A stretch of 30,167 bases of DNA from a virus. Lineage: Duplodnaviria > Caudoviricetes. Made by a program: the position numbers and the translations under genes. The notes under the pieces are model-generated. The model was not told where the DNA came from. It made no database searches and saw only the letters and a program-made list of their open reading frames with translations. The stretch covers positions 1 through 30,167 of the IMG/VR virus record IMGVR_UViG_3300007539_000123, one strand, 5' to 3'. The first letter of the stretch is position 1. Each line of letters opens with the position of its first letter. This document shows positions 1-30,167 of the stretch, in pieces.

Positions 1-270
1 ATTGGCATCCAAAGTTGTTTCTTGTGTGGTTACTGCTACTTTTAGGCTATTTGAAAAACCCTTTCCACTTGGAACAGTTGTAGACTGGGATTGAGTTACG
101 CCAAGCTGGTCAAAGTTCAAAAAGTCAACTTTATATCTATCTACTGAATGATAACCTGATGATGTGCTACTCGTTCCCCTCTGCGAGACAGCCATATTTC
201 CGTTGATGATGAGGTTTCTCGCACCTACATATTGCTCCTGCGAGGCAGGTAGTATTTTACTTAATGCCAT
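1..270 (-). CDS. Tail fibre/spike-associated protein with carbohydrate-binding-like domain (partial, runs off the left edge)
   Basis: Not in the ORF track. ATG at 270 overlaps the TAA of the upstream gene. It reads MALSKILPASQEQYVGARNLIINGNMAVSQRGTS... and stays open to the window edge. The RNLIING.M.(V/I).QRGTS motif is typical of marine phage tail-associated proteins. Confidence 0.7.
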   Translation of the reverse strand, partial: MALSKILPASQEQYVGARNLIINGNMAVSQRGTSSTSSGYHSVDRYKVDFLNFDQLGVTQSQSTTVPSGKGFSNSLKVAVTTQETTLDAN

Positions 271-1130
271 TATGCTATCCTCACTACTGATAAATAAGTA
301 CAGCGAGTAGACTGTCCGAAAGTTGTCGATACCAATCCATCTGTATCTGCCTCTATTTCATAAGTACCGCTACCAAGAGTATTAACACGACATTGCACTC
401 TTATCTTCATGCTGGAAGATGTGTTTTTGAATATTGTTTGCCCTTGTAAAGTTATTGAACCTACAGGGTCATTTTGGTCATCCAAAAGTCTAGCCGCAGA
501 CCCAAATTCATGGTCTGTTATTGTGTTTGAAAAATCATCGGTTGAAAATTGCACTCTTGCACACGGCTCAACGATGTCTTCAACACTAACCGAATCAGAA
601 CGTAGACCTACAGAATAAGAAACAAGATAAACACCATCAGCACTGTCAAATTGGTAGGCATCAAGTGAACTATCAAAGTTTGATTTTGTATCGTATTTAA
701 CAGTTCCGTTTCCGCCAAAATCCACCACTATAGAAGCTGAGTCAGCGTGGCCTGTTGTTGCTGTGGTTAAAGCAACTTGGAAGTATTCTTTGTTAGGCTG
801 AGATAGTATTCCAGAAACTTCAATGTTTGTGTCCAGCTTGGCTGATGTCACAGAGCCATCTGGCGGCACGATAGTCTGCAAAGCCAAGCCGTTATACACC
901 ACATAGATGTCATCGGTTGCCACGACAGAACCAGTCAGCGTTACAGTTGTATCTGATACGCTGTAAGCTGTAGTCGGCTCTTGGCGAACATTATTGATAA
1001 ACAGGTCAATGCTCTCAGGTCCAGCAACAGCATGGCTCAGTGTCAGGCTAGTACCTGTAGCACCAGTCAGGTCTTGCTTTGCAGGTAGACTGCTATAAGC
1101 GTTAGTGCTTTGATTACCTACATATCCCAT
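270..1130 (-). CDS. Tail fibre-associated structural protein
   Basis: 286 aa, Thr/Ser/Val-rich beta-type sequence. The N-terminal MGYVGN...LFINNVRQEP..AY...TLTG motif is common in marine phage tail modules. It lies in the tail cluster. Confidence 0.65.
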   Translation of the reverse strand: MGYVGNQSTNAYSSLPAKQDLTGATGTSLTLSHAVAGPESIDLFINNVRQEPTTAYSVSDTTVTLTGSVVATDDIYVVYNGLALQTIVPPDGSVTSAKLDTNIEVSGILSQPNKEYFQVALTTATTGHADSASIVVDFGGNGTVKYDTKSNFDSSLDAYQFDSADGVYLVSYSVGLRSDSVSVEDIVEPCARVQFSTDDFSNTITDHEFGSAARLLDDQNDPVGSITLQGQTIFKNTSSSMKIRVQCRVNTLGSGTYEIEADTDGLVSTTFGQSTRCTYLSVVRIA

Positions 1131-1137
1131 GTGTCAC

Positions 1138-1524
1138 CTATGTTGCTGGCGTACTGATTGAATCAACTACAGAAACCCAAACATCTAATGAGTTTGCTGT
1201 GTCAGATTTAACAAATAATCTGTCCCCAGATTTTACTACAATTTTTGCTCCGCCATCCATAATCTGCAAAGCACCGCCAGCAGGGATAGGGGCACCCTTT
1301 ACTAAATAATATTCTTGGTTTCCAGCAGAGTCCGTAGAGCCAGCTCCGCCCTCAGAAGTAGTGTTGTCTGTTATAAAGACATCTACAGTAATTGCGTTTG
1401 TTGTTCTGTTAGCGCAATGAATACCTACAATAGTATCTACGCTATCAAAGTTTGCACCATCAGGAATATCTGTTGCCGCTGTGCCAACATTTCTTACTGC
1501 GTATCTGTGAAAATTCTGTGGCAT
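1138..1524 (-). CDS. Small tail fibre-associated structural protein
   Basis: 128 aa, RBS GGAG upstream. Follows the fibre ending in ...AMAIAL, a pairing typical of marine phage tail modules (motif YLVKGAPIPAGGALQI..G.KIVV..GD.L.V.SDTANSLDV). Confidence 0.65.
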   Translation of the reverse strand: MPQNFHRYAVRNVGTAATDIPDGANFDSVDTIVGIHCANRTTNAITVDVFITDNTTSEGGAGSTDSAGNQEYYLVKGAPIPAGGALQIMDGGAKIVVKSGDRLFVKSDTANSLDVWVSVVDSISTPAT

Positions 1525-1533
1525 CTTTAACTC

Positions 1534-2847
1534 CTATAATGCGATTGCCATCGCTATGCTAAACCCATTAGTAGCAAAGTTTGTTGTGTCTTGGACAGCA
1601 TCATTCCAATTAGTACCGTCATAAACACGAAGTATGTTATTGGTTGTATTGAAATATAAATCACCCGCTTCTAAAGCCTGACTGTCTGAAGGGTCGGCAT
1701 CGTATGGGTCTTGTGTTGGGTCAGAAGAATGTGGCCCAAGATATTTATTTTCAAAATCTTGTTGAACATACGATTGTGCTTGTTCAGCCCAGTAACGTGC
1801 GGAATAGTTAGAGCCATCAACAGTAGTGTTTGTTGCAAATGAATTGCCACCGCCTAATGCCCATTGTTTAGCAGAACCAGTGTTCATGCCTGTGTTTTGA
1901 CCAGTGCCGATAGAATATTCTTTAGCTGAATACTCTGTGCCATCTACGTTACTGCCTGTTTCTGTGGCCCACTCTTTTGCCGCACCAGAACCAGCCGTGT
2001 CAGTTACGCCTGTACCGCCAATAGCCCATGCCTTAGATGCATAGTTGCCAGTATCAGAACCGTTTTCCTGAACCTGACCATCAACCTTAGTTGCATAATC
2101 TTTGGCTTCTTGTGCATGTTCCTCTGCGTTTTGAATATCAGTAAGATTTGCAACAACAGTGGCAATGTTAGCTGTATCGCCAGCAACAGTAGTAACGCTA
2201 GAATCAATGTTAGCAACAGTTGTTACGTTAGCTTGTATGCCAGCTACCGTTGTAACATTTGCAGATATACCAGCTACAGTGTTTATGTTTGCTGATTGTG
2301 CTGAAACAGTATTTACAGAGCCAATGCTAGGTCCAGCTTCAGGCAGTCCACTTGTGGCATTAAAAGCCAATACTGTGCCTTTGCGAGTATCAAGGTTAGG
2401 AAGCTTTAGGTTTGCACTAGCATCAGAATCAGCAAGACCCATTGTTCTGCTAATCTTAGTCTCAAGTTCCTGCTCAATAGCTGTAATTCTATCAAGTTCT
2501 GTATTTAGTGAGTTTACATTAAAAGGCCCAGACGTTGGGAAGTCTGTGGTTCTTGATACCTCAATGTCTCTAAATATAGTAAATGTAAATGTATTAGCGT
2601 AATCATCGCCTAATGTTACATAACCACCAGAGAATCCATCATCTACAGCAGTTCCAACAACAGCAAAAGTACCAGTTGCAGTTCCTCTTGTTAAAACAGT
2701 GTCTACACCAGCATTTGTTGTGGCAATAACATTGATGTTATCTAATTCAAAAAATGGGAAATCAACCGTCAACTGCGTTGTGTCAGCAGTTACCGCTTGT
2801 GAATATTGAACTCTAGCATCGTTATCCGCAATTGATATAGTAGCCAT
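1534..2847 (-). CDS. Tail fibre protein (podovirus adaptor-type N-terminus)
   Basis: 437 aa. The N-terminus (RVQY...FPFF...RTTDF...LNTELDRIT..EQE) resembles the T7 gp17-like tail-attachment domain. It has internal repeats and directly follows the internal virion genes. Confidence 0.8.
   Translation of the reverse strand: MATISIADNDARVQYSQAVTADTTQLTVDFPFFELDNINVIATTNAGVDTVLTRGTATGTFAVVGTAVDDGFSGGYVTLGDDYANTFTFTIFRDIEVSRTTDFPTSGPFNVNSLNTELDRITAIEQELETKISRTMGLADSDASANLKLPNLDTRKGTVLAFNATSGLPEAGPSIGSVNTVSAQSANINTVAGISANVTTVAGIQANVTTVANIDSSVTTVAGDTANIATVVANLTDIQNAEEHAQEAKDYATKVDGQVQENGSDTGNYASKAWAIGGTGVTDTAGSGAAKEWATETGSNVDGTEYSAKEYSIGTGQNTGMNTGSAKQWALGGGNSFATNTTVDGSNYSARYWAEQAQSYVQQDFENKYLGPHSSDPTQDPYDADPSDSQALEAGDLYFNTTNNILRVYDGTNWNDAVQDTTNFATNGFSIAMAIAL
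2142..2290 (-). repeat. Tandem 10-aa (30-nt) coding repeats in the tail fibre shaft
   Basis: NINTVAGISA NVTTVAGIQA NVTTVANIDS SVTTVAGDTA NIATVVANL, about 5 imperfect units. Boundaries are approximate. Confidence 0.8.
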
Positions 2848-2854
2848 CTAATAT

Positions 2855-5800
2855 CTATCCTCTAAAATCTTCGGTTTGTCTATTCACATTCCCACCAAAA
2901 ACCCCGTCATATATGGGGTCCATGTACCAAAGGTTGCCTGTAGGAAATATAAATCTAAGGTCTTCTGCTGTCTTATTGTTTACGTTTCCGTTTACAATAT
3001 CACCCATTATGCTAGTAGCATTAAGAGATGTACTTGCGGCAGGACCAAAAATAGAACTCATCTTTGCAGTAGGGTGGACAGGATAAGATGGCTGGTCTGT
3101 AAGCATTGGACGCATACCCATCTTATAGTCACTAAGTTTTTCTATAGAATTATTAACATCCATAAACCAACCAAGAATGCCAGAACGGTCTACTGCATTA
3201 ACAATCTTTTGGTCAAAGCTTTCATCTCTAGTCATTCCATACTGCTGACGTTTGATTTCATTAATAAGGCCAGCTAAACCAACAATAAGGAATGCGCCTT
3301 GCCAAAATGCAGCATCCTTTTCCTGCAATCCAGATGTAAGCATCCTAATCATTGCGCCTTGTCCATAAGACTTAAACTGTGTCATTAGTGAGCCAAACTC
3401 AGTTGATGTCCATAAAGCTCTATCTCCGGCCCCAGGGGTTATGATAGTTCTCTCCACTTGTTGGTTAAGGGCGTTTCTAAACTTCAAAACATCGTTTCTA
3501 AACGTCCAGTCATCTGTATTAGGCAACCATTGACCACCTTGTTTTTCGCCATGCTTTAGAATTTCACTTCTCATTACTCCGTAGCTTTGCTGGTCTATAC
3601 CATTAGTAAGAAGCTTTTCTTTCTGTCTTTGGCTTAAACTGGTCCATCCACCCTTTTTCATAATGTCATTAGTCATTCTAAGCATGGTGACGTTACCAGA
3701 CATTTCCTTTAAAGCTTGGTTCCATATATTCAAACCATTCATAAAAAAGAACATACCAGTTGCATCATTAAGGCTTCTTTCAAGCGCAAACCTGTTGCCA
3801 AATAAATCTCCAATGTCTGACATAGCATGTGCTCTTAGGCCAAGAGTTGCGTCAACAGCAATAGCGGCCCTGTCCAATTCACCTTTAGACATCTTGGCTA
3901 TTGTTGCGGCTTGCTCATCAAACATTCTAGCAAAACCTTTGCCGTATGCATTCACCAAACCCTCGGTCATAACAATTCTAGCTACATCAGGAACAGAAGA
4001 AACCATTGCGCTTCCCATGCCAACAAGAACATTAAATGATTTCATAACTCTTATTGAACGGCTTGATAAAGCATGGGGGTCTTTAGATGCGCCGTAAGTG
4101 CCACGAAGCCTGTCTCTCAGGCCTCTTATGTCAGTTAAGTCTCTTTCCATAGACTGAGCCAAACTGCTTCTTTTGGAAGCATCAGCAGTCTCATCTATAA
4201 GTCTTTGGTATTCGTCAGTAACTTGCTTTAATGTGTCGTCCATAGTCACAGAGCCATACTTTCTAGTAAGCTCTATATCCATTCCCATTGTTTTAACGTG
4301 ATGACGTACAAGAGTCTCAATGTCATTCTCAAGAAACTCTTCTAATACATCATCAGGAACTTCTACAGTTCTAGACTTTGCTCCTGCTGGATTAGATAAA
4401 AACTCAAGATTGTTTGACTCATCAAGATTGTAGTAAGGCTTTCTTCTTGTTACCTCATCAAGAACTTGCCTTGCAATTTTGTTGGCTTGCGTAGCGTTCA
4501 TGCCTTTGTTTGCTATGTACCAGTTACTAACTTTAGACAAAAACCTTGGAACATTCTCTTCAATCTTATCTATTCTATAAACCCTGTTTAAGTAGGACTC
4601 GGCAGTATTAACAGAAACCCCACTAGCTCTAATATCATTTAATCTGTTTTCAGCTTTAGATATTTGACGAGCAGAAGCACCAGTAGCTTTAAGTTTTTCT
4701 ATCTCTATTCTGGCTTCCTTTTCAAACAGACGAACAGACTGAGCTTCGTTTTTAATCCTGTCATATAGCTTTCTATATCCCTTTGCCGCACTTGTTACTG
4801 CTTGAGATGCGGCATCACCCATATTGTCAACATCGCCCCTTCTCATTGCCATGCCAACTCTTGTTCTAAATTGTACGTCAGTCAGTGTTCCATCTGCTCT
4901 GTTAAAAATATCACCAGCACTGAGCTTTATCATTTGAAATGCACGACCAGCATCAGATTTAGAAGACTCAACGCCCCTGTACTTTAAATAAGCCATATCA
5001 GATTCACGAACAGCAGATAGTAGCTCAGAGTAGTATTTGGTTCTAAATGTTGTTTCTACAGACTGCTCCATAGCCTCTTCTGCACTTCTGACCTTTTTCT
5101 GCATCATGCCGCCAACATCTGTCATCCCAATCCCTAAGTTTCTTACTATAGGATTTGGACTAGACATCATTCTTAAAACAGGATTCCAGCCAAGCTTTTC
5201 AATCCCTATACCAGTTGCTTCAAGACCTTCTTGCTCTAACTGCTCGTAAGCTCTAGTTCTTGCTGTCTCAGGACTTGCCATAGCACCAGCATCACGACCC
5301 AAAAAGTTCTTTCTAAAGTTTTCTTGGTCAACTTTCATTTGAGCTATTTGTGAAGCAGTCATCTTTTTGCCAAAAGCAACAGCAAGCGTTCCACCCAAAA
5401 TACCGCCAACAGCTAAAGCTACAGCAGTATTGCCAGCATCCCTTGCCTCGTTTTGACTTTCAATAAAAGCCTGTTGAGGAGCTGTCATTGCATATGTAAA
5501 TGCAGTTCCGCCTAAAAATCTACGAATTTTTCCAGCTCTCATAACTTGAATAGGAGCTATTGGAGACATAATGGTGGGGGTTGCTAAAGCCCAAGCCGCA
5601 CTAAAGGCCGCCCCATGTCTACTAGATTCTATAATCTCCATGTCTTTTGCGTCTTCTTTCATTCTGCGAACTTTTTCCATAGACTCGCCATGACTTCGTG
5701 AGTGACGGAAAAACAAAAGACCGTCCTCTCCAACTTCTCGTTTGAGCCTTTGGTCATTGAAAGAAGAGTAACCCTCTTCAGGTTTTTGATTAGGGTCTAA

Positions 5801-7024
5801 AGAACTATTAATCATCCTGCCTATTGAATGAGCAATGTTATATTGCCTTCCTGAAGACATAAAAGCTTGCCCAACACTAGGATTAAACATTGAATAATCA
5901 AATGTATTTTGATCGTTTATACTAGGAACCCTGTCTCCAAATCTAAGCTCACTTTGATACCCATCAAGAAACATTTTATCTTGCTTGATGTTATTGTAAC
6001 TAGGCAACATTTTATCTGCCTTAGTATTAGCAATGGGAGATAGTAACTCTTGTTGTATAGAAGAAGTAGACCTTTCAACTTGCATCTGCTGTGTATCGGC
6101 AGACTGCATTTGCTGAGTAGGTGTTGCTTCTTCTGGAACTGAATAACTTGTTTGACCTGTAACAGTCGGGAGGCTGGTATCTTCACCAACAACAAACTGT
6201 TCCAGAAATGGGTCTACCTCTGGCATCTCATCAAGAGCAGGAACACCATCTTCATCAATAAAAGGTCTAGGTTGTGATTCTACAGGTTCGGCAACAATTC
6301 TTTTGCCAGTCACTACTTCACTGTCTTGTATAGCTTTCTGTGCTCTTTCAACAACTTGCTTATCAGTAGGTTCAACGGTGCCTAAGTCACCCTCTTCACC
6401 ACTAATCATAGCCTGCTGTATGCCTAGTTGTTTATCTCTTTCTAACTCTGATTCAAATTTTTTTTTTGCTTCCAAACTCTCTTCTGGTTCAGTTGCTTCA
6501 AAATAATCTGCTTCTTTGTTTCTTCTGCTAGGGTATTTGTCTTGGAAGTTTCTAAGATTTTTTACTGCGGCATCCCAATCATCTTCTGTAACTTGTCTCC
6601 AAAAGTTAGGAGTCTCACTGGCTAAGTCACCATACTGAAATGCGGCAGATGCAATAACAGTAGCCTTGTTCTTTGGAAGCTCAGAAAACTCTTGTCCTGT
6701 TTTTTCTTTCCATTTACGAGATAGATTTTCTGTTGCTTCAGCTTTAGAAAACTCATTAATGATATTGGCTTGTTCACTTGATACTTTTAGATTCCCTGCC
6801 ATCTCTTCTGCTTTAGCACCTTTAAAGCCAAGATAAGGTGTTAGCAAATCAATAATATCTTGAGGCAAACCAGATAGGTCACTTAAAGCTCTTGCCCCAA
6901 GGTCAAACCCACTGGCAATAGTAACGCCAGATTTAGAGCCTTCTGCATCAGGAACCGTACCTGTAAGGCTGTTTCCTTCTAGAGTTTTAATAAAATCCCA
7001 ATCAATATTGCTCATTATTTCCAA
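2855..7024 (-). CDS. Large internal virion (ejection) protein with N-terminal pesticin-like muramidase domain
   Basis: 1389 aa, in the T7 gp16-equivalent position. The N-terminal ~175 aa (IDWDFIKTLEG...VPD...SGVTIASGFDLG...PYLGFKG...RR.KEADY) match the pesticin C-terminal/T4-lysozyme-like pattern. The true start may be the Met at 7015. Confidence 0.8.
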   Translation of the reverse strand: MEIMSNIDWDFIKTLEGNSLTGTVPDAEGSKSGVTIASGFDLGARALSDLSGLPQDIIDLLTPYLGFKGAKAEEMAGNLKVSSEQANIINEFSKAEATENLSRKWKEKTGQEFSELPKNKATVIASAAFQYGDLASETPNFWRQVTEDDWDAAVKNLRNFQDKYPSRRNKEADYFEATEPEESLEAKKKFESELERDKQLGIQQAMISGEEGDLGTVEPTDKQVVERAQKAIQDSEVVTGKRIVAEPVESQPRPFIDEDGVPALDEMPEVDPFLEQFVVGEDTSLPTVTGQTSYSVPEEATPTQQMQSADTQQMQVERSTSSIQQELLSPIANTKADKMLPSYNNIKQDKMFLDGYQSELRFGDRVPSINDQNTFDYSMFNPSVGQAFMSSGRQYNIAHSIGRMINSSLDPNQKPEEGYSSFNDQRLKREVGEDGLLFFRHSRSHGESMEKVRRMKEDAKDMEIIESSRHGAAFSAAWALATPTIMSPIAPIQVMRAGKIRRFLGGTAFTYAMTAPQQAFIESQNEARDAGNTAVALAVGGILGGTLAVAFGKKMTASQIAQMKVDQENFRKNFLGRDAGAMASPETARTRAYEQLEQEGLEATGIGIEKLGWNPVLRMMSSPNPIVRNLGIGMTDVGGMMQKKVRSAEEAMEQSVETTFRTKYYSELLSAVRESDMAYLKYRGVESSKSDAGRAFQMIKLSAGDIFNRADGTLTDVQFRTRVGMAMRRGDVDNMGDAASQAVTSAAKGYRKLYDRIKNEAQSVRLFEKEARIEIEKLKATGASARQISKAENRLNDIRASGVSVNTAESYLNRVYRIDKIEENVPRFLSKVSNWYIANKGMNATQANKIARQVLDEVTRRKPYYNLDESNNLEFLSNPAGAKSRTVEVPDDVLEEFLENDIETLVRHHVKTMGMDIELTRKYGSVTMDDTLKQVTDEYQRLIDETADASKRSSLAQSMERDLTDIRGLRDRLRGTYGASKDPHALSSRSIRVMKSFNVLVGMGSAMVSSVPDVARIVMTEGLVNAYGKGFARMFDEQAATIAKMSKGELDRAAIAVDATLGLRAHAMSDIGDLFGNRFALERSLNDATGMFFFMNGLNIWNQALKEMSGNVTMLRMTNDIMKKGGWTSLSQRQKEKLLTNGIDQQSYGVMRSEILKHGEKQGGQWLPNTDDWTFRNDVLKFRNALNQQVERTIITPGAGDRALWTSTEFGSLMTQFKSYGQGAMIRMLTSGLQEKDAAFWQGAFLIVGLAGLINEIKRQQYGMTRDESFDQKIVNAVDRSGILGWFMDVNNSIEKLSDYKMGMRPMLTDQPSYPVHPTAKMSSIFGPAASTSLNATSIMGDIVNGNVNNKTAEDLRFIFPTGNLWYMDPIYDGVFGGNVNRQTEDFRG

Positions 7025-10000
7025 CCCAATCCATAAAAACTTTCTAACATATACATAAATTCTGAGGCTTCTTCTTTTGTAAAAGGACTCCCAAATTGTT
7101 CAATAAACTCAGGAGGCGCTCCTGGACTTGTATTGTATATAATGTCCTTAATCCCATTCATAAGAGGAATTAGGCTTCTGTCGTTTTGAGTTCTTTCATA
7201 CGCATCAAAACTACCTTGTAAAACTTGCCTATCTAATAAACCAGCCATAGACCAAATTTGTTTCATTTTATCTGATTTAAGAGAATTTACTGCTTTTTGG
7301 TAATTTTCGTTTTGTGAAGAATGATTAAAATCATAGCTATAAGAGTCAGCAACAACAAACGGTCTTCCATCTCTATCTACCATAGTCACTGTATAAGTTT
7401 GTGGACCACCAAAATTATCATTAGCTGTATAGTGTAAATATGATTTATTTAATGGTGAATCAGAGCCAACTAAACTAAGGCCTTCAGCCATTTCTTTAGA
7501 CATAAAAGAATTTCCAGCCATAATTTTATTAACAACATCATTGTCAATATTTTCTTGAGTTAATTCAATGTTAGGCTTCGTTTCACTTCCAAACTTAGTA
7601 ACTGGAACAGTAGCTTGAGCGTATGTAAGAATAGGTCTTTCAACTAAATTAACTTTTCCAGTCTCAGGATTTTCTTGATAACCAAATCTTTTGCCCATTG
7701 TAATCATTACATCACGCATGATTTCTTTTTTAGCGCCTATTCCTCTGCTTTCAATAAGTCTAGAAAAGTAAATATCTTTCATTGCTTGTCTTATAACGGG
7801 GTCTTTAACGGTTGCACCTTTAATTTCAGCTACCTTCAAACCACCTGCTCTAGCAAACTCCTCCAATTGTCTTTGCCTAAACTCACTAATTTGAGGATTA
7901 AACATAGACCACCAATCATGTCCATGTGTGGCTTCAGCAAATACTTCGTCAAACTCTCTATCTACCGCAACATCAATAGTTTCGCCATCTTTTCTTTGAC
8001 CAATATATGAAGACAAGTCACGATTAAGGTCTACTTTCTTTCCAGCTTGAAATACTTCTCTAGCAAGGTCAACTGAACCTATATCACCTATAAGCTTGAA
8101 GTATGCTCTTTGGTCATCTGATATATTGTTTTTATCATAAAAGTCTGACAAATGAGATTTATAATCACGACCATGCTCTTTTTGCATAGCAGAAACAATT
8201 TGACCCATTATTCGCATAGAAATTTCTGCGGCCTCTGGATTATAAAGTGACTGTTTAATAATTCTTTCGGCTTGAGGATGCAAAGAACCATTTGTTACAG
8301 AGGCAAATCTATCAACCGTATCAACGGATGCTTCAAAAAGTTCTGGGTCTGAACTTGTAAGGTCCATTTGAGTGATGGTTCCGTCATTTAAAATAGCAAT
8401 ATCTGCCCCTTCTTTTTCTACTAATATATTTCTTTCTGCCTCAGTAAGAGTAATGCCTAAACGTGCATTGCCTTTTGCTCTTGCCAAAAGATTTACATCT
8501 GCAATGTGTTTTTTGTATTTTTTAGCATAAGAATTAACGGCGCTTTGATATTTAAAAACATCTCCGTATGCACCATTTTTCCCTATTACGCCTTTTTCAA
8601 CTAAGGAAGGAATTATCGACTCAAAATAAACAGGAGAAGCCGCAAATGAACTTGTATCCCCAAGTTCTTTGCTAATTGCTAGGCCAGCTAAATTTCTGTT
8701 TTCTTGAAAGGCAATATTGTCTATATAAGCAAGATAGTTTTCTCTTACAGGAAGCCATTTGTCATAACCAATTTCGCCATCAACAAACTGTTGTTTAATA
8801 TCTTGATAATTATCCATAATTAAAAATTCATCAGGAGTCCCGACTAATGAAGACCACGCTCCTACAACAGCACTAGAACCAGAATATATATCATTGATGT
8901 TTTGCTTGACCCTAGCTTCACTTTGGCTAACTGCAGAAGCAAGCTGACCACCCTCAAGATTCCATATCATGTGCTTTGGATTTGAAAGCATATCATCAAC
9001 ATTTAATCCGTTAATATATATGTCTTTAATAATCTGTTGATATATTGCGTTCCTATTAAATTTTTCCTGTGACCTCTCTGCTCTCCTAATGTTTTCCATT
9101 TGGCTTGCAGTTCTAAACAATACTGTAGAAAGAGTGTCAGCATCTACTGAAGGGTTTGTTTGAGCGTCTTTAACAATCCCACCAATAGCTCTTAATGCGC
9201 CAGCTTCTCCCTCTGCTGTAAAGATTCTCTCTATGTGGGCTTGCCCAACTCTAGACGCAATAACAGTAGCACTTTTGTCTCTAAGCTTTTGTATATCTGA
9301 ATCTAAAACACCATTTGTTTTAAGTACATTAAAAGCCTCTTCTTGCTCCTCAATAAGCTCACTAACCATAAGCTCGTGACCGACTTGAGATTCGTCTGTA
9401 TCACCAGCACCCTTTGAGTAAAGGACACCAAGCTTTTCTGTATTCAAATCAATAAGAGAAACAGCAGAGTTAGATTGGTCTGCTCTTGTGTTCTGTTGCT
9501 GTTGGGCTAGGGCTTTATTTTCAGCTACCTTAAAAGCCGCATCAACCTTTGGGCCTAATGCAGAATATACCTCATCATCTAAGTCACTAATTCCTGCAAA
9601 ATAACCACTAGCAGAACCCCTAATGCCATCTGGATTAGCTGGGTTAGCAATCAATGCTTGATTAGCGGCACTCTCAATATCAATGGTAGCATTTGCTACA
9701 TAGGATGTTATAGCAGACTTTCTGTATTGCCTTAATACAGCATCTCTGTCACGGCTTGAAAACAACTCAGACTCTTTGCCGTAGTCGAGGTTGGTGAGAG
9801 GAACAAGTGTTCTATTGCCATCTTTATCTACGCTGTATGTTACGCCAGCAGTTTTGCCATCTATCTCTGCTTGAAGAATAGCATCGTTGAATTGAGACTT
9901 TCTTACATCAAGACCAATATTATAAGCCTGATTAGCAACACCCTCATAAATAGATGCCGCTTTTTTAAATCCAGACAAATCTGGGCCACCTACAGGAGAT

Positions 10001-10041
10001 ACAAATGCAGACCGACCTTGTGTTTTTTTAAAAGCCATCAA
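7015..10041 (-). CDS. Internal virion protein (gp15-like position)
   Basis: 1008 aa, predicted mostly helical. Lies between the small and large internal virion genes with overlapping start/stop codons. Called from position only. Confidence 0.6.
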   Translation of the reverse strand: MMAFKKTQGRSAFVSPVGGPDLSGFKKAASIYEGVANQAYNIGLDVRKSQFNDAILQAEIDGKTAGVTYSVDKDGNRTLVPLTNLDYGKESELFSSRDRDAVLRQYRKSAITSYVANATIDIESAANQALIANPANPDGIRGSASGYFAGISDLDDEVYSALGPKVDAAFKVAENKALAQQQQNTRADQSNSAVSLIDLNTEKLGVLYSKGAGDTDESQVGHELMVSELIEEQEEAFNVLKTNGVLDSDIQKLRDKSATVIASRVGQAHIERIFTAEGEAGALRAIGGIVKDAQTNPSVDADTLSTVLFRTASQMENIRRAERSQEKFNRNAIYQQIIKDIYINGLNVDDMLSNPKHMIWNLEGGQLASAVSQSEARVKQNINDIYSGSSAVVGAWSSLVGTPDEFLIMDNYQDIKQQFVDGEIGYDKWLPVRENYLAYIDNIAFQENRNLAGLAISKELGDTSSFAASPVYFESIIPSLVEKGVIGKNGAYGDVFKYQSAVNSYAKKYKKHIADVNLLARAKGNARLGITLTEAERNILVEKEGADIAILNDGTITQMDLTSSDPELFEASVDTVDRFASVTNGSLHPQAERIIKQSLYNPEAAEISMRIMGQIVSAMQKEHGRDYKSHLSDFYDKNNISDDQRAYFKLIGDIGSVDLAREVFQAGKKVDLNRDLSSYIGQRKDGETIDVAVDREFDEVFAEATHGHDWWSMFNPQISEFRQRQLEEFARAGGLKVAEIKGATVKDPVIRQAMKDIYFSRLIESRGIGAKKEIMRDVMITMGKRFGYQENPETGKVNLVERPILTYAQATVPVTKFGSETKPNIELTQENIDNDVVNKIMAGNSFMSKEMAEGLSLVGSDSPLNKSYLHYTANDNFGGPQTYTVTMVDRDGRPFVVADSYSYDFNHSSQNENYQKAVNSLKSDKMKQIWSMAGLLDRQVLQGSFDAYERTQNDRSLIPLMNGIKDIIYNTSPGAPPEFIEQFGSPFTKEEASEFMYMLESFYGLGWK

Positions 10042-10460
10042 TTATTACCTTTATGAATAGAGTAAGCCGCAGTACCAGCCTTTGACAAAGCGCCAAGAGT
10101 GGAAGCCTTTCCAGCCGCTTGAGAACCAGCAGCACTTATACCAAACTTGCGTCTAGCAGAAGAACCCATAAGCCTAATACTATTAATGTCTGCTTTAGCC
10201 ATATCCTTTTCATCTCTAATCAAAGCTCCTGTTGAACCTGATGTGCCAATAGTAACACCTCTTGCAGAAGAGGATGTGCCAAGTGATGCTATCTGCATCC
10301 TTAACTTTCTGTTTCTCTCAGTTTCTTGCTGACCAGCTTGTATCTTAGCCATATCAGCCTGCTCTTTATAAGACTGAGCTTCCATTTCGTAGACGCCTTT
10401 TTGCTGTCTAGCGGCGCCTAAACCTAAAACAACACTGGCAATTTGCATCTCAACGCCCAT
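10038..10460 (-). CDS. Internal virion protein (gp14-like position)
   Basis: 140 aa, Ala/Gly/Ser/Gln-rich with a hydrophobic N-terminus. Immediately follows tail tubular protein B. Confidence 0.65.
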   Translation of the reverse strand: MGVEMQIASVVLGLGAARQQKGVYEMEAQSYKEQADMAKIQAGQQETERNRKLRMQIASLGTSSSARGVTIGTSGSTGALIRDEKDMAKADINSIRLMGSSARRKFGISAAGSQAAGKASTLGALSKAGTAAYSIHKGNN

Positions 10461-12391
10461 TATACTTCTACCTCTAGCAATACACCGTTAATTGTAAGGG
10501 GCAACGGTTGGTCTTGAGTTATAGTAACTGTACCCTCAGATGACCACCCAAGTAAATAAACCTCTTTCCTTGTGGTAATTGGAACAGGTTGCAATGAAAA
10601 GTCATCTGTAACTCTTCTTATTAAAAGAGTAGTCCCTCTTGTCTTTACATTAAGTGTTTCGTTTAAATCTAAAACAGCACGAACAATTCTACGTTTCTGA
10701 CCAACAGATATACCGTCTGGCAACTGAAACTCAGGAGGCAATGTGGTTAGCTCTGGTGTAAAGTTCAAGCCAATTTCAACCGAAGTAACCTCTTCAGTTA
10801 ATGTAAGATTGCCACTACCATCTGTAGTATATGTACCCATAGAATAATTATCTGACTTCACAACAACTTCAGTATTAGGAAGATGTGCAATAGTCCAGTT
10901 CTTTGTGGCAGAGCCGCTTGTGTACTTTTGAGAGCAGTCTACATGATAGTCATTGTCCATAATTTCTAAGCTTGTAAAAGTAGAGCCGTTTATCGTTCTT
11001 TCACATACACAATATACACGCCTGTTTACAACAACTGCGTTTTTGAAGCTACCTACAGTAGAATACTCTCCCCATCCTTGTAACTGCTCTTTACGAATAG
11101 ACATAAAGACAGGCATCTTGCCTTCTGAATTTACAAGGTACAGATAAGCTTCTACTTGGTCTGTTGCTTCTCTCTGAGAAACTAGCTGTGTTGGAGTTCC
11201 AATAAGATGAGAAGATAGCAAAGTTAATGCATCAGAATTATATGCTTGGCTTAAATCAGAAAAAACAAACTCTCTTACAGCACCTTTTGATTTAGTAAGA
11301 AACACCAATGCACCATCAAACTCGACAGGAGCAACTGCACCGCTTCCATAAGAGGTTTGCTTCTTAATAGCTATTGTAGCTGGTGTTAATGGCTTGTTTT
11401 CCGTTGTTGGGACATATAATTCTTGCTCAGATGAAAAGATAGATAGATGTCTAAATGAAGCCAAGGATTTAATTTCTGATACTTGGTTTTCAGCAATCTG
11501 TACTTGAATAGACTCATCATCCAAACCAGTTCCAACATCAAAATTAAAAAACTGACCAGCTTTAGAGAAAAACATATGATTAGGTAAATCACGACTACCG
11601 CCAAACACTAATCTTTGGTCGTGAAAAACAACACTACGAGCATATCCATGCCTTGCTGAAAATACTTGCTCAGACCAAGTTGTTCTAGCGTTTCCGTTAT
11701 GAGGAGCAGTATCAAACTTACCTGTAATAGTAGTAGTAGATAGATATGCAATTACTTCTATATGGTGAACAGCACCATTAGCATCAATAAATTCTATTTC
11801 TTCACCAACCCAATCAGCACTAAATATAGCCGCACTTGCAGTTATTGTTTGATTGTTTGTAGTTGTGCTTGCTGGGTCAAGAGTTACATCAGGTGCCGCA
11901 AACTTATAATAGGGCTGATGAATAAAGCCATCAGACGAATCAAATGCGTATGCAGTTCTAGAGAAGGTGTCTACCGCAGTTCTCTTTAATGTTTGCATAG
12001 GCATATCAGGGTGAACAATAATCATTGTATCGCCAGATTGAGCAACACGAAGTTGACTAATCATTGCAGTTGTCCAAGGACATCCTGTTATTGAGTCTGC
12101 AATATTTGTAGGGTCAGTAATGTCAACAATGTCTACACGAGCATTGCTAAAAAGAACTATATAAGCCTCATCTTCATCATATACATAAGGCTCTGTCTGA
12201 TAAGGTATATCAGAAAGCTCTTGAAGAAATCGAAGGCCACCTCTTCTTCTTATACCGCCTTGAGATAGAACACGAAAGTTTCTAAGCTTTTTAACGCCAT
12301 TCTTATATGCATTAGAATCAATGCGAGAAGACAACAGAGGAGATAACTCTCCTGCGGTAAAATTTGTATAAAACTGCCTGAGAAGTGCCAT
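10460..12391 (-). CDS. Tail tubular protein B / nozzle (T7 gp12-, P22 gp10-like)
   Basis: 643 aa. N-terminal NFTAGELSP...RID...GGIRRRGG and C-terminal ITQDQPLPLTI motifs are typical of podovirus nozzle proteins. Confidence 0.85.
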   Translation of the reverse strand: MALLRQFYTNFTAGELSPLLSSRIDSNAYKNGVKKLRNFRVLSQGGIRRRGGLRFLQELSDIPYQTEPYVYDEDEAYIVLFSNARVDIVDITDPTNIADSITGCPWTTAMISQLRVAQSGDTMIIVHPDMPMQTLKRTAVDTFSRTAYAFDSSDGFIHQPYYKFAAPDVTLDPASTTTNNQTITASAAIFSADWVGEEIEFIDANGAVHHIEVIAYLSTTTITGKFDTAPHNGNARTTWSEQVFSARHGYARSVVFHDQRLVFGGSRDLPNHMFFSKAGQFFNFDVGTGLDDESIQVQIAENQVSEIKSLASFRHLSIFSSEQELYVPTTENKPLTPATIAIKKQTSYGSGAVAPVEFDGALVFLTKSKGAVREFVFSDLSQAYNSDALTLLSSHLIGTPTQLVSQREATDQVEAYLYLVNSEGKMPVFMSIRKEQLQGWGEYSTVGSFKNAVVVNRRVYCVCERTINGSTFTSLEIMDNDYHVDCSQKYTSGSATKNWTIAHLPNTEVVVKSDNYSMGTYTTDGSGNLTLTEEVTSVEIGLNFTPELTTLPPEFQLPDGISVGQKRRIVRAVLDLNETLNVKTRGTTLLIRRVTDDFSLQPVPITTRKEVYLLGWSSEGTVTITQDQPLPLTINGVLLEVEV

Positions 12392-12394
12392 TCA

Positions 12395-13015
12395 TTATGT
12401 GCCTTCTATGTTTTGGAATATACCGTTACCAAGTCTTGCTCTGTGGTATCTGCTAAGTCTTAGCCCTTGGGTTGTTACTTGCTGTGAATCCCTAGCTTTG
12501 GCTTTTCTAAACTGCTGTTCTGCAAGCTGTGTATAGGAGTTAGCTACATCGCCTTTTCTTGTAACAGATAAAGCCAATACAGATGCAAGTCTAAATATAA
12601 CCCACATAGTAAATGTAGGAGGCCAATATTGAGTTTCTGGTCTAAAGACGTAGTTAAGAACAACCGCATCATCTATTTGTGCGTTCATATATACATAACG
12701 CTCATAGATGTCATATCTTTGTGGAGCATCTTCAATAGTTACCGTAATGACTTGCATAACTTCTGGGTTAGTTGGTAATGCATAAGCCGCATCCCATCGG
12801 TCAACAGGAACATCTGATAAACGAGAAAGAGTTTTCTGACCAGTAGCAAAGTTCCAATTATGCTGACCAAGACAATCTGTAACAACATCTTCATATATTG
12901 TGTTGGCTACAAGTGCTTCATCAGTGTTGTCTGTAAATGAAGTCAAAGGCTCTAATCCAATAAGGACCATAGCCTTTTGTGCAACCTCAATATCCGTGGA
13001 TGGAGTTGTTGGCAT
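12395..13015 (-). CDS. Tail tubular protein A / head-tail adaptor (T7 gp11-like)
   Basis: 206 aa. Motifs A..LIG..P..SF, H.WNFAT, AY.LP. Directly precedes the nozzle gene. Confidence 0.85.
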   Translation of the reverse strand: MPTTPSTDIEVAQKAMVLIGLEPLTSFTDNTDEALVANTIYEDVVTDCLGQHNWNFATGQKTLSRLSDVPVDRWDAAYALPTNPEVMQVITVTIEDAPQRYDIYERYVYMNAQIDDAVVLNYVFRPETQYWPPTFTMWVIFRLASVLALSVTRKGDVANSYTQLAEQQFRKAKARDSQQVTTQGLRLSRYHRARLGNGIFQNIEGT

Positions 13016-13024
13016 TAGAAACCT

Positions 13025-13150
13025 CTATTTAGAGTAATCTTTAGTTTTGTCGTTACCCATTTTTTTGCCCTCGTAAGATTTCATTAGGCATTTGCCAGCT
13101 TCACGGCATTTCGCCCTTGTAGGACAATTTGGACAATTCTTAAAAGCCAT
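13025..13150 (-). CDS. Small Cys-rich basic protein (41 aa)
   Basis: Not in the ORF track. MAFKNCPNCPTRAKCREAGKCLMKSYEGKKMGNDKTKDYSK. RBS AAAGGAG upstream; ATG overlaps the TGA of the previous gene. Confidence 0.7.
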   Translation of the reverse strand: MAFKNCPNCPTRAKCREAGKCLMKSYEGKKMGNDKTKDYSK

Positions 13151-13281
13151 CAGGAAACTCCTTTTCCAAGTGTCACGCCCTTGCCAAAAGTTACTTTGCC
13201 ATTACGGACAGTTTTCTCTTTTGTCTTAGGGGTAGAAGGGGCGGCTTTCACCGCCTCCTTCTTTGTAGGTGTCTTAGCCAT
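13150..13281 (-). CDS. Small Lys-rich protein (43 aa)
   Basis: Not in the ORF track. MAKTPTKKEAVKAAPSTPKTKEKTVRNGKVTFGKGVTLGKGVS. TAATG coupling to the upstream gene and TGATG coupling to the downstream gene. Confidence 0.7.
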   Translation of the reverse strand: MAKTPTKKEAVKAAPSTPKTKEKTVRNGKVTFGKGVTLGKGVS

Positions 13282-13541
13282 TAACGACTATCAGTTGTCA
13301 TGCTCACGATGTCGCCTGTATCGACAACTCCGCTTGCGTTAGAAACAACTGTCGCAATACCAAAACCATTAGAGGCATTGATAAAGATAACATCGCCAAC
13401 ATTGATTTCACTGGACTTTGAATTAAAGTAACCAGCCGCATCAATTGTGTTCAGTGCATCGGCTGTTGATTTGTAGTGCCAAATGTGGAAGCCATTTCCT
13501 GAATAATTGACTAAGGTGAAGTCTGCAACTACTAGTGCCAT
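13281..13541 (-). CDS. Putative capsid decoration/cement protein
   Basis: 86 aa, beta-rich, strong RBS AAGGAGAAGG. Lies immediately after the major capsid gene. Function inferred from position. Confidence 0.55.
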   Translation of the reverse strand: MALVVADFTLVNYSGNGFHIWHYKSTADALNTIDAAGYFNSKSSEINVGDVIFINASNGFGIATVVSNASGVVDTGDIVSMTTDSR

Positions 13542-13553
13542 TTGTCCTTCTCC

Positions 13554-14378
13554 TTATTTCTTTAGCTGAAGTTCAAAGCAAGCATTTGCATCGATTAGGA
13601 CTGAGTTCATCTGCATTTTGTTCAGAACAAAGTATGCGTCCTTATCGTTATGGTACTGCATGTTTGAAGAAACATCTGCACCAATAGCATGGCCTACTGA
13701 GGATGAATGCCAAGCAAAGCATTTGCGGTCTGCATCAGAGTTGATTGAATCAAGCCCTGAGAACGGGAACCACATAAAGCCAAGCCAGTTTTTAGCTGTC
13801 ATAGCATTCTGGAACGGAAGGTCGTTAGCACCAACATATTCCTGACGAGAAAACTCATCAAGGTCAATTAGCTGTGACCACTGTTCCCAACCAACAGCAA
13901 CATAACGCTGACCGTCATCTGGTACATCGTTATTGCCAAACAATTCCATAAGGCCTAAGGCCCATGCAAGAGTAACGCCATTACTTGTTTCGTTGTGGTT
14001 ATTCGTTGTTGCATCCATTGCCGCAAGAATGAGTTCATCAGTCTTACGTCCAAGGGCATATGCACCTGACTGTTGAGCGACCATCATCTCATCGTGATTG
14101 ATGCGAAGTTGATCCAAATCGTCAATCCATTCACCAGCGAAGTAATCTTCAACAGTGACGTTGACGTTTGTATGCTCAAGGTTCATTGGAGCTACATTAC
14201 CGTGGCGAGCCTTGGTAGTAGCAAAACCCTTACCGATTTTTTGAAACGTGGTTTTATTCTTAACGCCATTCGCTGTACGAATAGTGTTACGAAGTTTCGA
14301 CCCCATGCGCTGATAAGCCATGTGGACGCCAGATTCAAACTCCTCGATAAAGGAAGTGGAAATAGTTGGTGTTGCCAT
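13554..14378 (-). CDS. Major capsid protein
   Basis: 274 aa, strong RBS AAAAGGAG, follows the scaffold gene. Motifs F...F...VH.AYQR.GSKLR.T, D.LD.LR.N.D and ALGRK.DE.I are typical of BPP-1-like podovirus capsid proteins. Confidence 0.9.
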   Translation of the reverse strand: MATPTISTSFIEEFESGVHMAYQRMGSKLRNTIRTANGVKNKTTFQKIGKGFATTKARHGNVAPMNLEHTNVNVTVEDYFAGEWIDDLDQLRINHDEMMVAQQSGAYALGRKTDELILAAMDATTNNHNETSNGVTLAWALGLMELFGNNDVPDDGQRYVAVGWEQWSQLIDLDEFSRQEYVGANDLPFQNAMTAKNWLGFMWFPFSGLDSINSDADRKCFAWHSSSVGHAIGADVSSNMQYHNDKDAYFVLNKMQMNSVLIDANACFELQLKK

Positions 14379-14423
14379 AACACACTCCTTTTAATTAAGT
14401 TTAGTTTCAGTTTTTGGCTGTCT

Positions 14424-14471
14424 GGTTATCCATTGGCTTGGGGTCCGAAGATTATCCCTCGCTTTTGGGCC
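14424..14471 (-). promoter_or_regulatory. Tandem 22-nt imperfect repeat in the capsid-gene leader
   Basis: Minus strand GGCCCAAAAGCGAGGGATAATC-TTCG-GACCCCAAGCCAATGGATAACC; the two units match at 15 of 22 positions. Confidence 0.45.
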
Positions 14472-14519
14472 TTCAAGTAAAACCATAATTTCACAGAAAA
14501 AAGTAAATGCCAATTCACA

Positions 14520-15275
14520 TTACCCATTCTGCCTTGAGTATTGGGCAAAACCTTGCCTTACCTTTGCGATAAAAGCTTGGTCTTTGTCTTTCCAATATTT
14601 AGGGTCATTCTGCATACTGCGTAAGTCGTCTAAACTTAAACGCTCTTGGAAGTCTGTTTCAGTGGTCATGTTGAATTGTGGCTGTCCATTTAACTCCATC
14701 AATTCTTCAAACAACTGAACCATTCCAGCAGAAGCAGGAACATTTGCAAAAACAGTATAGGCTTCTTCAGACAGATTAGCTGTAGCCCAACCGTCAACAC
14801 GCTCTAATCTTTTGTCTGCATACTCGCCTAACTGCTCAGACTCAACATTCCAATCAGGACCACGCTGGGCATCAATAGAAACATATTCCTGCATTAAGCC
14901 AGTAAATTCTTCTTGTGATAATCCATAGTTATGGGCAGTAGCCCTAAACCAATCAACCATAGGGTCATCGTCAGATACGTTGTATTCTAATCCCTCTGGG
15001 GCTTCTATCTTTAACTCATAATCAGCAGGACTGATAGGAGCATTACTAGAGGCCTCTTCATTTAACTCCCCAACAATTTGATTTCGTAAATCTTCTTTAC
15101 GAGTGTAAAATGCTTTTTCTAGCTCACTGTAGCTATTGGCTAGTTCTTCTGGCCTGTCAAACTTCTGAGGAAGCCAATCAGGTCTTTCTTGAGTAGTTTC
15201 CAAAGGTTGCTCCGACTCTCCAGCCTGAACCTCATTGGTTTCTACCTGTTCTTCTGCTTGTAGTTCTTCTGACAT
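14520..15275 (-). CDS. Capsid scaffolding/assembly protein
   Basis: Acidic protein with the RPDWLPQKF...L..SY.ELEK motif and C-terminal DPKYW, between portal and capsid genes. Start moved to the ATG at 15275 (MSEELQ...), coupled to the upstream TAA. Confidence 0.85.
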   Translation of the reverse strand: MSEELQAEEQVETNEVQAGESEQPLETTQERPDWLPQKFDRPEELANSYSELEKAFYTRKEDLRNQIVGELNEEASSNAPISPADYELKIEAPEGLEYNVSDDDPMVDWFRATAHNYGLSQEEFTGLMQEYVSIDAQRGPDWNVESEQLGEYADKRLERVDGWATANLSEEAYTVFANVPASAGMVQLFEELMELNGQPQFNMTTETDFQERLSLDDLRSMQNDPKYWKDKDQAFIAKVRQGFAQYSRQNG

Positions 15276-15544
15276 TAACAATCCCACTTCCTAAGTGCTT
15301 TGTTGATACGGCTATTAGGGTCATTAGCCGTCTTTTTAGATGTAAGCTTCTTTTTCATACCCATCATTCGCTTACAAAAACTTCTACGTCTAGCGGCAGC
15401 TTTTGGAGACTTCTTCGCTTGCTTGGCAGATACAGGTCTTTTGATGTTTTTCCCTTGCCTACGCAAAGATGCACGACCCTTACGATTAAGTCCACCTTTA
15501 GGGTCTTTACCTTCTTTACGTTGCCATGCCGCTGACTTTGCCAT
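15275..15544 (-). CDS. Small highly basic protein (DUF6321-like)
   Basis: 89 aa, very Lys/Arg-rich. Motif AWQRKEGK.P.GGLN.KGRAS...RR.SFC.RM.GM...DPNSRINKALRKW.C recalled as the DUF6321-type phage family. Confidence 0.75.
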   Translation of the reverse strand: MAKSAAWQRKEGKDPKGGLNRKGRASLRRQGKNIKRPVSAKQAKKSPKAAARRRSFCKRMMGMKKKLTSKKTANDPNSRINKALRKWDC

Positions 15545-15774
15545 TATGTCCTCGCATAAGTTGGTTTTTTACCACCACCGCTAGGGTTAGTTTTACGTTT
15601 TCTTGCTGTAGCGGTTTTCTTTTCAGAACTGCTCATAGATGAAGCTTTGGATGATGGAACGCACTTCGGGTATTTGCGTCCATCACCCATCTTGCGACCA
15701 CAAGGAGGATGTTTGCCATCTTTCTTTGTGGATATATCTACCCATTTTTCATTAAACCATTTGTCTAAACTCAT
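15544..15774 (-). CDS. Small basic protein (C-terminal half of DUF5872-like domain)
   Basis: 76 aa. Motif L.KWF.EKWVD...CGR...YPKCVP. Overlapping start/stop codons on both sides. Confidence 0.7.
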   Translation of the reverse strand: MSLDKWFNEKWVDISTKKDGKHPPCGRKMGDGRKYPKCVPSSKASSMSSSEKKTATARKRKTNPSGGGKKPTYART

Positions 15775-15911
15775 GATTTATATGTACCGCCCATTTTCTT
15801 GTACTGCTGAACTAACTGACCTGAAGCATAAGCACTAGGCCATTTCTTAACTCTTCCTTTTACAATAGCTCTTGCTCTTGCATATAGCTTTGGATTTGCA
15901 GGTTTAGACAT
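15771..15911 (-). CDS. Small basic protein (N-terminal half of DUF5872-like domain, 46 aa)
   Basis: Not in the ORF track. MSKPANPKLYARARAIVKGRVKKWPSAYASGQLVQQYKKMGGTYKS. ATGA overlap with the next gene. Confidence 0.7.
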   Translation of the reverse strand: MSKPANPKLYARARAIVKGRVKKWPSAYASGQLVQQYKKMGGTYKS

Positions 15912-16164
15912 CTGACTGTTTACGTCCTTTCTCGCATCTAGCTTTAATTACCGCTACTAGCCAACGTGAACCCTCTGCATGGGCTAAAGTCTCGATGCCC
16001 ACGCCTGCAGGATATACATTATTCGTTGTGATAGATTCCAAGTACGATAAGAAGTCTTTTCCAATACCACTGCCAAACAAACCATAGGCTTTGCTATTAA
16101 GGTCTTGGTCAACTTCCTTAGTGTATCCTCTACCGTCAATTGACGCATTTATCTTTTCCTTCAT
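15904..16164 (-). CDS. Conserved small protein downstream of portal (Bbp19-like)
   Basis: 86 aa. Motif F.S..GK..L..L...T...AHAEG.R.LV..I, typical of the small gene after the portal in BPP-1-like podoviruses. Confidence 0.65.
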   Translation of the reverse strand: MKEKINASIDGRGYTKEVDQDLNSKAYGLFGSGIGKDFLSYLESITTNNVYPAGVGIETLAHAEGSRWLVAVIKARCEKGRKQSDV

Positions 16165-17750
16165 TGTTGTGGTTGTCCTTGCATTTGCATGAGTTGCTGT
16201 AGCTGTTCTACATTACCTTCTACTTGGCTTTGGTCAGCTAACAGTTCCTCTTGGATACCAAACTTAGAAGCTAGATATGCAACAACTTTTTCTTGATTAT
16301 AGAGTATAGGTGTTATCTCGGGACCAAAGGTAGACGCAACAGTTTGTTGGAATCTAACGAAGTCAGAAACGTCCTGTTGGTCCTGCGCTCTCAGCAAGGG
16401 AGAAACTGGAACGACACGAATTTCACGACCATCTACCTTTGGTATATCGATAAGACCTTGTTTCGTATAAATATGTATAACTCTCTCAACCAACGGCTGA
16501 AGGAACTCCTTTTGCATCCGTCCAGCAACAGCCCCCATATCACGAGCAACATCGGCAAGCCTTTCTGAAACCTCTGTTGCGGATAAAGGCGTTCTAGCAT
16601 TTGGGCGAGTATCGAGTTCATCAATGAAGAGAGCTTTTCTAACATTTCTTCTCATATCCTCTAAAACTAACTGTGCTACATCAAAACGACCTGCATTCTG
16701 AAGGGTGTCAATACTAGACCCAGGACTTCTAGGTATAAAAGTTCCGGGCTGTATAGTTATATTGTCAGGGTTAAATACACCGTCATCGTCATATACATAG
16801 CTTCCTGCAATTGCCATTTCAGCATTTTCAAGAATAAGCTGTACTGTAAGATTTAGTGTTTTGATAGCTGGCATTGCTTGCAATAAAGGACCACGGCCCC
16901 ATACTTCAAATCCTGACTTAGACCAACGTGTAGTAATCCACGGAACAGAACCTCTGCCCTTCATTACCTTCTTTATAAGAATAGCATTGTCTGTTTCAGA
17001 TATAAGGTAATAGGTGTACTCATCTGCAAATCTGTTTGCTTCATCATAGATGGTAGCTTCAATGATATTTGTTTTGCGTTCTGGGTTTTTCTTCTGCTCC
17101 TGAGACATTTTCTCAGTGTACTTAGCATCTGGATAACGCTGTTTTACCTCAGTGATGTCCATGTTGCTATTCCAACGGAACCAACTAGCAACGCCATCCA
17201 TACGTCCAGATAGCAAAGCCAAGTTAGTAGGAGGTACAGCAGTGAAGTGCAAGTCACCTTGAAAACGTCCCTCTTCACATAGCATGTTCATTGTACCCAT
17301 GCCTAAGTCTTGCAATCCCTCATGCATTTCAGAGTTAAAGTTAGAGTTCCTAAGACCCTCGTGTATAAGGTCTGTAATGCTATCAAGCTGTTGTTGTAGA
17401 CCCTTGTTCATTAAGCTATCTGGAAACTCTGGGCCGGGTTCGAGTCTAAATGCACGACCGTTTGGAGGAAAGAACCCTAACTGAAGGCGACTTGCAAACT
17501 TTGGCAGTCCTGTAACGGCTGTTTCGTCATATATGTTTTCTGTTCTGCGTTGTGCAGAGCTTTCTTGAAAAAAGCTTTCTCTGTGAGGAACAGCATAGTC
17601 ATACACCTCTTCCCACAAATCAGTCCAAGAGTTCCATCGGCTCTTAGCCTTTTTGTATTTTGTCATAACACGCTTGAGTTCTGCCTTGTCGCCAGACTCA
17701 GCAGATGGTGCTACTGGATTGCCGTCACCTTCAATTCCACCGTATGCCAT
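16161..17750 (-). CDS. Portal (head-tail connector) protein
   Basis: 529 aa. Motifs W.E.YDY..P.R, IYD.TA, RW.K...EVWGRGP, SATEV.ER and V.PL.RAQ are typical of T7 gp8/Bbp21-like portals. Confidence 0.93.
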   Translation of the reverse strand: MAYGGIEGDGNPVAPSAESGDKAELKRVMTKYKKAKSRWNSWTDLWEEVYDYAVPHRESFFQESSAQRRTENIYDETAVTGLPKFASRLQLGFFPPNGRAFRLEPGPEFPDSLMNKGLQQQLDSITDLIHEGLRNSNFNSEMHEGLQDLGMGTMNMLCEEGRFQGDLHFTAVPPTNLALLSGRMDGVASWFRWNSNMDITEVKQRYPDAKYTEKMSQEQKKNPERKTNIIEATIYDEANRFADEYTYYLISETDNAILIKKVMKGRGSVPWITTRWSKSGFEVWGRGPLLQAMPAIKTLNLTVQLILENAEMAIAGSYVYDDDGVFNPDNITIQPGTFIPRSPGSSIDTLQNAGRFDVAQLVLEDMRRNVRKALFIDELDTRPNARTPLSATEVSERLADVARDMGAVAGRMQKEFLQPLVERVIHIYTKQGLIDIPKVDGREIRVVPVSPLLRAQDQQDVSDFVRFQQTVASTFGPEITPILYNQEKVVAYLASKFGIQEELLADQSQVEGNVEQLQQLMQMQGQPQQ

Positions 17751-17751
17751 T

Positions 17752-18000
17752 TTAGCTCCTTATTGAACCAGCACCAGATTTACCCATTTGTCTTCTGCGA
17801 AAGCCAGAAAAACCCTCAATGTCCTCAGACTGAGTAGAGCGTTGACCAATTAAATTCGCAGTACGAATCCTGTCTTGGTCAGCTTCAAACCTTTTTTGTG
17901 ACTCTTTTTCTTCAGCAATACGCTGTTCTTCAGCTTCCCTCTGAGCTTTTAGCTCTGGGTCGGGTGCTGGCATTTTAGGTTTTGCAAATAAACTACCCAT
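17752..18000 (-). CDS. Small hypothetical virion-associated protein
   Basis: 82 aa. MGSLF.KPK.P.P N-terminus and a charged helix, typical of the small gene preceding podovirus portals. RBS AGGAG. Confidence 0.6.
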   Translation of the reverse strand: MGSLFAKPKMPAPDPELKAQREAEEQRIAEEKESQKRFEADQDRIRTANLIGQRSTQSEDIEGFSGFRRRQMGKSGAGSIRS

Positions 18001-18400
18001 TAGAATCTCCTATTGATTCTCCAAATAATACTCTTCCACCATTTTTAATCAATTCACAATACAGTTGATAAGGTGTGCATACAGAAATCTTATTACAACC
18101 AACAATATGCTTTACAAAAGAAACACAATAAAGCCAACGAGGAAAGTAGATAGGTCCACTATCAACAGCAATCTCTACGCAAGTACAATTTGTGGATATA
18201 TGGTGAAACAATAAGTCAGCTTCCTCATCTCTCAGTAATTCAAAGTTTAGCCTTTCACTGGCACACTCAAACCTTATCCATACATCTAGCTCTGCATCAT
18301 ACCTAACTGCATATACATGACCAAAATCAGGTCTGTGTAAAGTAAACAATCTCCAAGGGCCGTAGTTTGCTGATTTGGAAAATACTATTATCCATTTCAT
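17993..18400 (-). CDS. Hypothetical protein, possible permuted papain-like (NlpC/P60) fold
   Basis: 135 aa. FGHVYAV near the N-terminus, YCVSFVKHIVG...TPYQLY near the C-terminus (His before Cys). ATGA overlap with terL. Confidence 0.5.
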   Translation of the reverse strand: MKWIIVFSKSANYGPWRLFTLHRPDFGHVYAVRYDAELDVWIRFECASERLNFELLRDEEADLLFHHISTNCTCVEIAVDSGPIYFPRWLYCVSFVKHIVGCNKISVCTPYQLYCELIKNGGRVLFGESIGDSNG

Positions 18401-19941
18401 ATACCAGCAAGCCTTCTCGAAAGTCTGCTGTTTCTTTTTCTTTGTCTCTCAAATGGGCTAGAAGCCCTCTCTACGGTTGTATGGGAAGGGGGCTTATTAC
18501 CACCGAACAACACTCTCCGTCCTTCACCTCCACCTAAGACCGCATATTGCAAAGCGTCATGTATGTGAGAGAAGCGATTCTTAGAAGGTCTTTCTTCGTA
18601 TCTCTCGTTACCCATGTGGTACTGGCGTTTGTACTGATAGCCGCCCTCAAACCCAGAAATCAATACGGTACAATTAGGGCTTATAGTCATGGCAGGATAT
18701 CCGTCTGTCATACGATTAAGAACGCCCTCAACAGCCTCAACACGCATTACTGCGTCATTACTTGGAGCAGGATGTGCATTAATGCCAGCAGCTCTTAGTA
18801 TCATAAAAGGAGTATTTTCTGACGTCTGGGCCATTTGATTACCAGCAGGGTCGCCTACAAACTTGAAGTCGTGCTTGTCCCAAGAGTTTCTGGCGATTTC
18901 TCTTTTGAGGACTTCTGCAAATCGTCCTGCCCCCATGTCTTGTCCGATAACTTCATGGAATACTGTCCATCTTCCTCCAAAGTTTTGCTGGCAAAAGACT
19001 GCCGATGGCGTACGGCCGAAATCGATGCCGACAATAACTTCAACCCCATCAATCGGCTCAATTGGCGATTTGGCAACGTGAGTGTCCTTTCTGAAAGATG
19101 CATAGACAGACTTACCATCCATAAGAGCCTGATACTCGTTTAGAACGTAAACCTTTACCCATTGAGGCGTTTTGCCCAAAATAATCTTATCATAGTAGTC
19201 AGGTTGCATGTTTTTAGTGTTTTCAGCCTTGGGATTGTGTTCATACCCTATAAGAGCACCTGATTTGTCTTTTTTCTCTGTCATGGCACCAGCTTGCTTG
19301 TAAAAAACCCAATCTTCTGGCTTAACAAGCAATAATTTCTCTTCTGATGACATATATTCGGGGGTTGGGGCTTCACCAGACATAATTGCCCACCAATGAG
19401 TTTCATCTGGCGAGTTTGTGTCCATAATAACGCCAAACCATGACGGACCGCCATCTCTCATAGACGGGAAACGACCAACACGCATAGTACAGGCGTCAAC
19501 AATACTCTTTGGTATTTCTCTGGCTTCGTTAATCCACACGCCAGTTAGCTCTAGAGAAAGTAATTTCTTTACATCCTCTTGCTTATCTAAAGCCAAAAAG
19601 ATGACTTCTAGTTCCACAGTAGTTTTATCGCCCAATGCAAAATTAATATTATGAGTATATGGGGGCGACCAGACAAATCTGCCTATCTCATCATCAAACC
19701 AATCACGCCATGTCTTAATGGTTGTGGTTTTTAGTTGGGGATTGGTGTTACGAATGACTGCCCACCGTGTTCTGCGTACCCCAGCAGAATTAGGGGCTTG
19801 GTGGACAGCCTTTCGCATAATCTCCATGCAACAAGTCACGGATTTACCAGAGCCTACTGGCCCTCTTATTCCCCTAACAAAAGAGGAATCTTTTAAAAAT
19901 GCCTTGGCTATCGGACCAGGCGGTTCATAGTTTAGTTTCAT
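18397..19941 (-). CDS. terL: Terminase large subunit
   Basis: 514 aa. Walker A GPVGSGKS, Walker B VWINE, coupling motif DTN, nuclease motifs VGIDFG and HIHDALQY. Confidence 0.95.
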   Translation of the reverse strand: MKLNYEPPGPIAKAFLKDSSFVRGIRGPVGSGKSVTCCMEIMRKAVHQAPNSAGVRRTRWAVIRNTNPQLKTTTIKTWRDWFDDEIGRFVWSPPYTHNINFALGDKTTVELEVIFLALDKQEDVKKLLSLELTGVWINEAREIPKSIVDACTMRVGRFPSMRDGGPSWFGVIMDTNSPDETHWWAIMSGEAPTPEYMSSEEKLLLVKPEDWVFYKQAGAMTEKKDKSGALIGYEHNPKAENTKNMQPDYYDKIILGKTPQWVKVYVLNEYQALMDGKSVYASFRKDTHVAKSPIEPIDGVEVIVGIDFGRTPSAVFCQQNFGGRWTVFHEVIGQDMGAGRFAEVLKREIARNSWDKHDFKFVGDPAGNQMAQTSENTPFMILRAAGINAHPAPSNDAVMRVEAVEGVLNRMTDGYPAMTISPNCTVLISGFEGGYQYKRQYHMGNERYEERPSKNRFSHIHDALQYAVLGGGEGRRVLFGGNKPPSHTTVERASSPFERQRKRNSRLSRRLAGI

Positions 19942-20654
19942 TAAACAGAAGGCCTACCTATCAGCATGCGCCTCTTTACACCAGCCGCCCTCTCAGAAGC
20001 CAAAAGCCTTCTTGTGGCAGAAGTTGGTCCAGTTGTAGGGGCTGATGGAGTTGGACTTGGCTTTGAAGAAGCTGTAGCAGACTGAGGATTCTCGCCCCTG
20101 CTACCACCGTTGTCATCTTGAGCAAATGAATCAATAACATTTCCACCTTCTGACCTTTGACCAGCAGGAGTAACGCCGCCAACAACAAATCTGCCGCTTG
20201 ATGAATATCTAAACTGAGGCTGACCTCTTGCCGCTAAGTTTGCAAGCTGTTGCTTTCTGTTTATTGAGCCAACACCCATTAAAGCAGAACCGATTCCAAA
20301 CGGAAGGCCCTTGCCTAGTAATGCTATTGGGTCTTTCTTCTGACGATACTCAAGTTGCATACGAGCAACATCACGACCTCTTTCAGATGCCACGACATTT
20401 CCAAATTCGTCATAGGTGGATAGGTCCGACTTCTCAAAAAGCTTCTCTCTATATTCTTCCTTGGCTTTCTGACCCTTTCCTGTCGTAACACCACGACCGC
20501 TAGAGCTTCTAACAATACTTCCGGTAGAACTCTTAACGTAAGCATCATCACCTAACGCTTGCTCTTCTGCTTTCTGTCTGTTTTTCTTCGCTTGGTAATT
20601 CATAGGAGCCGCATCATAACCACCTGAACCACCGCCTCCGTTGCTACTTCCCAT
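19941..20654 (-). CDS. Hypothetical Gly/Ser-rich protein between terS and terL
   Basis: 237 aa, RBS CAGGAG, TAAATG-type coupling to terL. Low complexity with a basic C-terminus. Confidence 0.7.
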   Translation of the reverse strand: MGSSNGGGGSGGYDAAPMNYQAKKNRQKAEEQALGDDAYVKSSTGSIVRSSSGRGVTTGKGQKAKEEYREKLFEKSDLSTYDEFGNVVASERGRDVARMQLEYRQKKDPIALLGKGLPFGIGSALMGVGSINRKQQLANLAARGQPQFRYSSSGRFVVGGVTPAGQRSEGGNVIDSFAQDDNGGSRGENPQSATASSKPSPTPSAPTTGPTSATRRLLASERAAGVKRRMLIGRPSV

Positions 20655-20795
20655 AATTCACTCCTGTAAAAAAAAATATATTTCTAACGATTGGGTTATT
20701 TAAGTCTATCGTGTGTGTGGTTGACCTTCTTATGTATATAGTCCTGTATTTTAAGGTGCCTTACGATATAGGTCTATAGCACATAGGGGCCCCAT

Positions 20796-21230
20796 TCAGT
20801 CTACGTTGAAGTTTATCTGTACTGCGGTAGACGGCGCACGTCCTGAGTCCTGTCGAAATCCTGCTCTATCCATCAAGTCTCTGGCGGCTTCAAGCCTGAC
20901 GTATTGTGACTTGCTATCCAGCAGTTCCCTCATTGTCGCCATCGCCTGTGTAGCGTCCCACCCCAGAGTCATCATTGCCAACTGTTGTCTGTACTCGATA
21001 ACATGCTGTTTCTTTAGGGTATTATAAGCCCAAGCCTTGTTTCTACCCAACTGTTCAGCAGCTTGTGTTGGGTTGCAACCATTATGCAAGATAGCATGTA
21101 CTAATTCCTGCTGGTTCTCAGTTATCTTTTCGTTACTTGCTTTTACAACTGGTGCATGTTTCTCAATGTCTTCCATTGGAACCAAGCCCTGTTTGTATCG
21201 TTCTTGTTGTTGTTTATTTGCTGTTGTCAT
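20796..21230 (-). CDS. terS: Terminase small subunit
   Basis: 144 aa. N-terminal HTH (T..Q..LV...CNPTQAAEQLG...AYNTLKK..V..Y), VRLEAARDLMDRAG oligomerisation motif, C-terminal beta strand VQINFNVD. First gene of the late operon. Confidence 0.8.
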   Translation of the reverse strand: MTTANKQQQERYKQGLVPMEDIEKHAPVVKASNEKITENQQELVHAILHNGCNPTQAAEQLGRNKAWAYNTLKKQHVIEYRQQLAMMTLGWDATQAMATMRELLDSKSQYVRLEAARDLMDRAGFRQDSGRAPSTAVQINFNVD

Positions 21231-21244
21231 ATCCGAGAGCCAAT

Positions 21245-21870
21245 CATTGCGTCTACGGACGATTATACATATTACACCTTACTAGCTGTCAACCCCCTTT
21301 TTACGAAAAGTGGGCTTTGTCGTCCGTTAGATTGCTACGCAGTGTCTTGCCAGACGAGCTGACCTGTCCTTGTCAGGTCAATCACGCTACACTTCTGGGC
21401 CGTTTCCTCTCTCTGATAACGTAAAGCCATTCCACTTCGTTATTCATCTGAAGTAGATGAATTACCACTACGCTCCATGCCGTTACTCTTCGCATCAAGA
21501 GGGACGTTGCCAGAAGCGTTACATTGATAAGAAAGAGAAGCTTAAGCACAAAGAATCAGAAGAACGCCCATCGAGGGCTTTTCTTCCGACCCCTTTAGTC
21601 GGGGAACACACACACAAAATGGGCTGGCTTTTCCCGTGAAAAAGCATATGCACAATGAATTGCGATGCAAGCGAAACCGTCAAGCCCTCTTTTTCTTTGG
21701 CGGTCAATCCTTGTGTTAATCTATGTCGCCGTACAGTAGTGCGGCTCGTAGTCCTGACGATTTACCGCTCTTAACACGCCAAACAAAAAGACCTTCGGCA
21801 AGGGGCTGGACTGTGTTCTTTCATTGTGATGGGCGGTTCCCGTAAAGCGCACATTCTGCATGTGTGTTGG
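21245..21870 (+). ncRNA. Candidate large structured non-coding element (RNA or ssDNA), family unknown
   Basis: No credible ORF and more than a dozen nested complementary segments found by eye, e.g. 21688-21702 with 21777-21791, 21651-21659 with 21820-21828, 21253-21262 with 21320-21330. G-U pairs and a C-UUCG-G loop favour the + strand. Confidence 0.5.
21262..21292 (-). promoter_or_regulatory. Sigma70-type late-operon promoter candidate with 19-bp spacer
   Basis: Minus strand TTGACA (21292-21287), 19 nt, TATAAT (21267-21262); the -10 ends 31 nt upstream of the terS ATG. Confidence 0.65.
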
Positions 21871-21899
21871 TTACATAACATAACGTCAAGGAGAATGAC

Positions 21900-22073
21900 A
21901 TGATTAACAATTCACTATTACTTAAAGACTTCGATTCAACTGTAACTCTTGATGCAGACTTCGACAACGAAGTGACATACGAATTATGGGAGATACGCCA
22001 AGCATTAGACGCTGGCGACTACTCAAGAGCCAAGCAGTTGACAGACAACATTGGCTCTAACGATTATCAGTAA
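21900..22073 (+). CDS. Small acidic early protein (57 aa)
   Basis: Not in the ORF track. MINNSLLLKDFDSTVTLDADFDNEVTYELWEIRQALDAGDYSRAKQLTDNIGSNDYQ. RBS AAGGAG. Confidence 0.75.
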   Translation: MINNSLLLKDFDSTVTLDADFDNEVTYELWEIRQALDAGDYSRAKQLTDNIGSNDYQ

Positions 22074-22081
22074 GCCAAGTA

Positions 22082-22111
22082 GGGGTGGTTGATATTTCAG
22101 CTACCCCATTT
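22082..22111 (+). terminator. Intergenic hairpin (weak terminator or processing/stability site)
   Basis: GGGGTGGTTGA-TATT-TCAGCTACCCC: 11-bp stem with two G-U pairs, followed only by ATTT. Confidence 0.5.
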
Positions 22112-22128
22112 AACCAGAGGAGAATCTT

Positions 22129-22755
22129 ATGACTAAGAGATATACAAAACGTAACCAGTTACCACAACTTGACGTCAACGACCTAGACCGTATTCGCAAG
22201 GTAATGACCAAGGAGTCTATGCCCAACAAGTACAAAGACGACAAGTGTCAGGAACAGTGGGAGAAGGAGCTTGCTAGACGTATTGAGGCAGTAGTTGATA
22301 TGTTTGAGCTTGAGGAAGAGACTATTACCCAAGCCAAAGTAGCAGATGGTATAACTCGTATGTTTGAGAAGATTGCATACAATGACTTGCAGTATGGTAC
22401 ACAGCTTCGTAAGGAACGTGCAGATGCCATTCGTGCAGACGTAGGCATTGAGATTACCAAGAACGTCATTGACGACCTTGATACACAGCTTGAGAAGAAG
22501 CGTATATCATACTACTCATCGATGGCCGCTTACAGAGTTGCACGTTGGGTTGTACGCCCAGCCGTTATTGGTCGCAACAATCTCAATTGGGGTGACTACA
22601 AGCCAGCACATGAGATGGCAAGGGTTAGACGCATTGAGCGCCGTAACCGTCATCTTACAGCTGACACGCTGGTAGCATCAACTGCTCGTGACTTTCACGA
22701 GTATGCACGAGATACAGGTTTGATAGAAATGCCTGATGCGGCACAACAAGCTTAA
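22129..22755 (+). CDS. Hypothetical early protein
   Basis: 208 aa, RBS GAGGAG, helical and charged, followed by a terminator. No family recognised. Confidence 0.85.
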   Translation: MTKRYTKRNQLPQLDVNDLDRIRKVMTKESMPNKYKDDKCQEQWEKELARRIEAVVDMFELEEETITQAKVADGITRMFEKIAYNDLQYGTQLRKERADAIRADVGIEITKNVIDDLDTQLEKKRISYYSSMAAYRVARWVVRPAVIGRNNLNWGDYKPAHEMARVRRIERRNRHLTADTLVASTARDFHEYARDTGLIEMPDAAQQA

Positions 22756-22761
22756 CAGCAG

Positions 22762-22800
22762 GGAGGGTAGGGCTTCACGGCTCTACTCTCCACTTTTTTT
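22762..22800 (+). terminator. Rho-independent terminator
   Basis: GGAGGGTAGGGC-TTCACG-GCTCTACTCTCC stem followed by AC and 7 T. Confidence 0.85.
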
Positions 22801-22851
22801 GTGTCACCTAAAACTGCTGAGAAAACGCCTCAATCTAATGGGAGTAAGCCA

Positions 22852-23139
22852 ATGAGAAACATTATAAAGAAACATATTAATCGTGGTATTGTATCTGGTT
22901 ACAGCAACTTTGAACAATTCAGAATGTTCATGGGAGCTGTTGAGGTTATATACACAAACCCCTCTAACAAAAGATTAAGAGAAATAGAATCCTATTCTGA
23001 GCATTTAGTCACCTCCCCCAAGACTAATTTCAAAACTAAAAAGAAAGCCAATATTCTTGCTGGTGAGTGTCGTGACCAAATATATCTTAAAGATGCACTT
23101 GCTAGATTTTCAAGACTCAACAGGGAGGGTGTATTATGA
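22852..23139 (+). CDS. Hypothetical protein (95 aa)
   Basis: Start moved to the ATG at 22852 (MRNIIKK...) behind RBS GGGAG. The track's GTG start abuts the terminator. Confidence 0.7.
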   Translation: MRNIIKKHINRGIVSGYSNFEQFRMFMGAVEVIYTNPSNKRLREIESYSEHLVTSPKTNFKTKKKANILAGECRDQIYLKDALARFSRLNREGVL

Positions 23140-23426
23140 TGTTCTACATATTTGCTGGACTAGCTTCTGCTCTAGCAATACTGTTCTTATTAGCCAAATT
23201 TGATTTCAAAAAAGTTCTTTGGCTTGATATTCCAATTGATATAATGTCTACTATCCTACTCGTTGCTATGTTTGCTGGCACATTTGCTGGCATGATGGCG
23301 GCAGTAATAGGAGGGTGCCTCATTTCAATTGTCTTGTTTCTGTATAAACGTGTAGTTGGTTACAGAAAGCCAAGATGGAAAAAATATGGGTATGAGTGGG
23401 TTGATGTAACGCCTCGTTCCCAATAA
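23136..23426 (+). CDS. Small membrane protein
   Basis: 96 aa with 2-3 hydrophobic helices and a basic C-terminal tail. RBS GGAGGG, ATGA overlap. Confidence 0.75.
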   Translation: MMFYIFAGLASALAILFLLAKFDFKKVLWLDIPIDIMSTILLVAMFAGTFAGMMAAVIGGCLISIVLFLYKRVVGYRKPRWKKYGYEWVDVTPRSQ

Positions 23427-23530
23427 CAGAATTGACACTGGTACTAGCGTACGATGGTCGAAATCCAGTGACAGGGGGAATAGACGTGCTGCCCCCACCC
23501 TTCAACTTGTCAAACGTAAAGGAAAATGAC

Positions 23531-23953
23531 ATGAACTTCGCACAAATCACTATCTCTGGTAACATTGGTGCAGAACCCGAAGTCCGTGATGTAAACGGTA
23601 CTAAGGTTGCTGGCTTCTCTGTTGCGGTCAATGAAGGCTACACTAACAAGCAAGGCGAGAAGGTAGAGAAGACTCACTGGTATCGCTGTGAGGCTTGGGA
23701 TGGTAGCAATGGCAAAGGCCTCGTTACCAACGTGATTGAACCATATGCTAAACAAGGGACCACTGTCTTTGTTCAAGGCTTCCCAATCATTGAGGAGTAT
23801 GAGAAAGATGGTATCAAACAACGTGCCTTCAAGGTAAAACTTGCTGGTGCTGGCTCAACATTCCGTCTAGCCTCAAAGTCTGAGGGTGGCGGTAAATCAT
23901 CTGCTCCTGATGGCAATACAAAGCCTAATGGTGATGACGATATTCCGTTCTAG
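23531..23953 (+). CDS. ssb: Single-stranded DNA-binding protein
   Basis: Start at ATG 23531 (RBS AAAGGA). OB-fold motifs ISGNIGAEPEVR, FSVAVN, THWYRCEAW, G..V.V.G and acidic tail DDDIPF. Confidence 0.95.
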   Translation: MNFAQITISGNIGAEPEVRDVNGTKVAGFSVAVNEGYTNKQGEKVEKTHWYRCEAWDGSNGKGLVTNVIEPYAKQGTTVFVQGFPIIEEYEKDGIKQRAFKVKLAGAGSTFRLASKSEGGGKSSAPDGNTKPNGDDDIPF

Positions 23954-23978
23954 GAGCCTCCAACCTAGAATAGAATGA

Positions 23979-24014
23979 GAGGGTAGGGGTTCCTCATGGC
24001 CTCTACCCTTTTTT
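23979..24014 (+). terminator. Rho-independent terminator after ssb
   Basis: GAGGGTAGGGGT-loop-GCCTCTACCCTT stem running into a 6-T tract. Confidence 0.8.
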
Positions 24015-24173
24015 ATTGCAAACACACAATAATAGTTTTGAAGAGGGTTGGATGCCGAGTGTGTCGGTAGCAAAGCCAATCATAGGGATGAAAGGAAGGT
24101 GGCAGTGTACGCCTCGAGCAACGTACATTTGCGGTATTCATAAACTATTCACAAATTCACAGGGAGTTCACAG

Positions 24174-24626
24174 ATGAATTACATGAACAAATACTCATCA
24201 ATAGAAACATTGCTAGACCCCTTTAATGAAACAATATCTGTTGTTCCTGCAGAAACAGGAGCAGGCAGATGGCAGGGGTATAGAGAAATTATTGAAGCCA
24301 GTATGTTTGGATTTGTACGCCTCTATTCAAATGGTGACGGTGTATATATCGATGACGAAGGCTTGTATTCAGAAAAGCAATATTTCTGGATGCACCGTAA
24401 TTACCCACAACCCCTTGTAAACAAAGCGTGTTTTGTCGGCATGGACGAAGAAGGTGATACTATACCTCCAAGAACAAGCTTGACTCAGTTTGAAAAAGAC
24501 GTTGTGTTTATAGGTTCACGCTATCAATTGGTCCTCAATCTACAGGTTCACTCAGATAAAGTAATCAAAGACAAAGAAGGATACGATGTAGATTACAGAC
24601 CTATATTTTTTAATATGGAGGAGTAA
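24174..24626 (+). CDS. DUF3846-like hypothetical protein
   Basis: 150 aa. Motifs LLDPF...I, GD.VYIDDEGL and P.V....FVG.DEEGD recalled as DUF3846-type. Confidence 0.65.
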   Translation: MNYMNKYSSIETLLDPFNETISVVPAETGAGRWQGYREIIEASMFGFVRLYSNGDGVYIDDEGLYSEKQYFWMHRNYPQPLVNKACFVGMDEEGDTIPPRTSLTQFEKDVVFIGSRYQLVLNLQVHSDKVIKDKEGYDVDYRPIFFNMEE

Positions 24627-24701
24627 ATGAATATTCGTATTGTAGTTGCCGCTTACATCCTAGCAAGTCTAGCTCTCGCCTCATATGCAGGAATGCTGTG
24701 A
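24627..24701 (+). CDS. Putative 24-aa single-helix membrane peptide
   Basis: Not in the ORF track. MNIRIVVAAYILASLALASYAGML. RBS GGAGGAG; exactly fills the gap, with TGATG coupling to the next ORF. Confidence 0.55.
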   Translation: MNIRIVVAAYILASLALASYAGML

Positions 24702-24853
24702 TGGACGGATACACATGCAGAGATTGTGGTCATTATCACGACAGCTATAACCACCTCAAGCACCTTGATTGGAACTCAGGTGGCTTCTGTCAAAACTGTG
24801 GCTCAGAGTATCTAACGGCAGATTCGGAGCAAGAAGAAAATGGAGAAGAATAA
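24701..24853 (+). CDS. Small zinc-ribbon protein (50 aa)
   Basis: Not in the ORF track. MDGYTCRDCGHYHDSYNHLKHLDWNSGGFCQNCGSEYLTADSEQEENGEE: two CxxC motifs and an acidic tail. Confidence 0.7.
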   Translation: MDGYTCRDCGHYHDSYNHLKHLDWNSGGFCQNCGSEYLTADSEQEENGEE

Positions 24854-24855
24854 AA

Positions 24856-25074
24856 ATGCTAAATTATATTCGACGTATCCAGAGCGTCAACGTAAAGACC
24901 CGATGGATTGGGTGGTTTGTCACTGTTCACCTAACACTGTCGTTCTCGATTCTAATTCTTTTGATGGCAGTAGGCATCAATCCGACACTGCTTGTTTCGG
25001 CACTTGGTGCGCCCCTGTGGATTGGTGTAGCGTTCGGCTCAAAAACAATAACTGACAAAATCATGGAGGATTAA
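24856..25074 (+). CDS. Small membrane protein (72 aa)
   Basis: Start moved to ATG 24856 (MLNYIRR...), RBS GGAG. Two hydrophobic helices. Confidence 0.7.
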   Translation: MLNYIRRIQSVNVKTRWIGWFVTVHLTLSFSILILLMAVGINPTLLVSALGAPLWIGVAFGSKTITDKIMED

Positions 25075-25302
25075 ATGTCTTACATCAGAAGCAGTATATC
25101 TATGGACTGCGATAAAGTCATATCACACGGAACAGTAGATGATAATGACCTATTCATAGAGTTTCAGTACAAGGGAGCAGTTATTCATAGGGTTCATATA
25201 TTCCCTGATGATGATCGAAGTTTTGTTTCATCAGTGATTAACTTACAAAAAGAAAATGCAATAGTGGAGTCACAAAATGCAGAAAGAAATACTGTTAAGT
25301 GA
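25075..25302 (+). CDS. Hypothetical protein
   Basis: 75 aa, RBS GGAGGA, abuts the upstream stop. Confidence 0.65.
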   Translation: MSYIRSSISMDCDKVISHGTVDDNDLFIEFQYKGAVIHRVHIFPDDDRSFVSSVINLQKENAIVESQNAERNTVK

Positions 25303-26881
25303 GCTTAAACACTCACCCAACAATGTACGGCAAGTAAAGTCTAGCGATGCTAGTATCGACCAGCTTGCCGCCTCAATCAAATCAAAGGGATTGCTTCACA
25401 ACCTTGTTGTTGTCAAAAACGGCAAAGGTTACAATGTTATTGATGGCAACCGCAGATTGGAAGCTCTCAACAAGCTTTACAATTCAAAATCTGTACCAGT
25501 CAATTGCATTGTCATTGAATCAGAAGACAATGAAGTTGGTCTTCATGCTAACATGATGCGTGAAAACATGCACCCACTTGACGAATGCGATGCAATCAAC
25601 GCTCTTGTCATGGATGGGAGTGAGGATTACGACTCAGTTGCCGCTAGATTCGGTCAAACCCAAAAATGGGTACATCAGCGTGTAATGCTCTCTGAGCTGT
25701 CTGACAAAGCCAAAGGTCTGTTTAGAGCTAATGAGTTTGGGATAGGCGTAGCGCAAGCTTTAACGCTTGGCAATCATGCAAAACAAGACGAATACTTTGA
25801 TACCTTTGACCATTACAATACAGATAGCATACGCAGGTTTATGACTGAGAAAAAACTGCCTCTGTCTGCCGCATTGTTTGAGATTACAGACGATGCAAGA
25901 AAGGAACTAGCCATTGAGTCTGATTTGTTTAGCGATAACGAATACATCACTGACTTACAGGCATTTGATGTATGGCAAAAGACTTTCATACACAACAGAA
26001 TAGATGAGCTAAAGAAGAAATACTTTGATGTAATCTATTTGGTAGATGAGTATTCATATGCTTCTCACGAAACAAGAGGCTTAACACGCATATACAGTTT
26101 CGATGAGAAAGAACGTGATACCGCTGACGTTGTTTGTGTTCTTGTTTACAACTCATATCAACACGCATTGACAGAAGAATACATGCTTCCATCGGAAACA
26201 GTCGAAGCTGAGAAAGCTGAAGACTCAGAAGAAGAGGAAGTAGAAGTCAACCCAATGGTAATGTCTAAGCCTCAAGAACATCTGCTCAAATCATACCATG
26301 CTGAGTATGTCAGAAATGATATATGGAAATGGGTTCATGCAGAAGATACAACAAGGTTCTTCAAGGCTCTTTTATGCCACAGGTCACTAGGTTACTCATA
26401 CTCTCTTACCAATCGTGTAGGTCACTTGTATGCAGAAAATCAAAATGTTTTTTCAAAGGACGATATTCCAGATGATTATATTACTCCACAATATGAAGCT
26501 CTTATTGATAAACATATTGATAGTGCTTCATCTGCTTTTGAAGACAACGGCACTACTCCCCTTAGCTATTGCCTCAGTCTCAACGATGAAGAACTCCATA
26601 AGTTCTTTATTGCATGTTGTATTACGGCTCTTTCGCCTAGTGACCTCCGTTCTAAAACCATCATGGACGTATCGCCGTTCAAGACTCCTGATAACGGATG
26701 GTTCAAACCAGACGCAAAATGGGTCAACAAATGGAAGGCGGAGCAACTAAGCCAGATGGAGGATTATTTGTTTGGCAAAGTGTCATCAGCTTCACGTTCA
26801 CAACGTGTCAATGCAATTGTCAAGGAACTAAAAGACAATCCTGTATTCGACCCATTTGGTTCTTGGCCTCAATACAAATAA
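25277..26881 (+). CDS. Long ParB/RepB/Spo0J-family protein
   Basis: 534 aa. NVR...L..SI...GLLHNLVV, GxRR box (IDGNRRLEAL), N..RENMHPLDE, HTH (VAARFGQTQKWVHQR), and a long C-terminal extension ending WFKPDA.W.N. Confidence 0.9.
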   Translation: MQKEILLSELKHSPNNVRQVKSSDASIDQLAASIKSKGLLHNLVVVKNGKGYNVIDGNRRLEALNKLYNSKSVPVNCIVIESEDNEVGLHANMMRENMHPLDECDAINALVMDGSEDYDSVAARFGQTQKWVHQRVMLSELSDKAKGLFRANEFGIGVAQALTLGNHAKQDEYFDTFDHYNTDSIRRFMTEKKLPLSAALFEITDDARKELAIESDLFSDNEYITDLQAFDVWQKTFIHNRIDELKKKYFDVIYLVDEYSYASHETRGLTRIYSFDEKERDTADVVCVLVYNSYQHALTEEYMLPSETVEAEKAEDSEEEEVEVNPMVMSKPQEHLLKSYHAEYVRNDIWKWVHAEDTTRFFKALLCHRSLGYSYSLTNRVGHLYAENQNVFSKDDIPDDYITPQYEALIDKHIDSASSAFEDNGTTPLSYCLSLNDEELHKFFIACCITALSPSDLRSKTIMDVSPFKTPDNGWFKPDAKWVNKWKAEQLSQMEDYLFGKVSSASRSQRVNAIVKELKDNPVFDPFGSWPQYK

Positions 26882-26882
26882 G

Positions 26883-27332
26883 CTAGGCCTTATGTAAGCC
26901 CCAATAGGCTATCATGGCTGACTCAGCTACACCATCTTCGCACTTGAGTAACCAGCTATTTGCCGCTTGTGGCAGTAGTTCGGTTGCTCTGGCTCTCGCC
27001 TCATTCTTGTCTGAAGATACTTGTAGGTCTTTTTTCCACTTAACAGCAGATACTTCTGTATATCTAAGCCCAAGTGAAACAAAAGAGCCAATATAAATAC
27101 CATAGTTAAAGCCAGTTCTAAATGTAGAAACAACACCTTGCCTCGGCATAGAGTGCTGCTTTTCTATGTAAACCATATCTGGCTTGTATAATTCTAGTCT
27201 GTTAATTATTTTAACAAGGTCTAGGAACTTCTTGCCCTTGATTGAGAGGACAGGAATCCTTTCAGAAACTACATCGTTACCTTCAATAAAGGTTATTCCG
27301 CCTGTAAGTCCTGGATCAATTCCGCATATCAT
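26883..27332 (-). CDS. RuvC-like Holliday junction resolvase
   Basis: 149 aa. RNase H-fold acidic motifs ICGIDPG, VYIE, WKK and DGVAESAMIA. Confidence 0.85.
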   Translation of the reverse strand: MICGIDPGLTGGITFIEGNDVVSERIPVLSIKGKKFLDLVKIINRLELYKPDMVYIEKQHSMPRQGVVSTFRTGFNYGIYIGSFVSLGLRYTEVSAVKWKKDLQVSSDKNEARARATELLPQAANSWLLKCEDGVAESAMIAYWGLHKA

Positions 27333-27549
27333 CTTTTACAATCTCCAATTTTATCTCGCAACCTAATGCTTCAGCCCAACAATATGCATTAAACAATGTT
27401 GGCTTCCTGTTACCAATCTCCCATTTAGCACAGAGTCCATGACCGTTACCTATTTTATAGTCAACGTCTTTCTGTTGCAAACCGAGTTCGGTACGCCTTG
27501 CTTTAAATTGTTTGATTAAATTGGATGTAAAAAGCTTTTCACTCATCAT
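27316..27549 (-). CDS. XRE/Cro-type helix-turn-helix regulator (77 aa)
   Basis: Start moved to ATG 27549 (MMSEKLF...), RBS GGATAGG. Motif RRTELGLQQKDVDYKIG...CAKWEIGNRKPT...WAEALGC. Confidence 0.85.
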   Translation of the reverse strand: MMSEKLFTSNLIKQFKARRTELGLQQKDVDYKIGNGHGLCAKWEIGNRKPTLFNAYCWAEALGCEIKLEIVKDDMRN

Positions 27550-27598
27550 ATTACCTATCCATTTAAGCCAAATATATGGTAATGTGAATATTTGCACA
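27547..27598. promoter_or_regulatory. Divergent control region with inverted repeats
   Basis: CATATTACC (27547-27555) and GGTAATGTG (27578-27586) form an 8/9 inverted repeat; TGTGA-N6-GCACA at 27583-27598. Confidence 0.5.
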
Positions 27599-27613
27599 AG
27601 GGAGAACTGCAAA

Positions 27614-27823
27614 ATGGCATTGACAAGAAAGCATTTCCAATGGTTAGCCACAGAAATTGCGCCAATGGTAAGCAACAAAGAACTATTCATTAACAAGGTA
27701 AGGGAGATAAACGACAACCATAACTTCAATATATATCGGTTTCGTGATGCAGTAGAAGACGCTATCGCAGACCAACAATCTCAAGAATGCGGGCCTGACT
27801 TATATAAGCAGGCCGATTACTAA
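27614..27823 (+). CDS. Hypothetical protein (69 aa)
   Basis: Start moved to ATG 27614 (MALTRKHFQWLA...NHNFNIYRFRDA), RBS AAGGGAG. The TRKHF...N..F...RF..A pattern is common in small phage proteins. Confidence 0.75.
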   Translation: MALTRKHFQWLATEIAPMVSNKELFINKVREINDNHNFNIYRFRDAVEDAIADQQSQECGPDLYKQADY

Positions 27824-27833
27824 GGAGACTAAT

Positions 27834-27983
27834 ATGAATGAAAACAAAGTTCCTACTGATAAAGTAGATTTATACACATGGATTACATGCCCCAATGAAT
27901 GTGATTACAGTGATGTAAAAAATGGTGAATGCGAATGCTATAACCAAAAAACTGCTATATTGGAGGAGAAATCACCATGCTAA
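27834..27983 (+). CDS. Small Cys-rich protein (49 aa)
   Basis: Not in the ORF track. MNENKVPTDKVDLYTWITCPNECDYSDVKNGECECYNQKTAILEEKSPC. RBS TAAGGAG; overlaps the start of the exonuclease gene. Confidence 0.6.
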   Translation: MNENKVPTDKVDLYTWITCPNECDYSDVKNGECECYNQKTAILEEKSPC

Positions 27984-28843
27984 CAGAAGCACAAATCAAG
28001 GAACGAGCTACCTATATCGGCTCATCAGACGCAAAAGTAATTGCCTCTGGAGATATTGGAGAGTGGATGACACTATCCAGACGCAAGAAAGGTGAAGAGG
28101 AGTGGAAGCCAAGCAAACAGACACAACTGCTTATGGACACTGGCACTCACCTAGAACCATTTATCGTAGACCAATGGGCTAAACAAAATGACAGACAGGT
28201 TAATTTTCGTGGGGGTGGCAAAACTATCCTTATTAACGCTATCCCTATGCATTCTACCTTTGATGGTCGTGTTGTTGGGGATAATGCTCCTCTGGAAATT
28301 AAGGCTCATTTTCAGTTTAGGGACATGGACGAACTATGTGAACTATATGCGCCACAATGTCAGCATCACATGCTCGTGGCTGGTAGCGACAGGTGCTATC
28401 TTGTGGCTCTATTCGGCGTAAGATGCCGACTAGAATGGCGTATGATTAAAAAGGACGACAGCTGGTGCAAAATGTATCTAGAAGAATGCGTCAAGTTCTG
28501 GGATATGCATGAGAACAATAACTTTGACATAGAGCCAGAAGCCATGCCTCCAATAGATTACTCAGATATGTTCACAATGAATATGGAGGAACTAGATGGC
28601 TGGTCTGAAGAGGACGACCATCTGTTTGGCTTTCAAGCACAGCATATCATAGACGCCAAACAAGCCGTGACAATCGGTGATGAAGCCAAAGATATGTTTA
28701 AAGAGAAGCTTCCCAATAAATGTAGACGTATGGACTACGCTCTGAAAGGGAACCTCAAGGGCCACAAAATCCGTATCACACGGAGTAGGTCTGGAACTAT
28801 TACATGCACTCACATCAAACCAAAGGAGGGCAAAGATGCCTAG
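27977..28843 (+). CDS. YqaJ-like (lambda Exo-type) viral recombination exonuclease
   Basis: 288 aa. PD-(D/E)XK motifs R...IGSSD, G..LEP, STFDG, LEIK and QCQHHM. Confidence 0.9.
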   Translation: MLTEAQIKERATYIGSSDAKVIASGDIGEWMTLSRRKKGEEEWKPSKQTQLLMDTGTHLEPFIVDQWAKQNDRQVNFRGGGKTILINAIPMHSTFDGRVVGDNAPLEIKAHFQFRDMDELCELYAPQCQHHMLVAGSDRCYLVALFGVRCRLEWRMIKKDDSWCKMYLEECVKFWDMHENNNFDIEPEAMPPIDYSDMFTMNMEELDGWSEEDDHLFGFQAQHIIDAKQAVTIGDEAKDMFKEKLPNKCRRMDYALKGNLKGHKIRITRSRSGTITCTHIKPKEGKDA

Positions 28844-29060
28844 AGGAAGACCTAAAAAACAAGTAGCTGAAACAAAAAAGCTATTGGAAACATTAACGCT
28901 ACAGCAAATCGAATCAATCAAAGATACTGACCGCCTGCTTCTTTCGCTCTCTTTAACTTTCAAGGATTGCGAAGACATTGCGTATTCTCAGATAAGAGCT
29001 ATTGATAACGAAAGAGCAAATCTAAATTATCTATTCAAGGAAGTTATTCACAATAACTGA
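28836..29060 (+). CDS. Hypothetical protein with AT-hook-like N-terminus
   Basis: 74 aa beginning MPRGRPKK. RBS AAGGAGG. Confidence 0.7.
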   Translation: MPRGRPKKQVAETKKLLETLTLQQIESIKDTDRLLLSLSLTFKDCEDIAYSQIRAIDNERANLNYLFKEVIHNN

Positions 29061-29075
29061 TAACAGAGGAGAAAA

Positions 29076-29654
29076 ATGATGACAGATTCAGTATGGCAAA
29101 CACTATCACGCTTTGACGTATCAAAAGAAGTAGAACAGAAGGGTCGGTTCGACTACCTCTCATGGGCTTGGGCTTGGGCCTTTGTCAAAGAGAAGTACCC
29201 AACCGCAACCTTCGAGAAGCACATCTTCCGTGACAATCAGGACAACCCACTACCATTTATGCGTGACACCAAAGGTCATACATATGTAGCTGTTACTGTC
29301 ACAATAGAAGGCGTGTCTCACACAGAAATACATTACGTCATGGACCACAAGAACCAGTCCATCGCCCATCCTGACGGCGGTCAGGTCAACAAAGCTTTAC
29401 AGCGTTGCCTTGTCAAAGCTATCGCCTTTCATGGTCTTGGCCTCAATGTCTATGCTGGTGAAGACTTACCTATGGACCTTGACGAACAAGATGGTTCGCT
29501 TATCATTGATGACTTTGGTAAAGCCAAATCAATTGATGACATAGATGCTATGTGGCGCAAACACTCAAATGCCATTGGCACACTTGGTAAAGTTGCAAAG
29601 GGTCAGGTAACTGATGAGTTCAGGAAAGCGAAAAACAAACTCAAAGAAGCCTAA
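29076..29654 (+). CDS. Sak/DUF1071-type (Rad52-like) single-strand annealing protein
   Basis: 192 aa. Motifs YLSWAWAW, V.VTVTI, VMDHKN and NKALQRCLVKAIAFHGLGLNVYAGEDLP. Lies next to the exonuclease. Confidence 0.9.
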   Translation: MMTDSVWQTLSRFDVSKEVEQKGRFDYLSWAWAWAFVKEKYPTATFEKHIFRDNQDNPLPFMRDTKGHTYVAVTVTIEGVSHTEIHYVMDHKNQSIAHPDGGQVNKALQRCLVKAIAFHGLGLNVYAGEDLPMDLDEQDGSLIIDDFGKAKSIDDIDAMWRKHSNAIGTLGKVAKGQVTDEFRKAKNKLKEA

Positions 29655-29844
29655 ACTAACTGGCTTCTCTAGGTGCCGTGAATGTGGCAACATGCTTAAC
29701 AATGAAACTGGTAAGTATGTTATCACTGCGGCAAGGGATGTGTTCTGCGACTCATGCTATTACGGCAAGGGGTGGCAGAACCTCTCTAAGCCCTATGATA
29801 ATTACTCAGAAGGGCGTGAGACTAAGAAGATTAAATATAAATAA
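29614..29844 (+). CDS. Small zinc-finger protein
   Basis: 76 aa, basic, with CRECG...FCDSC motifs. Confidence 0.65.
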   Translation: MSSGKRKTNSKKPKLTGFSRCRECGNMLNNETGKYVITAARDVFCDSCYYGKGWQNLSKPYDNYSEGRETKKIKYK

Positions 29845-29937
29845 AGGGGGAAAAGTCATACCTAATCCCCCCCTATTCTTCCCATACAACCGCCGAGTCG
29901 GGCAGTCATGCTCAAAAGATAAAAGGGATTTGAAACT

Positions 29938-30167
29938 ATGTCAACAGAACCTACTAGAACAAAAAGCCCATCAAAAGCATGTGTTCGAGATGTTTATGTA
30001 GAAATTACTGTAGAAAAATGTTTAAGGGTTAAAGCTGTAACCGAAGAAGAAGCTGGTGCATTGGCTTTAGCTAGAGTTGAAAGAAACAACGATTACATAA
30101 CAAGACATAAATTAAAAATTGTGCAGACAGAGGTTGTAGATGTAGTAACATATGAAAAACGGGAAGA
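29938..30167 (+). CDS. Hypothetical protein (partial, runs off the right edge)
   Basis: Not in the ORF track. ATG 29938 after AAAAGGGA. Reads MSTEPTRTKSPSKACVRDVYVEITVEKCLRVKAVTEEEAGALALARVE... and stays open to the edge. Confidence 0.65.
   Translation, partial: MSTEPTRTKSPSKACVRDVYVEITVEKCLRVKAVTEEEAGALALARVERNNDYITRHKLKIVQTEVVDVVTYEKRE

Follow-up and report, generated by a model that had tools for sequence, protein, structure and literature searches.

Gene content and organisation of the locus

The window, by which we mean the whole stretch of 30,167 nucleotides analysed here (IMG/VR record IMGVR_UViG_3300007539_000123), covers most of a podophage genome, with a leftward late operon headed by the terminase small subunit gene (terS) and a rightward early region. 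The genes for TerS, TerL, the portal, the capsid and the tail all reside in the window, and the early region encodes SSB, a long ParB-like protein, a YqaJ exonuclease and Sak. Among cultured phages, Pelagibacter phage EXVC031P Hodr is the nearest (TerL 58%, capsid 48%). A 264-nt element occupies the right part of the 670-nt gap separating the divergent operons (Table 1). It ends 21 nt before the first ribosome-binding site (RBS), in line with the original prediction, made from the sequence alone, of a structure ending about 20 nt before the RBS of a 57-residue ORF.

Table 1. Features of the terS/early-region gap and its flanks (positions in the window)
Feature	Position	Strand	Basis or remark
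Terminase small subunit (terS)	20796..21230	-	ORF family scan
terS/late operon promoter, TTGACA-19-TATAAT, ordinary duplex type	21262..21292	-	promoter scans; internal positive control
Hairpin-rich left part of the swappable intergenic cassette	21293..21604	-	folds better on minus
Whole fold-back element	21605..21868	-	folding, shuffles, window ranking; minus is the early-gene template strand
Closing stem, non-template arm, nearly invariant GT repeat (CA repeat on +)	21605..21621	-	invariant columns, alignments A1 and A2
Small hairpin beside the -10, conserved in the family	21627..21645	-	p about 0.5
Candidate non-template -10, TATGCT (alternative CATATG at 21650-45)	21643..21648	-	sequence; position inferred
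Non-template -35 hexamer, TTGACG	21678..21683	-	pair table, folding
A/T-tract helix just apical of the -35	21688..21702	-	pairs with 21777-91; UP-element-like by position
Exchangeable apical module with conserved GCCGTAC/GTGCGGC hairpin	21721..21768		G-T on +, C-A on minus
CCGAAGG DNA mini-hairpin (UUCG loop of the original prediction)	21792..21798	-	loop census
-35 helix, template side, TGGACT on + (TTGAC[T/A/G] in most relatives)	21807..21812	+	pair table
17-nt spacer, template arm	21813..21829	+	pairs with 21651-59 and 21673-77 across the three-way junction
Closing stem, template arm (inferred downstream duplex)	21852..21868	-	pairs with 21605-21621
RBS of the first early ORF	21889..21894	+	sequence
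First early ORF, 57 aa, without family match	21900..22073	+	ORF list, family scan
Second early ORF, 208 aa, clade-conserved, without family match	22129..22755	+	followed by terminator 22762-22791
SSB, likely start 23531	23432..23953	+	family scan
Long ParB-like protein	25277..26881	+	N-terminal 230 aa 30% identical to F YfjB/HerB

Although the hexamers of the terS promoter are perfect or nearly so, its spacer measures 19 nt in 40 of 43 relatives; the promoter may require an activator or a twist of the DNA, or may mark the packaging site. In the window, as in close relatives, an inverted repeat (21255-61/21321-27) brackets this promoter. Farther to the right, a short strong hairpin (22081-22108) stands between the first two early ORFs, at the same position in relatives. 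The motif AACGT(C/A)AAGGA precedes both the first early ORF (21882-21903) and ssb (23513-23534), and recurs ahead of the first RBS in many relatives. A weaker second long hairpin (24014-24165; -17/-15 kcal/mol) follows the terminator near 23980, upstream of a 150-aa ORF. In the interval between terS and terL, a 237-aa ORF (19941-20654) is glycine-rich and mostly disordered, with only its ends conserved; no functional lead emerged (model pLDDT 55) for it, for the 208-aa ORF or for a 1,008-aa virion protein.

Matches to the 534-residue ParB come from at least 5,000 plasmids, of which 4,035 are conjugative, and the protein is present in 5/5 near-complete relatives. The YfjB/HerB gene is induced at plasmid entry (bioRxiv 10.64898/2026.07.07.736705, excerpt) and stands in F under Frpo2 together with ssb (PMC9849209, excerpt). 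In Hodr, the early region downstream of the hairpin described below carries a full ArdC with ArdcN and zincin domains (L081, 7501-8385), and ArdC relatives occur in 21 viral loci. ArdC binds single-stranded DNA (ssDNA), and it is a typical establishment gene of plasmids. The latter point is made in an excerpt of PMC8708921. Both ssb and parB lie beyond terminator-like hairpins (22762 and about 23980), so that read-through or other starts would be needed for their transcription. Among the ORFs scanned we found no primase, helicase or polymerase families and no relaxase or oriT; neither DnaB helicase nor Toprim primase was found in 5/5 near-complete relatives, and no polymerase family in the window, whose largest ORF, of 1,389 aa, is lysozyme-bearing, or in the scanned relatives.

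Structure and strand of the fold-back element

The arms of the original prediction lie at the coordinates it had listed, as seen in the sequence and in its inverted repeats. They form a nested trunk (21605-21621/21852-21868, 21651-59/21820-28, 21679-87/21803-11, 21688-702/21777-91 and 21714-19/21771-76) with pair probabilities mostly of 0.8-1.0 for the minus strand as DNA. Compared with shuffled sequences, the minus strand gave a z-score of -3.18 as RNA (1/200 shuffles as good) and -4.53 as DNA (0/200), and the plus strand gave -3.64 as DNA and -1.05 as RNA (34/200 shuffles as good). The anticipated excess of folding energy over shuffles is therefore present for the minus strand in either polymer and for the plus strand as DNA, and is missing for a plus-strand RNA. 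The element ranked first among 223 windows of 270 nt on both strands; a scan with 200-nt windows missed it because the window was too short. The outer closing stem reached a probability of 1.0 on minus RNA and 0.97 on minus DNA, and of 0.07 on plus RNA and 0.4 on plus DNA.

Two details of the original prediction required revision. G-U pairs had been assigned to the plus strand exclusively, which is correct for the apical GCCGTAC/GTGCGGC hairpin and not for the element overall, where confident G-T pairs number 4-5 on minus and 2-4 on plus. The proposed UUCG tetraloop has a stem of only 1 bp on the plus strand, and the same bases form a C-GAA-G triloop with three pairs on the minus strand. In 42 CTTCG contexts of the family, a plus-strand UUCG stem of at least three Watson-Crick pairs occurs in none and a triloop stem of that length in six.

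No Rfam covariance model matched the window at the gathering score, and a looser threshold applied to 21200-21950 returned only two chance matches (E 1.2 and 2.1). The blastn searches of the region against phages and plasmids likewise gave chance matches or none. Contigs from other runs cover the element with 0-1 differences, ruling out an assembly artefact, and neither ends nor a dip in DNA depth over the element were seen in them. The single RNA run (X20) gives no coverage of the element.

Conservation, covariation and exchange of the cassette

We compared 80 terS loci, 13 of which had no delimitable element; the other 67 elements, including that of the window, were reduced to 44 non-redundant ones. 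Subsets of 43 (the mis-delimited L029 dropped), 34 (nine without a paired -35 anchor removed) and 33 (without the misregistered L037) served for particular counts. The fold is kept at the same place in the 43 non-redundant elements, even though blast similarity between them is slight. They share a layout in which a CA repeat is followed by a variable interior, TTGAC stands 60-80 nt ahead of the RBS, and the arm adjoining the RBS is of the GT type; the median distance between the stem start and the RBS is 17 nt (range 1-23, n=43). The minus strand has the lower energy in 43/44 elements as DNA and in 40/44 as RNA. When folds were made without wobble pairs and single mismatches were read on the minus strand, G-T outnumbered A-C by 23 to 4 and by 27 to 4; in the closing-stem helix, too, one-sided changes yield G-T wobbles on minus. 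The left part of the cassette (21293..21604) behaves in the same manner, with a lower minus energy in 38/43 and 15 G-T against 5 A-C.

Covariation was assessed in 13 elements chosen for having the outer arms of the window. Two-sided changes appear at 29 of 51 consensus pairs, and 95% of the cells pair, in a structure derived from the same alignment; some of the two-sided changes may be register shifts of the CA repeat. None of 500 shuffles reached the observed level, and slid controls stayed at or below 51%. Covariation in these syntenic relatives, together with the absence of an Rfam match, supports the original view of a selected fold belonging to no known family. The elements are related and mosaic, and the counts are therefore not independent of each other. 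An alignment of 15 mixed elements (A1) was misaligned and gave no consensus past the closing stem. In a test of cognate arm pairing, the whole basal arm placed its partner among the top three in 30/33, and short segments were weak (13-14/33). We conclude that the element is real and under selection, on the strand opposite to that originally proposed.

A motif scan retrieved 55 viral loci, 53 of which adjoin terS, the remaining two being without that flank; in 13 motif loci terS is only 34-37% identical. Four bacterial genomes matched as well, none with terS. There is one CA-repeat element per genome. One relative (L002) has a 99% identical terS and a different cassette, indicating exchange of the cassette as a unit, and two cassette alleles coexist within a single run (X4), between 21329 and 21877. 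The inner modules of the cassette are mosaic, with at least four apical types, one of them with a doubled GGAAGGAACCG motif. On the non-template arm, the GT repeat 21605-21613 is invariant and its partner varies by wobble; the repeat is possibly a protein-binding site.

Putative promoter elements brought together by the predicted fold

When the minus strand is folded, its 5' arm continues into the early gene and would be the template there, and its 3' arm would take the place of the non-template strand. The two arms pair as a -35 hexamer in 34 of 43 elements, the version in the window being degenerate. Pairing varies at -38, -36 and -30, with three or four combinations, and is fixed from -35 to -31. 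At -33, the template C is present in 32/33 elements and the non-template T in 21. Sigma70 contacts template-strand bases at positions -33 and -31, and for positions -11 to -7 it reads the non-template strand alone (PMC2613000, excerpt). The template pattern at -33 and the candidate one-armed -10 described below match these strand contacts as far as the excerpt gives them. The region from -55 to -41 has an AT fraction of 0.64 versus an element mean of 0.54, and is higher than the mean in 26/33; the A/T-tract helix located there may act like an UP element.

At the three-way junction, a side hairpin (21660-70) increases the linear distance along the opposite arm to about 29 nt; counted along the template, TATGCT of the window lies 17 nt from the -35. 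The template bases opposite this candidate (21830-35, TGGGCG on +) are non-complementary from -11 on, with -12 pairable. Measured through the fold, the spacing does not settle on one value (16 to about 22 nt), and two -10 candidates stand in tandem. Across the family, 16-18 nt after the plus-strand -35 on linear DNA, TA occurs in 0/34 and A...T in 0/34; at the same spacing through the fold, on the opposite arm, TA occurs in 12/34 and A...T in 19/34. Where the search pattern left the hexamer just 3' of the small hairpin unspecified, this hexamer carries A at position 2 in 25/25 and T at position 6 in 24/25 with a variable middle. Fourteen further elements have (G/T)A(T/C)AAT, retrieved by a pattern that demanded it, and these post-hairpin patterns were chosen after the alignment had been seen. 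The hexamer is a perfect TATAAT in three distant relatives that we folded, and no post-hairpin -10 is present in the window and three relatives (L007, L039 and L076). Many alphaproteobacterial promoters are without the -7 T (PMC8407463, excerpt).

The same promoter scan found the terS promoter in 43/43 (19-nt spacer in 40) and a plus-strand promoter in 10/43, at scattered places. A strict genome-wide scan detected no promoter heading the early region, either in the window or in five relatives, and a loose plus-strand match lies at 22038. For the window clade, scoring without an anchor does not favour the non-template arm (20 vs 15, 8 ties, p 0.5), and an automated test for TAnnnT opposite the template bulge gave 7/23 vs a background of 17%. 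From the arrangement of these motifs, the duplex -35 and a candidate -10 carried solely by the non-template arm are predicted to constitute a rebuilt sigma70 promoter aimed at the early RBS.

A sister clade with a cultured member

Hodr carries a hairpin of 165 nt at the same place, and its non-template arm includes TTGTTA-16-TATATT. The Hodr terS matches about 1,400 IMG/VR stretches; 80 of these yielded 49 non-redundant gaps, which were analysed together with that of Hodr. A fold with z < -3 adjoins the early RBS in 44/50, the template strand has the lower energy in 36/45, and the wobble census again favours G-T over A-C (22 vs 4 and 21 vs 4). In this clade the non-template arm has the better promoter score, by 25 to 6 (p 0.0009, unanchored). 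In some of the simple hairpins the non-template arm would double as a duplex promoter facing terS. Comparable hairpins were absent from the folded gaps of HTVC203P and Baldr. In the records OQ414635 and OQ414636, the locus tags of Hodr and Baldr are swapped relative to the record titles.

Loop types point to folded DNA

C-GNA-G mini-hairpins are more frequent on the minus (template) strand than on the plus strand, 20 vs 8 in the window clade and 33 vs 4 in the Hodr clade, a bias absent from the coding flanks (3 vs 12, 5 vs 11, 12 vs 15 and 10 vs 11). GCGAAGC is found 12 vs 0 times on the template strand of the Hodr clade. GCGNAGC and GCGNNAGC are unusually stable and nuclease-resistant in DNA, the measured RNA form being far less stable, and the CCGAAGG 7-mer of the window is also found in the plasmid ssiA signal (PMC13037366, excerpt). 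The GNA signal is visible only for C-G-closed 2-bp mini-hairpins: a first loop census, with stems of at least four Watson-Crick pairs, counted GNA triloops 0 on minus vs 4 on plus, and with stems of at least three pairs the count was 8 vs 11, without minus bias. GNRA loops number 10 on minus vs 1 on plus in the window clade and 2 vs 5 in the Hodr clade; the former ratio fits either polymer, as GCGNAGC and GCGNNAGC are stable DNA motifs. One observation runs counter to this: the apical hairpin keeps G-T on plus and C-A on minus in 10/10 rows, and might be bound by a protein at its C-A mismatch.

A probable single-stranded DNA promoter for the early genes

The element is probably an ssDNA promoter for the early genes, Frpo-like and non-homologous to Frpo, a reading that draws on sequence comparison throughout. 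The minus strand, once unpaired, would fold in such a way as to restore a sigma70 promoter from its two arms, and from it host RNA polymerase would transcribe the early genes on the folded strand; the transcript may also prime plus-strand synthesis. Polymerase would bind, start near 21840-21860 and be shut off once the duplex is restored. Out of the three functions offered originally, the ssDNA promoter or priming signal of the Frpo/ssi type is favoured; a plus-strand ncRNA and a put-like antiterminator are unsupported, because the functional strand is minus and no conserved plus-strand promoter lies upstream.

Rather improbable, in our estimate, is a signal for priming only (sso/ssi type), at which host RNA polymerase or a primosome would start the complementary strand on a displaced minus strand, the early genes being expressed otherwise. 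The absence of DnaB and Toprim from the five near-complete relatives and of primase, helicase and polymerase families among the scanned ORFs would suit such an origin, as would the single CA-repeat element per genome, the GNA mini-hairpins known at ssDNA origins (PMC13037366, excerpt) and the priming by Frpo-type promoters (bioRxiv 10.64898/2026.01.09.698686, excerpt). However, a pure origin fails to explain the distance of 1-23 nt between the stem and the first RBS in 43/43 and the absence of an alternative conserved early promoter.

We consider it quite improbable that the element is a DNA-end, packaging or recombination signal, with incidental hexamers and a nuclease-resistant minus tail that halts resection or is read by terminase or Sak. 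Neither TTGAC on both arms nor the strand-specific -33 pattern nor the one-armed TAnnnT is predicted by such a signal, although it would account for the position 375 nt upstream of terS, the minus-strand structure of the left cassette part and the invariant GT repeat. Contig ends do cluster within 200 nt upstream of terS (6 vs 0; 12 vs 3), but not at one base, and two near-complete contigs are without the variable cassette. A physical terminus near terS was rejected as the origin of these ends, which assembly breaks at the variable cassette explain better. Two contigs (L038 and L045) start at the same position, which lies in the spacer of the terS promoter and 50 nt ahead of the match to terS; this shared start may faintly indicate a physical end, or reflect a break in assembly.

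Slightly less probable still is a minus-strand RNA that mimics an open promoter and titrates host polymerase as a 6S-like decoy. The minus strand folds well as RNA and has the GNRA excess of 10 vs 1 in the window clade, but this bias is absent from the Hodr clade (2 vs 5). Such an RNA would lack a strict minus-strand promoter between 21292 and 24890 in the window and a minus-strand terminator in 20600-24500, and the GNA triloops and GCGAAGC are DNA-type, with GNNA loops suiting DNA as well (PMC13037366, excerpt).

A plus-strand RNA leader or put-like antiterminator is very improbable. The G-U pairs that the apical hairpin keeps on plus, the 5 vs 0 C-UUCG-G (C-TTCG-G) contexts on that strand, the downstream terminators and the plus strands of relatives, which beat shuffles as RNA (mean z -5.2, 10 shuffles each), would speak for it; against it stand the window z of -1.05, the outer stem probability of 0.07, the wobble bias toward minus and the absence of a conserved upstream plus-strand promoter. 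Equally improbable is an N4-like cruciform promoter extruded by supercoiling from duplex DNA without any free single strand: both strands are able to fold as DNA and the nearby divergent promoter could add negative supercoils, but the duplex at -372 kcal/mol compares with folds of -50 and -53 kcal/mol, so that supercoiling alone, releasing about 180 kcal/mol for a 35-kb circle at a superhelical density of -0.06 by the superhelical free-energy constant, looks insufficient for a cost near 270 kcal/mol.

Source of the single strand and implications

An ssDNA promoter would require the minus strand to be exposed, and to our knowledge tailed dsDNA phages have no established single-stranded phase. 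The foremost candidate source, itself somewhat less likely than not, is 5'-to-3' resection of the terS-side end after injection, by host enzymes of the AddAB/RecJ type first and by the phage YqaJ exonuclease later, which would expose exactly the minus strand. If, as in pac-type phages, packaging starts near terS and proceeds toward the late genes, and the end packaged last is the first to enter, the terS-side end would lead on entry and resection would uncover minus. The entry rule is disputed for lambda (PMC10287942, excerpt). Resection from this side would also explain the minus bias of the left cassette part. A strand displaced during rolling-circle or recombination-dependent replication is a more tentative source; rather unlikely is that packaging or entry leaves a gap or removes a strand.

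These elements can be joined into a doubtful but specific scenario. A widespread group of tailed marine podophages would pass on entry through a programmed stage with a single-stranded leading end, a start resembling that of a conjugative plasmid, in which the ssDNA promoter fires a plasmid-type establishment operon of SSB, HerB-like ParB and ArdC; conversion to duplex would switch it off, and host nuclease attack or strand loss would itself trigger the lytic programme. If true, the group would include the window clade and the Hodr-like clade with about 1,400 IMG/VR stretches, and the late promoter would remain after duplex conversion.

Host-polymerase ssDNA promoters have so far been described for elements that travel as single strands, chiefly conjugative plasmids. 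Among the matches listed in open-licence PubMed Central and bioRxiv, none described such a promoter in a tailed phage. Most likely the element belongs to a new ssDNA promoter family, residing in a type of genome where none was expected. An ssDNA promoter heading the early operon would imply an unrecognised single-stranded stage of infection in tailed dsDNA phages, and would be a timer coupling gene expression to the state of the DNA. The family is large and diverse in sequence and shares establishment genes with plasmids. Its natural variants could reveal which bases sigma70 requires on which strand, and the cultured member Hodr makes a direct test possible.

Comparison with known systems

HK022 put RNA and 6S RNA are structured, act on host RNA polymerase and need their own promoter. 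The phage element differs from both in having no Rfam match and loops of the DNA type, and it lies on the wrong strand for put. M13 and rolling-circle plasmids (sso) have folded single-strand origins. Such origins, and likewise the G4 origin and plasmid ssiA, differ from the phage element in that their replicons necessarily pass through an ssDNA stage and in that no RBS is supplied from their position. The G4 origin and plasmid ssiA resemble the element as folded ssDNA with mini-hairpins, where priming by a host enzyme is possible (PMC13037366, excerpt).

Coliphage N4 is likewise a tailed podophage with dsDNA, and its early genes are transcribed by way of GNA-looped hairpins on the template strand (PMC13037366, excerpt). 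N4, however, combines a 5-bp hairpin with its own virion polymerase of 3,500 aa, as far as that excerpt goes, whereas we observe a 264-nt fold, host sigma70 hexamers and no polymerase gene in the window or the scanned relatives.

The closest functional counterparts are the class 1 ssDNA promoters, Frpo1 and Frpo2 of F and ssi1-3 of ColIb-P9/pESBL, next to which class 2-3 have also been described (PMC9849209, PMC11541004, PMC12672017, excerpts). The phage element differs from them in residing in a tailed dsDNA phage without oriT or relaxase among the scanned ORFs, in being single-copy, and in its modular and swappable interior, its GT-repeat closing stem and its GNA mini-hairpins, which in the F Frpo regions count 0 on the template strand vs 2. 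Homology is lacking as well: blastn against both F Frpo regions gave a best E of 0.18 over 25-35 nt, and none of 72,556 plasmids matched the element. A GCCCCTTGC..CGAAGG motif in the F Frpo regions (L098, 6380-6650) resembles that next to the phage -35 but is oriented the other way with respect to the downstream gene, and at E 0.18 may be chance. As with the phage element, the template strand of the F Frpo regions has the lower folding energy (-135 vs -126 kcal/mol). Within what the excerpts cover, the phage element shares with Frpo/ssi a long template-strand fold-back ending beside an RBS with no duplex promoter, a fold that would rebuild the -35, an A/T-rich helix and, as a candidate in the phage, the -10, and a position upstream of ssb, ParB-like yfjB/herB or ard genes.
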